Shown: in pieces, positions 1-64,000 of the stretch | Position numbering within the stretch: the stretch's first letter is position 1 | How the letters are laid out: every line of letters begins with the position of its first letter | Virus genome (UHGV): UHGV-1351569 | Length of the DNA stretch: 64,000 nt | Reading direction: 5' to 3' (one strand) | DNA from: a virus | The notes under the pieces: generated by a model | Database searches by the model: none | What the model was told of the DNA's origin: nothing | The model's input: only the letters and a program-made list of their open reading frames with translations | Made by a program: the position numbers and the translations under genes

Positions 1-1210
<1,210 letters not shown>

Positions 1211-1251
1211 GATTTCTCCTAATCTGGGCTTTAATTAGTTTATAATATTTA

Positions 1252-2953
<1,702 letters not shown>

Positions 2954-2966
2954 TTAAAAATCCTTT

Positions 2967-2982
2967 GGGGCCTTGCGGCCCC
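2967..2982 (-). terminator. GC hairpin GGGGCC-ttgc-GGCCCC between wac stop and gene 13 start
   Basis: perfect 6-bp GC stem with tetraloop in the 32-bp intergenic gap; weak U tract, so may be an RNA-stabilising hairpin rather than a full terminator. Confidence 0.45.
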
Positions 2983-2985
2983 ATG

Positions 2986-4443
2986 TTATGCTGGTGATAA
3001 AAAGGTAGAAAGTAGTACCCATTCGCCGTCTTTACGAACGTAAGCTTGGCCATCTTTTGGAGCTTCAGGGATATAACCTGCTTCCTGTAAAGTCTGAACA
3101 TCCCCCTGTAATGAAGATACATTACTTTTAATACTACGCATTTCTTGATTAATAGAAGAAATGTTAGTTTCATTAGCTTTTATTGAATTAGTTAATCCGC
3201 GCTCTTCTACTGTTGAACCATTTGGATTTGTGCCGCTTACTAGTTTATTTAGTGCAACAACTTGGCCTTTAATTCCAGTAGTGTTATTACCAATTTCAAC
3301 TTGTAAGTTTTGAACATCATTGTTCAGTCTATTAACTGAAGTTTCAACAGTTGAAACCCTATTTAAAAGAGACCCAGGAGGAGAAGGCTGACCTCCACTA
3401 GAATCAGTTCCAACGATTTGGTTTAGCCATGAAACGTTTGCTCGTAGTCCAGATGAAGTGTTTTCACCAACAATTCCATTTAAAAACTCAATTGATGTTG
3501 TATTATCTTTAATTTGACCTTTAATACTAGAAGGAATATCATCTGAGCCAATTGACGTTTCAATGACAGTCAATCGTTGTTTAATACCTCCGCTTTTATT
3601 TAGTTCATCATTTAAAGCTGAAATTTCTTGTGTATTAGTGTTAACATCTGTGATTATTGAAGTATTTCCTGGATATCCAATAGAAGTTTTGATAGATTTA
3701 ATTTCGGAACTAAGATTAATCTGCGATTGATCTAAATTATGAACACGTGAATATATGCTTTCACTGAATGAAGATGGTCTTTGTCCAAGTTCTTGTCTAA
3801 GATTTCCGACTTCAATTGTCAGTGAACCTACATCAGATTCAATAAATTTTTCTTCCAAATCACTTAGACGTATTCCTTGGGAAGTTATAGCATCTGTATT
3901 ATTAATGATGCGGTGCTTCATACCCGTGCTGCTATTTCCTACAACAGGAAGACCATTAATGTCTTGCCCAGCATATTGTCCTAATTCCCTTTTAATCCAT
4001 AACAAATCATTTCTAATCGTTCTATAAACTGAATTTGCTTGCGAATTAAATGGACCAATATCAGAAAGAATATTATCAACCGTAGTATTTGTACCATTTA
4101 ATATATCAGTATGTTCATTCGTGAGTGTCTTTAAATTTGATATATCATTTTTATTAACACTGATCTGTGATAGCGCTTCTATATCTCCTGATACATCTAA
4201 AATGCCTTGAATGGTTTTAATATCTTCCTGAGATGTTTCAATGGCAGTTTTAAGAATTCCTACATTTTCGTCGAGAACCTCGACATTTTTAAACACAGAA
4301 ACAGTTGGTCTATTCATTGACCCATCGTTTCCATACTTAGTACTAGCTCCTAATATTTCTTCACCATTTTTAATCCATGAAATACGTTCCTGACCTTCGC
4401 CAGGAACGCTATCAACAAAAGGTAACTCTTTTAATTCAATCAT
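2986..4443 (-). CDS. wac: fibritin (whisker antigen control protein)
   Basis: 485-aa ORF ending ...[30 protein letters not shown] (fibritin foldon); repetitive coiled-coil body; between 12 and 13. Confidence 0.9.
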
Positions 4444-4452
4444 TTGTAATCC

Positions 4453-6003
4453 TTAGTAATGAATTTTAATAATATAGTTTAATGATATATTCCATGGTCT
4501 AGTTTCATAACCAATTAATCCTTCACGATTAAGTGTACCAAGGGCATCTCTCGGTCCACCCAATTCAAATCCATCATTAGTGAAGTATGAAGCATTATCC
4601 CAGTCGGCATATTTTCTAGTTCCAAGATATCCTTGATAAACGGACGCACCAAATGGAGCTTCATGTCTTTGGTATTCTCCCCAACCACCAGCATGTTTAT
4701 GGTATGACATTTGTTGTGCCTGAACGCCACCAACATGCATTCCGTCGCATCCTACACCAAGTCTATCCTTCCCATAACCATCTTGTCCACGTTGATTTAA
4801 AATATGACCGCCCGTGCCAGCTCCTCTAACAAAAAGACCTCTCATATCAGGAATGCCAGGGTTATTCCAATCACCACCAAATCTTGTTCCAACTGTGTTT
4901 CTATAATCAGGATATTGATCTCCTGACACTGTTCCACCATGGCACATAATCCAACCCGGAGGTGCTGAATCTCCTGCAAACATCATAATAGTTCCAACTG
5001 GAACCCTTTCTGACGCATATCTTTCAGTGGCAACAGGTTGATCGCCATTTTTCCACATTCCGCCGCGCGACCAAATTCCGTTTGCTGTAAGATGGTCTAA
5101 ATTTAAAGAACCATTAATAGTTTGTCCACCGCGAGTATTAATTACATCTGCGTTCCATGCTAATGCACCAGAGCTATCACCTTCAGGGGCAATACCGGCT
5201 TGCGTCGTTAATTTTACCACCCCACGCATAGAACCAGTAGCTCCTCGACCATTTAGTGTTTCACCTGTTACTGCAACATCTCCCAAATTACTGTTAATTT
5301 CCGATTGTGTCCCTAAACGTATAACACCCTTATATTCTTGTGTTGCAACAGAATTCATAAAGGTATACGGAGAAATTGCATATCCTTCGCGGAGAGTTCC
5401 TTGACGAGTTTGCGCAACAGTAGATAATTGAACTACACCTCTCACAGATTCTGATGCAGTATCTTCGGAAGGAGCTATTTGTGAAATTAATTTTATTGCA
5501 AGTTTTTGGGTTTTTAATGGAGTCATTGCCGTAGTATCATCTACTCCAGCTAAAGCTGCAGGTGTAGATGATATTTTAATAACCCCGTTTGATGACTCAG
5601 ACGAATATCTATTTTGGAACACATCGTCAGTGTGGTATTTCAGTTTTTGCGGCGTTATTGATGAATTATTATCTGAGCCTTCTAATGTTTCTTCATTTGT
5701 TGAATAACGCGTTAAACCATATTTAGTTTCAGTAGCATTTGGATATAATAATCTTGTTGCTAATGTAGCTGGCGTAACGATTTTAGAATTATTAGTTCCA
5801 TCTAAAACCTCTTGCTCTGACGCAATCATTGCTATTCCTTTAACTTCCATAGTTGCATCAGGAATACCATTTACGCCGATATTACTTATTTTTGATAATG
5901 CAGACTGCACTGTCGTGACAGTGTCAGGAAAATTCGATCCTGCAGGATCGAATTTAACATATTTTGATTCATTTGATACGTGCTGATATGTATTGTTACT
6001 CAT
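4453..6003 (-). CDS. 12: short tail fiber protein gp12
   Basis: 516-aa ORF, position between 11 and wac, size close to T4 gp12. Confidence 0.85.
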
Positions 6004-6659
6004 GCTATTCTCTCAAAATAATAAAATACCGTAGGTTGTGTGTGACTATCTAGCGTAACAGTTTGCGCACCTAATAATTGCCAAGTTCCGTATCCAGGTT
6101 TAGAAGGAGAAATTATTTCTTGTTTGAAAGTAATTCCTTTATCAGAGTATTGTTCTAAGATATGTTCCTGGTTATCTAAATACTTAACTTGTATTTTATT
6201 TCCTATTGTAGGATGGTCTTCAAATGAATCAATTGCAATAAATTTTGCAACCATTTCCTGTAGAGCTGTTCTAACGGCACTGGTAAATTCGATTGAAGTC
6301 ATTCCGTTAGTAGCTTTAACTGGAATACCAAACATGTTAACAATAACTGGGTCACCTGGTTTGGCTGAAGTATCAGTAACAGTTCCTTCAAATGACCAAT
6401 AGTCTGTTTGCTGCACGCCAGTAGGAGATACGCCGCTTATATTAACTAATACAGCTCCAACTTGTTGCTCTGCCATATTTCTAACATCATTGATAGCAGA
6501 TTCTACATTTGGGTCATAAAAACCTTTTGCTATTTGTGAAATTGTTACAGCGCCTACTGGCTGATTATTCATAACCGAAATATCATTTTTCTTAGTTCTA
6601 AAACCAAGAAAATCTGCTAAGCGGGAAATAACTCCCGCTTTATTATTAAGTAAACTCAT
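6000..6659 (-). CDS. 11: baseplate wedge / short-tail-fiber attachment protein gp11
   Basis: start taken at internal Met ([21 protein letters not shown]...) giving 219 aa; its ATG overlaps the gene 10 stop (TAATG). Confidence 0.85.
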
Positions 6660-8464
6660 TATGCAATCCTTATCCAACGGTATACAGTAATAGACGGTTG
6701 AATATTACTAATATTAGCAGGAGGAGTATGTGAAGAGTTTGTTGTTGCGTAATCTTCACGGTATTTTGTATATATAGGACCAGTTTCATCTGGGTCATAT
6801 TGGCAACCCCCAATAATAACCGATCCATTTTCGTCTTCAATTAAAACTCTTTCGTCGGTTTTAGTTGCAGGAAGATTTGCGTTTTCAAGCGTTACTGATG
6901 TTGTTCCAACTGTTCCACCGGCAGTATGTGAAGGATTTCCGCTAGAATCTAAATCATTATTGTTTAAAGCAAAGTTTGGATCTGTAACATCATCATTCCA
7001 TCCTACTAAAACCTGCCCTTTACCAAATAATTTCCATGAACCAAATCCCATATAAGTCACCGGATTATTTGGGTTTATAGCATTTTCATAAATTGAACCA
7101 ACAGGATAAATGCTGTCGAAAATAGATGATATTGAATTATACGTTCTAGTATAAGAATCAACTTTTTCAACATTTGGCCAACCGATTTTATCAAAATCTG
7201 TTAAGGCCACATCACCAGTAACTTCAGTAGATGATCCTTTACTAACATAACGGTCATCAGTTAATTCAATGATGTCATCTTTTTCTAAAAGAGTTCCTAA
7301 ATCATTATTGAACCATGTTATAACGATTATATCGCCGGATTCAAATTTTCTATCAAATAAAAGACTGACAGGTTTTCCATCTTCATATTCTATAGAATAA
7401 TCTGTATTCGATTCTTTCCATTCACCGCCAAGAGATATACATCCTTCTTGCGTATCTGAATTAGCGCCTTCACACAAAAACAGAGGATATCCAGCTGTTC
7501 CAGCCTGCTGCTGTAAAATTCCATTAAAACGAACCTCAAGAGAGTTAGGATTAATGGGTTCACCAGGAATTAATCCAAATGCAGAAAATGGAATTGATTT
7601 CATCGCCGATAAATCAGTAACATAAATGCTTCCTTCTAAAGAAGTCTTTGATGTTAGTTTTGAATCTAGTACTTTTATTTGGCGTCTTGTATATGAACTT
7701 CTCCATTGTGATACACCATCCATAAATGTTTCAATTTGAACGGTGTCACCAATATTACAAGGCTGTCTTAATCGAATATTAAATCCATCAAGAGGAACTA
7801 ATTCACCTTCATTTTCTCCAGGAGAACCAAAGTCACTGTTTTCGCTAAATACATCGCCATAATATAATTCATTACCGCGATGTTTTACTCTGATGTTATT
7901 GACATTATAACTAGTTCCATTAAAAACATCTAAAAAGTCTGTTTGCCCTTGAACTTCGACTAAAAATTCTTTGCGAGCTACATTACTAATATCTGAACTA
8001 ATAATTTTGTCAATTTGTTTATTTTTGACATATTCCCAACGTCCTGGAGCGCAATAAACGAGCTCTAAATCACTAAATTGAATATTAATTTCAACTGACG
8101 ATGACGACCCTTTAATTGTATCTCCGGAAGCAGCTACTAAAGTAACTGGATTGATGTTCCATGTAGCGAATACGTCTCTAGCTCTAATTACCTTGTTGTA
8201 ATCATTAACAGTTCCTTTAGGAAGTTGTAGAGTTACTCTTCCAGACGAAGTATTAATGGCATATGATTTTCCCCATTCTGCTGCTAATGTTTGTCCTGAT
8301 GAAGCATCATAAGTTTTCCAGGCACCGGCTGAATATGGAACATCTCCATCGCCAAGTTCATAATAAAGTTCATCAAAGTTTTCATTTATTTTTATACCAC
8401 CTTTACGCAGGTAGTCACCGGTACCATCATCAACAACATTACCGATATTAATATTTTGTTTCAT
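6659..8464 (-). CDS. 10: baseplate wedge protein gp10
   Basis: 601-aa ORF, size and order as T4 gp10. Confidence 0.85.
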
Positions 8465-9330
8465 TATTGAGCCACCCCGATTTTCTGCGTAGCGATAACT
8501 TTAACTGCTGCTCTCATACCGACAGTTGAAGAACTTATAGTTGCCGTTACATAATTTTCTTTAATACTAAATGCAATATTAGCGATTTCGTCTTCTTCTG
8601 TTTCATTTCCAACCCGCATGACAGCATATTCAGAAGAAATGACCGCTGAATTAACAGTATCTACAAGAATATTTATTTCTGCCGTTTTAATTTTTCTTCC
8701 ATCTACTGATTGGCATGTAACTAACAATTTAGCCATGTTATATTCAGTACGATGAAACAATGGAATGTCAACTGATCCAGACGTAGAAATATTCCATGTA
8801 CCTTCGGCCGGTGATTCCTTTTGGCCAAACATACTTTCAATAGAATAATTCCAAACAGACGTAGAATTATCAGATGAAATACATCGTAAAGTAACTTTAC
8901 TATATGGGCTAGTTACTACCAAATTACCCGAAACACCTTTAATTGAATCAATGGCTTGAATTGTTAAAGGATTAGTAACTGATATCGATCCATTAGAATT
9001 AATGAATTCAACACAGTCACCGAGTTCTCCTCTTTCAATGATAACTTTAACACCAACAGTAGAGGTATCAATATCATGCCTAGTACCAACTTTTACTGGA
9101 GTTGCGTACTCTGCAATAGAGTGTTTTTGATAATATCCAGTAGCATGGATAATTTGGCCATCTGCTCCAGTTCCATTTGCTACTGCCATTTTACGTTGAT
9201 CGCCAAACGCATTATAAATTGCGTTAAAATCACTATTAATTTTATTACCACCGTCGAATAAGATATCACCAGTAGAAGCGTTACCAATTTCGCCGGTATC
9301 AATCAATTTCTTTGGTTCTTGAATGAACAT
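8464..9330 (-). CDS. 9: baseplate wedge protein gp9 (long tail fiber socket)
   Basis: 288-aa ORF, size and order as T4 gp9. Confidence 0.85.
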   Translation of the reverse strand: MFIQEPKKLIDTGEIGNASTGDILFDGGNKINSDFNAIYNAFGDQRKMAVANGTGADGQIIHATGYYQKHSIAEYATPVKVGTRHDIDTSTVGVKVIIERGELGDCVEFINSNGSISVTNPLTIQAIDSIKGVSGNLVVTSPYSKVTLRCISSDNSTSVWNYSIESMFGQKESPAEGTWNISTSGSVDIPLFHRTEYNMAKLLVTCQSVDGRKIKTAEINILVDTVNSAVISSEYAVMRVGNETEEDEIANIAFSIKENYVTATISSSTVGMRAAVKVIATQKIGVAQ

Positions 9331-9354
9331 AGCGGTTTCCTTATGAGTTTATAG

Positions 9355-9362
9355 TATTTATA
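9355..9362 (-). promoter_or_regulatory. late promoter TATAAATA upstream of gene 9
   Basis: plus strand reads TATTTATA, i.e. TATAAATA on the minus strand, about 25 nt upstream of the gene 9 start. Confidence 0.6.
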
Positions 9363-9370
9363 AAGAAAAA

Positions 9371-9390
9371 AGGGAGCCCATGGGCTCCCT
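9371..9390 (-). terminator. rho-independent terminator after gene 8
   Basis: palindrome AGGGAGCCCATGGGCTCCCT followed on the minus strand by a U-rich run. Confidence 0.6.
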
Positions 9391-9394
9391 TAAG

Positions 9395-10399
9395 TTAAAA
9401 TGTAAACAGAATATTGATTTCTTCTGTTTGATCCATTGCCATGATAATAGGTGGCCTATTTTCCATATAAATCATTTCGCCCGAATGCCTCATTAAATCT
9501 TCCGGATCATAATAATCCTTTTCAGCTTTAACGTTTGGGTCATTTGGATTAGCTTTAGCTTCAAGAGGATTCGTGATTATTGATATTTGTCTAAATCCTT
9601 TATTTCCCGGCAATGCAGCTTCTGGAAAATAAACTGAATCTAAATATGCTTTAAAACGGATAGTATTTGCCTTAACACGGTAAATTAATCCAAAATCATC
9701 TTGTTGCCAAGTGAGATTATCTTCATACCCCCATCTAGCCGGGTCTTCTTTTAATTCCTCAGGCCAAGGAACCACGATATATTCATTCGTACATCTATTT
9801 ATAGATACATCAGGCGGAATCTCAAAAAGATATTCCCAAACATATCCGTCCCCAGGTTCAATTGTTCCTTCAGCATCTCCTCGACCTTCAGGCGGAGTCA
9901 TTGACCTAACAGAAGGAGTCCATTTTCCACCTAACTTAAGGCATTCATCCTTATTAGTTAAAGACTCAATTGAACACATTCCTGTGTCAGGAACATCTAA
10001 ACAACGATATACTAACCAGCCTGCGCCTGATTCAGTAGCATTGTAAGGAGCTGAGTTACACACTACAATATCGTTAATTCTAAATGTGTATGGATCCGGA
10101 TATCTAGTATCTCCCCAATCTCGACGAGGAATAACTGCATCAAGCATAGATGGAAGAACCTTTACGGTTCCCATCATATGAGTCCACATGTCAGTTACAC
10201 CTAATACAGAATCGGTAGGATAAGGTGGAGCAAAGCCCACCTCATTTTCATTTGATGACCACGGTTCTGATCTTCCAAATGTGATAAAGATAGTGTTTTT
10301 ATCCGGACCACTTCCAATTGAATTATAAAAATTCAACATTTTTTCTGTTCTAAATTTTGAAGTAACTATCGCACGATAGATAACACTTGAATCATTCAT
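9395..10399 (-). CDS. 8: baseplate wedge protein gp8
   Basis: 334-aa ORF, size and order as T4 gp8. Confidence 0.85.
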   Translation of the reverse strand: MNDSSVIYRAIVTSKFRTEKMLNFYNSIGSGPDKNTIFITFGRSEPWSSNENEVGFAPPYPTDSVLGVTDMWTHMMGTVKVLPSMLDAVIPRRDWGDTRYPDPYTFRINDIVVCNSAPYNATESGAGWLVYRCLDVPDTGMCSIESLTNKDECLKLGGKWTPSVRSMTPPEGRGDAEGTIEPGDGYVWEYLFEIPPDVSINRCTNEYIVVPWPEELKEDPARWGYEDNLTWQQDDFGLIYRVKANTIRFKAYLDSVYFPEAALPGNKGFRQISIITNPLEAKANPNDPNVKAEKDYYDPEDLMRHSGEMIYMENRPPIIMAMDQTEEINILFTF

Positions 10400-13300
10400 C
10401 TATTTTAACCTGTGTTGGATTTTCAGGGTCTCTTGGATTTCCTATATTATCTTTTAGACGTTTATTAACTAAATCCCTAAATTGTGCAAATGTTGTTCCA
10501 GATGCATCAAATAGAGGACTCATTAATTTACGTCGTTCAGATGGCAATTGACCTTGAAATATTGAATTATTATTTTCAGCATTATAGTCATCAGGAAGAG
10601 GATATTCTACACCAGCCATTGGGCCAGGTTCATAAATTGCTTCGCCTGTTACTGAGTCATGCTCAATTTCACCGGTTGGAGTTAATTTAGCTACTCTATC
10701 AGCATATTCAGTAGGCAATCCAGAATCCCATTTATAGTTTTTGTATTTATTAATTATAGTCTCTGTATGTTTAAGAGTTAAACCGACATTAATAAACATT
10801 GTTAAAAGGGTAATTGCTATAAATCCAAATCCTACTGGATGAACAAAACGAATAACGTCAGATTTCCAGCGGGAAGAAGGTAAATTGGATTTAATTTTCA
10901 TTACATAATATGATCTACTTCTATTAATATAGTCTATATTATTTTGAAGCAAATCCTTTCCTTTAACCCCGCGAATAATTTCGCCTTCGAAACTAGGGAG
11001 TCTTTCTGCTTTAACTTCTTGACCGGCAATTAATCTTCCCAAAAGATTATGAATAGTTACGGTCCATTGCAATTTGCCATTGGAATAGCTTCTTTCTATA
11101 TAAGTAACATTACATCTTCCTGTAGCAGTATAAATCGTTTGTCCTACTAAATCTTCAGTCAAAGAATCAGATTGAACGATTATATCATATTCAGTACCAG
11201 CCCCAGATTCAATTTCAATTTCAACTTCTTCATTATAAAGAACTTTAAAAAGAAATTTGTATGATGCTTCAATTCCTTTAGTAGAATAAAAATCATAGCT
11301 ACGTGATTCAAAAAATCTTGCAACAGCATCACGTTTGTCAGCATTTAAATAAATGTTTCTTTTATATATCTCTGACCACAAATATTCCCACGCATGCTCT
11401 TCTCGCGGATATTGGTTACGAATTAAATTTCGTAAATTATTATACTGAGTTCCATATCCATCAGAAAGATACTGAATATATGCTTCGCAGAATGCCTCAA
11501 AATTAGAATCCTGTAGCAAATAAGAATCAGGCATCATTGTGCCAATCAATGGTCTTAAATCAGGATCAGCTAATCCATGCTCTTCTTCCGGGGACCAAGG
11601 AGTTTCACGCTCTTGGTTTTGTAAAAATGCTTTTAAAAATATTCCAGTTGGCTTCCAAATTATTTCAACCGTGTCTCTCACTCGATAGTTAAAATCATAG
11701 TAAGAAATTATTTCACCAGAAGACTTATAAAAAAGCATCCCAGACGCGTATTTTTTAAATCCCGTGAATTTAACATTTGGCATTACTATCGTACAATCAC
11801 CATCATCCCAGTATTCATGAACTAATCTATCTGGTGATGTTTCCGGAATATTTTCTATAACTTTGGTGTATTTTAAATCAGCATAAACTACTACAGCTCT
11901 ATCAGAGTTGTTTATCCAACAGCGTGTGTTAGATTTTTTAGACCAGTTAAAGAATGGTTCTGCATAGTATTTCATCGGCTGAGGTGTAAAAGTTTCCCAA
12001 TCAGATTTTTCATCTGCTATAAATGCCATCATATGATAATGCTTATCAGCTAGCCATTCACGAGGAAATTCATATTTAACAGCACCTATTAACTGATATT
12101 TCGCCGCAGTTTCAGGGTCATTAACAATGTTATCACTTAAAAATTTAAAATTACTCGAAGACAGAGAAACTAATTTACCATCAGTTGACATATTCGCATA
12201 TCCAGGTTGAATACGTCTTCTTTCTTCTTCAGTGTTGCCAAAAACTCTTTTCCATGTTTTCGTGTCATGATTTAAAACATATATTCCTTTATCAGCAGAA
12301 TCAATTATTTTTGATGTTCTAGGATTAGCATTTAATGTTTCAACTTCTCCGATAATAAGAGCAAAAACTTTATCACCAATAGAATCCATTTTATAACATA
12401 CTGCTTTAGGATTTCCGGTTATAGTCATTGTATCAGGTTCAAATAGCCTTTCCGAATATGTTGGAGATAATGGGTCAGAATCTATAGGTGCATTACTCGT
12501 TTTTATGTATCTAACTTTGTCTCTGGCGACAACGTAAATGTAATCATCAGTGCAAGTAATAGCTTCCGCAATGCGGTATACATTAGCTGGCAAAGTCGCG
12601 TAAGTGGCAAAAATTTCTACATCAAATCCTAGATGTAATTGGTCGCCAAGTTTAGCAAATGTTATATCCTGCGAACTAAATCTGACATCATCAGCTGACC
12701 ATCTAACATCAGTAGATTTGCGGCCGTAGAAAATCTTGTCGTATCCTAGAACGTATGTTGTGTTTGCAGATTGGTAATATACAGTCTTAGATAAAGGATA
12801 TCCTACGCGGTCATTGAAGAGCTTTACAGCTTTCCAAGTTTGTCCTTTATCATTAGATACTTTAACTACAGGTTGATAACGCTCAAAAAGATATAGAATC
12901 CCTTCTGATTCCATCAAATAAACTCGGTTAATATCCTTACATACTTGCTGAATAGAACCTTGTATTTCATGATACTCATTTTCACCAATAATAAAATTAC
13001 TTATTGATGAAACATCAACATATGATGGGCTGAATTGAAACGATTCATTCATCAATGCAGCCATTATAGTGTCATTGTTAAAATTGACATAGTCAGAATT
13101 ATTAAGAGTAAATTTTTCCTGAATGAATTTATTAGCTAATTGCATTTCAATCATGTTTTGAAATGTATAAGCGTTTGTAGCAAAAGTTTCAAACTCTTCA
13201 GTATAAATCCAATCAGACTGCTTAAAATCCTGCGCAGCTGTAGCTACTCTAATAATGTACGATGTCAATGGATTAGCATTATCAAAAAAGAAGCTGTTAT

Positions 13301-13490
13301 TTGCAGTATATCCTAAGTTAATCCATCTGTATTGATTACTCGGGAGATTTTCCCCCGAGTTTGTTTTTGTCTCAGCGATTTCTACAAAATAGTAGAAATT
13401 AGCACCAACGTCATCCCAGCGTACTTGCACCTGATTTGCGGATAACTTGGAAATTCTGAGACTAGTGACTGAAGGTGCTTTTACTGTCAT
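10392..13490 (-). CDS. 7: baseplate wedge initiator gp7
   Basis: 1032-aa ORF, size and order as T4 gp7. Confidence 0.85.
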   Translation of the reverse strand: MTVKAPSVTSLRISKLSANQVQVRWDDVGANFYYFVEIAETKTNSGENLPSNQYRWINLGYTANNSFFFDNANPLTSYIIRVATAAQDFKQSDWIYTEEFETFATNAYTFQNMIEMQLANKFIQEKFTLNNSDYVNFNNDTIMAALMNESFQFSPSYVDVSSISNFIIGENEYHEIQGSIQQVCKDINRVYLMESEGILYLFERYQPVVKVSNDKGQTWKAVKLFNDRVGYPLSKTVYYQSANTTYVLGYDKIFYGRKSTDVRWSADDVRFSSQDITFAKLGDQLHLGFDVEIFATYATLPANVYRIAEAITCTDDYIYVVARDKVRYIKTSNAPIDSDPLSPTYSERLFEPDTMTITGNPKAVCYKMDSIGDKVFALIIGEVETLNANPRTSKIIDSADKGIYVLNHDTKTWKRVFGNTEEERRRIQPGYANMSTDGKLVSLSSSNFKFLSDNIVNDPETAAKYQLIGAVKYEFPREWLADKHYHMMAFIADEKSDWETFTPQPMKYYAEPFFNWSKKSNTRCWINNSDRAVVVYADLKYTKVIENIPETSPDRLVHEYWDDGDCTIVMPNVKFTGFKKYASGMLFYKSSGEIISYYDFNYRVRDTVEIIWKPTGIFLKAFLQNQERETPWSPEEEHGLADPDLRPLIGTMMPDSYLLQDSNFEAFCEAYIQYLSDGYGTQYNNLRNLIRNQYPREEHAWEYLWSEIYKRNIYLNADKRDAVARFFESRSYDFYSTKGIEASYKFLFKVLYNEEVEIEIESGAGTEYDIIVQSDSLTEDLVGQTIYTATGRCNVTYIERSYSNGKLQWTVTIHNLLGRLIAGQEVKAERLPSFEGEIIRGVKGKDLLQNNIDYINRSRSYYVMKIKSNLPSSRWKSDVIRFVHPVGFGFIAITLLTMFINVGLTLKHTETIINKYKNYKWDSGLPTEYADRVAKLTPTGEIEHDSVTGEAIYEPGPMAGVEYPLPDDYNAENNNSIFQGQLPSERRKLMSPLFDASGTTFAQFRDLVNKRLKDNIGNPRDPENPTQVKIDE

Positions 13491-15469
13491 TGTGATATAG
13501 GCTCCAAATCGATAGTTAAGTATTGTGGACGTAAATCATTTTCAAATACAATCAGTGAACCATCGCGTGTGAAAATAACATCGTCTATTGGATCAGAATA
13601 TAGCTCAATAGTCTGAACCTCAAATTTATCGGATGTTAAATTAATTTTAGCGATATTCCAATAAATCATGTCAGCTGGATAATTTATTTCACCGATAACA
13701 TAGTATTTGTCACGTCCATCGGAACTTGCTAATTTATTAAAATCATTGCCTGTATATGGCTGAATGTTTTCATTTTCTGTAACATCGCCAGAAGCAAATG
13801 GACCAATAATAACTTTGCCAATTCCTTTAGAATCTCGGTCTGTTGATACTATACGAACGTCATATAATACATCTTCTTCTAAACCAGTATCAGGATTTAC
13901 AACCTTTCGTCCAGAATTAAATGAAAACGTATTAGATTCCATAGAACGATCTTTTATTTGATTATTGTATTTAATACCCGCTTCAGGCGTTTTATAGAAG
14001 TTTTGTACTTCACGAACCATTTGAATTGTCGCGGATGAGCCAATGATAGAATGATCTGCATCATCTACGTATGTCAGCATCTTAGATTTAGCGAAAGATG
14101 AGTTAAAAATTTCTACATCTTCGGTATAATAACGATCAATTTTATCAATTATTTGACCTTCTAGCCACTGTTCTGATTCTTGCAGCTTATTTAAAGCATA
14201 TGTGACTTTTAAATTAGTCTTAACAAAAAGATAATTAGGAGAAATAATTGATGGTGTAATAGGAGCTAAATTATAATCTTTGAGATAATTTTTAATATCT
14301 TCACGTTGTACAGTAGTTAAATATAGTCCTGATTTAGGTTTAGCAGCAATAAATGCATAACCAGGCTTAGTAGAATCAGTGAAAGTCTGAACCGCTTGAA
14401 TAATAGAACCGAATCTTTCTGAAACGAATGTATCATAGTCGGTCGCAGTTACGCAGCGTTGCTGGGTTTCACGTTTAATAGTACCCAATTCGCGAATACG
14501 TTCAATATCTTCTGGGTCACCGCCGCCATCTGCCCCAACAAAATCTGGGTCATCGTTTGGATTTTCATTAATGTTGATGACAGTTATATTTGTTAATGTA
14601 TCTGCGTATGAAAATCCGACTGCACCGTTCGCATCTGCACCGTTAGTACTGATATACTCAATAACAATCGTAGAGTTCTGAGTAGGGTTAAGACCTCCAA
14701 TATAATTAGCGGTCAATGCTCCTTCTGCCGCATTAACGGAAATCTCACCTTCACCAAAATAAAATTCAGTATTTCCATCAATAGTTTCACGCATATAGTA
14801 AATTGTTGATGTAGAACCAGCGTGAACCATTGACTTTCTTGTCCAGTTAATCCATTCTGCTCCATCAACATACAGCTTAACTTGGTTTCTATCTATATTT
14901 TTGTCATAAATGATAATAGGTGTTAATTTATCATAAATGATTTCAGTTCTTACTATACGTCCCTGGGCCAATTTTAAACGCGGAAAATATTGATTATTTT
15001 TATCACGAATAGCAATAACATCTTCGGTAGAGACAAAGTTATAAGGATTAACAGAAGTATCCTTTGCATATGCTAAAAAGCGAGTACCACGAGGAATAGT
15101 AATGTAATTTCTATTCAATGCGTCTGTACAAGTTAGCATAATTTCAGTTTGAGCAGCTGATTTTGAAGTAGGTAAATATCCATTATCTTGTGCAGCTTGA
15201 ACTACTGAACTACGTAAGTTAGCAGTACGCATAAAGCTTTCATATACGGCAGCATTACCAAACTGCTGGATGTATAATGTATTATAAGCTAAAAGGTCAC
15301 ACAGAACGTTTAATCTTGAGCCTTCAAAATCATAATCCAAAAATTCATTTTGGCCATTAAGCCATTCAATGAGGTTTTGTTTTATTTCAGCAAACGTACC
15401 CCCGACGAATATCTCGGGAATAGCATTTGCTGTTCTTGTTAATTGATAATTTACAGGGGTATTTGCCAT
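13487..15469 (-). CDS. 6: baseplate wedge protein gp6
   Basis: 660-aa ORF, size and order as T4 gp6. Confidence 0.85.
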   Translation of the reverse strand: MANTPVNYQLTRTANAIPEIFVGGTFAEIKQNLIEWLNGQNEFLDYDFEGSRLNVLCDLLAYNTLYIQQFGNAAVYESFMRTANLRSSVVQAAQDNGYLPTSKSAAQTEIMLTCTDALNRNYITIPRGTRFLAYAKDTSVNPYNFVSTEDVIAIRDKNNQYFPRLKLAQGRIVRTEIIYDKLTPIIIYDKNIDRNQVKLYVDGAEWINWTRKSMVHAGSTSTIYYMRETIDGNTEFYFGEGEISVNAAEGALTANYIGGLNPTQNSTIVIEYISTNGADANGAVGFSYADTLTNITVININENPNDDPDFVGADGGGDPEDIERIRELGTIKRETQQRCVTATDYDTFVSERFGSIIQAVQTFTDSTKPGYAFIAAKPKSGLYLTTVQREDIKNYLKDYNLAPITPSIISPNYLFVKTNLKVTYALNKLQESEQWLEGQIIDKIDRYYTEDVEIFNSSFAKSKMLTYVDDADHSIIGSSATIQMVREVQNFYKTPEAGIKYNNQIKDRSMESNTFSFNSGRKVVNPDTGLEEDVLYDVRIVSTDRDSKGIGKVIIGPFASGDVTENENIQPYTGNDFNKLASSDGRDKYYVIGEINYPADMIYWNIAKINLTSDKFEVQTIELYSDPIDDVIFTRDGSLIVFENDLRPQYLTIDLEPISQ

Positions 15470-15477
15470 TTTAAATC

Positions 15478-15771
15478 CTATTTAATGAATACTTTAGATG
15501 ATGCCTGAGCCACAGTATCACCGCATGATATTGGATCAGCCATTTGAACAGCTTTCTTTCCAGTGACATATACCTTAGAAGTTCTGGGTTGTGTCACTCC
15601 GCCATGTGTTTCATATGGCTTTTTAATTTCTGTATGTTCTGTAATTGGATCACCTGCTACTAGAACAGCAATTCCTCCAGTGAATACTTTGCTTTGTGTA
15701 GCATTCACAACTGTTGGAGGCCACGCTTCATGACCAGCAGTAACACATTTATCATAACTTAATCCTGACAT
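15478..15771 (-). CDS. 5.4: PAAR-repeat spike tip protein gp5.4
   Basis: 97-aa ORF between 5 and 6 with Gly/Pro/His-rich PAAR-like repeats; RBS GAGG upstream. Confidence 0.75.
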
Positions 15772-16266
15772 TTATTGCCTCTCATATACGTAGCTTCTCA
15801 ATTTATTAGCCCAACGACTCCAATTTCCAACTATAGTTTTTGTGTAATTTTTAACAAGAGTTTTTCTTATTGGAGCTGGAGGATTCGTTGGTTCAGTAGT
15901 ATCAGAAGATGACCTAGAATTACTGCCAGAACCTCCAGATTCACTTTGTTCTTGGTAGTCATATATTAATGTTACTTCGTAAGTGAATGTCTTCTGGAGA
16001 TTTTGAGGAGCTTTCCATAAATACAACTGAGTGTCAGAATCAGTAGGAAGTTCTTCCCATGAAGCAGCAGTTTTAAATTCATCGCCTAAACGATATTTCA
16101 ACGCGTCATTTCCGAAACCAAATACAGATTCATATGTTCCATATAAGCGATTTTCTTCTACTAAAACCCCAGGAGTTTCTTCGTAACTAGTTATATTTAT
16201 AGATACTAACGTTTCACCTGTTTCTAATTGAGCGGTAAAGGTGACGTCGATAGAAGAACCTTCCAT
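15772..16266 (-). CDS. hypothetical protein (gp5.1-like)
   Basis: ORF between 5 and 5.4; start chosen at the Met preceded by AGGAGA ([10 protein letters not shown]...), the longer ORF would overlap gene 5. Confidence 0.55.
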
Positions 16267-16300
16267 GGATTCTCCTAAATCAGTGCTCATTGGAAGTATA

Positions 16301-18028
16301 TTAGCCAATGTCAATCCTCGATCCATCAATTGTGTATTGACCAGATGAAATAGAACTCATAGATGCCATTTTTTCTGTCCAATCACCACCAACGTCCCAA
16401 TCAACTGTCCCAGCAACTTTCCAAGAAAGATTTCCATTTACTGTATTAGTCTGATTTCCTTCAACTAAAGTGGTAGCATCTCCTTTAACTGTAATGTCAG
16501 CATTACCTTCAACTACAATAGTAACATTACCTTTGACTAGGATAGTTCCATTACCTTCAACCGTCTTAGTTTCATCGCCACGCACAAATATTGTATTGCT
16601 TCCATCTATTTGGTGGAGACGATTATCCATGTTGTAATAAATTTCTGACCCACCGACGTTAGTCTTTTTATCACCAGCTACCAAAAAATTACCATCAGCA
16701 TTTGTTATATCATACAAATTATCAACAGTTTTTCTTGTTCTTCTTCCTGACGGTGATACTTCCTCATATGTTCCAGTCGGATGAACTAATCTGTATCGTT
16801 CTTGTCCCGGGGTATCGTCAAATTCCTGAATATGACCGCTTTCAGTTTCCATTGTGTGAACATACGGATATTCACCTTTATATGAAGAAACAGGTTCTTT
16901 GAATAAAATTCTTGAATCATTCGGAATAGGAGGATCAGCCGGGTCAGAAGACTTTGCTACAGTAGCAGCCATTGCAGACAAAGACCTAGCCGGTGTTTTC
17001 ACTTCAATACCGTATGATTCCAAATTCCCTGTAAGAATAATCATGGTAACACGAGATGCACGGCCTTTTGTTTGTTGATACCACAATGAATCACGACCAG
17101 CTTTATATGCTTTTTCCCAATCTCCGGCTAACATAGCTGTTAACATTGTGTTAAATTTAGCTACACCGCCAACACCCATCTGAAATGCCATATTTTCTAA
17201 TGCCATTTGACGAGAACGATTAACTGCTTTCCAAACTGGGCCAACTTTAGAATGTGATTTAATGTCACGTTGCATATCAGCCAAATCGCGTTCAAATAAA
17301 GTTACCGCTTCTTCCATTGTAATAGAACCTGGATTTCCGGTAATTTCACGACCAACTTGTTTTGATAAAACTTTATTAATTTGGGTCATATCACGAACTG
17401 GCTGCTTCATGATAAGATGACCAATGCCAATTGTCGGATATCCTTCAGTATCCCAATAAACTTTTAGTCTTAATCCTTCATCACGGCGAAGCATTTCAGC
17501 CATTGACATATTTGGATTATCATCAGTTGGAATTTCTGATAACGGTCTATCATCAGGATTTATCGCAGTGTCTAGATTACTATCTTGGATAATATTAGAA
17601 GACGAATCATATCCTACTTCTCCGCCTTGGTTTAATACGTTAGTATCATTTCCTAGACGTCTAGGATACTGTCCAGTTGGGTCAGAAAATCCTTCAAGTC
17701 TATTAGGCTTTTCGCGAACTATTCCACCATACGTGCCAAGGACAATTCCGTTAGTTTTCCATTTGTCTAAAAAATGACCATAAACTCTAGTTCCTTCTAC
17801 TGGCCCTGTAACAGAACCTCCAATTCCAGACATTGCTGCAGAAGTTATCGGTTGAATAACTGACATCCATGGCAATTTATCGGTTGGAATACCCATTACA
17901 TCGCCTTGTGCTCTCTGAGGCGGATGCAGACCAACCACACGAACACGAACACGACCTAATTTTAATGGGTCCATTCTATCTTCAACAACACCAACAAACC
18001 AATTAAGGTTATTACTTATCATTTCCAT
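16301..18028 (-). CDS. 5: baseplate hub subunit and tail lysozyme gp5
   Basis: 575 aa; internal lysozyme motif LRRDEGLRLKVYWDTEGYPTIGIGHL similar to gene e product; C-terminal VxGNxT beta-helix repeats. Confidence 0.9.
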   Translation of the reverse strand: MEMISNNLNWFVGVVEDRMDPLKLGRVRVRVVGLHPPQRAQGDVMGIPTDKLPWMSVIQPITSAAMSGIGGSVTGPVEGTRVYGHFLDKWKTNGIVLGTYGGIVREKPNRLEGFSDPTGQYPRRLGNDTNVLNQGGEVGYDSSSNIIQDSNLDTAINPDDRPLSEIPTDDNPNMSMAEMLRRDEGLRLKVYWDTEGYPTIGIGHLIMKQPVRDMTQINKVLSKQVGREITGNPGSITMEEAVTLFERDLADMQRDIKSHSKVGPVWKAVNRSRQMALENMAFQMGVGGVAKFNTMLTAMLAGDWEKAYKAGRDSLWYQQTKGRASRVTMIILTGNLESYGIEVKTPARSLSAMAATVAKSSDPADPPIPNDSRILFKEPVSSYKGEYPYVHTMETESGHIQEFDDTPGQERYRLVHPTGTYEEVSPSGRRTRKTVDNLYDITNADGNFLVAGDKKTNVGGSEIYYNMDNRLHQIDGSNTIFVRGDETKTVEGNGTILVKGNVTIVVEGNADITVKGDATTLVEGNQTNTVNGNLSWKVAGTVDWDVGGDWTEKMASMSSISSGQYTIDGSRIDIG

Positions 18029-18602
18029 AAGATTTCTCCATTATACGTATAAGGTCGTTCATAAATGAATTAATGTCTGATTTTGCTATTATTTTTATTT
18101 GACGAAGTTTTTCATTTTCAAGAACAGCAGCTTCATACGTATCGACCGCAGCAAGTGCTCCTTCATATTGAGGATATTTTCTAGCTTTATCGCCTTTATC
18201 ATACCAAATATATGGATTATCATCGTATGATATTAAATTATAAAATTTTTCACCGTTCTCATTCACGTGATATACTATTTGGTCTCCACCCACATTTTTG
18301 TATTTTTGTATAGATGCTTGATAAGCAGCTTCTTGTGAAGTAATCCATCCATAATACGGATCATAATTATCATTACACATCAATAAAACCCAATACAACT
18401 GTGGATTTCCATATATAGCATTTGCTAATTCTTCTGGGCGCGGTGAACCTTTAATATAATAAGTACGTAAGCGGTATCCCGCAAGAGCACGTTTGAAATA
18501 GTCTTTATAGTTTCTAAAAATATCTGTCATAGGAATAGTCGGCGCGTTTTTATTCACCGTTTTGGCCGCATATTCAATCGGATCAAAAAATGTAAAGAGC
18601 AT
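18012..18602 (-). CDS. 53: baseplate wedge protein gp53
   Basis: 196-aa ORF immediately upstream of gene 5, divergent from gene 4. Confidence 0.8.
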   Translation of the reverse strand: MLFTFFDPIEYAAKTVNKNAPTIPMTDIFRNYKDYFKRALAGYRLRTYYIKGSPRPEELANAIYGNPQLYWVLLMCNDNYDPYYGWITSQEAAYQASIQKYKNVGGDQIVYHVNENGEKFYNLISYDDNPYIWYDKGDKARKYPQYEGALAAVDTYEAAVLENEKLRQIKIIAKSDINSFMNDLIRIMEKSYGNDK

Positions 18603-18615
18603 GGGCCCTCCTGTT

Positions 18616-18623
18616 TATAAATA
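18616..18623 (+). promoter_or_regulatory. late promoter TATAAATA for gene 4
   Basis: TATAAATA 27 nt upstream of the gene 4 ATG. Confidence 0.6.
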
Positions 18624-18630
18624 TATTATC

Positions 18631-18638
18631 TATTTATA
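18631..18638 (-). promoter_or_regulatory. late promoter TATAAATA for gene 53 (divergent)
   Basis: reverse complement of TATTTATA is TATAAATA, about 29 nt upstream of the gene 53 start on the minus strand. Confidence 0.6.
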
Positions 18639-18649
18639 AGGAGAATCCA

Positions 18650-19102
18650 ATGGCATATTCTGGAAAATGGGTTCCTAAAAATATATCAAAATATAGAGGT
18701 GACCCTAAAAAAATTACGTATAGATCAAATTGGGAAAAATTCTTTTTTGAATGGTTAGATAAAAATCCAGAAATTATTGCATGGGGTAGTGAAACAGCAG
18801 TAATTCCTTATTTTTGTAATGCAGAAGGGAAAAAACGTAGATACTTCATGGATATTTGGATGAAAGATTCTTCTGGACAAGAATTTTTTATTGAAATAAA
18901 ACCTAAAAAAGAAACACAACCACCAGTTAAACCGGCACATCTAACAACTGCAGCGAAGAAAAGATTTATGAATGAAATTTATACATATTCCGTTAATACT
19001 GACAAATGGAAAGCAGCGCAATCTTTAGCTGAAAAGCGTGGAATAAAATTTAGAATTTTAACAGAAGATGGATTACGAGCTCTTGGCTTTAAGGGGGCAT
19101 AA
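18650..19102 (+). CDS. 4: head completion protein gp4
   Basis: 150-aa ORF, size and position as T4 gp4. Confidence 0.8.
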
Positions 19103-19926
19103 TGGCTATTTTTCAAATAATTAATGAAAGCACTCCCCAAGTTCCAAAGGTTAAGCAATCATTAAACGAAAAGAAATGGATTCAGATAGGTCTTGAATAC
19201 AAAAAGGCCAAAGCAAAAGGAATGACAGGAAAGCAATTTGCCGAAGAAAGAGGAATAAAATACTCTACGTTTACTTCAGCAATGTCAAAATATGCTTCAG
19301 GAATTAAAACAGCTGAAAAGATTCAAAAGCTTGAATCAAAACCAATGAATAAACTCAATAAGCAAGAAAGACAACTGCTTATGATAAATTCATTCAGGCA
19401 AACATTGCGTGATAAAATTCGTAATGAAGGTGCAGCAATTAATAATAAAACCAAAAAGTGGTTTGCTGAAACTATTAAGCAGGTAAAAGGACATAAAGTT
19501 GTTCGCCCGCAGCCGGGACGAATATATGCTTTTGCTTATGATGCTAAACATAAAGAAACTCTTCCTTATTGGGATAAATTTCCTTTGATAATTTATCTTG
19601 GTTTAGGTAAACATAATTTAATGTATGGATTGAACTTGCACTATATTCCACCTAAAGCTCGTCAGCAATTTCTAGAAGAGCTTTTAAAGCAATACTCAAA
19701 TACACCTACTATTACTAATAAAACGAAATTAAAAATTGATTGGAGTCAAGTGAAAGGATTTAGGGGTGCAGATCAAATGATTAAGGCATATATACCCGGT
19801 AATATTATGGGTAGCCTTGTTGAAATCGCCCCGAAAGACTGGGCGAACGTTGTGTTAATGCCACTTCAGCAGTTCGTTTCAAAAGGAAAACGTTTCTCTG
19901 CAAACAAAGTCTGGTCAAATATCTAA
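19102..19926 (+). CDS. 2: DNA end protector protein gp2
   Basis: 274-aa basic protein, start overlaps gene 4 stop (TAATG). Confidence 0.8.
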
Positions 19927-20032
19927 TTCTATTATCTTCCATTCTTTTCTATTGTTTGTTCTAATTGGAATTGAATGGAAGGGACTTAGACCCATTATAC
20001 CACCAACATTTATAAAGCATTATGAGGAATAT

Positions 20033-20563
20033 ATGTCGCAAGCACTGCAACAAATTTTTAACCAAGCAAATACAACTAACTTTGTAGTATCAATACCGCA
20101 TAGTAATACTACATCTGCTTTTACTTTAAATGCTCAGTCAGTTCCTATTCCGGGAATTAGGATACCTGTTACTGATACCGTGACTGGGCCGTTTGGACTA
20201 GGTAGAGCACAGCGTCCAGGAGTTACATTTGAGTACGATCCACTCATCGTGAGATTTATAGTTGATGAAGAACTTAAGTCGTGGATAGGAATGTATGAAT
20301 GGATGCTAGGAACTAGCAACTATCTTACAGGCGAAAATACTGCCCAAAAAACAGGTCCTGAATACATTACGCTTTACATTTTAGATAATAGTAAAACTGA
20401 AATCGTGATGTCAATAAATTTTTATAAGCCCTGGGTTTCTGACCTGTCTGAAGTAGAATTTAGCTACACGGAAGATTCAGACCCAGCTTTAGTATGTACA
20501 GCAACGATTCCTTATACGTATTTTCAAGTAGAAAAAGATGGTAAAATTATAGCAGAAGTTTAA
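20033..20563 (+). CDS. 3: tail completion / sheath stabilizer protein gp3
   Basis: start taken at internal Met (MSQALQQIFNQ...) giving 176 aa. Confidence 0.75.
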   Translation: MSQALQQIFNQANTTNFVVSIPHSNTTSAFTLNAQSVPIPGIRIPVTDTVTGPFGLGRAQRPGVTFEYDPLIVRFIVDEELKSWIGMYEWMLGTSNYLTGENTAQKTGPEYITLYILDNSKTEIVMSINFYKPWVSDLSEVEFSYTEDSDPALVCTATIPYTYFQVEKDGKIIAEV

Positions 20564-20587
20564 TGCTTCAGTTTCATGTGTTATAAT
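20564..20587 (+). promoter_or_regulatory. middle (MotA-dependent type) promoter for gene 1
   Basis: MotA box TGCTTCA at 20564-20570, 11 nt spacer, TATAAT at 20582-20587. Confidence 0.55.
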
Positions 20588-20612
20588 CTTAACTAAATTT
20601 GAGGAGAAACAT

Positions 20613-21325
20613 ATGAAACTAATCTTTTTAAGTGGTGTAAAGCGTAGTGGAAAAGATACTACTGCAGATTTTATCATGAATAATTATTCTGCAGTTAAAT
20701 ATCAACTTGCTGGTCCTATTAAAGATGCATTGGCTTATGCATGGGGTGTATTTGCAGCAAACACTGACTATCCTTGTTTAACTCGTAAAGAGTTTGAAGG
20801 AATTGACTATGATCGTGAAACTAATTTAAATCTGACTAAATTAGAAGTAATTACGATTATGGAACAAGCATTTTGCTATCTTAATAGTAAAAGCCCAATT
20901 AAAGGTGTGTTTGTTTTTGATGACGCAGTTAATTTCGTAGCATTTAACAAGATTGCTGACGTTATAAATAATATTGAAGATCAATGGTCAGTCCGTCGTC
21001 TGATGCAAGCCCTAGGTACGGATTTGATTGTTAATAACTTCGACCGCATGTATTGGGTAAAATTATTTGCTTTAGATTATCTTGATAAATTTAACTCAGG
21101 TTATGATTATTATATCGTTCCTGATACCCGTCAAGATCATGAAATGGATGCGGCTAGGGCGATGGGTGCTACAGTAATTCATGTAGTTCGTCCTGGTCAA
21201 AAATCCAATGATACACATATTACAGAAGCTGGATTGCCAATTCGTGATGGCGATTTAGTAATTACAAACGATGGTTCTCTTGAAGAACTTTTTTCTAAAA
21301 TTAAAAATACACTAAAGGTACTATA

Positions 21326-21326
<1 letters not shown>
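20613..21326 (+). CDS. 1: deoxynucleoside monophosphate kinase gp1
   Basis: 237 aa, P-loop GVKRSGKDT; translation recognised as T4 dNMP kinase. Confidence 0.9.
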
Positions 21327-22023
<697 letters not shown>

Positions 22024-22035
22024 TTTCACAAAGTT

Positions 22036-22065
22036 GTTTACATGCTGATGAGGTAGTGATACTAT
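22036..22065 (+). promoter_or_regulatory. early promoter (-35 GTTTAC, -10 GATACTAT inside a GATGAG...CTCATC stem-loop)
   Basis: T4 early-promoter-like -35/-10 pair preceded by TAATTTCACAAAGTT. Confidence 0.6.
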
Positions 22066-22095
22066 TATCTCATCAAAATTAATTAGGAAAATAAA

Positions 22096-22353
22096 ATGAA
22101 AACTTTCAAAGAGTTTGCTACAAAAACTACTATTACTGAATCTTCTCATGGTATGGAAGTAAAGCTTGGAATGGCTTTAGCTGAAGCTGAGCGTCTTTTC
22201 TCTCGTATTAAAGAACTTGCTGCTGCAGTCGATCCTTCATCTTTTAAAGGAGACCAAACGAAAGTTAAAGCACTTTTAGCATTATGCTCCGATGCAGGAG
22301 AAATTGCTAAAAACGGTTCTAAGATGAAGAAACGATTAGAAGATTTAAAATAA
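22096..22353 (+). CDS. small protein with capsid-targeting-like N-terminus (internal-protein-like)
   Basis: 85 aa, starts MKTFKEFATK..., strong RBS AGGAAA; occupies the position of ipI. Confidence 0.55.
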   Translation: MKTFKEFATKTTITESSHGMEVKLGMALAEAERLFSRIKELAAAVDPSSFKGDQTKVKALLALCSDAGEIAKNGSKMKKRLEDLK

Positions 22354-22366
22354 TTTCACAAAGTTA

Positions 22367-22395
22367 TTTACACATGGTTTTAGTAGTGATACTAT
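22367..22395 (+). promoter_or_regulatory. early promoter (repeat of the 22036 module)
   Basis: TAATTTCACAAAGTTATTTACA ... GTGATACTAT within a GGTA...TACC inverted repeat. Confidence 0.6.
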
Positions 22396-22429
22396 TACCC
22401 TATCAAAACAAAACCAAATGGAAATCAAA

Positions 22430-22738
22430 ATGAAAACTTACCAAGAATTTATCAATGAAGCAGCTGCGCCAAAGACATTTGTTATTAATACTCAAGCGAG
22501 TCTTGATGACGAGTACGCAGAGGCAATTTTGAAGTCACTTGCTAAGAACGGTGTTGAAGTGTCTGCATCGGACTTTAAGAAAGGGGCTTCCGAGATGTTT
22601 ATTTCTATAACTAAAGGATCTAAAGCTAAAATTAAATCATCATTCGGAGTTGCTCGTGCCGATCAAATCGACAACCATGACTTTAAACAAACTGGTGCTA
22701 AACGACAGAACACAATTGCATCACGTGGAATAAAATAG
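22430..22738 (+). CDS. internal-protein-like protein with capsid targeting sequence
   Basis: begins MKTYQEFINEA (consensus capsid-targeting sequence of T4 internal proteins, prohead protease site after ...xE). Confidence 0.6.
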   Translation: MKTYQEFINEAAAPKTFVINTQASLDDEYAEAILKSLAKNGVEVSASDFKKGASEMFISITKGSKAKIKSSFGVARADQIDNHDFKQTGAKRQNTIASRGIK

Positions 22739-22750
22739 TTTTATAAAATT

Positions 22751-22780
22751 GTTTACTTTTAGATGGGGTAGTGATACTAT
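22751..22780 (+). promoter_or_regulatory. early promoter (third copy of the module)
   Basis: GTTTAC ... GTGATACTAT inside a GGGTA...TACCC inverted repeat. Confidence 0.6.
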
Positions 22781-22808
22781 TACCCTATCAACTACTGAGG
22801 AGAATAAA

Positions 22809-22994
22809 ATGAAACGTTGTGAATTAATTCGAAATGTTGCTATTGCAATTTCTGCTTCTGCTTTTAGTTTTTCAATGTTTGTTGGATTTATATGCGGATT
22901 ATTAACTACAGCAGAAAACGTTTTTTCACTTGTAGTAGCATTTTTAATTGGTTTAATTGCTATCGTTATGGATAAAATTTCTAAAGGTGAATAG
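22809..22994 (+). CDS. small predicted membrane protein
   Basis: 61 aa, RBS GAGGAG, hydrophobic segments. Confidence 0.5.
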   Translation: MKRCELIRNVAIAISASAFSFSMFVGFICGLLTTAENVFSLVVAFLIGLIAIVMDKISKGE

Positions 22995-22995
22995 A

Positions 22996-23379
22996 ATGTA
23001 TAAAGTGTACGCGGATTATCAGGCTAATCCATCTAAAAAGCCAAATTGTCAAATAGGATGGGCTCATGATACTTTGCTTGAAGCAGTAGATGCTGCTCAA
23101 AAATTGGGATATAAATATGTAGAGATTGTTCAACTTCCATCAGGAACAGTTATTACTCTTGAAGAGTTCAATAATATTAAACCAAACTTTTTACTTTTTG
23201 CAGGTGATAATTATTATCCTCGCGGTGGATATGCTGATTTAATCGCGAAAGCCGCTACCGAAGATGAACTCCGTGATATTATCAAAGAAAATGAAAACAA
23301 ACCGATGTATGGTTCTAATCGCTTTGATTGGTGGCAAATCGTAAATGCCCATACTCATACTATTGTTGATGAAGGTTAA
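22996..23379 (+). CDS. hypothetical protein
   Basis: 127 aa from RBS-supported ATG. Confidence 0.5.
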   Translation: MYKVYADYQANPSKKPNCQIGWAHDTLLEAVDAAQKLGYKYVEIVQLPSGTVITLEEFNNIKPNFLLFAGDNYYPRGGYADLIAKAATEDELRDIIKENENKPMYGSNRFDWWQIVNAHTHTIVDEG

Positions 23380-23381
23380 TA

Positions 23382-23672
23382 ATGATTCTTTATGCGAAAG
23401 TATCATCCATTGAAAATGGATATAAATATGATCAAGAAGCAGCTAAAGCCTTGATTGATGATTATGGCATTTTAACATGTTTTGAAGTTGAAAAGGTTTA
23501 CATTGACCGTTCATCTTCTCAAGTTAAATTAGTGAAGGAAGACCGTAAATTTAACACAGTTAACTTTGATTTCTTTATTGAAACGGAAAAAGGTCCTCTT
23601 GAATATGATATTTTCAAGAATCCTTTGGGTCTTGAATGTATTCAGAAAACGTATATTAATGCAGCGTGGTGA
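23382..23672 (+). CDS. hypothetical protein
   Basis: 96-aa ORF. Confidence 0.5.
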   Translation: MILYAKVSSIENGYKYDQEAAKALIDDYGILTCFEVEKVYIDRSSSQVKLVKEDRKFNTVNFDFFIETEKGPLEYDIFKNPLGLECIQKTYINAAW

Positions 23673-23674
23673 AA

Positions 23675-24190
23675 ATGAATATTTGTTTAGGTACTACAAT
23701 TCCGCAAGGTTATGTGATTGATGTAACTACATGGGAAAATGATGGTGACAACTATAAAACCAAAACACTGTTTGGCGTAGAAGAGCATGAAATCTTACAA
23801 TTCCAATATCTTTTAAAGAAGTTTAAAAGCCGACATTCTAGTACTAAAATTGAGCACTATTGTGGTAATGCTTCGTTCAGTGAGCAATCGCTTTTTATCT
23901 ATGAATACTTGGTTGAAGGACTGTTCTCAGACCAGCTTTGTTCAGAATTCATTAAAAAGGTCTTTGATATAGAAGTTGACCTTGGTAATAAATCCGAAGA
24001 AGACGAAGAACGTGTATTTGACTTATTCTTTGCGAACGGTAATAAAGTGCTTGAAGGACTTATTAATATTTTAGGCAGTGCTTCTGAATATTATGATTAT
24101 GATTTTCTGCGTGTAGTTGAGAGTGTTAAATACTCTTATATAGAAAAAGAAATTGTTTTGCCGACCGTTAAAATGTTTAATTTGCTTTAA
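23675..24190 (+). CDS. hypothetical protein
   Basis: 171 aa from first ATG (ORF track begins at GTG 23666). Confidence 0.5.
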   Translation: MNICLGTTIPQGYVIDVTTWENDGDNYKTKTLFGVEEHEILQFQYLLKKFKSRHSSTKIEHYCGNASFSEQSLFIYEYLVEGLFSDQLCSEFIKKVFDIEVDLGNKSEEDEERVFDLFFANGNKVLEGLINILGSASEYYDYDFLRVVESVKYSYIEKEIVLPTVKMFNLL

Positions 24191-24276
24191 GAATTATTTG
24201 TTATTATTAACTCATACCGCACTGATTAATACCCTCTATCATCAAGGGTTCTTATTTGAGAGCCTTTGTTAATAAT

Positions 24277-24349
24277 TGGGAATTAGCCAAGTTGGTAAGG
24301 CACTGGATTTTGATTCCAGGATGCAAAGGTTCGAGTCCTTTATTCCCAG
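24277..24349 (+). tRNA. tRNA-Gln (anticodon UUG), CCA not encoded
   Basis: cloverleaf read by hand: acceptor TGGGAAT/ATTCCCA, anticodon stem CTGGA/TCCAG, loop TTTTGAT. Confidence 0.8.
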
Positions 24350-24350
24350 C

Positions 24351-24437
24351 GCGAGAATGGTCAAATTGGTAAAGGCACAGCACTTAAAATGCTGCGGAAT
24401 GATTTCCTTGTGGGTTCGAGTCCCACTTCTCGCACCA
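24351..24437 (+). tRNA. tRNA-Leu (anticodon UAA), type II long variable arm
   Basis: acceptor GCGAGAA/TTCTCGC, anticodon loop CTTAAAA, encoded CCA. Confidence 0.8.
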
Positions 24438-24442
24438 AATTT

Positions 24443-24516
<74 letters not shown>

Positions 24517-24526
24517 ATTTAATTTA

Positions 24527-24603
24527 CTCCGTGTAGCTCAGTTTGGTAGAGCACCTCACTTGTAATGAGGATGTCGGCGGTTCGATTCCGTCAATCAGCA
24601 CCA
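24527..24603 (+). tRNA. tRNA-like gene with Thr anticodon UGU but non-complementary acceptor stem (probable hybrid / pseudo-tRNA)
   Basis: D, anticodon and T arms fold normally; 5' acceptor strand CTCCGTG cannot pair with 3' strand AATCAGC (4 of 7 mismatches). Confidence 0.55.
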
Positions 24604-24604
24604 A

Positions 24605-24676
24605 GGCCCTGTAGCTGGAAGGTTCAAGCAAGCGACTCATAATCGCCAGATGGTGGTTCAATTCCACCCAGGGCCA
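24605..24676 (+). tRNA. tRNA-Ile (anticodon CAU, lysidine type), CCA not encoded
   Basis: acceptor GGCCCTG/CAGGGCC, T arm GGTGG-TTCAATT-CCACC, anticodon loop CTCATAA. Confidence 0.7.
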
Positions 24677-24717
24677 TATTTTGGGAACATAAATACTCTT
24701 AGAAATAGGAGATATTT

Positions 24718-25383
24718 ATGTTCTATTACACTTATAAAATAACAAATAAAATTAATAATAAAATTTATATTGGTGTGCATTCTACCGAAAATTTAGATGA
24801 TGGATATATGGGTTCTGGTAAATTATTAAAAAGAGCCCAAGATAAATATGGTATAGAAAATTTTTCTAAAGAAATATTAGAGTATTTTGATGATAAAGAA
24901 TCTATGCTTGAAGCCGAGAAAAATATTGTTACAGAAGAGTTTTTAAATAGACCAGATGTGTATAATTTAAAACTTGGCGGTGAAGGTGGATGGGACCATA
25001 TAAATATTCCTGGGATGCTAAACCAGAAGAAAGACGCTAGTTTAAAAGGAGCTAAATCGTTTAAGTCACGTTTTAAAAATGATATTTTACTTCAAGAAAA
25101 ATATCGTAAACATGGTTCAAATGTATTTAAACAGCTTTGGGATAATCCTAAGTATAGAGAGAAATTTTTAAATACTAAATCTTTCTTGGGTAAGACCCAT
25201 ACTCTTGAAACTATTAATAAAATGAAAGAATCTCACGCCAGAAATAAACACCAACAGGGCGAAAAGAATTCCCAATTTGGTATGATGTGGATTCATTCAT
25301 TAGATGAAAAAGTTTCTAAACGTATTAAGAAAACTGACCCAATTCCAGAAGGATGGTTTAAAGGTCGAAAAATGAAATTTTAA
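24718..25383 (+). CDS. segB: GIY-YIG homing endonuclease SegB
   Basis: 221 aa; N-terminal YKITNKINNKIYIGVHS...GYMGSG GIY-YIG motif; located inside the tRNA cluster as T4 segB. Confidence 0.85.
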   Translation: MFYYTYKITNKINNKIYIGVHSTENLDDGYMGSGKLLKRAQDKYGIENFSKEILEYFDDKESMLEAEKNIVTEEFLNRPDVYNLKLGGEGGWDHINIPGMLNQKKDASLKGAKSFKSRFKNDILLQEKYRKHGSNVFKQLWDNPKYREKFLNTKSFLGKTHTLETINKMKESHARNKHQQGEKNSQFGMMWIHSLDEKVSKRIKKTDPIPEGWFKGRKMKF

Positions 25384-25386
25384 TTA

Positions 25387-25463
<77 letters not shown>

Positions 25464-25780
25464 AACAAGAAACCGGGTCGCTACCGGTAAGTCGTCGGAC
25501 TGATGTTCCCTGTTTAAGGACTGGCATTAATAAATCTTTATGTTTTGTTGATGCCCTCTTACATCACAGCAGAAACGGCGCACCGAATTATCGATTCGAG
25601 GAAATATTTTTGCCGTAAGCCGAGTAGCGTTTTTGACGGAACGTTCGGATATGGTCGAGATATGGCCTTTTAAAAATATTGAGTAGCGTCAACTGCTTAA
25701 TAACCGGGTTCGAATCCCGGCGTTTCGTACAAACACTTGCCTTAGCAGGTGGAACCCCGACAAGGTTGCCGCAAGGCTTA
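25464..25780 (+). ncRNA. small stable RNA region (rnaC/rnaD-like)
   Basis: ORF-free 0.3 kb directly after tRNA-Arg with tRNA-like T-arm CCGGG-TTCGAAT-CCCGG; T4 encodes two stable RNAs at this position. Confidence 0.4.
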
Positions 25781-25807
25781 GCCCCAACCGAAAGGTTGGG
25801 GCTTTTT
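25781..25807 (+). terminator. rho-independent terminator (GCCCCAACC-gaaa-GGTTGGGGC + T5)
   Basis: 9-bp stem, GAAA loop, T-run. Confidence 0.7.
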
Positions 25808-25809
25808 AG

Positions 25810-25817
25810 TATAAATA
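25810..25817 (+). promoter_or_regulatory. late promoter TATAAATA
   Basis: TATAAATA about 40 nt upstream of the 25858 ORF. Confidence 0.5.
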
Positions 25818-25857
25818 TAGTAGTATATTAAATCCACGAATTAAAACAGGAAATAAG

Positions 25858-26331
25858 ATGAAATCATATGCTCAATTTTTAAATGAAGCGGTGATAAATG
25901 AAGCATCTAGCACTGAAATTCAAGCTGTCGCGAAAGCAGCCATTGCAGCGGGTAAATATTCCTATAAAGATGCTTCTGACGAATCACGATTCCAATTTGC
26001 TCGTGATATGAAAGCCGAAGGATTTACAGGGAATGCAGTTAGTATGGCTTGGAAAAGTTTAGTTGCTACTGGAGCTGCTTTTGCAAAGGCTTCAGGTAAA
26101 CCTGCTCCTAAAGCAGATCCTAAAGTCACACAAGAGAAAAATATTGTTAAAGGAATTATCTCCAAATATGAAGCTATCCTTAAAGAGCTTTTAGTAATCA
26201 AAACTGAAGGCCAAAAACTGGCTCGTGCTTATAGTTTCAAAGATAACCCACATGCTCACTCTCTTGAGTATGTTGAAGACATCCAAAAAATTATTAAAGA
26301 CCGCATTTGGTCTGCTAAACAAATCAAATAA
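25858..26331 (+). CDS. hypothetical protein with capsid-targeting-like N-terminus MKSYAQFLNEA
   Basis: 157-aa Ala/Lys-rich protein; N-terminus resembles internal-protein targeting sequence; late promoter upstream. Confidence 0.5.
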   Translation: MKSYAQFLNEAVINEASSTEIQAVAKAAIAAGKYSYKDASDESRFQFARDMKAEGFTGNAVSMAWKSLVATGAAFAKASGKPAPKADPKVTQEKNIVKGIISKYEAILKELLVIKTEGQKLARAYSFKDNPHAHSLEYVEDIQKIIKDRIWSAKQIK

Positions 26332-26339
26332 CATTCTTA

Positions 26340-26366
26340 GCCCTAGCCGAAAGGTTGGGGCTTTTT
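26340..26366 (+). terminator. rho-independent terminator, near-identical copy of the 25781 hairpin
   Basis: GCCCTAGCC-gaaa-GGTTGGGGC + T5; a second GGCC hairpin follows. Confidence 0.65.
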
Positions 26367-26498
26367 GGTATCTAGGCCTTTCCGGGCCTCTCTAGGCATC
26401 ATTTAGTTTATACCCTTTATAATTATTATCCTACCTTTTAATTTCCTCTCCCTGCCCTAGAATTCCCTAAAACTTTTTAAAAAATTTTTCACAAAACT

Positions 26499-26528
26499 GT
26501 TTACATCCCTATTCTTCCATGGTACTAT
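26499..26528 (+). promoter_or_regulatory. early promoter with A/T-rich upstream element
   Basis: TTTTTCACAAAACTGTTTACA ... GGTACTAT. Confidence 0.6.
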
Positions 26529-26571
26529 ACAACTATCAACTACTGATACAGAAAACAACTTGGAGAACGAA

Positions 26572-26835
26572 ATGGATAATTACGGCGAACTGTTCAACTT
26601 CTTTATGAAATGCGTTTCAGAAGATTTCGGTCGTACAGTGAATGATATTAAAGTTATCGGTCCTGATCATCCGATGTTTGAAACTTACGCAGTAATGGGT
26701 AATGAAGATGGTCAGTGGTATACTGTAAAGGTTGTGATTAATATGTTCACGGCAGAAGGTTATGTTAAACTGTCTTCTAAAGTTTACCACGATAACGACG
26801 AAATCGCAGAAGAATATTTCAATAATATGAAATAA
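26572..26835 (+). CDS. hypothetical protein
   Basis: 87 aa from RBS-supported ATG (GGAG). Confidence 0.5.
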   Translation: MDNYGELFNFFMKCVSEDFGRTVNDIKVIGPDHPMFETYAVMGNEDGQWYTVKVVINMFTAEGYVKLSSKVYHDNDEIAEEYFNNMK

Positions 26836-26865
26836 GTTTACACAGGCTCATGATTGAGATATTAT
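26836..26865 (+). promoter_or_regulatory. early promoter overlapping an inverted repeat
   Basis: GTTTAC at 26836, -10 GATATTAT; inverted repeat CAGGCTCAT...ATGAGCCTG spans the spacer and -10. Confidence 0.55.
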
Positions 26866-26890
26866 GAGCCTGTAATTTGAGGAGAACATA

Positions 26891-27289
26891 ATGAATATTG
26901 AAGATAAAGAAATGCGAGAGTTATATAATTCATTAACACCTGAACAACAAAAAGCTGCCAAAGAATTAGAGAAAGCTCTTAGTTTAAGCTTGACAAAAAC
27001 TGATTGGGCCGCCGTGTATGAAGAAAAAATGAGGTCGGAAAATGAAGCTGCCGAGAGAAATGAATGGATTGTGGATACCAAGATTGGAGCTGATGGTTGT
27101 TCTGTTGAGGTGTCAGCTGTAGTTAAAGGTACTCATGGCGAAAAATCATGGGGTTGGCATAATGAGGCAAACAAATATATTGTTCTCTCAACATCAAAAA
27201 CTTATGGTCAAAAGGTTCCTGTATCCAAAGCTATTATTAAGCAAGCTCAATGGGAAGCCAATGAAATCTGTCTCGCAAAAATGAAATAA
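26891..27289 (+). CDS. hypothetical protein
   Basis: 132-aa ORF, RBS GAGGAG. Confidence 0.5.
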   Translation: MNIEDKEMRELYNSLTPEQQKAAKELEKALSLSLTKTDWAAVYEEKMRSENEAAERNEWIVDTKIGADGCSVEVSAVVKGTHGEKSWGWHNEANKYIVLSTSKTYGQKVPVSKAIIKQAQWEANEICLAKMK

Positions 27290-27293
27290 CATG

Positions 27294-27323
27294 TTTACAT
27301 TTCTCAAATAACAGGATATAATT
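27294..27323 (+). promoter_or_regulatory. early promoter
   Basis: GTTTAC ... GGATATAAT. Confidence 0.55.
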
Positions 27324-27363
27324 CTATACGGATTTTAAATCTTAATCAACTTAAGGAAATACT

Positions 27364-27957
27364 ATGAACACACTGAAGAAAATTGTTGAGTTTATTCGCA
27401 CTAAACTTGGTTCTGCTATGGCTAAAAATTTATCTGTCGAAGAACAGTATACTGCTGCGGCAGCAAAACTACTTGATAAAATTAAAGATCTAAAAACTGC
27501 TTCTGTTAAATCTATTAATGAAGAAAAACGTATTCGTGAACTTATTGTCGAAAAGAATCGACAAGCCGAATCAAAAGAGCGTGAAATTCGTAAACTTCTT
27601 TCCGAAGGTCAAGATGTAACAATGCACGCTAAACTCGGTTTACTATATCGTCGAACAGCTGAGCAGTTGACTACTAAGGCTGACGGTTATGCTGAAATGC
27701 GAATTGAAATCGCCAAGAAAGTAGTTGAGTTAGATGATGCTCGCCAAGAACTTGCAGTTAAATTGGAATATATCCGTGAAACTCGTGCAGCAAATGCCCT
27801 TGGAATTAGTACTGCCGATGATGTAGTTGAAATCGCAGCGCTGACTAAGGTTGATATTGAAGATACCCTTGCTCGAGTTGAAACCTTTAACGGTAATATT
27901 TCCGGGGTTGAAACTACCTCTGCCGATGTTCAGGAATACATTAATTCTCTGAAATAA
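27364..27957 (+). CDS. hypothetical coiled-coil protein (PspA-like features)
   Basis: 197 aa, predicted long helices; RBS AAGGAAA. Confidence 0.45.
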
Positions 27958-27962
27958 TGATA

Positions 27963-27978
27963 AGGGGCTTCGGCCCCT
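27963..27978 (+). terminator. hairpin AGGGGC-ttcg-GCCCCT
   Basis: 6-bp GC stem with UUCG tetraloop; weak U tract. Confidence 0.4.
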
Positions 27979-27998
27979 ATTACTTGGAGTAAATAGGA

Positions 27999-28607
27999 AT
28001 GAAAATGCAAAGTGATTTCAATTCAATGTTTGAAGAGTTCCAAAGACAGGTTGATGTTCCAGACCAATTACTAAATGCTCTTAAACGTATGGCAGAAGGA
28101 CGTAATTATTATTGGGGGTCTTCATATGAAACTGATGAAAGTCTTTCTGGAAGATTTTCTAGAGGTAAAAAGTCTTTAATACGTCCTGGAATACTCATTA
28201 AAAGTATTGAATCAATTCATTCATTGACGTGTGATTTTGATGTTGAATTTACTGATTTCATTTCTCCTGAATGGACAGTTTGTTATTTAAATGACGATTA
28301 TGATTATCTTGGCGTTTATAGTTTAAGTGACGCATGGTTTAAACGTAATTTACAAAAGTCAAATTTGTTCTATATTGATACTACGGTAAAATTTCAGGGA
28401 AAGAAATATTTCTTTACTCTTATAGTTGACTCTGAAACAAAACATGAAAATAAACGTATTCTTAGCAAAAAGAATATCTTGACTATTGTTGATGATCTTT
28501 TTGATAAATTCGTGGAAAATCCCAATTTTGAAAGCGATTTATTATTAGAAAAATTTGTTAAGGAATGTAGAGAATATGTCAAAGCCATCACTATACCTTC
28601 CAAGTAA
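27999..28607 (+). CDS. hypothetical protein (C-terminal FVKECR motif)
   Basis: 202-aa ORF; alternative start at 28005. Confidence 0.5.
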   Translation: MKMQSDFNSMFEEFQRQVDVPDQLLNALKRMAEGRNYYWGSSYETDESLSGRFSRGKKSLIRPGILIKSIESIHSLTCDFDVEFTDFISPEWTVCYLNDDYDYLGVYSLSDAWFKRNLQKSNLFYIDTTVKFQGKKYFFTLIVDSETKHENKRILSKKNILTIVDDLFDKFVENPNFESDLLLEKFVKECREYVKAITIPSK

Positions 28608-28968
28608 ACCTGTGAAGTATGAATTAAAGCGCCGGCTAATTCCTACTGATATATTAATAGGTCCTGTGACAGCTATATCATTTGTAATTCTATTGATTGT
28701 TGGAATGGTTATAGACTTTATGACTGATATTGAATCTGGCGTAATATTTCTGTTAGTATTAATTCTTCCATTTGTAGTTCCATTTTTATTAGTACCTGTA
28801 AATTGGGTAGGATACTGGTATCAAGGAAGGCATTATCGTAAACGCGTACGTGATTGGAAAGCACAGTGTAAAAAGATTAAAAAGGAACATCAGCTTAAAC
28901 TTGCTGCGTATGAATTTGATGAAATTATGAAATTTGTTAAGGAATCACGATGCAAAAGCCAAAACTAA
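28576..28968 (+). CDS. small membrane protein, paralogue family member 1
   Basis: two predicted TM helices; C-terminus ...KFVKESRCKSQN. Confidence 0.5.
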   Translation: MSKPSLYLPSKPVKYELKRRLIPTDILIGPVTAISFVILLIVGMVIDFMTDIESGVIFLLVLILPFVVPFLLVPVNWVGYWYQGRHYRKRVRDWKAQCKKIKKEHQLKLAAYEFDEIMKFVKESRCKSQN

Positions 28969-29312
28969 ATAAAGTCAAATATTCGTTTCCCGAGGCGCTA
29001 TTAATTCTTGCTGTGGCGTTGGCTGCAGCTCTTGCGGGTAGTCTTTTTGGATTGTTAATTGACTGTCTTATTTTAAACATTGACGGCACAGTAAATATAA
29101 TAGAAGTTTGGAGTGAACTTCGTTTTACTATAGCGATTTCATTATTTTCATTCTTTGGTACCATGTTATATTTTCATTATGATAATTTTAAAATAAATTG
29201 GCAAAGAAAAAAGGATTACAAAATACAATTAAAGGAATATAATAACTACATGTCTTATATTGAAAAAGAATCAATGGAAGAGTTTGTGAGTGATTGTAGG
29301 AAAATTAAATGA
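28950..29312 (+). CDS. small membrane protein, paralogue family member 2
   Basis: two predicted TM helices; C-terminus ...EFVSDCRKIK; start overlaps upstream gene end. Confidence 0.55.
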   Translation: MQKPKLNKVKYSFPEALLILAVALAAALAGSLFGLLIDCLILNIDGTVNIIEVWSELRFTIAISLFSFFGTMLYFHYDNFKINWQRKKDYKIQLKEYNNYMSYIEKESMEEFVSDCRKIK

Positions 29313-29797
29313 TTTTAAAAACTCGCTGGTATGATTTAGATGACGGGGATGATGGCATTTCAGTTGATAGAGTTGACTGGAATGGCTGTTCCGAAGATAT
29401 GAAAAATTTGCTGATTAGGGAGTTTAGAATGGGATATCAACCAGTTAAGCCATCTACTGCAACAGATGATAAATTCGTGTGTATTCATAATGGTCGCGCT
29501 AAATTAACGAACGCTGATTGGTTCACAGATAAGATTATGATTCTGTGGTATATTATTAGTTTTCCTGTGACATCATTTGTATTTTGCTTCTTTGGAGAAA
29601 GTCCAGTAGACAAAACGGGAGATTGGATTATTTTAACCATACTTGTTAATATTTTTACAGCAGCAATACTATCAGGAATATGGTACGTGTTCATTGAAAT
29701 GCCATGGCGGTTACGTAGGCAGCAAAAGATTTTTGATGAAAAGAAATATACTCAAAATTTAAATAACTTTATCACCGAATGCAGGAAATTAAAATGA
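29309..29797 (+). CDS. small membrane protein, paralogue family member 3
   Basis: two predicted TM helices; C-terminus ...NFITECRKLK. Confidence 0.55.
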   Translation: MILKTRWYDLDDGDDGISVDRVDWNGCSEDMKNLLIREFRMGYQPVKPSTATDDKFVCIHNGRAKLTNADWFTDKIMILWYIISFPVTSFVFCFFGESPVDKTGDWIILTILVNIFTAAILSGIWYVFIEMPWRLRRQQKIFDEKKYTQNLNNFITECRKLK

Positions 29798-30234
29798 AAA
29801 CATTATCAGCTGGTATTATCTTTATGACAGAAGATAAAGATTTATTCATGGGACGGGTTACTGGTTCTCGTAAGCCTGGAATGATGACACATCGCTGGGA
29901 TATTCCAAAAGGCCGTGTAGAAAATTCTGATTTGAGCGCACTAGATGCAGCACGAAGAGAATGCTTAGAAGAGACCGGTTTTAGCAATTATAATCCAGAC
30001 CTTCTAGAAGACCTAGGTGTATTTAAATATTCTAGTAATAAAGACTTACAGTTATTTTATTATACGATTCCAGTAGAGCATGAGATGTTTAGAAATTGCC
30101 ATTGCGAGTCTTATTTTGAAAATAAAGATGGCGTTATGATTCCAGAGATGGATGCTTTTGCTCTTATTCCTCGTACCCAGTGGCAATATGTGATGGGTCC
30201 TTCACTTTACCGAATAATGAACAACCTCTTTTAA
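29779..30234 (+). CDS. nudE: Nudix hydrolase
   Basis: Nudix box GRVENSDLSALDAARRECLEETGF; immediately upstream of e; alternative RBS-supported start at 29794. Confidence 0.75.
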   Translation: MQEIKMKTLSAGIIFMTEDKDLFMGRVTGSRKPGMMTHRWDIPKGRVENSDLSALDAARRECLEETGFSNYNPDLLEDLGVFKYSSNKDLQLFYYTIPVEHEMFRNCHCESYFENKDGVMIPEMDAFALIPRTQWQYVMGPSLYRIMNNLF

Positions 30235-30765
<531 letters not shown>

Positions 30766-30769
30766 AGCT

Positions 30770-30800
30770 GTTTACTTTCTCTTGGAATTGTGATAGTATA
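30770..30800 (+). promoter_or_regulatory. early promoter
   Basis: GTTTAC ... TGATAGTAT. Confidence 0.5.
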
Positions 30801-30853
30801 TTCACAGTTACTTGAATAGATAAATTACTAATTAAAATATTTAAAGGAAACCC

Positions 30854-31327
30854 ATGAAAACATATCAAGAATTTATTACTGAAGCAGCTATTAATTCTCA
30901 AATTATTGCTGAATCTTTTACTGATCTTTTGAAATTTAAAAAAGGTCAAAAAATCACTGCTGTATTGGATGATGGTACAGAAGTTGAGATGGATGTACAG
31001 GGATATAATTATGCAGTAGATGGAAAACTGTATAATAAATCTCATGCTAAATTTGATTCATTTGACGACTTTGTTAATACAGTTGAAGATGAAAAAACTC
31101 GTCGATCCATTGCAACTGGTGATGCTAAGGTTCTTATGGCACATGGTCATGAACGCATTCGCGCTAAACAGAATAAAATGGGTGAAGATAATTTTGCATT
31201 AGTTGGTTATCAATCTGGTAAACAAACTTATGGCTATCAACGTACTGCTACAGTGTATAATAAAAATGGTAAAATCGCTTTCGTGAATAGCAAAGGCTCT
31301 ATTCAGTACGTCAAATCATTCAAATAA
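30854..31327 (+). CDS. internal-protein-like protein with capsid targeting sequence (ipIII position)
   Basis: 157 aa, begins MKTYQEFITEAA; adjacent to e where T4 has ipIII. Confidence 0.6.
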   Translation: MKTYQEFITEAAINSQIIAESFTDLLKFKKGQKITAVLDDGTEVEMDVQGYNYAVDGKLYNKSHAKFDSFDDFVNTVEDEKTRRSIATGDAKVLMAHGHERIRAKQNKMGEDNFALVGYQSGKQTYGYQRTATVYNKNGKIAFVNSKGSIQYVKSFK

Positions 31328-31480
31328 GCAAATAAGAAATATGGGAACAAGCTGGACCTCATGATTCTATGAGGGATTCCCGCCAACCTGTAATAAGGTC
31401 GAGCCTAAGTGCGGTAATGGGTAAATACAGAAATGGACAATTCATGCGCCATGGAATGGCCCAAATTTAGAGAGAATAAA

Positions 31481-32020
31481 ATGAGAACATTTTTAACTGG
31501 TCCTTATCTATCCCTGATGAATGCTTTTACACACCATTCTGATGCTAGAGTAGAAGAAATTTGTAAAAACGATTATATCCCACCATTTGAAGACTTACTA
31601 AAACAATATTGCACACTTCGACTAGATGGTGGACGTCAATCTGGTAAATCAACTGCTGTGACTAACTTTGCTGCTAATTGGCTGTATGATGGTGGAACAG
31701 TTATTGTTCTTTCTAATACTTCAGCTTACGCTAAAATTTCTGCGGGCCACATTAAAAAAGAATTTTCTCGTTATTCTGGCGATGATATTCGATTCCGCTT
31801 ATTTACCGATTCTGTCCGTAGTTTTATCGGTAATAAAGGAAGCAAGTTCAGAGGTTTATCGCTTTCGCGTATTTTGTATATAATTGATGAGCCCGTTAAA
31901 TCTCCTGATATGGATAAAATTTACAATATTCATATTGAAACTGTGCACCACTGTTGCAATAGTAAATGCTGCATTGGTGGTATTACTCGTCCACAGTTTT
32001 TCATAATCGGAATGCAATGA
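31481..32020 (+). CDS. predicted P-loop NTPase
   Basis: Walker A GGRQSGKST and Walker B-like ILYIIDE; start at RBS-supported ATG (ORF extends to 31433). Confidence 0.55.
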   Translation: MRTFLTGPYLSLMNAFTHHSDARVEEICKNDYIPPFEDLLKQYCTLRLDGGRQSGKSTAVTNFAANWLYDGGTVIVLSNTSAYAKISAGHIKKEFSRYSGDDIRFRLFTDSVRSFIGNKGSKFRGLSLSRILYIIDEPVKSPDMDKIYNIHIETVHHCCNSKCCIGGITRPQFFIIGMQ

Positions 32021-32346
32021 TGACAGACACGCAACTTTTCGAATATCTTTATTTTTCGCCAAAAACTATTAAAAATAAATTGGTGAATCATTTTGAAATT
32101 TTGGCAAATAACAACGTCTTGAGCGAATTTTATCCTAAGCAATACAAATTACAAAAAGGCGTATTCAAAGGATGCAGAGTTTTGTGTACTGCTCCTAATG
32201 CAAGATTAATGAATAAAATTCCATATTTTACCATGGAATTTATTGATGGACCTTTTAAAGGACTAATCACACAGAGTTTAATGGCATATGATTCTGAGCC
32301 ATTTTTAATTAAAGAACAATCTTGGATAAATTTATTTTCTAATTGA
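32017..32346 (+). CDS. hypothetical protein
   Basis: 109 aa; ATG overlaps upstream stop (ATGA). Confidence 0.5.
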
Positions 32347-32353
32347 GGTTTAT

Positions 32354-32716
32354 ATGAAAGCATATCAAATTCTTGAAGGCACACATAAAGGCACTATTTA
32401 TTTTGAAGATGGTATTCAAGCACGAATTATTGTTTCTAAAACCTTTAAAGAGGACTCTTTTGTAGACCCAGAAATTTTCTATGGTTTGCATGCCCGTGAA
32501 ATTGAAATTGAGCAACAGCCTACAGTTAAAATTGAAGGTGGTCAACACCTGAACGTTAACGTTCTGCGTCGTGAAACTCTGGAAGATGCAGTTAAGCATC
32601 CGGAAAAATATCCACAGCTGACCATCCGTGTATCCGGTTATGCAGTTCGCTTTAACTCTCTGACTCCGGAACAGCAGCGCGACGTTATCGCTCGTACCTT
32701 CACTGAGAGTTTGTAA
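32354..32716 (+). CDS. autonomous glycyl radical cofactor (GrcA/YfiD-like) protein
   Basis: C-terminus ...[60 protein letters not shown] carries the RVSGY glycyl-radical motif; RBS GAGG. Confidence 0.8.
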
Positions 32717-32937
32717 TGGCAAAGATAATTATTGAAGGTTCTAAAGATGTGCTAAATGCTTTCGCCGAGTGGTTTAGTAATTCAGGCGAACAGCAATTTA
32801 ATGAAGCATGGAATATGGGTGATATTGATGGAATTTATCCTACGACAGAAATTTCTGTTCAGGGATATGGCATTCATGAACCTATTCGTTTAGTTGAATA
32901 TGATTTAGGTACTGGTGAGGAAGTAAAATATGATTGA
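32716..32937 (+). CDS. hypothetical protein
   Basis: 73-aa ORF, start overlaps upstream stop. Confidence 0.45.
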   Translation: MAKIIIEGSKDVLNAFAEWFSNSGEQQFNEAWNMGDIDGIYPTTEISVQGYGIHEPIRLVEYDLGTGEEVKYD

Positions 32938-33196
32938 AGATATTAAGGGTTATAAGCCACATACTGAAGAGAAAATCGGTAAAGTGAATGCTATCAAAGA
33001 TGCTGAAGTTCGTTTAGGACTTATCTTTGACGCTTTATATGATGAATTTTGGGAAGCACTAGATAATTGCGAAGACTGTGAACTCGCGAAGAATTATGCC
33101 GAAAGCCTTGATCAGTTAACTATTGCTAAAACGAAACTCAAAGAAGCCAGTATGTGGGCTTGCCGTGCAGTGTTCCAACCAGAGGAAAAATACTAA
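32930..33196 (+). CDS. hypothetical protein
   Basis: 88-aa ORF. Confidence 0.45.
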
Positions 33197-33474
33197 TGGC
33201 TCAATTAAGCGCAGGGTTTGGTTATGAGTATTATACTGCCCCTCGTCGTGTATCTGCTGCTCCTAAGAAAATTCAGAGTCTTGATGACTTCCAGGAAGTA
33301 GTTCGTAACGCTTTCCAGGACTATGCACGTTATCTTAAAGAAGATTCACAGGACTGTCTCGAAGAAGATGAAATTGCTTACTATACGCAGCGTCTTGAAC
33401 AGCTCAAAAATCTACATGAGGTTCGTGCAGAAGTTTCAAAGTCTATGAATAAATTGATTAGATTTAAAGAATAA
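33196..33474 (+). CDS. hypothetical protein
   Basis: 92 aa from ATG overlapping upstream stop (TAATG). Confidence 0.45.
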
Positions 33475-33476
33475 TT

Positions 33477-33506
33477 GTTTACTTTTCCTCTTGACTGTGG
33501 TATAAT
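33477..33506 (+). promoter_or_regulatory. early promoter
   Basis: GTTTAC ... TGGTATAAT, then RBS AGAGGAG. Confidence 0.6.
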
Positions 33507-33533
33507 TTTTCTATCAGTTAAGAGGAGAACAAC

Positions 33534-33995
33534 ATGACTATCAACACAGAAGTTTTTATCCGTCGAAATAAGCTCCGTCGTCACTTTGAGTTGGAGTTTC
33601 GTCAAATTAACAATGAGATTCGTGAGGCATCAAAAGCAGCAGGGGTCTCATCGTTTCATCTAAAATATTCTCAACATCTTCTTGATCGCGCAATTCAACG
33701 GGAGATTGATGAGACATACGTTTTTGAATTATTCCATAAAATAAAAGACCATGTTTTAGAAGTTAATGAATTCCTGAGTATGCCTCCGCGTCCTGACATT
33801 GACGAGGATTTTATTGATGGGGTTGAATACCGTCCTGGACGTTTAGAAATCACAGATGGAAATCTTTGGCTTGGATTTACAGTTTGTAAACCTAATGCGA
33901 AGTTCAAAGACCCGTCGCTTCAGTGCAGGATGGCAATTATCAACAGTCGTCGTTTACCAGGAAAGGCTTCTAAAGCAGTAATTAAAACTCAATGA
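33534..33995 (+). CDS. regB: RegB site-specific endoribonuclease
   Basis: 153 aa, MTINTEVFIRRNKLRRHFELEFRQINNEIREASK... recognised as T4 RegB. Confidence 0.85.
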   Translation: MTINTEVFIRRNKLRRHFELEFRQINNEIREASKAAGVSSFHLKYSQHLLDRAIQREIDETYVFELFHKIKDHVLEVNEFLSMPPRPDIDEDFIDGVEYRPGRLEITDGNLWLGFTVCKPNAKFKDPSLQCRMAIINSRRLPGKASKAVIKTQ

Positions 33996-34002
33996 GGTAA
34001 GC

Positions 34003-34548
34003 ATGAGAAAAGCACTACTCGCTGGTCTATTGGCCATTTCAATGATGGCACATAGCTCCGAGCATACTTTCAGTAATGTCCAACTCGATAACATGCGTTA
34101 CGCGTATCAATTCGGGGAACAATTTTCTAAGGATGGAAAATATAAAACACACAAAAATATCCACAAGAGCGGATTAGGTCATATAATGGCTGCTATTTTA
34201 TGGCAAGAAAGCTCTGGCGGAGTTAATTTAAAATCTAAACCAAAGCATCACGCTTACGGAATGTTCCAAAATTATTTGCCTACTATGCGAGCAAGAGTTA
34301 AGGAACTTGGTTATAATATGACCGACGCTGAAATAAAAAGAATGTTGAATAAACGATCCAATTCAGCTTCCTGGGCGTACATTGAACTTTCTTATTGGTT
34401 AAATATACATAAGGGCGATATAAGAAAAGCAATATCCTCTTATAATTCGGGATGGAATGTTAAAGCAGGTTCTAAATATGCTTCTGAAGTCCTAGAAAAG
34501 GCTAATTACCTTAAAAATAATAAACTTTTGGAAATAGTAAATGACTAA
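34003..34548 (+). CDS. secreted lytic transglycosylase-like protein (SLT domain)
   Basis: signal peptide MRKALLAGLLAISMMAHS; SLT motifs WQESSG, GMFQ, YNSG. Confidence 0.65.
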   Translation: MRKALLAGLLAISMMAHSSEHTFSNVQLDNMRYAYQFGEQFSKDGKYKTHKNIHKSGLGHIMAAILWQESSGGVNLKSKPKHHAYGMFQNYLPTMRARVKELGYNMTDAEIKRMLNKRSNSASWAYIELSYWLNIHKGDIRKAISSYNSGWNVKAGSKYASEVLEKANYLKNNKLLEIVND

Positions 34549-34888
34549 AATTTTGGTTTTATGTATAGGATTAATTTCATTTTCTGCTTCTGCGTCAGCA
34601 GATACATCATATACTGAAATTAGAGAATATGTAAACCGCACTGCGGCAGATTATTGTGGGAAAAATAAAGCATGCCAAGCTGAATTTGCACAGAAATTAA
34701 TATATGCATATAAAGACGGAGAAAGAGATAAATCAAGCAGATACAAAAACGATACATTATTAAAACGATATGCTAAAAAGTGGAATACTTTAGAATGTTC
34801 AGTTGCGGAGGAGAAAGATAAAGCCGCTTGTCATTCAATGGTTGACCGTTTGGTAGATTCTTATAATCGAGGATTGAGTACTAGATGA
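34541..34888 (+). CDS. small secreted protein (vs-like)
   Basis: 115 aa with signal peptide; position of T4 vs. Confidence 0.5.
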   Translation: MTKILVLCIGLISFSASASADTSYTEIREYVNRTAADYCGKNKACQAEFAQKLIYAYKDGERDKSSRYKNDTLLKRYAKKWNTLECSVAEEKDKAACHSMVDRLVDSYNRGLSTR

Positions 34889-35364
34889 TTGTAAAATATA
34901 TCAAGGGCGATATTGTCGCCCTATTTCTTCAAGGTAATATTATTGCGCACGGGTGTAACTGTTTTCATACAATGGGCAGTGGTGTAGCTGGTCAATTAGC
35001 AAGAGCCTATCCCAAAATTTTAGAAATAGATAAGACCACAACTGAATATGGTTCGCGTGAAAAACTCGGTGATATGTCTATTGTTTTTAAACATAAACCT
35101 AATGGTTTTGGCATATGTTATAACTTGTATACGCAATACGAACCAGGTCCTAATCTTGATTATGGTGCTTTAGTAAACTGCATGATAGAATTAAATCTAC
35201 AGGCAGAAACCCTTTTGTTTAAACCAGTAATTTACATTCCACGCATAGGTTGTGGTATTGCTGGCGGTGATTGGGATAAGGTTTCTAAATTAATCGACAT
35301 GTTTACTCCTGATATTGATTTAATAGTGGTGGATTATGAAAGTACATTACCCACATCCGTTTGA
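34885..35364 (+). CDS. macro-domain-like protein (ADP-ribose binding/processing fold)
   Basis: GDIVALFLQGNIIAHGCNCFHTMGSGVAGQLARAY and IPRIGCGIAGGDW resemble macro domain N- and C-terminal motifs. Confidence 0.55.
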   Translation: MIVKYIKGDIVALFLQGNIIAHGCNCFHTMGSGVAGQLARAYPKILEIDKTTTEYGSREKLGDMSIVFKHKPNGFGICYNLYTQYEPGPNLDYGALVNCMIELNLQAETLLFKPVIYIPRIGCGIAGGDWDKVSKLIDMFTPDIDLIVVDYESTLPTSV

Positions 35365-35548
35365 TCCTAAAAACAAAGCAGAAATTATTCGTCAATGGGA
35401 ACGCATTTGCCGTACTAAATGCCCAATTAATAGTTCACATGATGTAAATAAAGACTATATTGGAACATTCGTTGAATATACCTTTATTGATAAGAAAGGT
35501 CGTAAACAGCACGTAGAAGAATATTGCTTAAAGGTTACATGGTTATGA
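35336..35548 (+). CDS. hypothetical protein
   Basis: 70-aa ORF. Confidence 0.4.
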   Translation: MKVHYPHPFDPKNKAEIIRQWERICRTKCPINSSHDVNKDYIGTFVEYTFIDKKGRKQHVEEYCLKVTWL

Positions 35549-35751
35549 GCCAAACTAGTATTCTTAAAAATGCCCATTGTGAAAAGTGTAAATGGCCTGT
35601 TGTTTTTGCTTTATGTAATGATGAAATGGCTTGTGATTTCGATTATTGGTGCTATTGTTCGAACAAAGGATGTAGCAATCATAAAGGTGAAGGGTTTTAC
35701 TCGGGATTTTACCCTTATCCTGATTTCGTTAAAGAAGGTGAACCAAAATGA
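35524..35751 (+). CDS. small Cys-rich protein (possible zinc ribbon)
   Basis: CEKC...CDFDYWCYCSNKGC. Confidence 0.4.
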   Translation: MLKGYMVMSQTSILKNAHCEKCKWPVVFALCNDEMACDFDYWCYCSNKGCSNHKGEGFYSGFYPYPDFVKEGEPK

Positions 35752-35924
35752 ATGATGATTTAAAATATCAATTATTACGTGAACTTGATGTTTTGATTGA
35801 ACTTTCTGCACAAAAAGGATTTATAATTGGATCGGGTCAAAAAGACCCCAACGGTCATTCAATCGTATCGGTTATGAATCAGAAACGAGTCATTTTAAAA
35901 CTTTTGGGGATTGACATACTGTGA
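35748..35924 (+). CDS. small hypothetical protein
   Basis: 58 aa; ATGA overlap upstream and GTGA overlap downstream. Confidence 0.35.
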   Translation: MNDDLKYQLLRELDVLIELSAQKGFIIGSGQKDPNGHSIVSVMNQKRVILKLLGIDIL

Positions 35925-36106
35925 GCCTAAGCAAAGAACAAAAAGATAAATTGTTTGAGCTTATCCATGAACTTCTAGATGAGCATACAGAAGCAAACAC
36001 CTTTTATGATGAATACGGCCCGCTATCTCCCGAACAGCAGGAAGAATTTGCTGATCGGTTTGATAAGAAAGAAAATGAATTAATAGCTTATGTGAATACG
36101 CTTTAA
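35921..36106 (+). CDS. small acidic hypothetical protein
   Basis: 61 aa, GTG start. Confidence 0.4.
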   Translation: MSLSKEQKDKLFELIHELLDEHTEANTFYDEYGPLSPEQQEEFADRFDKKENELIAYVNTL

Positions 36107-36115
36107 GAAGGTGAT

Positions 36116-36697
36116 ATGGCGAGTTTAATTTTTACTTATGCAGCAATGAATGCTGGAAAATCTGCTTCTCTTTTGACTGCTGCGCATAATTATAAAGAAC
36201 GCGGAATGGGTGTATTAGTTCTTAAGCCTGCTATTGATACTCGCGATTCTGTCTGTGAAGTCGTTTCTCGCATCGGAATTAAACAGGAAGCGAATATTAT
36301 TACGGATGATATGGATATTTTCGAGTTCTATAAATGGGCTGAAGCACAAAAAGATATTCATTGTGTATTTGTAGATGAAGCTCAGTTTTTAAAAACTGAA
36401 CAGGTGCATCAATTAAGCCGAATTGTTGATACATATAATGTTCCTGTTATGGCTTATGGACTAAGGACTGATTTCGCTGGAAAATTATTTGAAGGTTCTA
36501 AAGAACTTTTGGCGATTGCAGATAAACTTATTGAACTAAAGGCAGTTTGTCATTGTGGTAAAAAAGCTATTATGACAGCTCGATTAATGGAAGATGGAAC
36601 ACCAGTTAAAGAAGGCAATCAAATCTGTATTGGTGATGAAATTTATGTTTCTTTGTGTAGAAAACATTGGAATGAATTAACTAAAAAGCTCGGTTAG
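36116..36697 (+). CDS. tk: thymidine kinase
   Basis: 193 aa, P-loop AMNAGKSAS, C-terminal zinc ribbon CHCGKK...C. Confidence 0.9.
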   Translation: MASLIFTYAAMNAGKSASLLTAAHNYKERGMGVLVLKPAIDTRDSVCEVVSRIGIKQEANIITDDMDIFEFYKWAEAQKDIHCVFVDEAQFLKTEQVHQLSRIVDTYNVPVMAYGLRTDFAGKLFEGSKELLAIADKLIELKAVCHCGKKAIMTARLMEDGTPVKEGNQICIGDEIYVSLCRKHWNELTKKLG

Positions 36698-36739
36698 TGC
36701 AAAAGTTATAAATAGGTTTATCTAACTAAAGGGGTATAT

Positions 36740-36952
36740 ATGCTACAATTAACTGAAAAGCAACTTCGCAATCTTACTGTTCTTCAATTAGATGAAATTC
36801 GTAGGGAAGTTGGAAATATCATTTCAGCTTTGCGTCGAGAAGTATCGCTCAACCAATCTCCGGCAGACTATACTAGATTGCGAAATTTTGAAAAATACCT
36901 TGATAAAGTTAAGGCCGTGCATCGGCATAAAGTAAATACAGGACAAAAATGA
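36740..36952 (+). CDS. hypothetical protein
   Basis: 70-aa ORF between tk and rI. Confidence 0.5.
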
Positions 36953-36964
36953 TAGGAGGCCTTT

Positions 36965-37258
36965 ATGGCCTTAAAAGCAACGGCACTTTTTGCCATGCTA
37001 GGATTGTCATTTGTTTTATCTCCATCAATTGAAGCGAATGTCGATCCTCATTTTGATAAATTTATGGAATCTGGTATTAGGCACGTTTATACACTTTTTG
37101 AAAATAAAAGCGTAGAATCGTCTGAACAATTCTATAGTTTTATGAGAACGACCTATAAAAATGACCCGTGCTCTTCAGATTTTGAATGTATAGAGCGAGG
37201 CGCGGAGATGGCACAATCATACGCTAGAATTATGAACATTAAATTGGAGACTGAATGA
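36965..37258 (+). CDS. rI: lysis inhibition regulator rI
   Basis: 97 aa with N-terminal signal/anchor MALKATALFAMLGLSFVLSP; position after tk. Confidence 0.75.
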   Translation: MALKATALFAMLGLSFVLSPSIEANVDPHFDKFMESGIRHVYTLFENKSVESSEQFYSFMRTTYKNDPCSSDFECIERGAEMAQSYARIMNIKLETE

Positions 37259-37641
37259 AATTCAGCGACTTTTCACAAAGTGGAAAACCTTCAAAGGCAG
37301 ATGAATACTTAGGTTTATTAATGGCTGCACAAGCTTATTTTCATTCTGCGCATTTTGAAACTAAAAGTTATGCTAGACACAAAGCATACGATTTTATTTT
37401 CTCTGAGTTACCAGATTTGATTGATAAATTTGGTGAGCAATATTTGGGGTATTCTGGTAGAAAATACACACCTTCAATTCCAGATGCCAGTAAACTTCCT
37501 ACCGACACAATTAAAATGATTGATCGCATACTAGACCAATCTAACAGCATTTACAAAGAAATGCCTCCAGCCATTCAAAGCACGATAGATGATATTACTG
37601 GAATGTTTTACCAGAGTAAATATCTTCTTTCCCTCGAATAA
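37255..37641 (+). CDS. hypothetical protein
   Basis: 128-aa ORF. Confidence 0.5.
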
Positions 37642-37645
37642 CATT

Positions 37646-37668
37646 AGTCTCCTTCGGGAGACTTTTTT
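37646..37668 (+). terminator. rho-independent terminator
   Basis: AGTCTCC-ttcg-GGAGACT followed by T6. Confidence 0.7.
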
Positions 37669-37678
37669 CATTTTACCG

Positions 37679-37708
37679 GTTTACTTTCCATTTGAGCTGT
37701 GATACTAT
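37679..37708 (+). promoter_or_regulatory. early promoter
   Basis: GTTTAC ... GTGATACTAT then RBS AGAGGAG. Confidence 0.6.
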
Positions 37709-37736
37709 ACAACCATCAGATAAAGAGGAGAACATC

Positions 37737-37925
37737 ATGAAAATTGAAGCACTTAATCAAGAAGGAAATATCTACGTCATCATTAATGGTGATTTTTTCG
37801 TCAACATGGATGAAGTTACCAGTGAAGAACTTGAAAAACTTCTTAAGAAACGCTATGATATGTGTGATGAAGCTGCAACTCATATGGCGTGTGCAATATT
37901 CTCTCTTTCATATGTGGTGGAATAA
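37737..37925 (+). CDS. hypothetical protein
   Basis: 62 aa from RBS-supported ATG. Confidence 0.45.
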
Positions 37926-38128
37926 TGATTAGTATTGAACAAGCAGATAAAATTAAAGAATTGGTAGCTTTAATTCGCAAAGCAGACGAGGAACTTAGTG
38001 ACTTTGCTTGGTTTTCGGCAGGCATTGCAAATAAAGGCGCTGAAGAACTTGAAGCTAAAGTTGATAATGCTGTAGAAGCTTTAGATATGTTTCTTGATGA
38101 AATTATCGATCATAATACGAGAGTTTAA
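37925..38128 (+). CDS. hypothetical protein
   Basis: 67 aa, start overlaps upstream stop. Confidence 0.45.
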   Translation: MISIEQADKIKELVALIRKADEELSDFAWFSAGIANKGAEELEAKVDNAVEALDMFLDEIIDHNTRV

Positions 38129-38130
38129 GT

Positions 38131-38325
38131 ATGCTAACACGTGAACAGTTTGAAAAAATCATTAAATTAGCACGTGATATTGAAATAGATTCATACCAAT
38201 TGGCAGTTGAGCATTGTGAAGGATATTCATACGATGGTATAGAAGCAGCTAAAAAGGATTTGGATAAATCCAAAGCTAAGTTAGTTCAATATCTTGAAAT
38301 GATTAGGTGGAATAATGAAAACTGA
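38131..38325 (+). CDS. hypothetical protein
   Basis: 64-aa ORF. Confidence 0.45.
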   Translation: MLTREQFEKIIKLARDIEIDSYQLAVEHCEGYSYDGIEAAKKDLDKSKAKLVQYLEMIRWNNEN

Positions 38326-38488
38326 AAAGCAGATGTTTTTAATGAAGCTAATTGAAGAATATGCTAATGCAGTTTCTGACTATGAGTATTCTTCTAGGGA
38401 AAGAGGTACAGCTTTCGCAAAGGAAGAAATGAAAATCATGGTTGATGCTCACACAAAGCTTCAGAATTTTATTGAAAACGTCATTTAA
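38315..38488 (+). CDS. small hypothetical protein
   Basis: 57-aa ORF overlapping upstream gene end (ATGAAAACTGA). Confidence 0.35.
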   Translation: MKTEKQMFLMKLIEEYANAVSDYEYSSRERGTAFAKEEMKIMVDAHTKLQNFIENVI

Positions 38489-38490
38489 TG

Positions 38491-38520
38491 GTTTACAAGT
38501 TGGCAAGGTTATGGTATAGT
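38491..38520 (+). promoter_or_regulatory. early promoter
   Basis: GTTTAC ... TGGTATAGT. Confidence 0.5.
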
Positions 38521-38655
38521 AATCTTGTCAACTGCCAAGGAGAAGAGAATGAAAGTTTTGTTTGTTGTGTATGTGATGATTCAATATTATCACCCGATGT
38601 TTACTTATAATCTGGTGAACAACATTATTGATATTATTCAAAGGAGTATGTAATT

Positions 38656-39033
38656 GTGAGTGAGTCGAAGAGAATCAATATGAAACGATTGGTATTAGAA
38701 GTTAGTCCACTTTTTGGTGAATTGGCTATAGAAAAAGTAAATAACATGTATCGTTTGACGCAAGAAGACGATATGCTGTATTTTACGCCTAGTGAAATCA
38801 TTCATTTAACCCAAATTGAATATCCTTATACTGATAAAATAGTAAGCATCAATGATGAGCACAAAATTCATTTTTATTCTTCATGCCCAGGATTTAATAT
38901 TAAAAGTGAGTCAATGTGTTTATCAGTTATCCATTGGGATAGTTTTATAGATAAGATTAAATATTTTTATTATTCTAATGAAAGAAAACATAGTTTAAAA
39001 TGGTTTAAAAAATTGCAATGCTATTATTACTAA
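38656..39033 (+). CDS. hypothetical protein
   Basis: 125 aa, GTG start 9 nt after AAGGAG. Confidence 0.45.
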   Translation: MSESKRINMKRLVLEVSPLFGELAIEKVNNMYRLTQEDDMLYFTPSEIIHLTQIEYPYTDKIVSINDEHKIHFYSSCPGFNIKSESMCLSVIHWDSFIDKIKYFYYSNERKHSLKWFKKLQCYYY

Positions 39034-39220
39034 CGCTTGCAATCAGAACGATGAAACTCTTTTAAATGTATCAAAATGTTATGAAGATGGAGATGTCTTA
39101 ACTATTCGTCAAATTGATGATTTTCGATCGCATATTGTCACATTTACCAAAGACGAAGCTATTGCGCTAAAGACTTATCTTGATTCTGTCATTCCAACTA
39201 TGATTTCAAAGTGAGGAAAT

Positions 39221-39742
39221 ATGTTTATTTCAAGTGAAAGCGGTTTAATTCGTGTTGAATTTAAAAATGACATCTTTCTTATTCAAGGAGATGATATTAT
39301 TAAAATGAGTTATGACGAAATCAAGAAAATTTGTAATGCTCTTGAAAATCATGGAAAGGTGAATGCTGTCATTGATATTGGCGATTTATGGGTGACACTT
39401 TATGAAGTATCCGAAGGATTTAACATTGAAGATGAAAACAACATCTTAGCTATTGATAAAAGAAGCGATTTGTTTGATGTGTTAAAAGTTTATGAACAGT
39501 CAAACGGTGGAAGAAAAGCTGCATTGATTTATCAAAAACCACATTCATGCGGAACTGCTTCAATCATTTCCAATATTGAAGGCGAAGTTGATACTTATAT
39601 GTGTGTTTTAAAAGCTGGTGGTGACCGTCATCCGGATTTTATTTCTATTCGTCAAAACAATGGAGAAATTTCATTATCAAAATCAGAAGCTGAAGCTATG
39701 ATTAAGTATTTAACAACCGTTACGCCTTCAATGAAAGGATAA
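39221..39742 (+). CDS. hypothetical protein
   Basis: 173-aa ORF, RBS GAGG. Confidence 0.5.
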   Translation: MFISSESGLIRVEFKNDIFLIQGDDIIKMSYDEIKKICNALENHGKVNAVIDIGDLWVTLYEVSEGFNIEDENNILAIDKRSDLFDVLKVYEQSNGGRKAALIYQKPHSCGTASIISNIEGEVDTYMCVLKAGGDRHPDFISIRQNNGEISLSKSEAEAMIKYLTTVTPSMKG

Positions 39743-39744
39743 TT

Positions 39745-40206
39745 ATGATTATTAATGAAAACTCTTGGCACTATAAATTATTCAAATTGTTTAACGATGA
39801 ATGGCAACGACCTAAGACACTATGCGCATATTTTTGGTCTATTGCCATTCCTACATTTTTCGTTTCTATTTTTGGATGTGCTATACTCGTAGGGCTAACA
39901 ATTATTTGTGCAGAAAGCCTACAACGTTGGCTTATTTTTGGTAGTTTATGGACTTTGCTTCCATCAGCATTTATACTTGCGATTTTGGTTGTTTTACTTA
40001 TTATCGGTTCATTTGTTATTCCTGCACATTTGCGTGAAAAATATAAAGATTATAAATGGAAAAAGGATTATGCTTTACACGTAGAAAATATTGATAGGGC
40101 GTATAAAGGTTTACCTCCTATTCAACCCAAGAAATCGATTATCGTTGAATTTTTAAAAGCTCGTAAAGCTAAAGTATGTCCTGTTATTGAATATAAGGCT
40201 GAATGA
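39745..40206 (+). CDS. predicted membrane protein
   Basis: 153 aa with three hydrophobic helices. Confidence 0.5.
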   Translation: MIINENSWHYKLFKLFNDEWQRPKTLCAYFWSIAIPTFFVSIFGCAILVGLTIICAESLQRWLIFGSLWTLLPSAFILAILVVLLIIGSFVIPAHLREKYKDYKWKKDYALHVENIDRAYKGLPPIQPKKSIIVEFLKARKAKVCPVIEYKAE

Positions 40207-41216
40207 TGAAAACAGTAATGAAAAGCTATTTTGGTAGTCATCTTTATGGAACTTCTACCCCAGAATCTGATGTAGATTTTAAAGAAATCTTTGTTCCTCC
40301 TGCTCGCGATATTCTTATCGGAAATGTCAAAGAGCATATGAGTAAAAACACTAACAACACATCATCTAAAAACACTAAAGATGATATTGACCATGAACTA
40401 TACAGTCTTAAGTATTTCTTTAAATTAGCAGCAGATGGTGAAACCGTAGCATTGGATATGCTCCACACTCCACCTGAGCTAGTGGTTAAATCTGATTTAC
40501 CTGATGTATGGAAATTTATCCAAGACAATCGTTCACGGTTTTATACAACTAACATGAAATCCTATTTAGGATATGTCCGCAAGCAAGCTTCTAAATACGG
40601 TGTCAAGGGTTCTCGTTTGGCCGCATTACGTGATGTATTGAAAGTAGTTAATCAAATCCCTGAGCAATGGGTTGATTACCAAGAAGACGGCTCCATTAAG
40701 CAGCGTCGCACTAAAGTTGAAGATATTAAGCATCGTCTTCCAGAGAACGAATTCTGTGAATGGGTATTCCATAATCATGAGAAAACAGGTCCACAAACGT
40801 TCTACACTGTGTTGGGTCGTAAATATCAAACAACGCTTTCTCTTATTGAGCTTAAGCAGTCACTGAATAAATTAGATGCTGAATACGGCGAACGTGCTCG
40901 TAAGGCTGAAGCGAATGAGGGCATCGACTGGAAAGCTCTGAGTCATGCTTGTCGTGGTGGACTCCAACTATTGGAAATTTACAAAACTGGTGACTTAGTC
41001 TATCCACTTCAAGACGCTCCATTTATTCTCGACGTGAAGTTGGGTAAACATCCATTTAAAACTGTTCAAGAGTTTTTGGAAGATGTGGTCGATCAAGTAG
41101 AAGCAGCATCCATTGAAGCTTCTAAGAACGGTATGCAGCAAAAAGTAGACATGGGTTTCTGGGATGACTTCCTTGAGAGGGTTTATCTTGAAAACCACCG
41201 AAGTTATTATAAATGA
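40203..41216 (+). CDS. nucleotidyltransferase-fold protein (pol-beta superfamily motif)
   Basis: N-terminal FGSHLYGTSTPESDVDF fits the hG[GS]x(9-13)Dh[DE]h nucleotidyltransferase signature; a further acidic residue in ...ALDMLHT. Confidence 0.5.
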   Translation: MMKTVMKSYFGSHLYGTSTPESDVDFKEIFVPPARDILIGNVKEHMSKNTNNTSSKNTKDDIDHELYSLKYFFKLAADGETVALDMLHTPPELVVKSDLPDVWKFIQDNRSRFYTTNMKSYLGYVRKQASKYGVKGSRLAALRDVLKVVNQIPEQWVDYQEDGSIKQRRTKVEDIKHRLPENEFCEWVFHNHEKTGPQTFYTVLGRKYQTTLSLIELKQSLNKLDAEYGERARKAEANEGIDWKALSHACRGGLQLLEIYKTGDLVYPLQDAPFILDVKLGKHPFKTVQEFLEDVVDQVEAASIEASKNGMQQKVDMGFWDDFLERVYLENHRSYYK

Positions 41217-41217
41217 T

Positions 41218-41242
41218 AGGGAGCCTTCGGGCTCCCTTTTTT
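41218..41242 (+). terminator. rho-independent terminator
   Basis: AGGGAGCC-ttcg-GGCTCCCT followed by T6. Confidence 0.7.
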
Positions 41243-41266
41243 ATTTCAAAATTTTTTCACAAAACG

Positions 41267-41296
41267 GTTTACAAGCATAAAGCTTTATGGTACTAT
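41267..41296 (+). promoter_or_regulatory. early promoter with A/T-rich upstream element
   Basis: TTTTTTCACAAAACGGTTTACA ... GGTACTAT. Confidence 0.6.
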
Positions 41297-41330
41297 ACAA
41301 CTATCAACTGATACGGATTTGGAGAATAAA

Positions 41331-42300
41331 ATGAAAACTGTAACTATCAATAAGGGTATCTACTTCGGTAAAGAAATCTCTGGAACTTTTGAGCTCTTAG
41401 GCGAATGGTTCCCAGATAATGCTCCGGTAGATGCACAAGGAGATGGTAAAGTTTTTGTTGAAATTGACGGTAAACGTCGCGGTGTTTGGGTTTACAAATC
41501 AGATATTTCATATGATGGTGTAAAAGTTGAAGAAGTTAAAGAATCGTATGAAGATATGAAAACCCGCATTAATAAAAGATTTAATGTTATGGGAATGATG
41601 ACGAATGGTATTATTAATGGAAATATTCGTTCATTGATTATCTCTGGTGCAGCAGGTATTGGTAAAACGTATTCTTTAGATAAAGCTTTAAATAAAGCAA
41701 ATGATATTGGATACATTGAATATAAAAGCATTAATGGTAAAATCTCTGGTATTGGTCTTTATGAGCAGCTTTGGAATAATCGTGAAGAGAATTCTGTCCT
41801 TTTGATTGATGATGTGGATGTTTTCTCTGATATGGACATTCTTAATCTTCTAAAAGCTGCTCTGGACACTGGAGAGACCCGTAAAGTCTGCTGGAGCACG
41901 GCGTCTTCTTACTTAGAAGAAAAAGGCATTGAGCGTGAGTTTGAATTTAAAGGAACGATTGTTTTTATCACAAACGTTGACATTGACCGCGAATTAGACC
42001 GTGGTACTAAACTTGCCCCCACACTTACAAGCATTAGTGTCCCGCTCGGTTTATTTGGATTTAGGCGTTCACACTAATGAAGAAATTATGGTCAGGGTTG
42101 AAGATGTTATTCTTTCAACTGACATGATGCAAAAGCGCGGTCTTTCTGATGAAGAAACTTATAAAGCATTATCATGGATGAAAGTTAATGTTAATCGTTT
42201 ACGCAATGTTTCACTGCGTACTGCTCTTTATCTTGCTGACTTTATTATGACCGACAAAAACGGTTGGGAAGAAATTGCTGAGGTTACTCTTCTGAAATAA
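41331..42300 (+). pseudogene. AAA+ ATPase with reading frame split by a +1 shift near a C5 run (42016-42020)
   Basis: Walker A SGAAGIGKT, Walker B LLIDDVD, sensor-1 FITN in frame 1 (stop at 42075-42077); frame +1 ORF from 42001 continues to 42300; removing one C joins them into about 322 aa. Confidence 0.5.
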
Positions 42301-42389
42301 TTCATAAGAGGACTTCTATGACAAAAAGGCAGTTCAGAAATAGATTATATGGACTGCCATTAAAAAGATGACTAGAATTAAACTGGTGA

Positions 42390-42704
42390 ATGGAGGTAAT
42401 GATGTTATACTCAAAGGCTCGTGAAATTTACGAAACTAAAATTAAAGAAGCAGTATTTCAGTTCGCAACAACGATGCGATGGACAAATGATTGGGAGTAT
42501 TCAAAAAATCATAAGAAGCCCATGGTGACAAGAAAGGCTCATATGTTAGTGTTAATAGACCGTGAGCAGATTAAAGCCCGAGAAGCCCTCCAGAATCATA
42601 AAAAGGCTGCCTTTGAATGGTTTATGGATAACACTGCTCCTGAGACTAAGAAAGCAGTGAGCGCCTGGTTCAGTGGAAAAAATTGTGAAAGAAGTTTCTT
42701 TTAG
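42390..42704 (+). CDS. hypothetical protein
   Basis: 104-aa ORF. Confidence 0.45.
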   Translation: MEVMMLYSKAREIYETKIKEAVFQFATTMRWTNDWEYSKNHKKPMVTRKAHMLVLIDREQIKAREALQNHKKAAFEWFMDNTAPETKKAVSAWFSGKNCERSFF

Positions 42705-42706
42705 TG

Positions 42707-42736
42707 GTTTACAAGACTGTTCCTCTGTGGTACTAT
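42707..42736 (+). promoter_or_regulatory. early promoter
   Basis: GTTTAC ... GGTACTAT then RBS GGAGG. Confidence 0.6.
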
Positions 42737-42764
42737 ACAACTATCAACTACGGAGGAACAGAAA

Positions 42765-43292
42765 ATGAACGCTAAAGATATTTTCAACTTGGTAAATTAC
42801 AACGATGGTAAATTTAAATCTGAAGCACAAAGCAAGTTCTTTAACGACATCTCAATCGGAGGTGAAATTACTGTTGATGGAGGACAAATTTACAAATCCC
42901 GTTGGAATTGGATCGTTATTATCGATGAGATTGGTATTGTAGAAATTTACAAGAATACGAATAAAAATCGTACATTACACTGGTCTCGTGATACTAATGA
43001 ACAGTACAAAAAGGATAAAGCATCTAAATTATCTCGTGTAACTCAAGAAGATATTGAGTTCATCAAGAAAGATATTTTAATGTATGATAACTTAATTGCT
43101 GAAGAGCAAGCTGTTATTGATAAATTTGACGAGATTAAAGCTTCTCGTGAAATTCCTGATTTTATGAAAGAATCAGTAAATGAACGATACTCTCTCATTT
43201 CAGAGCGTATTGAAACTTACAAAAAGCAAAGAGCTGAACGCCAAAATACTCTTCGGAAGTTTGAAGAACGGTTAAAGACGGTACTCGCATAA
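42765..43292 (+). CDS. hypothetical protein
   Basis: 175-aa ORF. Confidence 0.5.
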   Translation: MNAKDIFNLVNYNDGKFKSEAQSKFFNDISIGGEITVDGGQIYKSRWNWIVIIDEIGIVEIYKNTNKNRTLHWSRDTNEQYKKDKASKLSRVTQEDIEFIKKDILMYDNLIAEEQAVIDKFDEIKASREIPDFMKESVNERYSLISERIETYKKQRAERQNTLRKFEERLKTVLA

Positions 43293-43347
43293 CCGCTTTA
43301 TACCAAGGATGGTATAATGGTTCTAAGCCCTTTTAATTGAGATTGTT

Positions 43348-43752
43348 ATGAAACAGTTGATAATTAAAAGATTGAATTTATTGATATGTTGTTTATGTAT
43401 AGTAATTGCATATGGTTATTACGCAATTAATGATTATATGCATTATAAAGATTATGATGTTACTGTAGTTAATACCTTTACAGGAACTCAAGGAAAGGGG
43501 TCTAGTTTATCGTTTATTGCTGTATATGAACTCAAAGACGGTTATAGATTTAGCGAATATATTTCACCAGAGATGTATTCATCAATAGAAAAAGGCGATA
43601 ATATTACTGTAAGTTTACGTCCTTTCGACGTAAAACAGACATTGTTTGATAATATTGTTTGGTTCTTTGGAATGGTATTAGTTCAATCTGTATGCGGTGC
43701 TTATATAGTCTTTTCCATCATATTCTGCATATTTAGTAAAATTGAAAATTGA
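43348..43752 (+). CDS. predicted membrane protein
   Basis: 134 aa, N- and C-terminal hydrophobic helices. Confidence 0.5.
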   Translation: MKQLIIKRLNLLICCLCIVIAYGYYAINDYMHYKDYDVTVVNTFTGTQGKGSSLSFIAVYELKDGYRFSEYISPEMYSSIEKGDNITVSLRPFDVKQTLFDNIVWFFGMVLVQSVCGAYIVFSIIFCIFSKIEN

Positions 43753-44651
43753 GTGAGGAAAATATGTCAGTAGTAATTAATAATGTCAATGCAGTAATTA
43801 AATCTTTAGTTAATAAAAAATTGAATGAATGGACTGTACTTCGTCGTGGAGAGCCAGATAAATTTTTTCATAGATTTAACCCAACTTTGGATTTGAATGT
43901 TATTGACAGAGATGTTCATGCTGAAATTTTAGATAAATTTAAAGTTGATATTGGGTTTGGATTAGATAAACATTTACAACGAACAAACGGGTCTGGAATG
44001 GGTTTATCTAATCGCATCATGAAAGCCCTTAATAAAATTGGAGCGTTGTCTCGTATTAATGCGAGTGAAATCCTTCGTAATTATAATAAAGGATATGACC
44101 TTTATGGTCGACTAATGCCAAAATTATCATTCGATCAAATGATTGCGGATTTGTGGGAAAATCAACGACGATTATTAGCATTGGGAGCTCGATTAGCTAA
44201 AGGTCTAGATAAACAAATGATTTTTAAGACCAATAATACAGAAGACCTTAAATGCTTTAAATTTAGTATTCGTGGCGATGATTATTACATCAGAACTCGC
44301 TCCACAGATTATGTCAATATGGGCCATCATCTCTGTTTAGCTTTTGAAGTTTTAAAAGAAGCTGGAACATTAGAATATACGTCTGGTACTAAATGCCCGA
44401 TTGGTTCAAATTGTATTTTGATTTATCGCCCGGATGAATCCAGTTCAACTAAATTGCCTACGAAACCTGTACCAGTTCGTAGTAATGAAAAACATTCTGA
44501 ACAAATTGATTATTTTAATAAGCAAATTGAAGAGCTGAATATTTCTATTCAACAGTATGACGATGAAATTTTCAGACTATCTGGATTGAGTAGTAAAGCT
44601 AAATCTGAGCGTGAAAAGTTAATTAAAATTGTCGATTTACTTAAATCTTAA
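43749..44651 (+). CDS. hypothetical protein with C-terminal coiled coil (array member 1)
   Basis: 300-aa ORF. Confidence 0.5.
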   Translation: MSEENMSVVINNVNAVIKSLVNKKLNEWTVLRRGEPDKFFHRFNPTLDLNVIDRDVHAEILDKFKVDIGFGLDKHLQRTNGSGMGLSNRIMKALNKIGALSRINASEILRNYNKGYDLYGRLMPKLSFDQMIADLWENQRRLLALGARLAKGLDKQMIFKTNNTEDLKCFKFSIRGDDYYIRTRSTDYVNMGHHLCLAFEVLKEAGTLEYTSGTKCPIGSNCILIYRPDESSSTKLPTKPVPVRSNEKHSEQIDYFNKQIEELNISIQQYDDEIFRLSGLSSKAKSEREKLIKIVDLLKS

Positions 44652-44659
44652 GGAACACC

Positions 44660-45688
44660 ATGAAAACTCGTTCTCAAATTGAAGATATGGTTCGTAACGC
44701 CAGCTATACTCGTGATGTTATGACATTTTTGTGCCAAAATAATTTAGACCCTGATAAAGTTAATCGTGTTATTCATCACTTTAAGTATACGAATAGCAGT
44801 GAATGGGTGCGTAATTTTAGTAAAGCGGGGTATATTACACAAATGACTGCTCGTGAGCAGCTCACCGATTTCTGTAAAACTATTGATTATAAAAATCCTC
44901 TATTTGTTCAAGGCGTTGGTCAAAGTAAGGTCGATTTATCAACAGGATTTTTTAATCCAAATCATTATCGTATTGAATGGAGATTTATTGCTCTATTCCG
45001 TAAACAATTAAAGCAAATTTTGTCTACTGCTAGTCGATTAAAAGGTTCTGATATTAACTTAAAGAATCTGAAATTTGATGGTTATACTCTTCAGATGGAA
45101 GTAAGACCATTAAAAGAAAATAACAGAACTGCACGAATTAGCTTTAAACCTAATACAAAAAATTCTCTTTCAATTTGCGAATGCCTTAAATCGCAGTTGA
45201 CAGAAGCATTTAAGTATATGGATGTTGTTGCTGCTGTTCAGTCTAAGATTTCACAACATTTCGAACGATTTAAATTAGACACAACAACATATGAACTTGA
45301 TATGATCGTTTCATTTAAATATGAATTTTTGAGAAAGGACGAAGTTACACAAGAGAAAAAGCAAGAAGTGCAAGATAACTTAAATTTAAATTTATCCAAT
45401 TACTCATCAAACGATCCTAAATTTTGGATGTATAGTTCAGGTAATAAGGATGCATGGAAATTCAATAAAGTGAATTTTCTTCCTGTTGAAAATCCGAGTC
45501 TTAAACCTGTTGAAAAATGGCATGCAGATGCGATTGAGAAGTCTATCAAGGCAGTAGATGATGAACTCGTTAAAGCAACTAATGAAGTGCTAGAAGCTGA
45601 AAAGATGCTAGAAAAAGCTCAAGAAAAAGTCAAAAATCTCACGAAGCAACGTTCTAAACTGAACAATGCACTAAATGCACTGAACTAG
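44660..45688 (+). CDS. hypothetical protein with C-terminal coiled coil (array member 2)
   Basis: 342-aa ORF. Confidence 0.5.
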   Translation: MKTRSQIEDMVRNASYTRDVMTFLCQNNLDPDKVNRVIHHFKYTNSSEWVRNFSKAGYITQMTAREQLTDFCKTIDYKNPLFVQGVGQSKVDLSTGFFNPNHYRIEWRFIALFRKQLKQILSTASRLKGSDINLKNLKFDGYTLQMEVRPLKENNRTARISFKPNTKNSLSICECLKSQLTEAFKYMDVVAAVQSKISQHFERFKLDTTTYELDMIVSFKYEFLRKDEVTQEKKQEVQDNLNLNLSNYSSNDPKFWMYSSGNKDAWKFNKVNFLPVENPSLKPVEKWHADAIEKSIKAVDDELVKATNEVLEAEKMLEKAQEKVKNLTKQRSKLNNALNALN

Positions 45689-45717
45689 TTTACTTTACCA
45701 CAGGGATGTGGTATAAT
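45688..45717 (+). promoter_or_regulatory. early promoter
   Basis: GTTTAC ... TGGTATAAT. Confidence 0.55.
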
Positions 45718-45745
45718 GTTCTTACTTTCTACTGAGGAGATTAAT

Positions 45746-46747
45746 ATGACTCGTAACGAATATATCAAATCATTCAATAGCGTTATTGATGATAAAGCTA
45801 TACCGATGTTTGGCCAAAATAGCGTTCTTTCTATTATCAATCAATGGCTCAATAGTGTTGATGCAAGTATTGTTTCTTCTACTAAATTTATTCATGAAAT
45901 TCGTAAAATTTCTAGCCGTGTAGATAAAGATGTTATCAAGAAAACCTTTAAAGAGTCTCGTCTTCTTTCATATTTGGTTAATCGGGATATTCTTGGTAAT
46001 TTTGGGAAAGAAATTAAACGAACCAAAGATGTAGTAGGATATAATTGGTTCGGTGATGTTAATTCTTATCATCTTAATAATAAAGAAGACCCTGAGAATA
46101 TTTTTACTCGTCGTTGGATTAGTAATTTCAGACTTTTCAAAGGACAGATTCTAAAATCAGCTTCTAAATTATGTTATGGCGATTATCGTCAAATTCATCC
46201 TTTGGCTTCTGATATGATTATCATAAAAGAATATGAACTTGATAAAAATAAAGTATCTATTTTTGTGAATTATGGATTTTTTACACCAGAAACTAACCAA
46301 AAGAATATTAATAAATTTTTCTCAATTGCTAGCACTATAACTCGTCAATTAGAGACCGCATTACTTTGTATGGAAACAGTAGAAAATATTCATACATATC
46401 CTTTTAAGAATATATGCGGATGGGAAGGATATAAAATTGTAATTAGTCTTCGTGAAGTGAAATGTGCTTATTCACCTACTGATAAAGAAATTTATCAACA
46501 AAAATGTGAGGAAATTGTGAATACTCCTAAAGAAGAAACTACCCTTGAGGAACTAATGGAATGTCTTGATGATTCACCTGAACCGGTAGAAATTCGTCCA
46601 GAAGTTATTGCATTAGAAAAAGCTTATAAAGAAGTTCTAGAAATTTCTAATAAAGCGCAGAAAGAATATGAGCAGGCTAAAAGGATTTGGGAAGAATCTG
46701 TTAATCGTCTTGATCGTCTGGAACAAGCTTTACAGTTAATTAAGTAA
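45746..46747 (+). CDS. hypothetical protein with C-terminal coiled coil (array member 3)
   Basis: 333 aa from RBS-supported ATG (GAGGAG). Confidence 0.5.
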   Translation: MTRNEYIKSFNSVIDDKAIPMFGQNSVLSIINQWLNSVDASIVSSTKFIHEIRKISSRVDKDVIKKTFKESRLLSYLVNRDILGNFGKEIKRTKDVVGYNWFGDVNSYHLNNKEDPENIFTRRWISNFRLFKGQILKSASKLCYGDYRQIHPLASDMIIIKEYELDKNKVSIFVNYGFFTPETNQKNINKFFSIASTITRQLETALLCMETVENIHTYPFKNICGWEGYKIVISLREVKCAYSPTDKEIYQQKCEEIVNTPKEETTLEELMECLDDSPEPVEIRPEVIALEKAYKEVLEISNKAQKEYEQAKRIWEESVNRLDRLEQALQLIK

Positions 46748-46799
46748 TTTAAAGCCAAGGATGGCTCGGAGTATAAACTATTAACCAAGTGAGAAGAAC

Positions 46800-47726
46800 A
46801 TGAAAACTCGTAAACATTATATTGATTATTTTGACAGTCTTATTACTAAACATCGTAATTATCAGATAGGACACAGAGCAGTAATCAATAATATTCTTCG
46901 TGATTTTTTAGACTATATTGGATGGGAAAACCATATTTGTAAAGATACACAAAATGCGTATTCACATTCTCTTGGTTCTTTGCTCGAGTGGTTCAAACGT
47001 TCCCGATTACTATCTTCTGTGATAGCTGTTAATAATGTTAAAAAATTTATGTATCCAAGCTACATTGAGACTAATGTATCAAATGCTAGTGTTGTTACAT
47101 TTAATATTATTAACGACGTGAAAAGAACTTATTTAGAAGAATGGTTTTCTAAAGATAGTAAAGAAAAATTTGCCAGTGAGTTTTCACACGAATTTAATAA
47201 TAATGTGAATATGCTTTTTAAGCATTCTCGTAGACTGTTTTGTCATGGCGATGACCGTACTATTAATGTAAATGTAAAAGATTGGGTTACGGCTAAATTC
47301 ATTCCATCATCACAGAATGGACCATTTGAATTGTCAATTATTGTTTGTGCTCCGCATGAAATATATAAAAATATTCCATATATGAAACCATGTGAAGCTA
47401 ATAAACATAATAAAACGATTCGTTCTTTGACTTATAATCTTCGTACGTTATTGTCTAAAATGGACGTAGTTGAATCCTTTGATGATAATACGAATTATGG
47501 TCTTTCACTATTTGAAACTAAAGTTGTTATTAAGTTAAAGGACCCTAGTAAATTTAAACCTACGCCAAAGCCCAATCGTGGGAATGATACTATGAAAGAA
47601 GAACGCGAATATCTCAGTGCTCGTTTGATTGAAGTTGAAAAACAGATTGAAGAGCATACTAAAGTTATTAAGGCTTTAACTGCCAAAGCAAATGGTTTAC
47701 GTGATGCTATTGAGGTACTGAAATGA
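46800..47726 (+). CDS. hypothetical protein with C-terminal coiled coil (array member 4)
   Basis: 308-aa ORF. Confidence 0.5.
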   Translation: MKTRKHYIDYFDSLITKHRNYQIGHRAVINNILRDFLDYIGWENHICKDTQNAYSHSLGSLLEWFKRSRLLSSVIAVNNVKKFMYPSYIETNVSNASVVTFNIINDVKRTYLEEWFSKDSKEKFASEFSHEFNNNVNMLFKHSRRLFCHGDDRTINVNVKDWVTAKFIPSSQNGPFELSIIVCAPHEIYKNIPYMKPCEANKHNKTIRSLTYNLRTLLSKMDVVESFDDNTNYGLSLFETKVVIKLKDPSKFKPTPKPNRGNDTMKEEREYLSARLIEVEKQIEEHTKVIKALTAKANGLRDAIEVLK

Positions 47727-48040
47727 AAAAGCGTTTATTAGAAGATATTGCAGCTTCAAGTAATTCCAGTCTAATTAAAATTATTATGGCTGGTGAAGAA
47801 GACGATCTGGAAATGCGTGGAAAGATTCATGGTTGTGACGATTTAGATTTTAAACCTCCAGCTTGGGATGCCATTATGGCTATGGTTGAACGTCGCGAAA
47901 GGGCTTCTAAAAGCGTTCCTAATTGTCCTGAATGCGGTACTGAACAGGTTCAATTAGTCCATTGGCAGACTAGTAATCTTCGTTATAAATGCCGTCATTG
48001 CAAACACCGATTTAACCGAGAAGAAAATGACCAAGCGTAA
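47723..48040 (+). CDS. small protein with C-terminal zinc-ribbon-like CxxC...CxxC
   Basis: NCPECG...CRHCKH. Confidence 0.45.
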
Positions 48041-48254
48041 AGAATATATGGAGATTGCTGAAAAGGCAGTACGTGAATTAGCAATAGCATATTATAATGA
48101 ACATGGTAAATTTCCTGATAGATACAGCGTGCTTAAATCTGCTTTAACTCGTTCATATAAAAATATGCTATCAGAAGTAAGTGATATTATTACAAACATA
48201 AAGAACAAACGGGCCAAAGTCTTGATTACGACGAGACTTTTAAACAAGTACTAG
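48027..48254 (+). CDS. hypothetical protein
   Basis: 75-aa ORF. Confidence 0.45.
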
Positions 48255-48269
48255 GAATTAAGGAATAAT

Positions 48270-48533
48270 ATGTTTAAAGTATATGGTTATGATAGCAACA
48301 TCCATAAATGTGTGTATTGCGATAATGCAAAACGTCTTTTGACTGTGAAGAAACAGCCGTTTGAATTTATCAATATTATGCCGGAAAAAGGTGTTTTTGA
48401 TGATGAGAAAATCGCTGAGCTTCTGACGAAACTAGGTCGTGATACTCAAATTGGTTTGACAATGCCACAAGTATTTGCTCCTGATGGAAGTCATATTGGC
48501 GGATTTGACCAATTGCGGGAATACTTTAAATGA
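48270..48533 (+). CDS. nrdC: thioredoxin (glutaredoxin-like) NrdC
   Basis: 87 aa, MFKVYGYDSNIHKCVYCDNAKRLL... with CVYC redox motif. Confidence 0.9.
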   Translation: MFKVYGYDSNIHKCVYCDNAKRLLTVKKQPFEFINIMPEKGVFDDEKIAELLTKLGRDTQIGLTMPQVFAPDGSHIGGFDQLREYFK

Positions 48534-48745
48534 TGCTCGAAGGAACTGATTATATCCATGACTACCGCGGAAGCGCGGTATATGTAGGTGATGAGGTTGC
48601 AGTTTATTACGGGTATGGAACTTTGATGACAGCAAAGGTTATTCAAATTAAAAATAACCGTGCTAAACTCGAAGTTTATTATTCTAATGGTGAAAAGTCT
48701 ATTTCTAAGTGGAAATACGGCGATTGCATGGTCAAACTGGGGTAA
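48530..48745 (+). CDS. hypothetical protein
   Basis: 71-aa ORF. Confidence 0.45.
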   Translation: MMLEGTDYIHDYRGSAVYVGDEVAVYYGYGTLMTAKVIQIKNNRAKLEVYYSNGEKSISKWKYGDCMVKLG

Positions 48746-48928
48746 ATATGATTTACGATATTAATGTAGCAAGAGCTCCGTCAATGGTTACTATTCCAGC
48801 TGAAGAATTAGATCGTCTTCAGAAAATTGAAGAGCTTCTTTGGGAAATTGAATCTGATTTGCCATCAGGACTAGAATCCTGGATTGATTATGAAGAACTT
48901 AATAAATTGCGAAATTAATTGGTGAAAA

Positions 48929-49249
48929 ATGAATATTGAAAATAAATTAGATGTTGATGCAGTTCTGAGCGAAATCATCGAAGACCATGATGCATTTTCA
49001 GAAAATTATGATTTCGATTTTTCGGATTATCTTAAACCTGTCGAAATAGAAGACTGGGTGCAAGATGGTAAATGCCAATATCGTCAGTGTGTTTATTTTA
49101 GTCCAAAACATAACGTTCATGTGTCTGTAAATGAATCTCGTTCAGGTTCTTACCATTCTGACTGGTATTATGCAGTTCCGACTGTTGAACTAGTCGAGCC
49201 CCGTGAACGTGTAGTAACTCAGACAGTACGAGAATGGATTACGCTATAA
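48929..49249 (+). CDS. hypothetical protein
   Basis: 106-aa ORF. Confidence 0.45.
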   Translation: MNIENKLDVDAVLSEIIEDHDAFSENYDFDFSDYLKPVEIEDWVQDGKCQYRQCVYFSPKHNVHVSVNESRSGSYHSDWYYAVPTVELVEPRERVVTQTVREWITL

Positions 49250-49372
49250 AACCTTGGTGGGCGGCTAGATGGGAAACAGTAGAGCCAGAGCCGGAAGAAC
49301 CGGTTTACACTGATGAAGAAACAGTATATAATGAACCAACAATAAATGACTTAATTGATATGGAGATGGGAC

Positions 49373-49819
49373 ATGATTACAGTAGATAAGTGGTTTAGAA
49401 TTAATCGTGCTGATAAAGGGCTGTGTAATTACTGGCCGGAACTTAGTGCAGGTACTGTCTTTAAAGTTCGTGAACTTGCAAAAGAATGCGAAGATGATAT
49501 AGAACCTGATACTGGAATTATTGAAATTGAACTTTCTGATGGAAAGATTATTAACATCTATGATAAGCCAATTACATATTGGTGCTTGTGGAATACCGAA
49601 TCAGTAGAAAATGGCGAAATTGAAGAAGTTGTAGAACGAGTTGATCAAGCTATTCATAAACCTAAAGCCGCTTTTCAAGGTGAACGCATTTCATATGCAT
49701 TATCTAAATCGGCGTTGAAAAAAGATATTGATGATTACGAAGGAAATTTAATGCAAGCCGCGGCAGAATATATTGAATGGCTTGAAACTCAAATTTCTTT
49801 TTCTGACCGAGCGTTTTAA
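49373..49819 (+). CDS. hypothetical protein
   Basis: 148 aa from first ATG (ORF track begins at TTG 49355). Confidence 0.45.
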   Translation: MITVDKWFRINRADKGLCNYWPELSAGTVFKVRELAKECEDDIEPDTGIIEIELSDGKIINIYDKPITYWCLWNTESVENGEIEEVVERVDQAIHKPKAAFQGERISYALSKSALKKDIDDYEGNLMQAAAEYIEWLETQISFSDRAF

Positions 49820-50036
49820 TGAAAACCGAATTAATTTATACTGAAAAGTTAAATGGTGGTAAGGTTTGGAAACTTTTTATTAAAGGAAGTCCTACTGACC
49901 CTAATATGACCACTTGTATAGGAACTTATTCTCGTCCTACTAAAAAGATGATTCGACAATATAAGCGATTGCATCGAATGTTTTACAATACTTGAAAATA
50001 ATAAATACCCTTATCTATTCAAGGTAAGGGTTTATT

Positions 50037-50510
50037 ATGTTATTGACTGGCAAATTATATAAAGAAGAAAAACAGAAATTTTATGATGCGCAAAACGGTA
50101 AATGCTTAATTTGCCAACGAGAACTAAATCCTGATGTTCAAGCTAATCACCTTGACCATGACCATGAATTAAATGGACCAAAAGCAGGAAAGGTACGTGG
50201 ATTGCTCTGTAATCTCTGTAATGCTGCAGAAGGTCAAATGAAGCATAAATTCAATCGTTCTGGCTTAAAGGGACAAGGTGTTGATTATCTTGAATGGCTA
50301 GAAAATTTACTTACTTATTTAAAATCCGATTACACCCAAAATAATATTCACCCTAACTTCGTTGGAGATAAATCAAAGGAATTTTCTCGTTTAGGAAAAG
50401 AGGAAATGATGGCTGAGATGCTTCAAAGAGGATTTGAATATAATGAATCTGACACTAAAACACAATTAATAGCTTCATTTAAGAAGCAGCTTAGAAAGAG
50501 TTTAAAATGA
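50037..50510 (+). CDS. 49: endonuclease VII (Holliday junction resolvase)
   Basis: 157 aa, zinc site CLICQ...CNLCN and HDHELNGPKAGKVRG catalytic region. Confidence 0.9.
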   Translation: MLLTGKLYKEEKQKFYDAQNGKCLICQRELNPDVQANHLDHDHELNGPKAGKVRGLLCNLCNAAEGQMKHKFNRSGLKGQGVDYLEWLENLLTYLKSDYTQNNIHPNFVGDKSKEFSRLGKEEMMAEMLQRGFEYNESDTKTQLIASFKKQLRKSLK

Positions 50511-51044
50511 CAATTGAAAAAGAAATTGAAGGATTGATTCATAAAACTAATAAAGACCTTTTAAACGAGAATGCTAATAAAGATTCTCGTGTTTTTCCAA
50601 CTCAACGGGACCTTATGGCTGGTATTGTGTCTAAACACATTGCCAAAAATATGGTCCCGTCTTTTATTATGAAAGCGCATGAAAGCGGAATTATCCATTT
50701 CCATGATATTGATTATTCCCCTGCTCTTCCATTTACTAATTGCTGTTTAGTAGATTTAAAAGGAATGCTTGAAAACGGATTTAAGCTCGGTAATGCACAG
50801 ATTGAAACTCCTAAATCAATCGGCGTTGCTACTGCAATTATGGCACAAATTACTGCACAGGTTGCTTCCCACCAATATGGCGGAACGACTTTTGCGAATG
50901 TAGATAAAGTACTTTCTCCTTATGTTAAACGCACCTATGCAAAACATATTGAGGATGCAGAAAAATGGCAAATCGCTGATGCGTTGAATTATGCTCAATC
51001 CAAAACAGAAAAAGATGTCTATGATGCATTCCAGGCGTATGAGT
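50507..51044 (+). CDS. nrdD: anaerobic ribonucleotide reductase NrdD, exon 1 (3' boundary approximate)
   Basis: N-terminal NrdD sequence; reading frame terminates just inside the intron. Confidence 0.75.
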
Positions 51045-52077
51045 TAATTTAATTCAGGCTCATGTAAAACCGGTCTAAACGGGGAACCTCTCTAGTAGAC
51101 AATCCCGTGCTAAATGTTCTTTTGAACTAAATGCCTAACGACTAACCGTGATGAATGTAGCGGTGTAGAATAGAAGCTAATGCTATTCGAAACGGCCGGC
51201 ATCGAAAGATGAAGATATAGTCTAATCTGCATGGCGACATGCAGCAGTCATCTTGTATAAATAAGATTATCTTATGAATACGAGGTGAAACAATGAAATG
51301 GATAAAAAGACGTTGTACTAAAATAAAAGATAAAGACGCATTTACATACTTAGTTAAGTTTTCTAATGGCGACATTTATATCGGTTATAAAAAAGTTAGA
51401 ACAATTAAAAACAAGCCCACAAACTGGAAAACTTACACAACGTCATCTAAGTATATAAATGAACGCTTAAAAACTGATACACCTACTAAATGGATAATTT
51501 TAAAAACATTTGATAGTTATAAAGACGCATTAAAACATGAAGAAGAGGTCATACGTAAATATTTTTATAGCAAAAAATGTTTAAATAAATCCATAGGCGG
51601 TAAAAAGTTTTATAAGCATCCGGATACTGAAGAACATATTCAAAAATTAAGAGATGCTCATAAGGGTAAAGTGTTATCCGAATCTCATAAAAACAATATA
51701 AAATCTTCTGTAGCTGAATATTATGCTAAAAACGGAAGATCTAAGGAACATGTGCAAAATAATATCAATAGTCGAAAAAGTAAAAAACAAGTATCGATAA
51801 AGCTTAAAAATAAAACTTTTAGAAGTTTTAAAAAAGCGGCGGAATATTTAAATTGCACTGAAAGTGAAGTCGAAACTCATCCTCTTGTTTTGAGTATTAA
51901 GACTACTATTCATAAAGTTCCTGAATATGTGGTTGTTGACGGTATTAAGTATACGTCTTATATAGAAGCAGCTAAAGCGCTAAATTTTCATCCTAGCACT
52001 ATAAAAGAACGTTGCGTATCTATGGACTATCCAAATTTTGTTGTTTCATATAAACGGGCATGAATTTGCGACTCATG
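51045..52077 (+). mobile_element. group I self-splicing intron in nrdD carrying a homing endonuclease ORF (boundaries +/-10 nt)
   Basis: about 1.03 kb interrupts nrdD between ...DAFQAYE and EYNDEVNTLF...; contains a free-standing ORF. Confidence 0.7.
51293..52063 (+). CDS. intron-encoded homing endonuclease I-TevII-like
   Basis: 256-aa basic ORF inside the nrdD intron with degenerate GIY-YIG-like N-terminus (YLVKFSNGDIYIGYKK). Confidence 0.75.
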   Translation: MKWIKRRCTKIKDKDAFTYLVKFSNGDIYIGYKKVRTIKNKPTNWKTYTTSSKYINERLKTDTPTKWIILKTFDSYKDALKHEEEVIRKYFYSKKCLNKSIGGKKFYKHPDTEEHIQKLRDAHKGKVLSESHKNNIKSSVAEYYAKNGRSKEHVQNNINSRKSKKQVSIKLKNKTFRSFKKAAEYLNCTESEVETHPLVLSIKTTIHKVPEYVVVDGIKYTSYIEAAKALNFHPSTIKERCVSMDYPNFVVSYKRA

Positions 52078-53369
52078 CCGAATATAATGATGAAGTAAAT
52101 ACACTTTTCAGCTCTAATGGACAAACGCCTTTTGTAACAATTACGTTTGGTACGGGAACTGACTGGACTGAACGAATGATTCAGAAAGCAATTCTGAAAA
52201 ATCGTATTAAAGGTCTTGGTCGCGATGGGATAACTCCTATTTTCCCTAAGCTTGTTATGTTCGTTGAAGAAGGTGTTAATCTTTATAAAGATGACCCGAA
52301 CTATGATATTAAACAGCTTGCTCTAGAGTGCGCAAGCAAAAGAATGTATCCTGACATCATTTCGGCTAAGAACAATAAAGCTATCACCGGTTCATCTATT
52401 CCTGTTTCTCCAATGGGTTGCCGCAGTTTCTTGAGCGTATGGAAAGATTCGACTGGTAATGAAATTCTTGATGGACGTAATAATCTTGGCGTTGTAACAC
52501 TGAATCTTCCTCGCATCGCGTTAGATTCTTATATTGGAACACAGTTCAATGAACAGAAATTTGCCGAATTGTTCAATGAACGAATGGATTTATGTTTTGA
52601 AGCTTTGATGTGTAGAATTAGTTCCTTAAAAGGAGTTAAAGCGACTGTTGCTCCTATTCTTTATCAAGAAGGTGCATTCGGGGTTCGTCTTAAACCAGAT
52701 GACGACATAATTGAGTTATTTAAAAACGGTAGAAGTTCAGTGTCTTTGGGATACATTGGTATTCACGAATTGAATATTCTTGTCGGTCGTGATATTGGGC
52801 AGGAAATTTTGACTAAAATGAATGCTCATCTTAAGCAGTGGACTGAAAGAACCGGTTTTGCTTTTAGTTTGTATTCTACACCTGCTGAAAACCTGTGCTA
52901 TCGCTTCTGTAAACTTGATACCGAAAAATATGGAAGTGTAAAGGATGTTACTGATAAAGGCTGGTACACTAACAGTTTCCATGTTTCAGTAGAAGAAAAT
53001 ATCACTCCGTTTGAAAAGATTTCTCGTGAAGCGCCATATCATTTCATTGCGACAGGTGGTCACATTTCTTATGTTGAACTTCCTGATATGAAAAATAACT
53101 TAAAAGGTCTTGAGGCTGTATGGGATTATGCTGCACAACATTTAGATTATTTTGGCGTTAACATGCCAGTAGATAAATGTTTTACGTGTGGAAGTACCCA
53201 TGAAATGACTCCTACTGAAAACGGGTTTGTTTGTTCTATTTGTGGAGAAACTGATCCTAAAAAGATGAACACAATAAGAAGAACTTGTGGTTATTTGGGA
53301 AATCCGAACGAACGTGGATTTAATCTTGGCAAAAATAAAGAAATCATGCATAGGGTTAAACACCAATGA
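52078..53369 (+). CDS. nrdD: anaerobic ribonucleotide reductase NrdD, exon 2 (5' boundary approximate)
   Basis: C-terminal glycyl radical motif RRTCGYLG and zinc ribbon CFTCGS...CSICG. Confidence 0.8.
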
Positions 53370-53836
53370 ATTATGATAGATTTTATCCTTGCGATTTTGT
53401 GAATGGCCCTGGATGCAGGGTCGTTCTTTTCGTTACAGGTTGTTTGCATAAATGTGAAGGGTGTTATAATAAATCAACATGGAATGCTAGAAATGGCGTT
53501 CCATTCACTGGTGAAACACTAGAACAATTAATTGAATGTTTGAATAATGATTATATAGAAGGATTAACTATAACTGGAGGTGACCCTCTTTATCCTGATA
53601 ACCGAGATGTTATTCATTGCATTGTTCAAACAGTAAAAAATCTTTATCCGAATAAAAGCATTTGGTTGTGGACCGGATATAAGTTTGAGGATATTAAACA
53701 ACTAGAAATGCTTAAATATGTTGATGTTATTATTGATGGGAAGTATGAGAAAAATCTTCCGACCAAAAAGCTGTGGCGAGGATCAGATAATCAGCGACTT
53801 TGGTCAAATACCGATGGGGTGTGGAAACATGATTAA
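53366..53836 (+). CDS. nrdG: anaerobic RNR activating enzyme NrdG (radical SAM)
   Basis: 156 aa, CxxxCxxC (CLHKCEGC) cluster. Confidence 0.9.
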   Translation: MNYDRFYPCDFVNGPGCRVVLFVTGCLHKCEGCYNKSTWNARNGVPFTGETLEQLIECLNNDYIEGLTITGGDPLYPDNRDVIHCIVQTVKNLYPNKSIWLWTGYKFEDIKQLEMLKYVDVIIDGKYEKNLPTKKLWRGSDNQRLWSNTDGVWKHD

Positions 53837-53950
53837 ATTGAATTATATTATGGACACTATAAATGATATGATTTTTCATTTTGGTCCAGAATTTTATTCG
53901 CAATATAGTTTAGTGCTTATCAATGCTTGGTTAATCAATTAAGGGTAAAT

Positions 53951-54163
53951 ATGTATAAATTTCGTAAAGGTTTAGCTGATTTTCTTACAACCGTAACGTT
54001 CTTTTTGTTTATGGCAGTTGGTGCTATTTTTCTTATTCCTTTTATTGCTATATTTTTCGTGATTAGCTTAATTTCTCCAGAAAAAGGCTTATCTTCTAGC
54101 GAATTCAATGAGCGTCTGGATAAAATTACTAACAAGCTTAATGCTGCTCTTAGTAAGGAATAG
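53951..54163 (+). CDS. small membrane protein
   Basis: 70 aa, hydrophobic helix. Confidence 0.4.
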   Translation: MYKFRKGLADFLTTVTFFLFMAVGAIFLIPFIAIFFVISLISPEKGLSSSEFNERLDKITNKLNAALSKE

Positions 54164-54165
54164 TT

Positions 54166-54474
54166 GTGAAACAAAACAAGATTGAAGTCTATGGAATTCC
54201 AGATGAAGTAGGTCGTTGTCCTGGATGTCAATCAGTTACAAAACTTTTAAAGGAGCTCAATGCTCCTTTTACTTTCTATAAAGTTCTTACAAATAATGGT
54301 AAGATTGAGTATGATCGTCCACTGATTGTATCTCTTGCTAAACGAGCTGGATTCGCATCTCTTAGCATTCGTTATCCAGTCATTTTCATCAATGATTCTA
54401 GACAAAAGAACATTAAACACTTCAAAGAAACTCTCATTTCACTTGGATATGATAGAGATATCATAGAAGACTAA
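54166..54474 (+). CDS. nrdH: glutaredoxin-like protein NrdH
   Basis: 102 aa, CPGC redox motif, GTG start after AAGGAA. Confidence 0.7.
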   Translation: MKQNKIEVYGIPDEVGRCPGCQSVTKLLKELNAPFTFYKVLTNNGKIEYDRPLIVSLAKRAGFASLSIRYPVIFINDSRQKNIKHFKETLISLGYDRDIIED

Positions 54475-54477
54475 GAC

Positions 54478-54499
54478 GGGCCCTCTGGGCCTTTCTTTC
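54478..54499 (+). terminator. hairpin GGCCC-tct-GGGCC plus U-rich tail
   Basis: short GC stem followed by TTTCTTTCT. Confidence 0.45.
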
Positions 54500-54572
54500 T
54501 CACATTCTGTATATTACCATTCTAAGCTATCGTTCCCTTCTTATCGTTCCCTAAAATAATTTTCACAAAGTT

Positions 54573-54602
54573 GTTTACAAGAAGTTCAAACTGTGGTATT
54601 AT
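54573..54602 (+). promoter_or_regulatory. early promoter with upstream TTTTCACAAAG element
   Basis: GTTTAC ... GGTATTAT. Confidence 0.55.
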
Positions 54603-54756
54603 TAACATATGAATTGCCTTTGAGGAATTGATATGGTTGATAAAGAGATTAAAAGGGATCAGTATTATCGTGTTAACGGACATATTGTTATTGTTACAGC
54701 AGTAGATGATCTAGATGTTCATTATACTGTACTTAAATGGAACAAACGCATGATTT

Positions 54757-55023
54757 GTGATCGTGCTGTATTTAGTTCAGTTGCTAAGGAAATTAAACTC
54801 CATGGGTAAAACGTATCGTCGTAAAGATTTAAAAGTACGTGATTATGACTATTTCGGAAAGCGTAAAGCTCCTGATGGTGTAAGTCATAAAGATATGGTT
54901 GAAAACATTTTTCGCTCTGATAAATGGCGTAGAATGAAAGGCATTGATTCAGAAGTTAAAGATGAGTTAAATCGTCAATTGCGTGGTGAAGTAAGAAAGT
55001 TGAAAAAAATCAGTTTACATTGA
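54757..55023 (+). CDS. hypothetical basic protein
   Basis: 88-aa ORF; likely start at internal ATG 54802; a 58-aa ORF (54633-54809) lies upstream. Confidence 0.4.
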   Translation: MIVLYLVQLLRKLNSMGKTYRRKDLKVRDYDYFGKRKAPDGVSHKDMVENIFRSDKWRRMKGIDSEVKDELNRQLRGEVRKLKKISLH

Positions 55024-55025
55024 CG

Positions 55026-55235
55026 ATGATTTTGATTACAATACTTCTCAACGAGTTGCTAAGCGTAAATCAAACGAGTGCTATCGTTACAGCTGAGGAA
55101 AATATGAATATCAAACGCATGCTTTTTAAACAAGGATTATACACTTTAAATATTGCTCCAAAAGGCGATACGACCAAGTGGTCAGTAAATGACTGGATTA
55201 AATTCATTGATGAAAACGGTAACTGGAAAATTTAA
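55026..55235 (+). CDS. hypothetical protein
   Basis: 69 aa from first ATG. Confidence 0.4.
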   Translation: MILITILLNELLSVNQTSAIVTAEENMNIKRMLFKQGLYTLNIAPKGDTTKWSVNDWIKFIDENGNWKI

Positions 55236-55436
55236 ATGAATCCTGAATCTAAATTATCACAACGAATTGCCGAAGCTCGTCGTCAGTTCTTTGAAAATAT
55301 GATAGCCCAAGGTATTGATGACGAAGTTTTTCTGAACTGGTTTTGGAATCACAAATATTCAAAATGCGCAGGAGCAATATTAATATCAGCTGCAATGATG
55401 TACGAAGGCTGGAAGGGTGCCAAACGGTTTAGCTAA
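55236..55436 (+). CDS. hypothetical protein
   Basis: 66-aa ORF. Confidence 0.45.
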   Translation: MNPESKLSQRIAEARRQFFENMIAQGIDDEVFLNWFWNHKYSKCAGAILISAAMMYEGWKGAKRFS

Positions 55437-55453
55437 GGGCTTCGGCCCTTTTT
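55436..55453 (+). terminator. rho-independent terminator
   Basis: AGGGC-ttcg-GCCCT followed by T5. Confidence 0.7.
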
Positions 55454-55488
55454 GGATAATAAAATTTTAACGTAATTGAGGATAATGT

Positions 55489-55815
55489 ATGACTATTCAA
55501 ATTAAAAACGCCATCAATTCTTATGCATATGATAAAGTAGTTTCTTTGCTAGAAAAAGGCGATATTGTAACTCCTCAAATTTTGGATAAATGGGAAAAAG
55601 AGCTTCATCAGACGATGAAACAGAATGATCAGAAAATTGGACGCAATACTGTCCGTGAATTGTTGGTTCAATATATCTTGTCAGAATTTGATGTTAAAGC
55701 TTTTGGCGTAGAATCTAAAGCTTATCAAAAGCATGAAATTTCTGATAAAACTATTCGTCGTATGAAAAATCAACGCAAGAAAAAATTTGCTGATCTGAAA
55801 ATTACTAAGGCATAA
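55489..55815 (+). CDS. hypothetical protein
   Basis: 108-aa ORF. Confidence 0.5.
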   Translation: MTIQIKNAINSYAYDKVVSLLEKGDIVTPQILDKWEKELHQTMKQNDQKIGRNTVRELLVQYILSEFDVKAFGVESKAYQKHEISDKTIRRMKNQRKKKFADLKITKA

Positions 55816-55817
55816 TT

Positions 55818-56033
55818 ATGAATGAAGCTCTTATTAACGATTTACGTCTTGCTGGGTATGAAGTAAATACAAATGGCATTGGTTTAACTCAAATTGAAGG
55901 AAACGGATTCATCCTTGAGTATGAATTTAGCCAATGGTGGTTATACGCTAATTACGGCGAATTGATTGAATACGTTGACCAATTTGATTCACTAGATGCA
56001 GCTCTCGAAGCGGCTAAGTTGATGAATGTATGA
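55818..56033 (+). CDS. hypothetical protein
   Basis: 71-aa ORF. Confidence 0.45.
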   Translation: MNEALINDLRLAGYEVNTNGIGLTQIEGNGFILEYEFSQWWLYANYGELIEYVDQFDSLDAALEAAKLMNV

Positions 56034-56299
56034 AATTTATTAATATTTCTATTACTATTGAAAATTATGGAATTTTCTATGTTGATCAATACATGAAAAT
56101 TTCATTTTTCCCAAATAAGACTGGTGTTGGATATTGGGAAAGCCATGTTTCTGAATTAAATGAAAGCGAATATGTTAGCACACATGAAAAGTTTTTAGAC
56201 TTTTTATATCATGCTGATTTAACTAGTCATTATATAGATATTCATGAATTTAAAAAGATGATGGAGAAAGTATTCCAAGCATACTGTTTACTTAGATAA
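56030..56299 (+). CDS. hypothetical protein
   Basis: 89-aa ORF. Confidence 0.45.
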   Translation: MKFINISITIENYGIFYVDQYMKISFFPNKTGVGYWESHVSELNESEYVSTHEKFLDFLYHADLTSHYIDIHEFKKMMEKVFQAYCLLR

Positions 56300-56377
56300 C
56301 TGATATCCTCTATGCTTTAAGATAGATCTTCAAATATTATGATATAATAGATCTATGAATTGAGCTAAGAGGTGAAA

Positions 56378-56935
56378 ATGTCAGAAACTAAGCCTAAATA
56401 TAATTACGTAAACAATAAAGAGCTTTTACAAGCTATTATTGATTGGAAAACAGAATTAGCAAATAATAAAGACCCAAATAAAGTAGTTCGTCAGAATGAT
56501 ACTATCGGATTAGCCATTATGCTTATTGCAGAAGGCTTATCTAAACGTTTCAACTTTTCAGGATACACCCAATCCTGGAAACAAGAAATGATTGCAGATG
56601 GTATAGAAGCTTCTATTAAGGGGCTTCATAATTTTGATGAAACGAAATATAAAAACCCACATGCGTATATAACTCAAGCTTGTTTTAATGCATTCGTCCA
56701 ACGTATTAAAAAAGAACGTAAGGAAGTTGCAAAGAAATATAGTTACTTCGTTCACAATGTCTATGACAGTCGTGACGACGATATGGTTGCGTTAGTAGAT
56801 GAAACTTTTATTCAAGACATCTACGATAAAATGACGCATTACGAAGAATCAACCTATAGAACACCGGGGGCTGAAAAGAAAAGTGTTGTAGACGATTCTC
56901 CTAGTTTGGATTTTTTATATGAGGCTAACGATTAA
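56378..56935 (+). CDS. 55: late transcription sigma factor gp55
   Basis: 185 aa from [21 protein letters not shown]...; position between nrdH region and alpha-gt. Confidence 0.85.
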
Positions 56936-57137
56936 CCTCTCCGGATTCTTGGAAGAAATACCCGAAGTTGAAGCTATTCCCTATTTACTTAAAATGTATC
57001 TCAGGGAAGTTTTAGCTCTTGACATTGATATTGATCCAGAAAATCCGTATGATACCGCTTTTAAATCTAATGGTGTAGAATTAAACTATCGGTATCATTT
57101 AACAGATGATGATTTTTATTTTATATTAGAGAAATAA
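56919..57137 (+). CDS. hypothetical protein
   Basis: 72-aa ORF. Confidence 0.45.
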
Positions 57138-57138
57138 T

Positions 57139-57456
57139 ATGACTGATAAACCCGAAATTAATGATGAAGTGGAAAAGCTTATTTCTTCTATTGAAGAAAA
57201 GAACCGTCTTGAAGCAGAAAGAAAAGCAAATAAGTTATTGTCTAAAAACAAACGCGAACTGAACCGTCTCTATAAGCACGCTCAGATTGCAGCTGAAAAC
57301 AATAATTTTGCTCAATACGAATATGCTATCAAGAAAAGTCGGGATATTCTAAAACAGCCATATAACGATGAACTCATTAGTATTCTTTGGAAGACTACTA
57401 GATCGCAGATTGAGGATATGATTGATGCTTACACGCGTAAAATTCAAGCGTCTTAA
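57139..57456 (+). CDS. hypothetical protein
   Basis: 105-aa ORF. Confidence 0.5.
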   Translation: MTDKPEINDEVEKLISSIEEKNRLEAERKANKLLSKNKRELNRLYKHAQIAAENNNFAQYEYAIKKSRDILKQPYNDELISILWKTTRSQIEDMIDAYTRKIQAS

Positions 57457-57628
57457 AATTAATGCAGGATTTACTGAATCTTTGAATGGTCATCTTTGCG
57501 TGAAAATTTCTGAAAAGGAATACCATGATAGTTCAATTAAAGAAGTTAATCCTCCTATTGTAAGAGCAGACCCTAATATGAAAGTGTGGGTTGATTCCTA
57601 TCAAGTCAAAAAATGGTGGCAACTGTGA
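57422..57628 (+). CDS. hypothetical protein
   Basis: 68-aa ORF. Confidence 0.4.
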   Translation: MMLTRVKFKRLKINAGFTESLNGHLCVKISEKEYHDSSIKEVNPPIVRADPNMKVWVDSYQVKKWWQL

Positions 57629-57803
57629 AAGATGAACACCCAGACTTCTGAAATAGATTATAATAAAATTCGTTCCTCTAAAGTAGAAATGATGAGACGC
57701 TTTAAAGAGTCTCATGATAAAGCTAAAGCAGAAGGAACTATAACATATAAGCGTATAAAATTTAGAAGCTCTAATGAGCCTCTGTATGGTGTATTATGCG
57801 GAT

Positions 57804-57819
57804 AGGAGCTTCGGCTCCT
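57804..57819 (+). terminator. hairpin AGGAGC-ttcg-GCTCCT
   Basis: GC stem with UUCG loop; weak U tract. Confidence 0.4.
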
Positions 57820-57823
57820 ATAT

Positions 57824-57847
57824 TGCTTTACAAATTTTTGGTAAAAT
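57824..57847 (+). promoter_or_regulatory. middle promoter (MotA box TGCTTTA, -10 TAAAAT) for alpha-gt
   Basis: MotA box at 57824-57830, 11 nt spacer, -10 at 57842-57847. Confidence 0.55.
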
Positions 57848-57871
57848 AAACCAAAACAATGAGGATATTAA

Positions 57872-59074
57872 ATGAAAGTATGCATTTTTATGGCTCGAGG
57901 TCTTGAAGGTTGCGGTGTAACTAAATTTTCTCTTGAGCAACGTGATTGGTTTATTAAAAACGGTCATGAAGTAACTTTAGTTTATGCTAAAGATAAATCA
58001 TTTACCCGTAATTGCGCGCATGATTATAAATCATTTTCAATTCCGGTTTTATTGGCAAAAGAATACGATAAAACACTTAAGCTGGTAAATGATTGTGATA
58101 TTCTAATTATCAATTCAGTTCCTGCTACTTCAGTCGAAGAAGACACTATTAATAACTATAAAAAAATTATTGATAACATTAAACCTTCGGTTCGTGTTGT
58201 AGTTTATCAACATGACCATTCTTCTCTTTCTTTGCGTCGAAATTTGGGATTAGAAGAAACTGTTCGCCGAGCTGATGTTATTTTTAGTCATTCTGATAAT
58301 GGTGATTTTAATAAAGTTCTGATGAAAGAATGGTATCCAGAAACTGTTTCACTGTTTGATGATATTGAAGAAGCACCGACCGTATACAACTTTCAGCCTC
58401 CTATGGATATTGCGAAGGTTCGATCAACCTACTGGAAAGATGTTTCTGAAATTAACATGAATATCAACCGTTGGATTGGTCGTACGACTACATGGAAAGG
58501 TTTTTATCAGATGTTTGATTTTCACGAAAAACATCTTAAACCTGCAGGACTAAGTACTATTATGGAAGGTCTGGAACGTTCTCCAGCGTTCATTCCTATT
58601 AAAGAAAAAGGAATTCCATACGAGTATTATCGTCTTCATCAAGTAGACCAAATTAAAATTGCTCCTAATTTGCCAACGCAAATTCTTGACCGTTATGTAA
58701 ATAGCGAAATGCTTGAACGCATGAGTAAATCCGGATTTGGTTATCAGCTGAGTAAATTAGATAAAAAATATCTACAACGTTCTTTAGAATATACTCATCT
58801 CGAGCTTGGTGCATGTGGAACAATTCCAGTATTTTGGAAATCTACTGGCGAAAATTTAAAATTCCGTGTTGATAATACTCCGTTAATTTCTCATGATAGC
58901 GGTATCGTTTGGTTTGATGAAAATGACATGGAATCAACATTTGAGCGTATTAAAGAACTGTCATCTGACCGAGCTCTTTATGACCGTGAACGCGAAAAAG
59001 CTTATGAATTTTTGTATCAGCATCAAGATTCAAGCTTCTGCTTTAAAGAACAGTTTGACATTATTACAAAATAA
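57872..59074 (+). CDS. a-gt: DNA alpha-glucosyltransferase
   Basis: 400 aa, MKVCIFMARGLEGCGVTKFSLEQRDWF...; size and position as T4 alpha-gt. Confidence 0.85.
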   Translation: MKVCIFMARGLEGCGVTKFSLEQRDWFIKNGHEVTLVYAKDKSFTRNCAHDYKSFSIPVLLAKEYDKTLKLVNDCDILIINSVPATSVEEDTINNYKKIIDNIKPSVRVVVYQHDHSSLSLRRNLGLEETVRRADVIFSHSDNGDFNKVLMKEWYPETVSLFDDIEEAPTVYNFQPPMDIAKVRSTYWKDVSEINMNINRWIGRTTTWKGFYQMFDFHEKHLKPAGLSTIMEGLERSPAFIPIKEKGIPYEYYRLHQVDQIKIAPNLPTQILDRYVNSEMLERMSKSGFGYQLSKLDKKYLQRSLEYTHLELGACGTIPVFWKSTGENLKFRVDNTPLISHDSGIVWFDENDMESTFERIKELSSDRALYDREREKAYEFLYQHQDSSFCFKEQFDIITK

Positions 59075-59090
59075 AGGGCTTCGGCCCTTT
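59074..59090 (+). terminator. rho-independent terminator
   Basis: AAGGGC-ttcg-GCCCTT; same 21-mer recurs at 63781. Confidence 0.6.
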
Positions 59091-59250
59091 AGCTTTATAC
59101 GGAGTTTGATATAATGATATTTCTTGGATATGTGATACTTTTTCTCGCATTTTATCTATTCACTAGAGCATGTTGGATTGGGTTCTTTAGCACTCCAGAT
59201 GGATTTATTTCAATAATTTTATTTTGCATTTCAATGACGGTTCTTGATAT

Positions 59251-60270
59251 ATGAAAATTTTAAATTTAGGTGATTGGCATTTAGGCGTTAAAGCTGATGA
59301 TGAATGGATTCGCGGTATTCAAATTGATGGAATTAAGCAAGCGATAGAATATTCTAAGAAAAATGGAATTACTGTATGGATTCAATACGGTGATATTTTT
59401 GATGTACGAAAAGCGATCACGCATAAAACTATGGAGTTTGCTCGTGAGATAGTTCAAATGCTTGATGACGCTGGAATCACATTACATACTATTGTAGGAA
59501 ATCACGATCTCCACTATAAAAATGTAATGCATCCAAATGCTTCTACTGAGCTTTTGGCTAAATATCCTAATGTTAAAGTATATGATAAGCCTACTACAGT
59601 AGATTTTGACGGATGTTTGATTGATTTAATTCCTTGGATGTGCGAAGAAAATACTGGTGAAATTCTTGAACACATCAAAACTTCATCTGCTTCTTTTTGT
59701 GTTGGTCACTGGGAACTGAATGGATTTTATTTTTATAAAGGAATGAAATCTCACGGTCTTGAACCTGATTTCCTTAAGACTTATAAAGAGGTGTGGTCTG
59801 GTCACTTCCATACTATCTCTGAGGCTGCTAACGTCAGATATATTGGGACACCATGGACACTAACTGCAGGTGACGAGAATGACCCTCGTGGGTTCTGGAT
59901 GTTTGATACAGAAACAGAACGAATGGAATTTATTCCAAACAACACCACCTGGCATCGTCGAATTCAATATCCATTTAAGGGAAAAATTGACTATAAAGAT
60001 TTTACAAATTTATCAGTACGTGTTATAGTAACTGAGGTAGACAAAAATCTAACGAAGTTCGAATCTGAACTAGAAAAAGTTGTGCATTCATTACGAGTTG
60101 TGTCAAAGATTGATAACTCTGTCGAGTCAGATGATAGTGAAGAAGTTGAAGTTCAATCTCTTCAGACGTTGATGGAAGAATACATTAATGCAATTCCAGA
60201 CATCACTGATTCTGACCGCGAAGCACTTATTCAATATGCAAATCAGTTATATGTAGAGGCAACACAATGA
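59251..60270 (+). CDS. 47: recombination endonuclease subunit gp47 (Mre11-like)
   Basis: 339 aa; phosphoesterase motifs LGDWHLG, GDIFD, GNHD. Confidence 0.9.
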   Translation: MKILNLGDWHLGVKADDEWIRGIQIDGIKQAIEYSKKNGITVWIQYGDIFDVRKAITHKTMEFAREIVQMLDDAGITLHTIVGNHDLHYKNVMHPNASTELLAKYPNVKVYDKPTTVDFDGCLIDLIPWMCEENTGEILEHIKTSSASFCVGHWELNGFYFYKGMKSHGLEPDFLKTYKEVWSGHFHTISEAANVRYIGTPWTLTAGDENDPRGFWMFDTETERMEFIPNNTTWHRRIQYPFKGKIDYKDFTNLSVRVIVTEVDKNLTKFESELEKVVHSLRVVSKIDNSVESDDSEEVEVQSLQTLMEEYINAIPDITDSDREALIQYANQLYVEATQ

Positions 60271-60530
60271 CTTTTGATGAATTTAAAAATGTTATGATGA
60301 GTCAGCATTTTGAATGTGAAGTAAAAGATGATATTGGGCATAAAGAAATTATTGAATATTGGTTTGAACCGCTAGAGGTTGAAGATAATTGTATTAAAAA
60401 GGTCACGGTCTGCACTGACTGGGCTGTATCTTTTAACTTCAACATTTTAGATAATGACACACCTAAATCATTACAAGATATGGCTGTATCTTGTATTAAG
60501 GATGCATACTGTGAAGTTTTCGACATTTGA
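60267..60530 (+). CDS. hypothetical protein
   Basis: 87-aa ORF between 47 and 46. Confidence 0.45.
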   Translation: MTFDEFKNVMMSQHFECEVKDDIGHKEIIEYWFEPLEVEDNCIKKVTVCTDWAVSFNFNILDNDTPKSLQDMAVSCIKDAYCEVFDI

Positions 60531-60717
60531 CATTAACGATGAATTCATAGCAAATATTGATTACACCGAAGAAGATTCTAGATATGTTGGAATAATTTAT
60601 ATCACATCAAAAGCAGCACAAGGTGTTGTTTGCATGGCTGAATTTGATGAATACTTTTTAGATTATGATGATATGATAGAATGGTCTAAAAGATACATTA
60701 AAAGGAATCTTTTGTGA
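60502..60717 (+). CDS. hypothetical protein
   Basis: ORF overlapping upstream gene; start uncertain (ATG 60502 or GTG 60511). Confidence 0.35.
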   Translation: MHTVKFSTFDINDEFIANIDYTEEDSRYVGIIYITSKAAQGVVCMAEFDEYFLDYDDMIEWSKRYIKRNLL

Positions 60718-62396
60718 AGAATTTTAAACTAAACCGAGTTAGGTATCAAAATATAATGTCAGTAGGTGGAAATCCTATTGACATTCAATTAGATAAGGTT
60801 CAAAAAACTCTTATTACTGGACGAAATGGCGGTGGTAAGTCTACTATGTTAGAAGCCATCACATTTGGGCTTTTTGGCAAGCCATTTCGTGATGTAAAGA
60901 AAGGTCAATTAATAAACAGCACAAATAAGAAAGAACTTTTAGTTGAACTGTGGATGGAATATGATGAGAAAAAGTACTATATCAAAAGAGGACAAAAACC
61001 AAACGTTTTCGAAATCACCGTTAACGGTACACGTCTTAATGAATCTGCCAGCAGTAAAGATTTCCAAGCAGAATTTGAACAGCTTATCGGAATGTCATAT
61101 GCCAGTTTCAAGCAGATTGTTGTTCTTGGTACAGCAGGGTATACCCCTTTCATGGGTTTGTCGACCCCTGCACGAAGAAAGCTTGTGGAAGACCTGCTTG
61201 AGGTAGGAACATTAGCTGAAATGGATAAGCTTAATAAAGCACTAATACGTGAATTAAATTCACAAAACCAAGTGCTTGATGTTAAAAAAGATAGTATTAT
61301 CCAACAAATTAAAATATATAATGATAACGTTGAACGCCAGAAAAAATTAACTGGTGATAACCTTACTCGTCTGCAGAATATGTATGATGATTTGGCAAAA
61401 GAAGCTAGAACGTTAAAATCGGAAATAGAAGAAGCTAATGAAAGATTAGTTAATATTGTTTTGGATGAAGACCCGACTGATGCATTTAATAAAATCGGTC
61501 AAGAAGCATTTTTGATTAAATCAAAAATTGACTCGTATAATAAAGTCATTAATATGTATCACGAAGGTGGATTATGTCCAACCTGTTTGTCACAATTAAG
61601 TTCCGGCGATAAAGTTGTTTCTAAAATTAAAGATAAAGTTTCTGAATGCACGCATTCGTTTGAACAGCTTTCAACACATCGTGATAATTTAAAAGTTCTT
61701 GTTGATGAATACCGAGATAATATTAAAACCCAACAGTCGTTGGCGAATGATATTCGCAATAAAAAGCAATCTCTAATCACGACTGTAGATAAAGCTAAAA
61801 AAGTTAAAGCGGCTATAGAAAAAGCATCTTCTGAGTTTATTGACCATGCTGATGAAATAGCACTGCTTCAAGAAGAACTTGATAAAATTGTTAAGACAAA
61901 AACTAATTTAGTAATGGAAAAATACCATAGAGGAATTTTGACTGATATGCTCAAAGATTCTGGTATTAAAGGTGCTATTATTAAAAAGTACATTCCATTA
62001 TTTAATAAGCAAATTAACCATTATCTTAAAATAATGGAAGCGGATTATGTGTTTACATTAGATGAAGAATTTAATGAGACAATTAAATCCCGTGGTCGTG
62101 AAGATTTTAGTTATGCTTCATTTAGTCAAGGTGAAAAAGCACGAATTGATATTGCTCTTTTATTTACTTGGCGTGATATTGCTGAAAAAGTTTCAGGTGT
62201 TAAAATAAACACACTAATTCTTGATGAAGTTTTTGATTCAGCAACCGATGTTGAAGGTGTAAAAGCTATTTCAACTATTTTAGATAGTTTAAAAAATACT
62301 AATGTTTTTGTTATTTCACATAGAGACCATGACCCACAGGCATATGGTCAGCATCTCCAAATGAAGAAAGTTGGTCGATTTACTGTAATGGTTTAA
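60714..62396 (+). CDS. 46: recombination endonuclease subunit gp46 (Rad50/SbcC-like ATPase)
   Basis: 560 aa, Walker A GRNGGGKST, central coiled coil with CxxC zinc hook, C-terminal LILDEVFD. Confidence 0.9.
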   Translation: MKNFKLNRVRYQNIMSVGGNPIDIQLDKVQKTLITGRNGGGKSTMLEAITFGLFGKPFRDVKKGQLINSTNKKELLVELWMEYDEKKYYIKRGQKPNVFEITVNGTRLNESASSKDFQAEFEQLIGMSYASFKQIVVLGTAGYTPFMGLSTPARRKLVEDLLEVGTLAEMDKLNKALIRELNSQNQVLDVKKDSIIQQIKIYNDNVERQKKLTGDNLTRLQNMYDDLAKEARTLKSEIEEANERLVNIVLDEDPTDAFNKIGQEAFLIKSKIDSYNKVINMYHEGGLCPTCLSQLSSGDKVVSKIKDKVSECTHSFEQLSTHRDNLKVLVDEYRDNIKTQQSLANDIRNKKQSLITTVDKAKKVKAAIEKASSEFIDHADEIALLQEELDKIVKTKTNLVMEKYHRGILTDMLKDSGIKGAIIKKYIPLFNKQINHYLKIMEADYVFTLDEEFNETIKSRGREDFSYASFSQGEKARIDIALLFTWRDIAEKVSGVKINTLILDEVFDSATDVEGVKAISTILDSLKNTNVFVISHRDHDPQAYGQHLQMKKVGRFTVMV

Positions 62397-62410
62397 TTTA
62401 TTAGAGATTA

Positions 62411-62434
62411 TGCTTTAATTTATTAGAGTATAAT
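62411..62434 (+). promoter_or_regulatory. middle promoter (MotA box TGCTTTA, -10 TATAAT)
   Basis: MotA box 62411-62417, 11 nt spacer, TATAAT 62429-62434. Confidence 0.6.
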
Positions 62435-62451
62435 CTCTATGGAGGAAAAAC

Positions 62452-62640
62452 ATGGAATATTCAACTGGACAGCATCTATTAACTATTCCTGAAATAAAAC
62501 GATATATTCTGAGAAATAATTTTTCTAATGAAGAGCATATAGTTACTGAATCTATGCTTAAGAATGCATTTAAATCAGAATATACGAAAATAATGTCCAA
62601 CAGGAATGAAGCTTGGACTGTTACTGATTATTATGACTAA
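62452..62640 (+). CDS. hypothetical protein (45.2 position)
   Basis: 62-aa ORF between 46 and rpbA. Confidence 0.55.
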   Translation: MEYSTGQHLLTIPEIKRYILRNNFSNEEHIVTESMLKNAFKSEYTKIMSNRNEAWTVTDYYD

Positions 62641-62649
62641 AGGTGTATT

Positions 62650-63039
62650 ATGACTAAAATTACTGTGAATTATACTGTTGATGTAAAAGATATTCAGCCA
62701 AAACACGTGCGTTCTGAATCAAATCCACAAAACCAAAATAAAATTCGTCGAGCATGGGTTTTGTCTCTTTCTGATAATGCAATGGAAGTTATTCAGAACA
62801 AAATTAAATCTGCACCTGCTCGTCATGCGTATTATGAAGCTATTGATCGTGAAGTGAGTGATAAATGGATTGAACTGATGCGCAAACATACGGCAGAATC
62901 TCTAAACGCTGGTGCCAAATTTATTATGACTTCATGTGGTGAACGCCTTGAAGATGATTACTGCGGTAATGCAGATGAACGTCTAATTGTTGCTGCTCAA
63001 ATTGTTGCTGAAACAATTGCTGCTGATTTTAATCGTTAA
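62650..63039 (+). CDS. rpbA: RNA polymerase binding protein RpbA
   Basis: 129-aa ORF immediately upstream of gene 45. Confidence 0.65.
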
Positions 63040-63040
63040 T

Positions 63041-63063
63041 TGCTTTATTAAATTAGTTATAAA
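63041..63063 (+). promoter_or_regulatory. middle promoter for gene 45 (MotA box TGCTTTA, -10 TATAAA)
   Basis: MotA box 63041-63047, -10 at 63058-63063. Confidence 0.6.
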
Positions 63064-63094
63064 ATTAAATCTCATTTGAATTGAAGGAAATTAC

Positions 63095-63781
63095 ATGAAA
63101 CTGTCTAAAGATACTACTGCTCTGCTTAAAAATTTCGCTACTATTAACTCTGGTATTATGCTTAAATCCGGTCAATTTATTATGACTCGCGCAGTTAATG
63201 GTACAACTTATGCGGAAGCAAATATTTCTGACACTATTGATTTTGATGTAGCGATTTACGATTTGAACGGTTTTCTCGGTATTCTGTCTCTAGTTAATGA
63301 CGATGCAGAAATTTCCCAGTCAGAAGATGGAAATATTAAAATTGCTGATGCCCGTTCAACAATTTTTTGGCCAGCAGCTGATCCGAGTACAGTAGTTGCT
63401 CCTAATAAACCAATTCCATTCCCGGTAGCATCTGTTGTTACCGAAATTAAAGCTGAAGACCTTCAACAGCTGTTGCGTGTATCTCGCGGTCTGCAGATTG
63501 ATACAATTGCTATCACAGTAAAAGAAGGTAAAATTGTAATTAACGGTTTTAACAAAGTAGAAGATTCTGCTTTGACCCGTGTTAAATATTCTTTGACTCT
63601 TGGTGATTATGATGGTGAAAATACATTTAATTTCATTATCAATATGGCAAATATGAAAATGCAACCAGGAAATTATAAACTTCTTCTCTGGGCAAAAGGT
63701 AAACAAGGCGCTGCTAAATTTGAAGGTGAACATGCGAATTATGTAGTAGCTCTTGAAGCTGATTCTACCCACGATTTTTAA
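63095..63781 (+). CDS. 45: sliding clamp gp45
   Basis: 228 aa, MKLSKDTTALLKNFATINSGIMLKSGQFIMTRAV... recognised as T4 gp45. Confidence 0.9.
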   Translation: MKLSKDTTALLKNFATINSGIMLKSGQFIMTRAVNGTTYAEANISDTIDFDVAIYDLNGFLGILSLVNDDAEISQSEDGNIKIADARSTIFWPAADPSTVVAPNKPIPFPVASVVTEIKAEDLQQLLRVSRGLQIDTIAITVKEGKIVINGFNKVEDSALTRVKYSLTLGDYDGENTFNFIINMANMKMQPGNYKLLLWAKGKQGAAKFEGEHANYVVALEADSTHDF

Positions 63782-63783
63782 TA

Positions 63784-63799
63784 AAGGGCTTCGGCCCTT
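63784..63799 (+). terminator. hairpin AAGGGC-ttcg-GCCCTT after gene 45
   Basis: identical to the hairpin after alpha-gt. Confidence 0.5.
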
Positions 63800-63832
63800 T
63801 ATAATTTACACTAAAACTTGAATGAGGAAATT

Positions 63833-64000
63833 ATGATTACTGTAAATGAAAAAGAACACATTCTTGAACAGAAATATCGTCCATCTACTATCGATGAATG
63901 TATTCTTCCCGCCTTTGATAAAGAAACCTTTAAATCTATTACAAGTAAAGGTAAAATTCCACATATTATTCTTCATTCTCCTTCTCCAGGAACAGGTAAA
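63833..64000 (+). CDS. 44: clamp loader subunit gp44, 5' portion only (runs off window end)
   Basis: MITVNEKEHILEQKYRPSTIDECILPAFDK...HSPSPGTGK (Walker A begins at the window edge); RBS GAGG. Confidence 0.85.
   Translation, partial: MITVNEKEHILEQKYRPSTIDECILPAFDKETFKSITSKGKIPHIILHSPSPGTGK

What the first reader, a model, noticed from the sequence alone, without database searches (positions are those of the whole stretch)
22021..24190. Hypervariable cassette locus between 57B and the tRNA cluster, built from repeated promoter/stem-loop modules
Where T4 carries ipI, this phage has six small ORFs. The first three are each preceded by the same module: upstream stop codon, TAATTTCACAAAGTT(G/A)TTTACA (-35), about 18 bp, GTGATACTAT (-10) held inside a short inverted repeat (GATGAG..CTCATC, GGTA..TACC, GGGTA..TACCC), RBS, ATG. 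The 3' ends of 57B and of the 22096 ORF are also the same (GATTTAAAATAA, both proteins end DLK), so the 22096 gene sits between roughly 30-bp direct repeats. Repeated promoter/stem-loop units of this kind are the proposed vehicle for modular gene exchange in T4-type phages, so the ORFs here are good candidates for recently acquired host-takeover or anti-defence genes.
Basis: partly seen in the sequence, partly recalled or inferred. Interest (0 to 1): 0.65.

Follow-up and report, generated by a model that had tools for sequence, protein, structure and literature searches.

The report
T-even phage internal-protein gene cassette array

Summary
Six ORFs lie between 57B and tRNA-Gln. The first three each follow a repeated unit of about 71 nt (82% and 73% identity): a T4-type early promoter whose -10 sits in a hairpin. 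Two hairpins are strong. The middle one is a remnant.

ORF1 and ORF2 are the named internal head proteins Ip5 and Ip7. Each has the capsid-targeting leader and an I-x-E prohead-protease motif. ORFs 3-5 are T4's own trna.4, trna.3 and trna.2. ORF6 is the RB32ORF135c/T2_138 family. So only two genes replace ipI, not six.

Relatives confirm variability:
- 11 Tequatrovirus loci carry 10 different ip arrays.
- Among about 500 close phage records, 57B and trna.4 are near-universal, the Ip5 body is in 252 and the Ip7 body in 91.
- Homology breakpoints fall in the promoter core, the upstream A/T-rich element and the leader codons.
- Hairpin arms covary, and chimeric modules have broken hairpins.

All this matches the IP-locus polymorphism of Repoila et al. 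1994 and the PeSL model of Arbiol 2010 and Comeau 2014, which already describes stem-loops overlapping the -10 box. Novelty: already known. Interest is low.

The parts
21568..22023 (+). Gene 57B = Acb1 (anti-CBASS phosphodiesterase family). It is the conserved left anchor of the locus, and its last 4 codons lie inside module 1.
   Evidence: Pfam PF23474 Acb1, E 2.6e-60. Annotated 57B in T4, T2 and RB32. Present in 561 phage records.
22008..22095 (+). Module 1: A/T-rich upstream element with the 57B stop, -35 TTTACA (22037-22042), -10 TACTAT (22060-22065) preceded by TG, then the ribosome-binding region.
   Evidence: Repeat family D1; promoter scans; the same module precedes ipI in T4, and Ip5, Ip7 or Ip9 in other phages.
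22046..22075 (+). Hairpin 1: 13-bp stem (including G.U pairs) with loop AUAC. The -10 hexamer forms the loop and the 3' side of the apical stem.
   Evidence: -14.8 kcal/mol, z -4.67 on the sense strand; -8.2 on the antisense strand. T4 has the perfect version, GATGAGGTA..TACCTCATC.
22096..22353 (+). ip5: internal head protein Ip5, 85 aa. Leader MKTFKEFATKTTITE (22096-22140) ends in an I-x-E motif.
   Evidence: phrog_3499 'internal head protein', E 1e-49. 99% identical to T2 Ip5. Annotated Ip5 in RB32 and T2. Motif and pI 9.3. AF2 gives a two-helix hairpin, pLDDT 71.
22338..22429 (+). Module 2: the Ip5 3' end (..EDLK stop), -35 TTTACA (22367-22372), -10 TACTAT (22390-22395), degenerate hairpin 22376-22399, and a 5' UTR of a different type from that of T2's ip7.
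   Evidence: 82% identical to module 1. Hairpin -8.0 kcal/mol, z -1.55. The 5' UTR and first 8 codons match an unrelated ip gene in L035 and L004, not T2 or RB32 ip7.
22430..22738 (+). ip7: internal head protein Ip7, 102 aa. Leader MKTYQEFINE (22430-22459) ends in an I-x-E motif.
   Evidence: phrog_2667 'internal head protein', E 2e-42. 94% identical to proteins named Ip7. Shares only the 7-residue leader with Ip5. AF2 gives a ferredoxin-like model, pLDDT 65, with no significant PDB match.
22723..22808 (+). Module 3: the Ip7 3' end, -35 TTTACT (22752-22757), -10 TACTAT (22775-22780), hairpin 22762-22789, and GAGGAG ribosome-binding site.
   Evidence: 73% identical to module 1. Hairpin -16.1 kcal/mol, z -4.58; antisense -7.6. 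The orthologous trna.4 promoters of relatives keep the hairpin with different arm sequences.
22809..22994 (+). trna.4 homologue: 61-aa hydrophobic protein. It is the conserved right anchor of the ip array.
   Evidence: phrog_1692. Annotated trna.4 in T4, T2 and RB32. It is the first ORF without the leader in 36 of 40 relatives. 513 phage records.
22996..23379 (+). trna.3 homologue, 127 aa, no promoter of its own. Absent from T2.
   Evidence: phrog_1411.
23382..23672 (+). trna.2 homologue, 96 aa.
   Evidence: phrog_2023.
23675..24190 (+). 171-aa ORF of the RB32ORF135c / T2_138 family. Absent from T4.
   Evidence: phrog_2290, E 1.6e-67. No Pfam or PDB sequence match.
24277..24350 (+). tRNA-Gln, the first gene of the tRNA cluster and the right boundary of the interval.
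   Evidence: ARAGORN; Rfam tRNA, 67.4 bits.

Best explanation
This is the ipI-type internal-protein (IP) locus of a Tequatrovirus. It lies between 57B (Acb1) and trna.4.

Organisation. Each ip gene is a self-contained cassette with five parts: an A/T-rich upstream element that holds the stop codon of the previous gene, a strong T4-type early promoter, a hairpin that encloses the -10, a ribosome-binding site, and about 10-15 codons of capsid-targeting leader ending in I-x-E. The cargo that follows is unrelated from one cassette to the next. This phage carries ip5 and ip7. A third copy of the promoter/hairpin unit drives trna.4 and, apparently, the three promoterless ORFs behind it.

Shuffling (inferred from comparison of relatives). 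The short patches shared by all cassettes are the upstream element, the 13-17-nt -10 core and the leader codons. The phage's own homologous recombination system exchanges, deletes and inserts cargo genes at these patches during mixed infection.

Products (inferred from family features). Ip5 and Ip7 are packaged into the prohead through the leader, cut by the prohead protease after the I-x-E glutamate, and injected with the DNA. By analogy with Ip1, Ip2 and Ip3, their most likely role is to block host nucleases that attack glucosyl-hydroxymethylcytosine DNA.

Hairpin (inferred). It forms only in transcripts that read through from upstream, because the predicted start lies in its 3' arm. It most likely attenuates or insulates such transcripts, or stabilises their 3' ends, as shown experimentally for a PeSL stem-loop of phage RB49/phi1.
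For: Identity of the genes:
- Pfam and PHROG hits.
- Annotated T4, T2 and RB32 loci.
- Named homologues.
- Leader and I-x-E motifs, basic pI.
- Ip5 and Ip7 share only the leader.

Promoter units:
-.

Hairpin:
- z about -4.6 for modules 1 and 3.
- In 48 distinct modules from relatives, 8 of 12 pairs change on both sides; covariation score 0.246 against 0.194 in shuffles (0 of 500 reach it); 69% of cells are paired against 29-61% when the partner is slid.
- Distinct arm pairs occur: GATGAGGTA/TACCTCATC, GATAGGGTA/TACCCTATC, AGGGCTAT/ATAGCCCT, AGGGTTAT/ATAACCCT, GGTAGGACTA/TAGTCCTACC.

Variability:
- The interval is 950-3496 nt with 3-9 ORFs in 40 relatives.
- There are 10 different ip arrays in 11 Tequatrovirus loci.
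- Record counts are 561 (57B), 513 (trna.4), 252 (Ip5 body) and 91 (Ip7 body).

Recombination inside the units:
- Homology blocks end at window positions 22116, 22338, 22383, 22452-22466, 22731-22746 and 22814.
- 5' and 3' module halves occur in the combinations A-a, B-a, B-b, B-c, C-b and C'-a. The mismatched combinations have weak hairpins, -3 to -8 against -12 to -18 kcal/mol.
- The Ip7 body is found behind four different module types.
- The window's ip7 carries the 5' UTR and first 8 codons of another ip gene.

Literature:
- PMC2839356, PMC4122927, PMC12373910.
Against: - Nothing here shows transcription, packaging, cleavage or injection.
[quoted passage not shown] The paper text read here does not say which ten, so an anti-GmrSD role for Ip5 or Ip7 is only an analogy.
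- The hairpins lack a following T-run and were not picked up by the terminator scan, so strong intrinsic termination is doubtful.
- Across relatives, the basal arms fold about equally well on either strand (17 against 13). An RNA-level role is therefore not proven, even though the window's own hairpins are much better on the sense strand.
- Recombinant modules with broken hairpins persist, so the hairpin is dispensable at least in the short term.
- Gene gains and losses on the tRNA side (trna.3, ORF6) happen at gene junctions without any promoter unit.
- Much of the 31-nt repeat is a generic promoter element. Part of the similarity between modules is therefore functional constraint rather than shared descent.
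Confidence: 0.85

Rival explanations
1. The three units look alike only because all strong early promoters of this phage must look alike. On this view they are not recombination vehicles, and locus variability has other causes.
For: The upstream element TTTCACAAA-N4-TTTACA recurs at unrelated early promoters (26487, 41255, 54561). -35, -10 and TG motifs are shared by about 14 sites in the window. Some relatives carry ip genes with no promoter at all, joined to 57B by an ATGA stop/start overlap.
Against: The three units are 70-82% alike, against 48% on average with other early promoters. Homology breakpoints in relatives fall inside them. 5' and 3' halves occur in all combinations, which needs crossovers within the 13-17-nt core.
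Confidence: 0.1
2. Variation at this locus is driven mainly by the neighbouring SegB homing endonuclease. SegB cuts in the tRNA cluster would be followed by co-conversion of flanking DNA, rather than recombination at the promoter units.
For: A GIY-YIG ORF of segB type lies at 24718-25383 inside the tRNA cluster. In T4 x T2L crosses, SegB excludes about 1.25 kb of the T2L tRNA region, including the ORFs that paper calls trna.1 and trna.2 (PMC2330249). The tRNA complement and the ORFs on the tRNA side differ among relatives.
Against: The breakpoints that define the ip array lie 1.9-2.7 kb upstream of segB and coincide with promoter and leader patches. Ip arrays also vary among phages that share the same tRNA-side genes. 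Co-conversion could move blocks but does not explain junctions inside the -10 core.
Confidence: 0.15
3. The hairpin acts at the DNA level. An extruded or single-stranded hairpin would be cut by phage structure-specific nucleases and would stimulate local recombination. It would not be an RNA attenuator or stabiliser.
For: Across relatives, the basal arms pair equally well on both strands. Arbiol et al. mapped one mini-circle crossover in the loop of a PeSL stem-loop and speculated about a DNA-binding recombination factor (PMC2839356). Crossovers inferred here lie between the two arms.
Against: The window's hairpins contain G.T pairs that favour sense-strand RNA: -14.8 and -16.1 against -8.2 and -7.6 kcal/mol. 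In L027, a module of type B-a carries an A-to-G change that restores pairing through a G.U pair. The crossovers also lie in the longest stretch of exact identity, which by itself explains their position.
Confidence: 0.25
4. Ip5 and Ip7 are tandem paralogues made by local duplication and divergence, not independently acquired cassettes.
For: They are adjacent, of similar size and basic pI, and share a leader and promoter.
Against: Beyond the first 7 residues there is no detectable similarity. The predicted folds differ: a two-helix hairpin against a mixed alpha/beta fold. Each occurs without the other in relatives.
Confidence: 0.05

Closest known systems
IP-locus polymorphism of T-even phages (Repoila, Tetart, Bouet and Krisch 1994, EMBO J 13:4181). 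The paper itself is not held; it is known here through PMC2839356, PMC4122927 and PMC12373910.
   Same: Same genomic position (57B to the tRNA genes). Same named genes (ip5 and ip7, as in T2 and RB32). Same conserved leader. Same promoter-bearing repeats between genes; the RB32 annotation notes that Ip9 and Ip7 are 'flanked by 43 bp direct repeat'.
   Different: Nothing in kind. The exact combination here (ip5-ip7-trna.4-trna.3-trna.2-ORF6, with a different 5' UTR and leader on ip7) gave no collinear one-piece match among the 40 best of 852 matching phage records.
PeSL (promoter-early stem-loop) cassettes of RB49/phi1, PST/T4 and nt-1/KVP40 (Arbiol 2010, PMC2839356; Comeau 2014, PMC4122927).
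   Same: Upstream stop codon in an A/T-rich stretch, an early promoter with 17-nt spacer, a stem-loop overlapping the -10 box with G-T pairs, a Shine-Dalgarno sequence and ATG. Copies flank variable genes. Crossovers lie within the unit.
   Different: The authors call the T-even IP-locus elements analogues, not homologues, of the RB49 PeSLs. [quoted passage not shown] Here the repeat also runs into the coding leader. Terminator activity and mini-circles were shown only for RB49/phi1.
T4 Ip1, Ip2 and Ip3, injected inhibitors of GmrSD type IV restriction enzymes (Bair 2007; Silas et al. 2025, PMC12373910).
   Same: Small basic proteins with the same N-terminal leader and protease motif, encoded at the same locus (Ip1).
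   Different: No sequence similarity beyond the leader. No target is known for Ip5 or Ip7.
Lambdoid 'morons' (Hendrix 2000, as discussed in PMC2839356).
   Same: Single accessory genes that bring their own promoter and stem-loop.
   Different: Morons are not bounded by conserved linker sequences and are thought to insert by illegitimate recombination. Here conserved linkers are the exchange sites.

Membership tests
T-even internal head protein (Ip) genes | N-terminal capsid-targeting leader of MKTYQEFI.E type | tested here: met
   Ip5 begins MKTFKEFATKTTITE and Ip7 begins MKTYQEFINE. The leader is shared with T4 IpI and with 14 and 5 homologue clusters.
T-even internal head protein (Ip) genes | Prohead-protease cleavage motif (L/I)-x-E at the end of the leader | tested here: met
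   ITE at residues 13-15 of Ip5 and INE at residues 8-10 of Ip7. This shows the motif only; cleavage was not shown.
T-even internal head protein (Ip) genes | Sequence homology to named Ip proteins | tested here: met
   phrog_3499 and phrog_2667, both 'internal head protein'. 99% identity to T2 Ip5 and 94% to proteins named Ip7.
T-even internal head protein (Ip) genes | Location in one of the two IP loci (next to 57B) | tested here: met
T-even internal head protein (Ip) genes | Packaged in the capsid and injected with the DNA | not testable with these tools
   Needs virion proteomics or injection assays.
PeSL-type promoter/stem-loop cassette | Stop codon of the upstream gene within an A/T-rich stretch just upstream of -35 | tested here: met
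   Stops at 22021, 22351 and 22736 lie 13-14 nt upstream of the -35 hexamers.
PeSL-type promoter/stem-loop cassette | Early promoter, PST/T4 type: TTTACW, 17 nt, TAYWAT | tested here: met
   All three modules match. This is a consensus match only, and activity was not tested.
PeSL-type promoter/stem-loop cassette | Stem-loop within or overlapping the promoter | tested here: met
   Modules 1 and 3 have z -4.7 and -4.6; module 2 is a remnant. Covariation in relatives. The position 'overlapping the -10 box' is one of the commonest PeSL classes (PMC2839356).
PeSL-type promoter/stem-loop cassette | Copies flank genes that differ between close relatives, with breakpoints inside the copies | tested here: met
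PeSL-type promoter/stem-loop cassette | Stem-loop attenuates or terminates read-through transcription | not testable with these tools
   No T-run follows the stems, and the terminator scan found nothing in 22000-24200. A reporter assay is needed.
PeSL-type promoter/stem-loop cassette | Excision as mini-circles by recombination between neighbouring copies | not testable with these tools
   Needs inverse PCR on infected cells.
PeSL-type promoter/stem-loop cassette | Sequence homology to the RB49/phi1 PeSLs | not tested
   The authors state that the T-even IP elements are analogues, not homologues. This report therefore files them as 'works like', not as the same sequence family.
Acb1 (gene 57B) | Match to the Acb1 family profile | tested here: met
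   PF23474, E 2.6e-60, 202.7 bits against a cut-off of 27.

The most novel reading that the evidence does not exclude
The hairpin that encloses the -10 might be a selected RNA element in its own right. It would act as an insulator or 3'-end stabiliser without a T-run, be rebuilt by compensatory changes after each recombination event, and so mark how recently a cassette junction was made. Separately, Ip5 and Ip7 might be injected inhibitors of host defence nucleases that have not yet been identified.
Probability: 0.25. Interest if true: 0.4.

Novelty: already known. Interest (0 to 1): 0.15.

Why it matters
The locus is a clear, textbook-quality example of how T4-type phages swap injected accessory proteins by using their own regulatory sequences as linkers. 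It also sits next to the anti-CBASS gene acb1. Ip5 and Ip7 still have no known target, so they remain reasonable candidates for anti-restriction screens. As a discovery it adds nothing beyond Repoila 1994, Arbiol 2010 and Comeau 2014.

Tried and rejected
- Pfam gave no family for any of the six ORFs.
- PDB sequence searches gave nothing for Ip5, trna.3 or ORF6. For Ip7 they gave only a weak 32-residue match to designed ankyrin repeats (E 2.5e-4). The AF2 model does not support that match: it is ferredoxin-like, pLDDT 65.
- Foldseek of the Ip7 model against the PDB gave no hit at E <= 0.001, only generic ACT/RRM-like folds.
- The Ip5 model is a plain two-helix hairpin, so it was not searched further.
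- Rfam found no family in the modules.
- The strand test on basal hairpin arms across relatives was inconclusive (17 against 13).
- My first gapped pattern search used the wrong spacing and found nothing.
- One literature search on Ip names returned only unrelated papers.
- Repoila 1994 and the Miller 2003 T4 genome review are not held, so their content is cited second-hand.
- One row of alignment A2 (T4) was given in the wrong orientation and was ignored.
- Tandem duplication as the origin of Ip5 and Ip7 was rejected.
Full report
WHAT IS THERE

The window comes from a T4/T2-like phage (Tequatrovirus). The interval 21568-24280 matches 852 phage records. The best match is VEc74, at 95% identity, but in four pieces that span 3.3 kb. 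None of the 40 best records matches collinearly in one piece.

The ORF list and the annotated loci of RB32, T2 and T4 give the following gene order:
- 57B, 21568-22023
- ip5, 22096-22353
- ip7, 22430-22738
- trna.4, 22809-22994
- trna.3, 22996-23379
- trna.2, 23382-23672
- a 171-aa ORF of the RB32ORF135c/T2_138 family, 23675-24190
- tRNA-Gln at 24277

57B is Acb1 (Pfam PF23474, E 2.6e-60). PHROG profiles label ORF1 and ORF2 'internal head protein', and place the other four in families of unknown function. T4 itself has 57B-ipI-trna.4-trna.3-trna.2. Only two genes therefore stand where T4 has ipI, and the sixth ORF is an extra on the tRNA side.

THE REPEATED UNITS

The repeat finder returns three 71-nt copies at 22008, 22338 and 22723, at 82% and 73% identity. 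All three share an exact 13-mer, TAGTGATACTATT. Each copy reads TTTAC(A/T), 17 nt, TACTAT, with a TG just before the -10.

Over the same 71 nt the three copies are 70-82% alike. They share only 48% on average (maximum 63%) with 11 other early-promoter-like sites in the window. The similarity therefore exceeds the promoter consensus.

Part of it, however, is generic. TTTCACAAA-N4-TTTACA occurs five times in the window (expected 0.03), also at 26487, 41255 and 54561. The TTAAAATAA that supplies the shared '..LK stop' of 57B and Ip5 lies in this A/T-rich upstream element.

Between ip genes the repeat continues through the ribosome-binding site into the first codons (family D3).

THE HAIRPIN

Folded as sense RNA, module 1 forms a 13-bp stem (22046-22075, -14.8 kcal/mol, z -4.67). 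Module 3 forms a 12-bp stem (22762-22789, -16.1 kcal/mol, z -4.58). Module 2 keeps a remnant only (-8.0 kcal/mol, z -1.55). The antisense strands of modules 1 and 3 fold much less well, at -8.2 and -7.6 kcal/mol. The -10 hexamer forms the loop and the 3' side of the apical stem. A start about 7 nt downstream would lie in the 3' arm, so only read-through transcripts would carry the whole hairpin. That last step is inference.

In 48 distinct modules taken from 40 related loci, the arms change together. Examples are GATGAGGTA/TACCTCATC, GATAGGGTA/TACCCTATC, AGGGCTAT/ATAGCCCT against AGGGTTAT/ATAACCCT, and GGTAGGACTA/TAGTCCTACC. On a gap-free alignment:
- 8 of 12 pairs show changes on both sides.
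- The covariation score is 0.246 against 0.194 in shuffles (0 of 500 reach it).
- 69% of cells pair, against 29-61% when the partner column is slid.
- A second register with the 5' arm 6 nt further upstream also occurs.

Across relatives the basal arms fold equally well on either strand, so RNA and DNA roles cannot be separated by sequence alone.

One other early promoter in the window, at 26837, has the same design (-20 kcal/mol). Most others do not.

VARIABILITY AND WHERE THE EXCHANGES HAPPEN

In 40 loci that encode a 57B relative, the distance from 57B to the first tRNA is 950-3496 nt and holds 3-9 ORFs. Between 57B and trna.4 there are zero to five ORFs. Most, but not all, of these ORFs begin with the leader. 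They belong to many unrelated clusters.

Eleven Tequatrovirus loci (ten relatives plus the window) show ten different ip arrays. Only T2 shares the window's ip5-ip7 order.

In the phage collection the record counts are:
- 57B: 561 records
- trna.4: 513 records
- Ip5 body: 252 records
- Ip7 body: 91 records

Blocks of homology to the window end at 22116, 22338, 22383, 22452-22466, 22731-22746 and 22814. These positions lie in the upstream element, the -10 core and the end of the leader.

I classified the 5' half (arm types A, B, C, C') and the 3' half (types a, b, c) of each module. The observed combinations are A-a, B-a, B-b, B-c, C-b and C'-a. Matched halves give hairpins of -12 to -18 kcal/mol, and mismatched ones (B-a, C'-a) only -3 to -8 kcal/mol. 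This pattern requires crossovers inside the 13-17-nt core.

The same Ip7 body sits behind four module types. The window's ip7 has the 5' UTR and first 8 codons of a different ip gene (as in L035 and L004), joined to the Ip7 body within GAATTTAT. So even where the gene order equals that of T2, the junction differs.

On the tRNA side, gene gains and losses occur at gene junctions without promoter units. T2 lacks trna.3, and the ends of trna.4 and trna.3 share AAGGT(G/T)AATA.

THE CARGO

Ip5 and Ip7 are small and basic (pI 9.3-9.4). Their leaders end in ITE and INE. Beyond the first seven residues they share nothing with each other. Beyond the leader, Ip5 shares nothing with T4 IpI.

Their families are narrow and confined to T4-like phages: 5 and 14 clusters in a database of 5.8 billion proteins.

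AF2 gives a two-helix hairpin for Ip5 (pLDDT 71) and a ferredoxin-like alpha/beta fold for Ip7 (pLDDT 65). The Ip7 model has no significant PDB match.

Function has to be argued by analogy. Ip1, Ip2 and Ip3 of T4 each inhibit a different GmrSD type IV restriction enzyme. [quoted passage not shown]

COMPARISON WITH WHAT IS KNOWN

Arbiol et al. 2010 (PMC2839356) define PeSLs as an upstream stop codon in an A/T-rich region, a strong early promoter, a stem-loop, a Shine-Dalgarno sequence and ATG. They state that the stem-loop most often lies between -35 and -10 or overlaps the -10 box, and they mark G-T pairs. They also show terminator-like activity for one stem-loop, and mini-circles with crossovers inside the units.

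The same paper says that Repoila et al. [quoted passage not shown] Comeau et al. 2014 (PMC4122927) repeat this and give the PST/T4 promoter consensus TTTACW-N17-TAYWAT, which all three modules here match.

The RB32 record already notes that Ip9 and Ip7 are 'flanked by 43 bp direct repeat'.

The finding is therefore real and carefully observed. My comparison supports the published model with covariation and chimeric modules. It is not new.

VERDICT

- Observation: confirmed.
- Interpretation: partly supported. The gene count relative to T4 is wrong, the Ip identity was missed, 'recently acquired' is not shown, and anti-defence is an analogy only.
- Novelty: already known.
- Interest: 0.15.

Noticed in passing
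window 24517-24604: An 88-nt stretch lies between tRNA-Gly and the CAU-anticodon tRNA. ARAGORN does not call it. Rfam matches only tRNA model positions 8-63 (47 bits). Its 3' part reads like T4 tRNA-Thr. T4 and RB32 carry Pro, Ser and Thr tRNAs here, so this looks like a hybrid or truncated tRNA left by a deletion between tRNA genes.
   Followed up: partly
window 24718-25383: A GIY-YIG ORF of segB type sits inside the tRNA cluster, as in T4 and RB32. In published crosses SegB homing excludes the T2L tRNA region (PMC2330249), so it may add to turnover on the tRNA side of the locus.
   Followed up: partly
window 26837-26882: An early promoter upstream of the ORF at 26891 (at the position of T4 e.7) also has its -10 inside a 13-bp hairpin (-20 kcal/mol, z -6.6). 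Most other early-promoter-like sites in the window have no such hairpin.
   Followed up: partly
window 25810-26331: A further Ip-like ORF (157 aa, begins MKSYAQFLNEAVINE, phrog_2280) lies downstream of the tRNA cluster. It is preceded by a late-promoter motif, TATAAATA, rather than an early-promoter unit, and is followed by a GAAA-tetraloop terminator.
   Followed up: no
loci L005, L010, L026, L028, L030, L036, L037, L039, around position 6453: In more distant relatives the first ip gene has no promoter unit. Its ATG overlaps the 57B stop (..AAATGA..), which suggests translational coupling of the ip gene to acb1.
   Followed up: no
window 22980-22998 and 23365-23384; L003 (T2) 2900-2920: The ends of trna.4 and trna.3 share AAGGT(G/T)AATA. 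T2, which lacks trna.3, has exactly one copy at the junction. This is consistent with deletion by recombination at this short repeat, without any promoter unit.
   Followed up: partly
window 22526-22624 (Ip7 residues 33-65): There is a weak sequence match to single repeats of designed ankyrin proteins (best E 2.5e-4). The AF2 model (ferredoxin-like, pLDDT 65) does not support it, so it is probably compositional.
   Followed up: yes
window 23382-23672: T4 Trna.2, the homologue of this ORF, was one of only two T4 proteins enriched in pulldowns of the DRT1 defence reverse transcriptase (PMC13275509). The authors did not follow it up.
   Followed up: no
window 54561-54579, 41255-41273, 26487-26505: The upstream promoter element TTTCACAAA-N4-TTTACA, which flanks ip5, recurs almost identically at distant early promoters. 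These copies offer short homology patches that could support ectopic recombination.
   Followed up: partly

Follow-up and report, generated by a model that had tools for sequence, protein, structure and literature searches.

The ipI locus of a T4-like phage genome carries the internal protein genes ip5 and ip7

Two adjacent small open reading frames (ORFs) in the viral genome UHGV-1351569 start with N-termini resembling those of the T4 internal proteins (IPs), which are packaged in the phage head. A sequence-only reading of this DNA had placed both products, from these N-termini alone, in the class of internal proteins that are injected with the phage DNA, and had regarded them as novel members that may counter host defenses. 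The locus therefore raises the question of what the two genes are, how they are arranged relative to the corresponding region of T4, and what their products may act on. The whole stretch of DNA analyzed here, 64,000 nucleotides in length, is referred to as the window.

Gene calls and identity of the two proteins

ORF1 (22096–22353, + strand) encodes 85 residues with the N-terminus MKTFKEFATKTTITESS, and ORF2 (22430–22738, + strand) encodes 102 residues with the N-terminus MKTYQEFINEAAAPK, counted from the ATG at 22430. The two adjacent ORFs with MKTFKEFATK and MKTYQEFINEA N-termini that had been noticed earlier are indeed present at these positions. A program-made ORF list gives a longer ORF2 that begins at the ATG at 22418 (MEIKMKTY...); the start at 22430 was preferred because its ribosome-binding site and first codons are in register with those of ORF1 and because the homologues all start in the same way. 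The 5' ends of the two genes have in common a 31-nt repeat, GGAAA(A/T)(T/C)AAAATGAAAACTT..., with 84% identity at the DNA level. Among the 137 ATG-initiated ORFs of at least 60 residues, the N-terminal pattern M-K-[TS]-[YF]-x-[EDQ]-F is expected 0.001 times, as computed with the window's own amino-acid composition, and is observed three times, in addition to ORF2, which displays it through its internal start. The four ORFs of the window with this pattern begin at 22096, 22430, 25858 and 30854. The N-terminus common to ORF1 and ORF2 is not due to chance.

ORF1 is Ip5 and ORF2 is Ip7, both of which are internal proteins of the T-even phages. The 85 residues of ORF1 are 100% identical to Ip5 of RB15 (GenBank Z35082) and T6 (UniRef Q38630_BPT6) and to Bas37_0261 and Bas38_0261 of the BASEL phages; its identity to T2 ip5 is 98.8%. 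The exact ORF1 sequence corresponds to the UniRef entry "Ip5, n=43 Tequatrovirus, Q38630_BPT6" and is found on 205 contigs, and the protein is homologous over its full length (residues 1–85 of 85) to phrog_3499, annotated as "internal head protein" (E 1.2e-49). ORF2 shows 95% identity to CC31 ip7, from an Enterobacter phage; it also matches the proteins named "internal head protein 7" in ATK47 and mogra, and is homologous over its full length (residues 1–102) to phrog_2667, also annotated as "internal head protein" (E 2.3e-42). The Ip7 proteins of CC31, ATK47 and VR25 have the same length and the same targeting sequence as ORF2, with 91–97% identity to the closest copies, and the exact ORF2 sequence is found on nine contigs of a large collection. 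By tblastn, 497 phage records contain Ip5 (T2 and T6 among them) and 284 contain Ip7; Pfam contains no family for either protein.

The reading of both products as internal proteins is thus supported by their identity with Ip5 and Ip7, by the two PHROG families and by the locus in which the genes lie (see below). The suggestion that they are novel members of the class did not survive the comparison: the names Ip5 and Ip7 date from the 1990s, hundreds of sequenced phages carry the proteins, and both have previously been screened for anti-restriction activity.

Organization of the ipI locus

The window is part of a Tequatrovirus (T4-like) genome, with ~96% identity to, for example, IME537 and AR1, and has no exact match in the phage collection. 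Its orientation is reversed relative to the T4 map, and the local order is gene 3, gene 1 (dNMP kinase), 57A, 57B, ORF1, ORF2, trna.4, trna.3, trna.2, the tRNAs and segB. In T4, ipI is the gene between 57B and trna.4; the same place holds ip5 (22096–22353) and ip7 (22430–22738) here. The conserved left flank of the locus is 57B (21568–22023, + strand), a member of the Acb1 anti-CBASS nuclease family (Pfam PF23474, E 2.6e-60) that is 97% collinear with T4 (74575–73844). The conserved right flank is a trna.4-like small membrane protein of 61 residues (22809–22994, + strand; phrog_1692, E 6e-35), which is annotated as trna.4 in GiZh and T4.

Positions 21400–22130 of the window are 97% identical to T4 and span 57A, 57B, the promoter and the first 12 codons of ipI. 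The similarity breaks after codon 12 and picks up again at 22733, the equivalent of the base just 3' of the T4 ipI stop codon; from there, positions 22733–22998 show a 93% match to T4 73589–73326. This collinearity with T4 on both sides of the ipI body indicates that the body alone was exchanged, its place being taken by ORF1's body, an intergenic cassette and ORF2.

A 71-nt element is found three times in this region, starting at 22008, 22338 and 22723, and the copies form a family of direct repeats with 73–82% identity to each other. Copy 1 (22008–22078, + strand), which was recognized both as a direct repeat and in a promoter scan, is nearly identical to the sequence upstream of T4 ipI and contains a promoter of the T4 early type (22037–22065), consisting of TTTACA, a 17-nt spacer and a TG-extended TACTAT. 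The −10 element of the cassette is bracketed by an imperfect inverted repeat (GATGAGGTA/TATCTCATC). Copy 2 (22338–22408, + strand) is 82% identical to copy 1, with its hexamers at 22367–22395, and copy 3 (22723–22793, + strand), located before trna.4 where T4 collinearity resumes, is 73% identical to copy 1. The cassettes begin before the preceding gene has ended, within its final codons, as seen for copy 1 in 57B (...DDLK*) and copy 2 in ip5 (...EDLK*). Since cassettes flank each ip gene, each gene constitutes a module that is bounded on both sides by conserved sequence. The stretches immediately 5' of ip5 and of ip7 contain no late-promoter box (TATAAATA). This is also the case for T4 ipI, with its nearly identical upstream region, and IPI is packaged.

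As expected for members of the class, ip5 and ip7 reside in a polymorphic IP locus and are flanked by conserved promoter cassettes. The ipI locus of this Tequatrovirus holds them as two exchangeable cassettes. Later papers credit Repoila et al. (1994) with describing such an arrangement of the IP loci, which was subsequently generalized as PeSL elements (PMC4122927); the cassette structure observed here fits the 1994 shuffling model for the locus. In the records inspected for Ip5 (GiZh, teqsoen, VEc74, Bas37 and Bas38), the gene lies directly 3' of 57B and has the same upstream promoter as here, and the only difference from these known loci is the downstream neighbor. This neighbor is Ip7 in the window and a 77-residue IP in GiZh, teqsoen and Bas37; nothing follows in Bas38, where Ip5 is alone, and three further IPs follow in VEc74 (a 90-residue IP, Ip7 and a 74-residue IP). 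The locus of HMD-9 contains a 90-residue IP and Ip7. The slot occupied by Ip7 also varies, being the 57B locus here and in mogra, and the denV-vs.8 locus in VR25.

The second IP locus of the window contains ORF 30854–31327, which adjoins the lysozyme gene e and corresponds to Ip4 (DUF7412). The window adds one more permutation of known cassettes, with Ip5 and then Ip7 in the ipI locus and Ip4 in the other.

Targeting sequences and mature proteins

In T4 IPIII, whose capsid targeting sequence (CTS) comprises 10 residues, mutagenesis found positions 4 and 7 to be necessary for entry into the head and positions 8 and 10 for prohead-protease cleavage (PMC9026906). The aromatic residue at position 4 and the phenylalanine at position 7 that are typical of the class are found in both proteins (F4 and F7 in Ip5; Y4 and F7 in Ip7). 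All four of the IPIII-critical positions (Y4, F7, I8 and E10) are kept in Ip7, MKTYQEFINE/A (the slash marks the predicted cut), which matches the CTS of T4 IPII and IPIII, MKTYQEFIAE/A, at nine of the ten positions; the predicted Ip7 propeptide, MKTYQEFINE, corresponds to codons 1–10 (22430–22459). Ip5, MKTFKEFATKTTITE/S, belongs with IPI (MKTFKEFTSTTTPVSTITE/A) in type: F4 and F7 are present, position 10 is not a Glu, and an I-T-E triplet follows further along, such that its predicted propeptide, MKTFKEFATKTTITE, corresponds to codons 1–15 (22096–22140). The cut in Ip5 is predicted between E15 and S16 because a diverged homologue has a short, 10-residue form of the same region, MQTYQTFITE/SSHG.

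At the level of the motif, a processing site of the class (L/I-x-E followed by a small residue) is therefore predicted in both proteins, at I13-T14-E15/S in Ip5 and at I8-N9-E10/A in Ip7. The earlier proposal of cleavage after a Glu agrees with these motifs, with the correction that the Ip5 site is predicted at residue 15 and not at residue 10, similar to IPI (ITE19/A). A reporter fusion of the first 10–12 residues, as had been proposed, would leave out this predicted site.

The Ip7 homologues of Mosigvirus, Gaprivervirus and Jiaodavirus are 47–69% identical to Ip7, and the CTS is kept across the four genera despite this low overall identity. Near-identical Ip7 bodies carry varied targeting sequences (MKTYQEF, MKTFKEF and MKSYQEF), and such variants would be the expected product of recombination inside the CTS.

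A similar N-terminus, MKSYAQFLNE/AV, with Y4, F7, L8 and E10, is present in ORF 25858–26331, which occupies a spot without a gene in T4 and is preceded by a terminator-like hairpin and a late-promoter box (TATAAATA). Its homologues in Mosigvirus (MKSYAEFLTE) and Jiaodavirus (MKFKEFLAE) have also kept a CTS-like start, and it is annotated as "hypothetical protein" in the best 25 of 512 records and in every named cluster member listed. From its sequence, this ORF looks like an unannotated internal protein in a third locus.

The predicted mature form of Ip5 (Ip5*) contains 70 residues (7.5 kDa, pI 9.2) and that of Ip7 (Ip7*) contains 92 residues (9.8 kDa, pI 9.65). Both are small basic proteins, as are T4 IPI*, IPII* and IPIII* (pI 9.0–9.65). 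An AlphaFold2 model of Ip5 displays a two-helix hairpin (pLDDT 71, moderate confidence), and that of Ip7 displays a small alpha/beta core formed by residues 15–82 (pLDDT 65, moderate confidence), followed by a conserved basic tail (residues 83–102) that is disordered in the model. A Foldseek search of the PDB with the two models returned no match at E 1e-3 or better. The resemblance of Ip7 to ACT/ferredoxin-like folds is generic and weak, and any helical hairpin fits Ip5, so no function was drawn from either. A sequence search of the PDB gave only noise for both proteins, and no match to IPI* was found by sequence or fold; DARPin matches to Ip7 residues 33–65 were rejected, as no single stretch passes on its own.

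A profile search with Ip7 against 1.84 billion representative proteins retrieved the family itself only, in three clusters from T4-like phages, and no bacterial or distant relatives. One weak multi-stretch match in this search (E 3.8e-07) involves a short lysine-rich segment of the profile and is probably compositional. Word-indexed homologue searches likewise retrieved close relatives only.

The mature bodies of the compared internal proteins are mutually unrelated by sequence. In an all-against-all blastp comparison of the mature regions, no pair involving Ip5 or Ip7 had an E value below 0.3, and neither body is homologous to the known inhibitors IPI*, IPII, IPIII and the Bas37_0260 family (represented by GiZh ipVI). 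Ip5 and T4 IPI have in common the locus, the promoter, a long MKTFKEF-type propeptide ending in ITE and a small basic mature form, whereas their mature bodies are unrelated; the structure of IPI* is described as two beta-sheets flanked by helices, while the prediction for Ip5 is a helical hairpin. Similarly, the close match between the targeting sequences of Ip7 and T4 IPII and IPIII does not extend to the mature regions, which are unrelated, and T4 encodes IPII and IPIII in its other IP locus, between e and denV, whereas ip7 lies in the ipI locus here.

The ipI locus of Bas37 (KarlGJung, MZ501089) contains an Ip5 identical to ORF1, followed by bas37_0260. The 77-residue product of this gene also bears a CTS and occupies the second slot of the locus, which is the slot of Ip7 here. 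Its body is unrelated to that of Ip7, as the GiZh member of the same 77-residue family gives no blastp match to Ip7, and no ORF of this family with a CTS start is present in the window.

Probable delivery and possible targets of Ip5 and Ip7

We consider it probable that Ip5 and Ip7 are cassette-encoded proteins that are packaged, processed and injected, and that each most likely neutralizes a specific DNA-targeting defense. We infer packaging, processing and injection from the conserved CTS, and an anti-restriction role from the four family members with known targets. By analogy with T4 IPI, IPII and IPIII, the N-terminal CTS would attach the protein to the prohead scaffolding core, and the prohead protease gp21 would cut the propeptide after a Glu, at the predicted sites ITE15/S in Ip5 and INE10/A in Ip7. 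Gene 21 should lie outside the window, according to the T4 map, and is assumed to be present in the phage as one of the group's core genes (PMC9026906). The small basic mature protein would then be retained in the head, in as many as a few hundred copies, and be injected with the DNA; T4 contains about 360 copies of each IP per head (PMC9026906). Once in the cell, each protein would most likely neutralize one specific first-line, DNA-targeting defense, the most probable target being one particular modification-dependent (type IV) restriction enzyme directed against DNA with glucosyl-hmC or hmC.

An anti-defense role, as the sequence-only reading had proposed, is the accepted hypothesis for the class (PMC12373910; PMC3012670), and the anti-CBASS gene next to ip5, Acb1, also fits such a role. 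T4 Ip1 (IPI) inhibits GmrSD of strain CT596 (PMC12373910), whereas no GmrSD inhibition is known for Ip5. Ip2 inhibits GmrSD-ECOR21 and Ip3 inhibits GmrSD-ECOR17, which are very different systems with no cross-protection (PMC12373910), and IPIII expressed in the cell works without its CTS (PMC9391042). Bas37_0260 inhibits McrBC, as reported in the HIDEN-SEQ preprint (bioRxiv 10.1101/2025.11.20.689424); this inhibitor is neither Ip5 nor Ip7, being the 77-residue neighbor of Ip5 in Bas37. The four internal proteins with a known target all inhibit type IV enzymes (PMC12373910; bioRxiv 10.1101/2025.11.20.689424), which makes an uncharacterized type IV enzyme the likeliest kind of target for Ip5 and Ip7.

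Co-expression with restriction systems, which had been suggested as a check, has been carried out in part in published work, where ip4–ip10 showed no reproducible inhibition of GmrSD variants from 15 groups and an apparent interaction between ip7 and CLS_011 was not reproduced (PMC12373910, Suppl. Fig. 9). T2 and T6, which carry Ip5, are still restricted by GmrSD-ECOR17 and GmrSD-ECOR21 (PMC12373910), and a transposon screen of Bas37 on K-12 reported a need only for bas37_0260 and not for ip5 (bas37_0261) (bioRxiv 10.1101/2025.11.20.689424). A search of the literature covered here for a target of Ip5 or Ip7, for virion proteomics, or for direct evidence of their presence in virions, processing or injection found nothing.

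These results bear on the possibility that Ip5 and Ip7 are packaged and injected but act on a defense other than type IV restriction, such as a DNA-entry sensor or barrier, an hmC-DNA glycosylase, or a nuclease-independent or still undescribed system. The negative results of ip4–ip10 with the GmrSD variants and the lack of a reported K-12 type IV phenotype for Bas37 ip5 are in its favor. Furthermore, the IP bodies are unrelated in both sequence and fold, such that the class would be defined by its delivery route rather than by its target, and the neighbor gene of ip5 encodes Acb1, an anti-CBASS protein that counters a non-restriction system. We nevertheless regard a target of this kind as rather unlikely, given that all four target-known internal proteins inhibit type IV enzymes, that, according to the argument of PMC12373910, the two IP loci are devoted to GmrSD variants, and that representatives of only 15 groups were sampled from a very large GmrSD diversity.

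It is quite improbable that the two proteins are mainly structural or physical components, serving as counter-ions for the packaged DNA or assisting the assembly of the prohead core, and lacking a specific host target. Such a role would agree with the basic predicted mature forms (pI 9.2–9.65) and the conserved, disordered basic tail of Ip7, with the contacts of internal-protein lysines with DNA phosphates (PMC3012670), with the roughly 360 copies of each IP in the T4 head, and with the slower head assembly that results from loss of IPIII (PMC9026906). However, T4 without all three of its internal proteins grows on laboratory strains (PMC9026906), and the internal proteins studied in depth all have a specific host target. 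A structural role would also leave unexplained the rapid turnover of these proteins, their unrelated folds, and the polymorphism in their presence or absence among near-identical phages.

That the proteins are not packaged at all, the common 5' end being a recombination module and the products early cytoplasmic accessory proteins, is scarcely credible: each gene does have its own early-type promoter without a late-promoter box directly upstream, and the conserved block is continuous from the promoter into the first 7–12 codons, but T4 ipI has the same upstream region and yet each head contains about 360 copies of packaged IPI (PMC9026906), and the critical CTS positions and the downstream I/L-x-E are kept as protein across four genera while the DNA and the bodies diverge, which points to selection on the peptide.

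If Ip5 and Ip7 are packaged and injected anti-defense proteins, as we favor, the question of their targets is one that is already recognized and under active study. Should either or both inhibit a defense beyond GmrSD and McrBC, the IP delivery route would extend past anti-restriction. For the prediction of host range in phage therapy, the IP set of a phage is useful to annotate. Internal proteins enter the cell with the DNA before phage gene expression, and are thus the sole protection against defenses that act on the entering DNA.

A candidate internal protein downstream of the tRNA genes

The tRNA cluster (24277-25463; Gln, Leu, Gly, a CAU-anticodon Met/Ile tRNA and Arg) contains only five tRNA genes in the window, compared with eight in T4 and at least ten in the related phages GiZh and Bas37. 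SegB, a GIY-YIG homing endonuclease (24718-25383), is encoded between the CAU tRNA and tRNA-Arg. Between the tRNA-Arg/rnaC region and an e.8-like ORF, at a spot that is empty of genes in T4, is a plus-strand ORF of 157 residues (25858-26331). It is a candidate for an internal protein (IP) that has escaped annotation and would constitute a third IP locus. Its N-terminus, MKSYAQFLNE/AVINE/A (slashes mark predicted prohead-protease cuts after Glu), carries Y4, F7, L8 and E10, all four critical positions of the capsid targeting sequence (CTS) of the T4 internal protein IPIII. The predicted mature product has a mass of 16 kDa and a pI of 9.5. Upstream of the ORF are a T4 late-promoter box (TATAAATA, 25810-25817) and a conserved terminator-like hairpin (GCCCCAACCGAAAGGTTGGGGCTTTTT). 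Homologues in Mosigvirus retain a CTS-like start (MKSYAEFLTE), and the Jiaodavirus homologue also keeps one (MKFKEFLAE), with a different C-terminal half. The ORF matches phrog_2280 (unknown function); it is labelled "hypothetical protein" in all 25 of the sampled rows (512 phage records in all), as are all of the named cluster members listed.

The second IP locus

The fourth CTS-bearing ORF of the window encodes Ip4/IpIV (30854-31327, plus strand, 157 residues; Pfam DUF7412, E 4e-95; phrog_3155, "internal virion protein"), which starts with MKTYQEFITE/AA. The ORF immediately follows e, the lysozyme gene (30271-30765), occupies the position of ipIII in T4 with the same upstream promoter region, and is the only ip gene in this locus of the window. 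Just 3' of Ip4, at approximately the site of ipII and denV in T4, is a plus-strand ORF of 195 residues (31433-32020) that matches phrog_1488 (unknown function). This protein contains a Walker-A-like motif, GGRQSGKST, and shows a weak match to a segment of phrog_2, the terminase large-subunit family (E 5e-6).

The ipI locus: Ip7 tail, nomenclature and gene 57B

The last 20 residues of Ip7 (83-102, HDFKQTGAKRQNTIASRGIK; 22675-22735) rank among the best-conserved stretches of this protein in both homologue alignments (A1 and A3). They are largely invariant across close homologues, and an R-x-N-T motif within them is retained across four genera. Despite this conservation, the tail is disordered in the AlphaFold2 model, with pLDDT below 50; it may act as a peptide that binds DNA or the host target.

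IP names are inconsistent from record to record. The reported McrBC inhibitor of Bas37 (KarlGJung, MZ501089; bas37_0260, 3054-3287, minus strand, 77 residues) is a "hypothetical protein" in the Bas37 GenBank record, "ipVI" in GiZh (2431-2664) and "putative internal head protein" in phage teqsoen; in the Bas37 record, the name "internal head protein ipI" is given to the adjoining Ip5 (bas37_0261).

Gene 57B (21568-22023, plus strand), still annotated as "RNA ligase" or "hypothetical" in many phage records, encodes the anti-CBASS protein Acb1 (Pfam PF23474, E 2.6e-60). It is located immediately 5' of the ip cassettes; therefore, the ipI locus borders another counter-defence gene.

Follow-up and report, generated by a model that had tools for sequence, protein, structure and literature searches.

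A Pro–Thr chimaeric tRNA pseudogene as the probable remnant of a 169-bp deletion in the tRNA cluster of a T4-like phage

A 77-nt element in the tRNA cluster of a T4-like phage of the genus Tequatrovirus is very probably a pseudogene, the recombinant remnant of a 169-bp deletion that ran from one copy of the octamer GGTAGAGC to the other in a T4-type sub-cluster of seven genes. The element occupies positions 24527-24603 (+ strand) of the window, by which we mean the whole stretch of 64,000 nucleotides that was analysed (UHGV virus genome UHGV-1351569). It joins the start of a tRNA-Pro to the body of a tRNA-Thr, and the two strands that should form its acceptor stem cannot pair. The failed pairing, the junction and the colinearity with intact relatives are seen directly; from these we infer the remaining steps. 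The event is ordinary gene decay and the element a non-functional recombination scar. Its interest is modest and lies in the recurrence of the scar beside a nuclease known to cut there and in a mis-annotated equivalent in phage T6.

Structure of the hybrid and its surroundings

The 13-kb stretch around the hybrid is 94-96% identical to the best-matching coliphage records, and no near-identical full-length record for the window phage was found in the phage collection searched. The block from tRNA-Gln to the tRNA at the place of tRNA-Ile spans 24277-24676, which is 400 bp, and holds five units, against seven genes in T4 and PP01, where the order of the intact sub-cluster is Gln-Leu-Gly-Pro-Ser-Thr-Ile. 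An earlier reading made from the sequence alone (the sequence-only reading) had given a block of about 400 bp with five genes where T4 has seven, in agreement with this. The cluster opens with three intact genes on the + strand that were called by ARAGORN and matched over their full length by the Rfam tRNA model: tRNA-Gln(UUG) at 24277-24350 (67.4 bits), tRNA-Leu(UAA) at 24351-24437 (59.3 bits) and tRNA-Gly(UCC) at 24443-24516 (65.8 bits). The hybrid follows, and after it an intact tRNA with a CAT anticodon at the place of T4 tRNA-Ile (24605-24676, +; ARAGORN and Rfam), which is a PP01-type allele by alignment.

Further downstream on the same strand, starting 115 bp from the hybrid, the list of open reading frames shows an intact segB (24718-25383, 221 aa), a GIY-YIG homing endonuclease gene whose length and position match the annotated segB in T4, T6 and PP01. 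It is followed by an intact tRNA-Arg(UCU) at 25387-25463 (+; ARAGORN, Rfam and alignment) and, by alignment to the T4 annotation, by counterparts of rnaD (about 25465-25584, +) and rnaC (about 25591-25729, +). A strong terminator-like hairpin found by the terminator scan at 25780-25803 marks the end of the tRNA transcription unit.

The tRNA-Gly, the Thr part of the hybrid and the rnaD and rnaC counterparts are nearly identical to those of T4, and the high conservation of the last two is accompanied by no significant match in Rfam, only a weak one resembling tRNA-Sec (25636-25728, 16.6 bits). The CAT (Ile/Met) tRNA and the tRNA-Arg(UCU), which stand on either side of segB, are alleles that diverge strongly from their T4 and T6 counterparts. 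In the alignment the CAT tRNA is identical to the PP01 copy; ARAGORN labels it Met, and its T4 counterpart is tRNA-Ile. From the sequences compared, these divergent alleles look like the outcome of allelic replacement around a homing endonuclease gene.

The hybrid reads CTCCGTG-TA-GCTC-AGTTTGGTA-GAGC-A-CCTCA-CTTGTAA-TGAGG-ATGTC-GGCGG-TTCGATT-CCGTC-AATCAGC-ACCA. Its first part (24527-24544, +) comprises CTCCGTG, U8/A9, the 5′ strand of the D-stem and a Pro-type D-loop (AGTTT), and is identical to positions 1-18 of tRNA-Pro in T4 and PP01. The octamer GGTAGAGC comes next (24545-24552, +), and the remainder (24553-24603, +) is derived from tRNA-Thr(UGU) and contains position 26, the anticodon arm with the loop CTTGTAA, the variable loop, the T arm, AATCAGC, the discriminator A and an encoded CCA. 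From the shared octamer through the CCA the hybrid is identical to T4 tRNA-Thr, and the Rfam local match (24534-24592) supports this assignment. The 5′ strand of T4 tRNA-Thr is GCTGATT, just as had been predicted for the partner of the Thr-like 3′ half; it is absent from the hybrid (GCUGAUU in the RNA), which thus lacks whole-gene identity to a T4-type tRNA-Thr(UGU). The tentative assignment of CTCCGTG to the acceptor of T4 tRNA-Pro was right as well, while the partner strand given for it, CACGGAG, was wrong: it is TATGGAG in T4 and CGCGGAG in PP01.

Because the 5′ acceptor strand and the D-loop come from Pro and everything else from Thr, the acceptor stem cannot form. A functional bacterial-type tRNA needs a stem of seven base pairs (positions 1-7 with 66-72), and CTCCGTG and AATCAGC can form only three of these (U2-G71, G5-U68 and U6-A67), two of them wobbles, with mismatches at 1-72 (C/C), 3-70 (C/A), 4-69 (C/C) and 7-66 (G/A). 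The other three helices are all present. Rfam pairs the D arm, an anticodon arm with a 7-nt loop and a T arm with GTTCGAnnC, and RNAfold agrees, so that the normal D, anticodon (UGU) and T arms and encoded CCA noticed by the sequence-only reading, and its unpairable acceptor, are upheld by the sequence and the local alignment alike. The covariance model RF00005 matches the hybrid only locally, with 47 bits (gathering score 29), and stops at model positions 8-63 of 71, giving no fold with a paired acceptor. The five neighbouring tRNAs are aligned over positions 1-71 with 59-69 bits and fold as cleanly as had been claimed. ARAGORN likewise called Gln, Leu, Gly, Met(CAT) and Arg in the window and nothing at 24527-24603. 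Further Rfam matches in the interval (Plastid-ycf2, YrlA and others) were set aside as opposite-strand tRNA look-alikes under their gathering scores.

The loss of the stem is also apparent in the predicted folding energies. The hybrid folds at -19.1 kcal/mol, with z = -0.36 against shuffled sequences, and its sole closing helix is register-shifted, formed by 4 bp (GUGU/GCAC) that take in the discriminator and the first C of the CCA. Intact T4 tRNA-Thr (-25.4 kcal/mol, z = -2.58) and T4 tRNA-Pro (-24.2 kcal/mol, z = -2.09) both give a clean cloverleaf.

The 169-bp deletion and sister hybrids in T6 and CJY920

In a four-way alignment that also included T6, the window matches T4 and PP01 base for base on both flanks of a single gap, which runs from the D-arm of tRNA-Pro to the homologous place in tRNA-Thr. 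The missing 169 bp comprise tRNA-Pro from nucleotide 27 onward, the whole of tRNA-Ser and the first 25 nt of tRNA-Thr. In intact genomes the Pro and Thr D-arms share two short sequences: TAGCTCAGT, of 9 nt, whose copies are 170 bp apart, and GGTAGAGC, of 8 nt, with a spacing of 169 bp. The Pro gene has TT between the two and a G after GGTAGAGC; the Thr gene has an A at both places. As the window keeps the TTT of Pro before GGTAGAGC and the A of Thr after it, the junction must be the octamer at 24545-24552. Both endpoints of the deletion therefore lie in GGTAGAGC, of which the window has one copy and intact relatives have two. Colinear flanks, a gap bounded by a direct repeat and a single remaining copy are what a deletion between short repeats leaves behind. 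When the 169 bp between the two copies were removed in silico from T4 (NC_000866), the product was identical to 24527-24603 at 77 of 77 positions. The proposal that a deletion had fused Pro to Thr with the loss of tRNA-Ser is thereby borne out, and the junction does lie in a D-arm repeat; the repeat is not the perfect 21-mer TAGCTCAGTTTGGTAGAGCAC that had been put forward, since the parents have only TAGCTCAGT and GGTAGAGC in common.

A query spanning the junction was used to look for the same event elsewhere. Alignments too long for one parent were found in 4 of 50,697 phage records, three of T6 and one of CJY920. The T6 hybrid lies at 66647-66721 of MH550421, where it is annotated as tRNA-Thr-UGU, and is also present in AP018814 and in NC_054907, which belongs to the RefSeq series and equals AP018814 in length. 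The CJY920 hybrid lies at about 1518-1595 of the locus sequence compared (PQ349265). Like the window, both phages carry CTCCGTG of Pro joined to a Thr body, with no tRNA-Ser, an unpaired acceptor and segB downstream. Unlike it, they have their junction 9-17 nt further upstream, within the shared TAGCTCAGT, so that the deletion is of 170 bp and the D-loop is of the Thr type (AGTAGG) rather than the Pro type. Simulating the 170-bp deletion between the TAGCTCAGT copies of T4 gave exactly the T6 hybrid, and the same deletion in PP01 gave exactly that of CJY920, including the C in the variable loop and a 3′ end without CCA. ARAGORN left both hybrids uncalled and called Pro, Ser and Thr in T4 and PP01. 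T6 also differs from the window in carrying a tRNA-Tyr.

Since the junction in T6 and CJY920 differs from that of the window, the deletion must have arisen at least twice; there are two classes of junction and, judging from the sequences, possibly three events. A single event shared with T6 would be conceivable if a variant Thr allele with a Pro-type D-loop existed. We rejected this, as no such allele was found among the 50,697 phage records (best match 96.3%), which leaves only the chimaeric reading. The reverse polarity, with the hybrid as the ancestral state and Pro-Ser-Thr as an insertion, was also rejected, because about 419 phage records retain most of the block (at least 80% kept), compared with the 4 that have a hybrid, and because the hybrid is an exact chimaera. 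The phages that keep the block include RB3, which lacks segB and whose tRNA region has been reported without it (PMC2330249). There are no substitutions between the hybrid and its parents, which fits a recent event, although constraint would fit too.

The exact junction of the window was not found in INPHARED or IMG/VR, and a pattern for both junction types gave no match in IMG/VR, JGI metagenomes or GTDB genomes. These zeros say little, because a T4-type Thr gene is present on only 2 contigs of IMG/VR. With two distinct junctions only a few nucleotides from each other in separate lineages, the Pro/Thr D-arm pair stands out as a recurrent deletion site, and two sites targeted by the adjacent homing endonuclease lie within its span. 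The tRNA-Thr annotation in T6 needs correcting; 'tRNA-Thr from T6 phage' is also listed among the over-expressed tRNAs in a 2026 study (PMC13096335). No paper describing the T6 gene as a hybrid was found in the literature searched, and one may exist among the T4 tRNA papers of the 1970s-80s.

Fate of the RNA and trigger of the deletion

The terminator scan found no terminator between tRNA-Gln and the hairpin after rnaC, that is, before 25780, and the hybrid is therefore probably co-transcribed with its neighbours. RNase P and the enzymes that handle the CCA end and aminoacylation read the stack of the acceptor and T arm. E. coli ThrRS recognises the anticodon and the pairs 1-72 and 2-71, its identity set being G1-C72, C2-G71 and G35/U36. 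The hybrid retains the UGU anticodon and has C/C at 1-72 and U-G at 2-71. With these two identity pairs gone, charging by ThrRS would not be expected, and from what is known of tRNA biology RNase P would presumably be unable to process the 5′ end correctly. It would seem likely that the RNA is degraded after transcription and that the tRNAs on either side, Gly and Ile, undergo normal maturation, because both of their cloverleaves persist when Gly, hybrid and Ile are folded together; the idea that the hybrid disturbs the folding of its neighbours was rejected on the same grounds.

In effect, then, the phage has lost three tRNAs, Pro-UGG, Ser-UGA and Thr-UGU, and has five working tRNAs in the window, not six. 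The codons that these would decode are in heavy use: the share of ACA among Thr codons is 33%, that of UCA among UCN-Ser codons 38% and that of CCA among Pro codons 38%. Together with the lack of substitutions in the hybrid, this suggests that the loss is recent and tolerated. Losing help with the decoding of ACA, UCA and CCA could make the phage less fit where the host has little of those isoacceptors. On laboratory hosts, T4 mutants with deleted tRNA genes are able to grow, and by analogy the window phage would be expected to be viable without its Pro, Ser and Thr tRNA genes. A T6 mutant constructed without the tRNA-rich region is viable (PMC13096335).

Could the element nonetheless be something other than a scar? 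It might be a functional, non-canonical, stable tRNA-like RNA that serves as a decoy for anticodon nucleases or as a processing signal. Its D, anticodon and T arms and its CCA are intact and unmutated, RNAfold allows a weak closing helix of 4 bp, the operon already encodes the stable non-tRNA RNAs rnaC and rnaD, and phage tRNAs of this locus do counter tRNA-targeting defences (PMC13096335). We nevertheless regard such a function as very unlikely. The hybrid occurs in only three lineages, against about 419 records with intact genes; compensatory changes are absent; the fold is no more stable than those of shuffled sequences; and, since the two junctions give different D-loops, no single product has been conserved. 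In addition, over-expression of the T6 'tRNA-Thr' was not reported to rescue infection from the Septu defence, which only tRNA-Tyr was reported to do (PMC13096335). That the junction is an artefact of assembly or sequencing, in a phage that truly has an intact Pro-Ser-Thr block, is extremely improbable. The window is a single sequence and its exact junction is in no other sequence in INPHARED, IMG/VR, JGI metagenomes or GTDB genomes, but its flanks show perfect colinearity, three separate T6 records (MH550421, AP018814 and NC_054907) contain the sister deletion, and the collapse of a repeat during assembly is implausible because 8 nt is far below the k-mer of any assembler.

The position of the deletion raises the question of what triggered it. 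The site at which SegB cuts within tRNA genes is 27 bp long and has the T-arm motif GGTTCRANTCC as its core; in vitro the enzyme cuts T4's own Pro and Ser genes (PMC2330249). Counted from the start of Pro, the corresponding GGTTCAAATCC core of Pro is at +52 and that of Ser at +141. As both cores are inside the lost 169-bp interval and an intact segB adjoins it, a SegB break is a plausible trigger. SegB would make a double-strand break in the T-arm of tRNA-Pro or tRNA-Ser, the break would be resected, and annealing of the flanking short D-arm repeats would then give the deletion of 169 or 170 bp. In T6, rearrangement at microhomologies in this same locus depends on SegB, UvsX and UvsY (PMC13096335). 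All three phages with a hybrid have segB, as do most of their relatives, and the case for a role of SegB is circumstantial; by analogy with T6, we would put this sequence of break, resection and annealing at somewhat below an even chance.

T4 also forms deletions between short repeats without any nuclease, and joints in short direct repeats are the classic signature of deletion by slippage, known in T4 rII. The two junctions described here coincide exactly with short direct repeats spaced 169-170 bp from each other, and replication slippage or copy-choice between such 8-9-nt repeats, with no break by SegB, could well have given the same product, with a probability approaching one half. It would also suit the expression of SegB, which is thought to be low (PMC2330249). 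However, the cluster contains longer repeats, since the T-arms of Pro and Ser share 13 nt in T4 and 16/18 nt in PP01. The searches made turned up no deletion joined at these, but at least two deletions have used the Pro/Thr D-arm pair, between whose copies two SegB cores lie. Moreover, the experimental rearrangement at the T6 locus was SegB-dependent (PMC13096335). Slippage and a SegB break seem about equally likely.

A perfect SegB core motif, GGTTCGATTCC, remains in the T-arm of the hybrid at 24579-24589 and similar cores are present at 24328, 24413 and 24655, so the shortened cluster is still a potential target of its own nuclease. That SegB might erode as well as amplify the tRNA genes of its host would be cheap to test. 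A bolder combination, in which the D-arm deletion is a recurrent product of SegB and the surviving RNA is a stable decoy against tRNA-targeting defence, has to our mind very little chance of being correct. If it were, SegB would drive both the loss and the gain of tRNA genes and the T6 'tRNA-Thr' would not be a tRNA.

Comparison with known systems

Phage vB-Eco-KMB39 is closely related to the window phage. In it a homing endonuclease gene of 609 bp (OR539219, 67654-68262) stands between tRNA-Gly and tRNA-Ser, in the usual place of tRNA-Pro, and Tyr and Asn tRNAs follow Met. The same partial match is seen in at least two more records, TadeuszReichstein and HY01. From its sequence this arrangement appears to be another nuclease-associated remodelling of the cluster.

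It has been known since the 1970s that T4 can lose internal parts of its tRNA cluster and remain viable. The psu-b deletion series of Wilson, Kim and Abelson reportedly consists of viable mutants of this kind and resembles the window in that several clustered tRNA genes were lost by internal deletion from viable T4-type phages; those mutants were selected in the laboratory, unlike the window phage. No description of hybrid tRNA genes in T4 deletion mutants was found in the literature searched, and the papers of the 1970s-80s may contain one.

The SegB-driven segmental amplification of tRNA-Tyr and segB in T6 (PMC13096335) is similar in concerning the same locus with the same nuclease gene adjoining, with joints at short homologies within or near tRNA genes and SegB cores inside the segment affected. 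In T6, however, copies were gained under selection, whereas in the window copies were lost, with no evidence of selection and with a dependence on SegB that is inferred. With tRNA pseudogenes in general the hybrid shares three recognisable arms, one broken helix and a lower, local covariance-model score. It differs from the typical tRNA pseudogene in being a clean chimaera of two functional parents rather than the product of decay by point mutation.

Follow-up and report, generated by a model that had tools for sequence, protein, structure and literature searches.

A predicted late-type cassette carrying a candidate internal protein gene between terminator repeats at the rnaC–e.8 junction of T-even phages

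Introduction

Internal proteins (Ips) form an injected anti-restriction arsenal of T-even phages, and Ip1, Ip2, and Ip3 each inhibit a distinct GmrSD (PMC12373910). As summarized in PMC3012670 and PMC12373910, which cite Repoila et al. 1994 for Ip4–Ip10, the T-even Ips (including IPI, IPII, and IPIII) are small, basic, dispensable, and patchily distributed proteins that share a ~10-aa leader ending in L/I-x-E, are mutually dissimilar past that leader, and are encoded at polymorphic spots bounded by repeated regulatory sequences. Both papers describe the leader as the only part in which Ips are alike (PMC12373910, PMC3012670), and "two Ip loci" are recognised in these phages (PMC12373910). The prohead protease gp21 of T4 cuts after Glu in I/L-x-E motifs, for instance at ITE-6 and LTE-619 of Alt, a head-packaged and injected ADP-ribosyltransferase that gp21 processes at I/L-T-E motifs (PMC5694885). 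At the genome level, repeated regulatory elements drive gene shuffling in T4-type phages (PMC2839356). In PeSL and PmSL cassettes (Arbiol 2010, PMC2839356; Comeau 2014, PMC4122927), an ORF lies between stem-loop direct repeats, a single chimeric element occupies the empty site in sister genomes, and cassettes occur in combination; shuffling proceeds by recombination between the flanking regulatory repeats, for which excised mini-circles have been shown, the method being inverse PCR on infected cells (PMC2839356).

Here we describe a 559-bp unit between rnaC and e.8 in a T4-like genome, holding a single ORF (ORF-A) between two near-identical terminators (T1 on the left, T2 on the right). Like the Ips, ORF-A is small, basic, dispensable, and patchily distributed, has a leader of this type with no similarity to the Ips past it, and is encoded at a polymorphic spot between repeated regulatory sequences. 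It lies outside 57B-tRNA.4 and e-denV, however, and has never been named; a terminator and NATAAATA stand before it in place of the early promoter/inverted-repeat element of the Ips, and it is absent from T2, T4, and T6. The unit likewise shares the organization of PeSL and PmSL cassettes, except that its repeats are intrinsic terminators, that the left one is joined to a late-type rather than an early or middle promoter, and that a PeSL-like early promoter is found only downstream, after the right copy, serving e.8. In lambdoid phages, morons are promoter–ORF–terminator units inserted between conserved genes. Our unit is similarly an autonomous promoter, ORF, and terminator between genes that are adjacent in relatives, and differs from morons in its predicted lytic-late rather than prophage expression, its genome-native composition, and a product that is probably found in the virion. 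Finally, ORF-A can be likened to Alt by its predicted head packaging, injection, and gp21 processing, although it is small and has no recognisable domain, in contrast to the large Alt enzyme, which has one.

The two principles at work here, a leader that targets proteins to the capsid and recombination between repeated regulatory elements, are already established, and our findings alter no existing concept. The ORF-A family, its partner at the same site (ORF-B), and the rnaC–e.8 site itself appear to be undescribed. They comprise two uncharacterised leader-bearing genes at a site that is empty in all three of the laboratory T-evens, and are candidates for new injected anti-defence proteins. 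In addition, the natural presence/absence, swap, and tandem variants narrow the recombination substrate to ~20 nt, and the unit between its 36-nt repeats offers a simple system for measuring terminator-mediated cassette exchange.

Results

The window, i.e., the whole 64-kb stretch of viral DNA analyzed here, belongs to an RB32/RB33-like Tequatrovirus, and is ~97% identical to Kha5h, RB32, and RB33 across the stretch containing the unit. Relative to the T4 map convention, the + strand of the window is inverted; along it, the unit is found in the order tRNA cluster, segB, tRNA-Arg, rnaD, rnaC, T1, the unit, and e.8 (Table 1). The window is 96.7% identical to RB33 at rnaC, and rnaD and rnaC are placed between tRNA-Arg and T1 in both the RB33 and T4 annotations. 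T1 therefore ends the tRNA/rnaC operon, while T2 belongs to the inserted gene, and T1 has the same sequence and position as the sole terminator of T4, T2, and T6. A foreign origin by composition was rejected, as GC is 0.37 compared to 0.35 for the window, with a GC3 typical of the genome.

Table 1 Features of the rnaC–e.8 interval, in window positions
Feature	Position	Strand	Description
rnaC (species 1 RNA)	25593..25731	+	Last gene of the tRNA operon; approximate, transferred from RB33 and T4 annotation
Left repeat, T1	25777..25812	+	Intrinsic terminator ending the tRNA/rnaC operon
T1 hairpin and U-run	25780-25803; 25804-25808	+	GAAA loop
Late-promoter octamer TATAAATA	25810..25817	+	T4 late-promoter type; abuts the T1 U-run directly
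Shine-Dalgarno-like AGGA	25848..25851	+	6 nt 5' of the ATG; direct sequence reading
ORF-A	25858..26331	+	157 aa; candidate internal (capsid-targeted, injected) protein
Predicted leader of ORF-A	25858-25902		aa 1-10 or 1-15; motifs LNE10 then A, INE15 then A
Right repeat, T2	26336..26371	+	Intrinsic terminator of the ORF-A cassette itself
T2 hairpin	26339-26362	+	Two G.U pairs in the stem
Early-type promoter TTTACA-17-TACTAT	26500..26528	+	PeSL-like region upstream of e.8; right conserved flank

A first-pass annotation of this DNA had reported two 30-mers (25780-25809 and 26339-26368) matching at 27 of 30 positions and bracketing a single ORF that starts MKSYAQFLNEA. We recovered both 30-mers at these positions with this degree of identity, and one long ORF with this start between them, but the repeat is in fact 36 nt long (33/36 identical, with a period of 559 bp). 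When searching the 64-kb window for a 28-mer of the repeat with ≤3 mismatches, only two sites were found, T1 and T2, where none was expected based on 100 dinucleotide-preserving shuffles. Both repeats form a G+C-rich hairpin with a 10-bp stem and a GAAA loop, directly ahead of a U5 run, with energies of −20.6 kcal/mol (z = −3.8) for T1 and −18.5 kcal/mol (z = −3.5) for T2, and both were also called by a terminator scan. Each thus has the G+C-rich hairpin and U-run of an intrinsic terminator on the transcribed strand. Across 14 aligned terminator copies, the only differences were A<->G and C->T changes on the 5' side of the stem, which preserve A-U or G.U pairing only in + strand RNA, and the Mosigvirus Shf125875 carries the same unusual TT variant in both of its copies. 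This argues that the repeats are working terminators on the + strand which swap sequence with each other. In T4, T2, and T6, the lone terminator is an exact chimera, with a T1-type 5' flank and stem and a T2-type tail (TTTTTGGTATCTAGG), and the identical core of the repeats spans 18 nt (GAAAGGTTGGGGCTTTTT).

The same site differs in content between T-even phages. T4 and the window align essentially base for base on both sides of a 559-bp indel, T4 having one terminator and no ORF; T2 and T6 show the same empty state with a single terminator, and the single terminator of RB3 is chimeric too. ORF-A is also carried by RB32, RB33, RB51, and AR1. RB27 and Shf125875 harbor diverged ORF-A alleles between two terminator copies, while RB14 encodes at this site an unrelated 187-aa ORF, ORF-B, whose right terminator (T3) has a different stem. 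Both genes are found in pSs-1, in the tandem arrangement T1-A-T2-B-T3. The site thus exists in four states (0, A, B, and A+B), and every junction between them falls within a terminator hairpin or U-run: the B-only state corresponds to A+B minus exactly the T1–T2 interval, and the A-only state to A+B minus the stretch from GGGCTTTTT of T2 to GGGCTTTTT of T3. In RB27, the flanks are 95-100% identical to those of the window, while ORF-A is only 52-85% identical (dS 1.13), with the drop in identity extending from T1 to ~35 nt before T2, a pattern that is evidently an allele replacement bounded by the repeats.

To estimate how often each state occurs, we used junction-specific searches of 50,697 phage records, in which nearby pieces were merged so that all counts are approximate. 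The segment comprising the rnaC 3' end and T1 was matched in 736 records, the junction from T1 to ORF-A in 453, the A-only right junction in 278, the A-T2-B tandem junction in 128, and ORF-B in 165. These counts imply ~37 B-only records and at most ~246 of the 736 with neither ORF. ORF-A is present in roughly 60% and ORF-B in roughly 20% of the ~740 sequenced relatives. The unit had been proposed to be gained or lost by homologous recombination at its repeats, a proposal to be checked by comparing T-even genomes and to be abandoned if the repeats were widespread terminators around a universal gene. Neither applies, as the repeats are restricted to two sites in the window and the unit is variably present; the four site states, the chimeric terminators of empty sites, and the RB27 swap all speak for gain and loss at the repeats. 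Taken together, near-copy terminators, multiple site states, boundaries within terminators, and diverged alleles between near-identical flanks bear the mark of recombination at the repeats, either homologous or microhomology-mediated.

We next considered the expression signals of the unit. The late-promoter motif was confirmed to lie where the first-pass annotation had placed it, with 40 nt between the end of TATAAATA and the ATG of ORF-A. The octamer alone proves nothing: 14 instances were found in this AT-rich window compared to 11.0 ± 3.4 expected, i.e., its frequency is that of chance, and the weight of this prediction comes from its position and from its conservation in homologous loci. 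In each of the six ORF-A lineages checked (the window, RB27, pSs-1, Shf125875, Klebsiella phage KP01, and the metagenomic L010), NATAAATA precedes the ATG by 36-48 nt, and both ORF-B lineages carry it at −36 to −48 as well. No early-type promoter was detected within 130 nt upstream of ORF-A in these six lineages, or upstream of ORF-B in the two. Conversely, an early-type promoter that overlaps an inverted repeat (PeSL-type element) precedes all classical Ip genes examined (T4 ipI, ipII, and ipIII; T2 Ip5 and Ip7; T6 Ip5 and Ip6; Ip7 and the ORF at 30854 of the window), and none has NATAAATA within 130 nt upstream. The predicted late promoter is backed by conservation across genera, and the site is apparently regulated unlike the two recognised Ip loci. 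Hence the earlier argument that a late promoter fits a virion-packaged protein is reasonable in itself, but it does not describe the canonical Ip pattern, in which genes sit behind early-type promoters. The early-type promoter of the right flank (Table 1) lies in sequence that matches T4 at almost every base and recurs ~6-8 times per T-even genome.

ORF-A is evidently a real gene, with dN/dS ratios of 0.06-0.13 in unsaturated comparisons consistent with purifying selection. Its pI of 9.46 is within the range of T4 IPI-III (8.93-9.54), and the predicted mature protein would be 142-147 aa long (~15.5-16 kDa, pI 9.5-9.6). ORF-A belongs to PHROG 2280 (4.7e-60), a family annotated as "unknown function". 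A Pfam search returned nothing significant (one sub-threshold chance match), and PADLOC and PDB sequence-profile searches gave no match. The AlphaFold model is all-alpha (pLDDT 77), in which residues 18-75 form a helical bundle and residues 88-154 a long hairpin of helices, with a Lys/Pro/Ala linker between the two; structure searches of this model against PDB and BFVD retrieved only its own family, hence the fold gives no functional support. The family is tiny: a search of 5.8 billion sequences gave 14 clusters, and an HMM search run exhaustively over 1.84 billion representatives gave 13, and all members for which source or genomic context was checked are from T4-like phages. Database labels for these members are "hypothetical", except for one Klebsiella homolog labelled "internal head protein". 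We found no paper for RB32ORF132c, RB14ORF136, and similar names, with Repoila et al. 1994 outside that check, and ORF-A and ORF-B sequences are not in the supplements of the accessory-gene screen of Silas et al.

More can be learned from the N-terminus. The leader of ORF-A (MKSYAQFLNEA) matches that of T4 IPII and IPIII (MKTYQEFIAEA) at 7 of 11 positions, and similar leaders are found in T2 Ip7 (MKTFKEFINEA), T6 Ip6 (MKTYQEFIAET), and RB14 ORF-B (MKTYAEFLTEA). Across six frames of the window, a relaxed leader pattern of the type MKT(Y/F)xEF(I/L)xE(A) was detected at 3 of 417 M-starts of ORFs ≥60 aa, namely ORF-A and two further ORFs, both located at known Ip loci. Of these two, one is Ip7, with 97 of 102 residues identical to T2 Ip7, and the other is the ORF at 30854. 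This second ORF is also 157 aa long, but BLASTP detected no similarity between it and ORF-A, which rules out ORF-A as its paralog. BLASTP similarity of ORF-A to Ip7 and to ORF-B is limited to residues 1-26. The leader is present in every ORF-A family member found, and its amino acids are conserved between genera even though the nucleotides diverge: distant members start with MKFKEFLAE then AS, MLKFNEFLAE then G, or MINFSDFLNE then G, and E15 is invariant in the family alignment. Putative gp21-type cleavage sites, i.e., L/I-x-E followed by a small residue, lie at the end of the ORF-A leader (LNE10 and INE15, each before A). With an Ip-type leader, a pattern restricted to three ORF starts, and L/I-x-E motifs, the sequence bears out the description of ORF-A as capsid-targeting-like. 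As for its location, ORF-A is outside both recognised Ip loci (57B-tRNA.4 and e-denV), between the rnaC terminator and e.8.

Discussion

Based on these observations, we consider it probable that the unit is a one-gene late cassette for a candidate internal (injected) protein, exchanged by recombination at terminator repeats, and ORF-A is most likely an as yet unnamed internal protein. ORF-A would be transcribed late from TATAAATA by the gp55/gp33/gp45-modified RNA polymerase, and its leader (MKSYAQFLNE) would serve as a capsid targeting sequence docking the protein on the scaffolding core formed by gp22. Cleavage by gp21, the prohead protease, would then remove the leader after Glu10 and/or Glu15, and the resulting basic ~16 kDa protein would remain inside the head alongside the DNA until both are injected in the following infection. 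More speculatively, and by analogy with T4 Ip1-3, ORF-A may disarm a specific host defence, most plausibly a variant of the GmrSD-type type IV restriction enzyme; its dispensability, patchy distribution, and rapid swapping would follow from such a role. Loss, gain, and replacement of the unit would occur via recombination between the terminator repeats, in parallel to PeSL shuffling.

How long the gene has been at this site can be addressed from its distribution. Homologs in a Mosigvirus, in Klebsiella phage KP01, and in a metagenomic T4-like contig directly follow the tRNA/small-RNA cluster, each preceded by a terminator to which NATAAATA is joined, and the junction of the Jiaodavirus-type KP01 (GGGGCTTTTTAGTATAAATA) is identical to that of the window. 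This cross-genus synteny most simply suggests that ORF-A is an old resident that was repeatedly lost, including from T2, T4, and T6, rather than a recent arrival, although the same recombination would also permit re-acquisition. Since the two terminators flanking the KP01 homolog are dissimilar to each other, the near-identity of T1 and T2 is evidently not inherent in the gene family but a trait of two lineages, Tequatrovirus and Mosigvirus. Conversely, the unit could be a recent moron-like insertion into a single terminator, the T4 state being ancestral: the classical T-evens T2, T4, and T6 all lack it, its promoter–ORF–terminator layout is moron-like, and, following the PeSL model (PMC2839356), T1 could receive a circle that bears a single terminator. 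We consider this unlikely given the position after the tRNA/rnaC genes and the terminator–late-promoter junction shared with Mosigvirus, the Klebsiella phage, and the metagenomic contig, the genome-typical GC and GC3, and the deep divergence within the family (dS >1). Insertion and loss share one mechanism, and the choice between them bears on the history of the unit, not on its function.

A second alternative is that ORF-A, though a genuine late accessory protein, stays out of the virion, its likeness to Ip leaders being inherited or recombinational baggage, e.g., from an exchanged translation-initiation region. In line with this, the locus and promoter type are unlike those of all classical Ip genes, the leader has non-canonical residues at 4 of 11 positions, and no virion proteomic, N-terminal processing, or transcript data on ORF-A were found in the literature; a paper on a Yersinia Tequatrovirus contains no mass spectrometry, and the virion mass spectrometry supplements for Klebsiella Jiaodavirus contain no matching peptides among the entries listed, which is uninformative. 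However, the leader, including the invariant Glu of L/I-x-E, is retained in the protein across genera despite nucleotide divergence. ORF-B, at the same site, shares the leader yet is otherwise unrelated, the pattern occurs elsewhere in the window only at the two known Ip loci, and ORF-A is small and basic like the Ips. We therefore see an unpackaged ORF-A as rather improbable, and favor its packaging as an internal protein.

It is very unlikely that T1 and T2 are alike only through selection for efficient termination, with the indels due to illegitimate events or another mechanism: while strong terminators do have G+C-rich stems, GNRA loops, and U-runs in common, and both the dissimilar KP01 terminators and the distinct RB14 T3 stem fit this idea, the 33/36 identity covers non-stem flanks (CTT..., ...GTAT), only two copies exist in 64 kb, the T4, T2, and T6 terminators are exact T1/T2 chimeras, both Shf125875 copies share the TT variant, the RB27 allele swap breaks at the repeats, and B-only sites lack exactly the T1–T2 interval.

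Going beyond the single-cassette reading, we tentatively raise the possibility that the rnaC–e.8 junction is a third T-even Ip hotspot, late-promoter-driven and occupied by at least two unnamed families with a leader, ORF-A (PHROG 2280) and ORF-B (RB14ORF136), in the states 0, A, B, and A+B, whose products might be injected inhibitors of defences beyond those countered by Ip1-3, e.g., further GmrSD variants. Under such a scenario, the hotspot would have escaped notice since none of T2, T4, and T6 carries a gene at this site. At the level of individual alleles, several copies of ORF-A are truncated or frameshifted, and two are chimeras.

Allelic variation of ORF-A and the signals of ORF-B

Many alleles of ORF-A, the candidate internal-protein gene lying between terminator repeats T1 and T2, were frameshifted or truncated in public genomes. 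Among the family members considered (P0006, P0008, P0009, P0013, P0014, P0073, and P0078), two were chimeras: in P0013 the N-domain of ORF-A was followed by a C-terminus unrelated to it, and P0014 combined an unrelated N-terminus with the final 30 residues of ORF-A. Two alternative C-terminal modules were observed across the family (...DRIWSAKQIK and ...VGDVGRHYKKL). Taken together, these broken alleles, chimeras, and modules suggest decay and domain shuffling in this family. For ORF-B, the unrelated ORF found at the same site in RB14 and pSs-1, signals were read in pSs-1 (L013, 2525–2650) and RB14 (L006, 1100–1216). This gene carried its own late-type box, either AATAAATA or GATAAATA, at −42 to −46, and its own terminator, whose stem (CCCTATC-TAAAT-GATAGGG) differs from that of the repeats flanking ORF-A but whose GGGCTTTTTGGTATCTAGG tail is identical. 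Homology available for exchange between T2 and T3, the terminator right of ORF-B, is thus limited to ~10–19 nt.

Variation in the neighboring genes

Features of the surrounding region and of compared records
Feature	Record	Coordinates	Remark
Leader-bearing ORF, Ip7 ortholog	Window	22430–22738	Classical internal-protein locus; 97/102 identical to T2 Ip7
Early promoter TTTACA-17-TACTAT	Window	within 26369–26560	Between T2 and e.8
ORF, 132 aa	Window	26891–27289	After e.8
Leader-bearing ORF, 157 aa, MKTYQEFITEA	Window	30854–31327	Classical internal-protein locus; directly after gene e
RB69ORF150c-like gene	L005 (Shf125875)	1294–1638	
RB69ORF150c-like gene	L001 (Kha5h)	2564–3056	
RB69ORF150c-like gene	L015 (T2)	3010–3360	

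Both leader-bearing ORFs at the classical internal-protein loci are preceded by early-type promoters, and the position of the MKTYQEFITEA ORF is occupied in T4 by ipIII. Between T2 and e.8, search matches suggest that the promoter-bearing stretch recurs in ~6–8 copies per T-even genome, including one close to T4 nrdC.10, a site annotated with a terminator and −35/−10 signals; the stretch behaves like a PeSL, a mobile element of T4-type phages combining a stem-loop and an early promoter. The 132-aa ORF shows no relationship to RB27 e.7 or to its positional counterpart in pSs-1, and identity drops sharply at ~26904, making this a further variable cassette immediately downstream.

On the other side, the interval from tRNA-Arg to rnaC, which contains rnaD in the window and T4, holds an RB69ORF150c-like gene of ~115 aa in some phages. 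This represents a separate presence/absence polymorphism of ~365 bp. The DNA of Kha5h also contains ORF-A (97% identical), although it is unannotated. Within the tRNA cluster, a 164-bp deletion relative to RB33 (24517–24604 in the window) removed tRNA-Ser and left a fusion in which tRNA-Pro supplies the 5′ portion, up to and including the D-arm, and tRNA-Thr the 3′ portion. The resulting Pro/Thr hybrid (anticodon TGT), which looks like the product of unequal recombination between homologous D-arm sequences, yielded no ARAGORN call, and Rfam reported a partial tRNA match within it (24534–24592).

Follow-up and report, generated by a model that had tools for sequence, protein, structure and literature searches.

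A C-terminal peptide shared by the e.5, e.4, e.3, and e.2 proteins of a T4-like phage, with codons that also hold the ribosome site of the next gene

The window analyzed here, a 64-kb stretch of viral DNA, is of Tequatrovirus origin, with 95.9% nucleotide identity to Tequatrovirus genomes over 3.4 kb (megablast). Four consecutive open reading frames (ORFs) flagged in it by the initial annotation are, by both identity and synteny, the orthologues of T4 e.5, e.4, e.3, and e.2. Their products match PHROG families 2607, 2604, 2330, and 2203, respectively (E values, 3e-59 to 6e-110); protein homologues of the window's e genes were found at 81 to 93% identity, and identity to the Tequatrovirus relatives is about 92 to 96%. 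The gene order e.6, e.5, e.4, e.3, e.2, nudE, and e matches the annotation tables of T4 and KMB39. In T4, the same genes (NP_049738 to NP_049741) stand in the same order with the same neighbors (e.6 upstream, nudE and e downstream) and are annotated as conserved hypothetical, those of e.2 to e.4 also as predicted membrane protein. While e.2 of the window is full length, with 162 amino acids, that of T4 itself has been shortened to 102 amino acids by a frameshift.

All features of the locus lie on the plus strand. The context gene e.6 (positions 27364 to 27957) encodes a coiled-coil protein of 197 amino acids and is the upstream neighbor of e.5. Between the two genes, a hairpin, GGGGC-TTCG-GCCCC (27961 to 27980), was read in the sequence; being palindromic, it had been listed by the scan on the minus strand only. 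The e.5 gene (27999 to 28607) encodes a predicted soluble protein of 202 amino acids that has no hydrophobic helix and that carries near its end the motif FVKECR (28554 to 28571), within which an SD-like AAGGAA (28560 to 28565) precedes the ATG of e.4 at 28576. The same arrangement recurs in e.4 (28576 to 28968, 130 amino acids), where the motif FVKESR (28933 to 28950) includes AAGGAA (28939 to 28944) as the SD for the e.3 ATG at 28950. In e.3 (28950 to 29312, 120 amino acids), the motif is FVSDCR (29283 to 29300), and AGGAAA (29298 to 29303) is the SD for e.2, whose start overlaps the e.3 stop as ATGA at 29309. The e.2 gene (29309 to 29797) ends likewise with FITECR (29768 to 29785), AGGAAA (29783 to 29788) as the SD for nudE, and an ATGA overlap at 29794. 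The overlapping run is closed by nudE (29794 to 30234), a Nudix hydrolase gene by its annotations and by a Pfam NUDIX match (E value, 9.6e-14).

The initial annotation had read two membrane helices in each of the ORFs starting at 28576, 28950, and 29309, and a Kyte-Doolittle scan confirmed this reading. Hydrophobic helices were found in e.4 at residues 26 to 47 and 55 to 76 (nucleotides [nt] 28651 to 28716 and 28738 to 28803), in e.3 at residues 16 to 42 and 58 to 76 (nt 28995 to 29075 and 29121 to 29177), the second being weaker, and in e.2 at residues 75 to 95 and 106 to 128 (nt 29531 to 29593 and 29624 to 29692), behind a soluble, net acidic N-terminal domain of about 74 residues. The loops between the helices are short and acidic, with 0 to 1 Lys or Arg, and the residues rich in Lys and Arg lie in the N termini of e.4 and e.3 and in the C-terminal tails of all three proteins (15, 10, and 9 for e.4, e.3, and e.2). 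Because of this charge distribution, both ends of each protein are predicted to be cytoplasmic. Hydropathy and charge counts thus predict a common architecture, an N-in/C-in two-helix inner membrane hairpin with a short acidic periplasmic loop and a basic cytoplasmic tail.

Scans of Pfam and NCBIfam placed none of the e.2 to e.5 proteins in a family; precomputed labels exist for e.4 (PF26873) and e.2 (PF26896), and these labels and the PHROGs alike keep the families separate. The names carried by source records, "sulfurtransferase" for e.3 and e.4 and "DNA primase" and "host specificity protein" for e.6, were unsupported in every family scan. The e.5 protein is lineage restricted: an exhaustive search of 1.84e9 proteins returned only 6 matches, none of them informative; remote orthologues recognized by their position in Kanagawavirus, Marfavirus, and CC2 fall in phrog_2607. 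For e.4, 98 homologues were found, in which the tail is the best-conserved part, and for e.3 there were 47; the 117-amino-acid e.3 orthologues of Dhakavirus and Gaprivervirus fall in phrog_2330. Homologues of e.2 in the same two genera have 31 to 44% identity. An AF2 model of e.2 built with 25 close homologues placed helices at residues 71 to 95 and 103 to 161, at an unreliable pLDDT of 52.6. The literature searched by gene name and UniProt accession yielded no function for the e genes or their common C-terminal motif, and the papers searched make no mention of such a motif.

All four proteins end in L/M-x-x-F-(V/I)-x-(E/D)-(C/S)-R, the C termini being KFVKECREYVKAITIPSK in e.5, KFVKESRCKSQN in e.4, EFVSDCRKIK in e.3, and NFITECRKLK in e.2, so that the motif described in the initial annotation is indeed present at four of four gene ends, including those of the soluble e.5 and of the last ORF, e.2. 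Translated in all six frames, the window contains F[VIL]x[ED][CS]R five times. Four of these are the ends of e.5, e.4, e.3, and e.2; the remaining occurrence is at 54385, 23 residues away from a stop, and no other real gene end carries the motif. By a post hoc estimate, the chance of the motif is about 7.5e-5 per protein end and about 3e-17 for four consecutive ends. We defined the tail class as L-x-x-F-[IVL]-x-x-C-[RK] no more than about 18 residues away from the stop codon, and the motifs of all four proteins lie in this position, e.4 having Ser in place of Cys. Among 341 ORFs in 11 T4-like loci, 26 have F[IVL]xxC[RK] at the C terminus, compared with 0.175 in shuffled proteins, and only 2 "internal" occurrences were found in these loci, themselves 22 to 25 residues from the end. 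The motif is specific to protein C termini at the e locus. The bearers in other T4-like loci include both soluble and membrane-bound proteins, among them four consecutive membrane proteins in Karamvirus PG7. Exceptions are RB43, with the motif 25 residues from the end, and CC2, in which the Arg is missing. The tail of about 20 residues is predicted to be helical, with one face lined by L/M (-3), F (0), I/V (+1), and C or a small hydrophobic residue (+4), followed by a basic residue.

The overlaps between successive genes are 32 nt (e.5/e.4), 19 nt (e.4/e.3), and 4 nt (e.3/e.2 and e.2/nudE). It had been proposed in the initial annotation that the codons of the conserved peptide also encode the ribosome-binding site of the next gene, and the SD does lie within the motif codons at four of four junctions, but the codons differ: AAG-GAA (Lys-Glu) for e.4 and e.3 and AGG-AAA (Arg-Lys) for e.2 and nudE, the nudE start at 29794 being SD supported. 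The SD-to-ATG spacing for e.4, at 10 to 11 nt, is longer than at the other three starts, and SD duplex energies range from -4.2 to -6.1 kcal/mol. A junction sequence common to the whole array, as originally described, was found in part: AAATTTGTTAAGGAAT is shared by the e.5|e.4 and e.4|e.3 junctions only, and the e.3|e.2 and e.2|nudE junctions read TTTGTGAGTGATTGTAGG and TTTATCACCGAATGCAGG. Gene conversion, considered on account of the 16-nt identity of the two like junctions, was rejected, as that identity is expected from the same peptide and codon bias (P = 0.07).

The codons of the motif vary synonymously (Leu, TTA, CTA, CTT, or TTG; Cys, TGT or TGC; Arg, AGA, AGG, CGA, CGT, or CGC). Arg is encoded by CGT where the x-E codons form GAGGAA, Arg-Lys is elsewhere AGG-AAA, and AAG, a rare codon for Lys (21% usage), appears exactly where AAGGA results. 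The tail codons thus also hold the SD of the next overlapping gene, and the choice of AAG and AGG is bent to that use. The peptide also persists where no such use is made of it. A Dhakavirus e.5-like protein retains the motif although the next start, with an SD of its own, is 40 nt further on, and the motif is also retained ahead of gaps of 44 to 98 nt. Gaps behind the motif were found in p000v, 44RR, and JS10. Because the codons are synonymously variable, the SD moves within them, and the motif persists without a following start, these comparisons show that selection acts on the motif as a peptide, whatever its codons and whether or not a start comes after it; its conservation as a junction sequence, the original reading, does not hold. 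Overlapping stops and starts, together with an SD located in the preceding gene, which we took as the mark of a coupled run, were found throughout and are consistent with translational coupling.

Expression data from T4 qualify this picture. The RNAs of e.2 to e.5 are early, and all four proteins have been detected, with e.4 and e.5 appearing early, e.2 in the middle period, and e.3 late (PMC9697503 supplements). The differing times argue against strict coupling and against a simple stoichiometric complex. The genes have also been lost naturally: in L003, e.2 is deleted and e.5 is frameshifted, and in UFV05 and UFV10, e.3 has been deleted through an e.4::e.2 fusion. These losses, with the frameshift in e.2 of T4, indicate that the e genes are accessory.

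The membrane proteins had been described as a tandem family, a description that was borne out in part. Pairwise BLASTP among e.4, e.3, and e.2 found only tail matches (E values, 0.006 to 0.09). Profile-profile comparison by hhalign gave E values of 3.4e-5 for e.2 and e.3 and 4.3e-5 for e.3 and e.4, compared with 0.01 to 0.5 for reversed controls, so that there is similarity beyond composition, contrary to the outcome that the initial annotation had named as refuting its reading. The confident columns are confined to the last 13 to 21 residues. The e.2 superfamily scored 36.7 against e.3, above all 20 column-shuffled decoys (maximum, 25.7), and 19.7 against e.4, within the decoy range and not significant; the e.4-e.3 pair of P896 gave an E value of 2.7e-6. 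Iterated searches from e.3 or e.4 were dropped as evidence of homology because they pulled in block-shuffled decoys, and hence the resemblance of the hairpins is not distinguishable from composition. A jackhmmer search from the C-terminal half of e.2 reached the e.3 family, PG7_117, PG7_112, and Mosig_101 with zero decoys and did not reach e.4, and the PG7 and Mosigvirus proteins match the C-terminal half of phrog_2203 (E values, 2e-5 to 1e-3). The e.4 and e.2 families have their lowest column entropy in the tail, and in the e.3 family the tail is one of the regions of lowest entropy, while the hairpins and the loop are the most variable parts. Mosigvirus, Gaprivervirus, Dhakavirus, and further groups have separate orthologues of e.5, e.4, e.3, and e.2, which are often parted by other genes.

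We interpret the tail as a probable cytoplasmic docking helix carried by interchangeable accessory proteins of the early period, its codons doubling as the ribosome site of the next gene, and we hold this reading with moderate confidence. The tail would allow otherwise unrelated, fast-evolving proteins to associate, either with a single partner or among themselves, and the specific activity would come from the variable hairpins and the soluble bodies. The partner may be e.6, and the genes from e.5 to e.2 would be translationally coupled. The original proposal was instead serial duplication of a gene-plus-junction unit, with the motif kept mainly for the ribosome-binding site and tight coupling. 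The adjacency and like architecture of e.4, e.3, and e.2 speak for it, as do the SDs in the motif codons of every junction, the placement of the rare AAG, the decoy-free jackhmmer result, and the separate run of four such genes in PG7. We nevertheless consider it unlikely, since no significant similarity was found outside the tail or between e.2 and e.4, decoys match the hairpins as well as real sequences do, and the SD shifts within a constant peptide that is kept even without a start behind it. The unit is not a two-helix gene plus its junction, for soluble e.5 and other soluble proteins bear the same tail, and the separate orthologues in several genera imply that any duplication is old and not a recent serial event. 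That the junction is a recombination linker for the swapping, insertion, or deletion of cassettes, with the peptide as a by-product, is suggested by the natural deletions: in L003, the crossover that removed e.2 took place within TGYAGGAAA, in the tails of e.3 and e.2, and the remaining e.3 ends in CRKLK, and e.4 and e.2 of UFV05 and UFV10 are fused at a common CCTGTGACA in helix 1. The locus also belongs to a hyperplastic region, and promoter-early stem-loop (PeSL) elements are documented to mediate modular shuffling in such regions of T4-type phages (PMC2839356, PMC4122927). We regard a linker as very improbable, however, given that the DNA is unconserved except at the two junctions accounted for by peptide and codon bias, that codons change across genera while the peptide stays, and that the motif is always in frame inside coding sequence.

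A signal read by an enzyme, either a proteolysis tag for FtsH, Lon, or Clp or a site of Cys or Arg modification setting lifetime or activity, would account for the strictly C-terminal position, for a Cys-Arg with almost no variation in the lineages of e.2, e.3, and e.5, and for accumulation times that differ despite early cotranscription. Against it, the Cys position is occupied by S, V, I, or M in proteins of the e.4 lineage, which argues against cysteine chemistry, and the 1 to 15 variable residues that follow the motif leave no fixed terminal tag; we think a signal of this kind quite unlikely. Compositional likeness among AT-rich small ORFs has nothing in its favor other than the low complexity of membrane proteins, and its probability is negligible: it is already refuted by the motif counts, in the window and in the 11 loci, and is opposed by tail profile comparisons with E values of about 5e-6 to 2e-4, where reversed controls gave 0.01 to 0.5, and by the e.2-e.3 score above every decoy. 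The motif also called to mind several familiar sites: the gp21 protease site (I-x-E), the CaaX-like lipidation box, the MotA box, the late promoter, and the RegB site. All were dropped, because Glu is unconserved in other genera, different residues occur in the Cys position, and the DNA departs from these consensus sequences.

If the tail is a docking helix, its strongest candidate partner would be e.6, a candidacy drawn from gene order. Tail-bearing genes lie downstream of e.6 and, in most T4-like loci sampled, directly after it; in PG7, the gene immediately after e.6 has no tail. The e.6 protein is conserved and weakly resembles PspA/Vipp1, and hhalign comparison with Escherichia coli PspA alone was not significant. 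PspC and PspB are small membrane anchors for PspA, as is LiaI for LiaH. The e proteins are like these in being small inner membrane proteins with a predicted cytoplasmic C-terminal helix, encoded beside a gene for a coiled-coil protein of possible PspA type. They differ in that they have no sequence match to the anchors (none for PspC, PspB, or LiaI in Pfam and NCBIfam at E values of ≤0.1 to 1), that soluble proteins also bear the tail, and that the PspA nature of e.6 is putative. We put forward as a doubtful possibility that e.6 is a phage membrane remodeler of the PspA/Vipp1 (ESCRT-III) superfamily with the L-x-x-F-[IV]-x-x-C-R tail as its docking peptide, the whole forming, in T4-like phages, a Psp-like module for membrane maintenance in which a conserved hub is served by changing adaptors, e.4, e.3, and e.2 along with soluble proteins such as e.5.

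Precedent for shared C-terminal docking peptides exists in T4 itself, in the tails by which gp43, gp33, and gp55 bind the gp45 clamp. Like these, the e tail is a short hydrophobic motif at the C terminus of otherwise unrelated phage proteins, although its sequence and its partner are different and its docking is a proposal. PeSL elements are comparable in lying in the same type of region and in that repeats at gene borders are the end points of natural deletions, but they are intergenic promoter-terminator DNA, while the e motif is an in-frame peptide with DNA unconserved across junctions and genera. As small, early, nonessential inner membrane proteins of a phage, e.4, e.3, and e.2 are also reminiscent of the T4 proteins that act in superinfection exclusion and lysis control, Imm, Sp, rI, and the holin partners, from which they differ in having no such family match in Pfam, NCBIfam, or the PHROGs.

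T4 ranks with the most thoroughly studied viruses, and still many of its genes, e.2 to e.6 among them, have no known function. Through the shared C-terminal peptide, four of the e genes and no fewer than 26 proteins from other T4-like genera are joined in a single functional group and connected with the conserved neighbor e.6, and an orphan block becomes a testable system. The locus is also a clean case of peptide and ribosome-site constraints acting on the same codons. Were e.6 a PspA-like hub, the adaptors would guide it during early infection to various sites of, or insults to, the membrane, and the phage would bring its own membrane stress machinery.

The four ORFs are previously known genes in a Tequatrovirus segment whose nucleotides 27364-30765 show 95.9% identity to many T4-group phages. 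Following the annotation of T4 and phage KMB39, they are e.5 (27999-28607), e.4 (28576-28968), e.3 (28950-29312), and e.2 (29309-29797), flanked by e.6 (27364-27957) on the upstream side and by nudE and the lysozyme gene e on the downstream side. For T4, e.2 to e.5 are listed as "conserved hypothetical" genes and e.2 to e.4 as predicted membrane proteins (PMC9697503). Each of the four proteins carries F(V/I)x(E/D)(C/S)R at its C-terminal end; six-frame translation of the 64 kb yielded five occurrences, four of them these consecutive gene ends. The chance expectation is ~7.5e-5 per protein end. The shared C-terminal motif reported in the initial annotation is confirmed, and chance is a very poor account of it. 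Apart from one unlikely reverse-strand ORF, the relaxed form F[IVL]xxCR marked e.5, e.3, and e.2 only. In the same window, two near-identical terminator hairpins, each followed by a T run, were observed at 25780-25803 (AGCCCCAACCGAAAGGTTGGGGCT) and 26339-26362 (AGCCCTAGCCGAAAGGTTGGGGCT); they bracket one gene (25859-26331) right behind the tRNA cluster in a layout resembling a PeSL-bounded cassette.

The motif could be conserved as a peptide or as a nucleic acid signal. The DNA junction consensus proposed initially was found at two of the four junctions and not at the other two, and the 16-nt identity of the two that share it is expected from the same peptide plus codon bias (P = 0.07). That the motif codons contain the next gene's ribosome site held at every junction: the K-E codons (AAGGAA) provide it for e.4 and e.3, and the R-K codons (AGGAAA) for e.2 and nudE. 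At constant tail residues, codons vary (four for Leu, both for Cys, five for Arg), and the site itself shifts, Arg being CGT where x-E is GAG-GAA and Arg-Lys being AGG-AAA where x-E lacks a site. The motif is also kept where 40 nt intervene before a next start that has a site of its own, and before gaps of 44 to 98 nt. Since the codons vary, the site moves, and the motif persists without a nearby start, it is a peptide under selection whose codons double as the downstream gene's ribosome site. Tail entropy is the single lowest of any part in the e.4 and e.2 families and at or near the lowest in the e.3 family, with variability in all three highest in the hairpin (the pair of predicted membrane helices) and its loop. 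The rare Lys codon AAG occurs exactly where AAGGA results, which reveals a second, weaker constraint from translation. At the last junction, the T4 record starts nudE (151 amino acids) at an ATG within the tail codons (GA-ATG-CAG; 29779-29797) that lacks a Shine-Dalgarno site; an alternative ATG at 29794 (146 amino acids, ATGA overlap), used by other records, has AGGA 7 nt upstream.

Hydropathy and charge agree with the description of e.4, e.3, and e.2 as proteins of two membrane helices and a basic tail. Each has a short acidic loop between the helices and a K/R-rich C-tail, and the N termini of e.4 and e.3 are likewise K/R rich. By the positive-inside rule, both ends of e.4 and e.3 are predicted to be cytoplasmic. 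The K/R-rich C-tail of e.2 is predicted to be cytoplasmic as well and, by the two-helix count, so is its additional soluble, net acidic N-terminal domain (~74 residues). No hydrophobic helix occurs in e.5.

The initial interpretation is supported in part. The overlap with the ribosome site is real; serial duplication of a gene-plus-junction unit, as initially suggested, was not shown, and what is conserved is a peptide. Pairwise BLASTP of e.4, e.3, and e.2 gave matches in the tails only, and PHROGs and precomputed Pfam labels keep them as separate families. With family alignments that included orthologues from other genera, profile-profile comparison gave E values of 3.4e-5 (e.2-e.3) and 4.3e-5 (e.3-e.4) versus 0.01 to 0.5 for reversed controls; after realignment, the confident columns were the last 13 to 21 residues only. 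A broader profile of the e.2 C-terminal half matched e.3 over 21 tail columns only (score, 36.7; column-shuffled decoys reached at most 25.7), and no match above the decoy range was found to e.4. Iterated searches started from the e.2 C-terminal half drew in no decoys and reached e.3 as well as hairpin proteins from PG7 and Mosigvirus. Those started from e.3 or e.4 recruited block-shuffled decoys, so hairpin resemblance is inseparable from composition. Common descent of the three proteins is plausible and is demonstrated for the tail only.

The distribution among T4-like genera shows that the tail is bound neither to membrane proteins nor to a single genus. Next after e.6, Dhakavirus and Gaprivervirus encode a soluble protein that is e.5-like solely in ...FI(T/A)ECREYAK... 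(hhalign E, 1.7e-4, for the tail only); their e.3 and e.2 orthologues carry C-terminal FIKECKS and FIEECRK, respectively, and one Gaprivervirus e.4 orthologue has FIKEVR at its end. Soluble as well as two-helix proteins encoded downstream of e.6 in Mosigvirus, Kanagawavirus, Marfavirus, Karamvirus, Biquartavirus, RB43, and CC2 carry L-x-x-F-[IVL]-x-x-C-R or something close to it, including a run of four tail-bearing membrane proteins in Karamvirus PG7. C-terminal matches numbered 26 among 341 ORFs of 11 loci, versus 0.175 for shuffled proteins, and the two "internal" matches lie 22 to 25 residues before the protein end. Distant e.5 orthologues follow e.6 in Kanagawavirus (PHROG cross-hit E, 8.5e-37), Marfavirus, and CC2. 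Genes that adjoin in the window stand apart in other genera, with further genes in between; the tight array is therefore an old gene set.

Several other features of these loci were observed. In Mosigvirus p000v (locus L021, 6560-6607), the e.4 orthologue still ends in ...AGATGCAAAAGCC, the first bases of e.3 (ATGCAAAAGCC), yet no e.3 comes after it and the start of the next gene is 99 nt further on; this is apparently a remnant of a lost e.3. Between the e.3 and e.2 positions, other genera carry a second tandem family, phrog_899, with three to five small soluble proteins per locus (L015, 637-1881; L016, 1034-2073; L021, 6706-7500; L022, 6710-7788 and 8118-8315; L023, 6567-7617 and 7940-8137; L024, 6302-6828). 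Most end in W(V/I)SSSxxC right at the stop, the rest in a shorter ...SSC or an ...SSSxxxC variant, and TAAGGAAA plus the next ATG often come after the stop. Dhakavirus, Gaprivervirus, and Mosigvirus have an acidic conserved protein of 76 to 78 amino acids (MSIAIYIKSESCDSY...) between e.2 and nudE; in Karamvirus, where no e.2 orthologue was identified, it directly precedes nudE (L015, 5492-5728; L016, 5498-5734; L018, 6492-6728; L021, 10336-10572; L024, 9932-10162). Neither the family nor the acidic protein occurs in the window or in T4.

In T4, e.2 to e.6 are all reported as early transcripts and all found as proteins, with e.4 and e.5 early, e.2 and e.6 middle, and e.3 late (PMC9697503). In the window, the DNA upstream of e.6 holds a strong match to an early-type promoter (27294-27322), and no comparable match was found directly before e.5. 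Natural variants show that genes of the e.2-e.5 array can be lost. Two kinds arose by rearrangement through the repeats. One T4-like locus (L003, 4684-6004) has precisely lost e.2 via a crossover in the TGYAGGAAA of the e.3 and e.2 tails, and its e.5 is split. UFV05 (protein P0097) and UFV10 (L017, 3914-4234) carry an in-frame fusion of e.4 residues 1 to 32 to the C-terminal half of e.2; the two genes crossed over at CCTGTGACA, which they share in helix 1, and e.3 was removed. T4's own e.2 (L001, 2153-2461; P0195) is frameshifted after ...FFIK to 102 amino acids; its tail can still be read in a different frame, and what appears as a 161-nt "gap" ahead of nudE is the rest of the dead gene, of which the window has the intact 162-amino-acid form.

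Taking the motif's F as position 0, L/M(-3), F(0), I/V(+1), and Cys(+4) cluster inside a helical arc of 100 degrees, with a basic residue next. The Cys position is S, V, I, or M in the e.4 lineage, which favors hydrophobic packing over cysteine chemistry. An AF2 model of e.2, of low confidence, has one long helix running from the second membrane helix to the C terminus.

The tail-bearing genes lie downstream of the neighbor e.6, which is conserved across T4-like phages (1107 records); in most of the sampled loci they follow it directly. Modeled by AF2 from the single sequence, e.6 forms a long helical hairpin (pLDDT >90 over residues 40 to 130), for which the top ten Foldseek matches in the PDB are all Vipp1, followed by ESCRT-III proteins. 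With an e.6-homologue profile, Synechocystis Vipp1 ranks second among PDB sequences, collinear from residue 1 (E, 1.5), and hhalign against a four-sequence PspA profile scored 26.1 (E, 0.004; maximum of 30 decoys, 21.1). Kinship of e.6 with PspA/Vipp1 has, in our judgment, roughly even odds. Small membrane proteins, PspB/PspC and LiaI among them, anchor PspA-type proteins to the membrane, and for this reason e.6 is the best candidate partner of the tails, a guess made from gene order only. In the literature searched, we found no mention of the shared tail, of how far it has spread, or of its connection with e.6. The best explanation is that the tail is a putative cytoplasmic docking element, which would be common to a set of exchangeable early accessory proteins.
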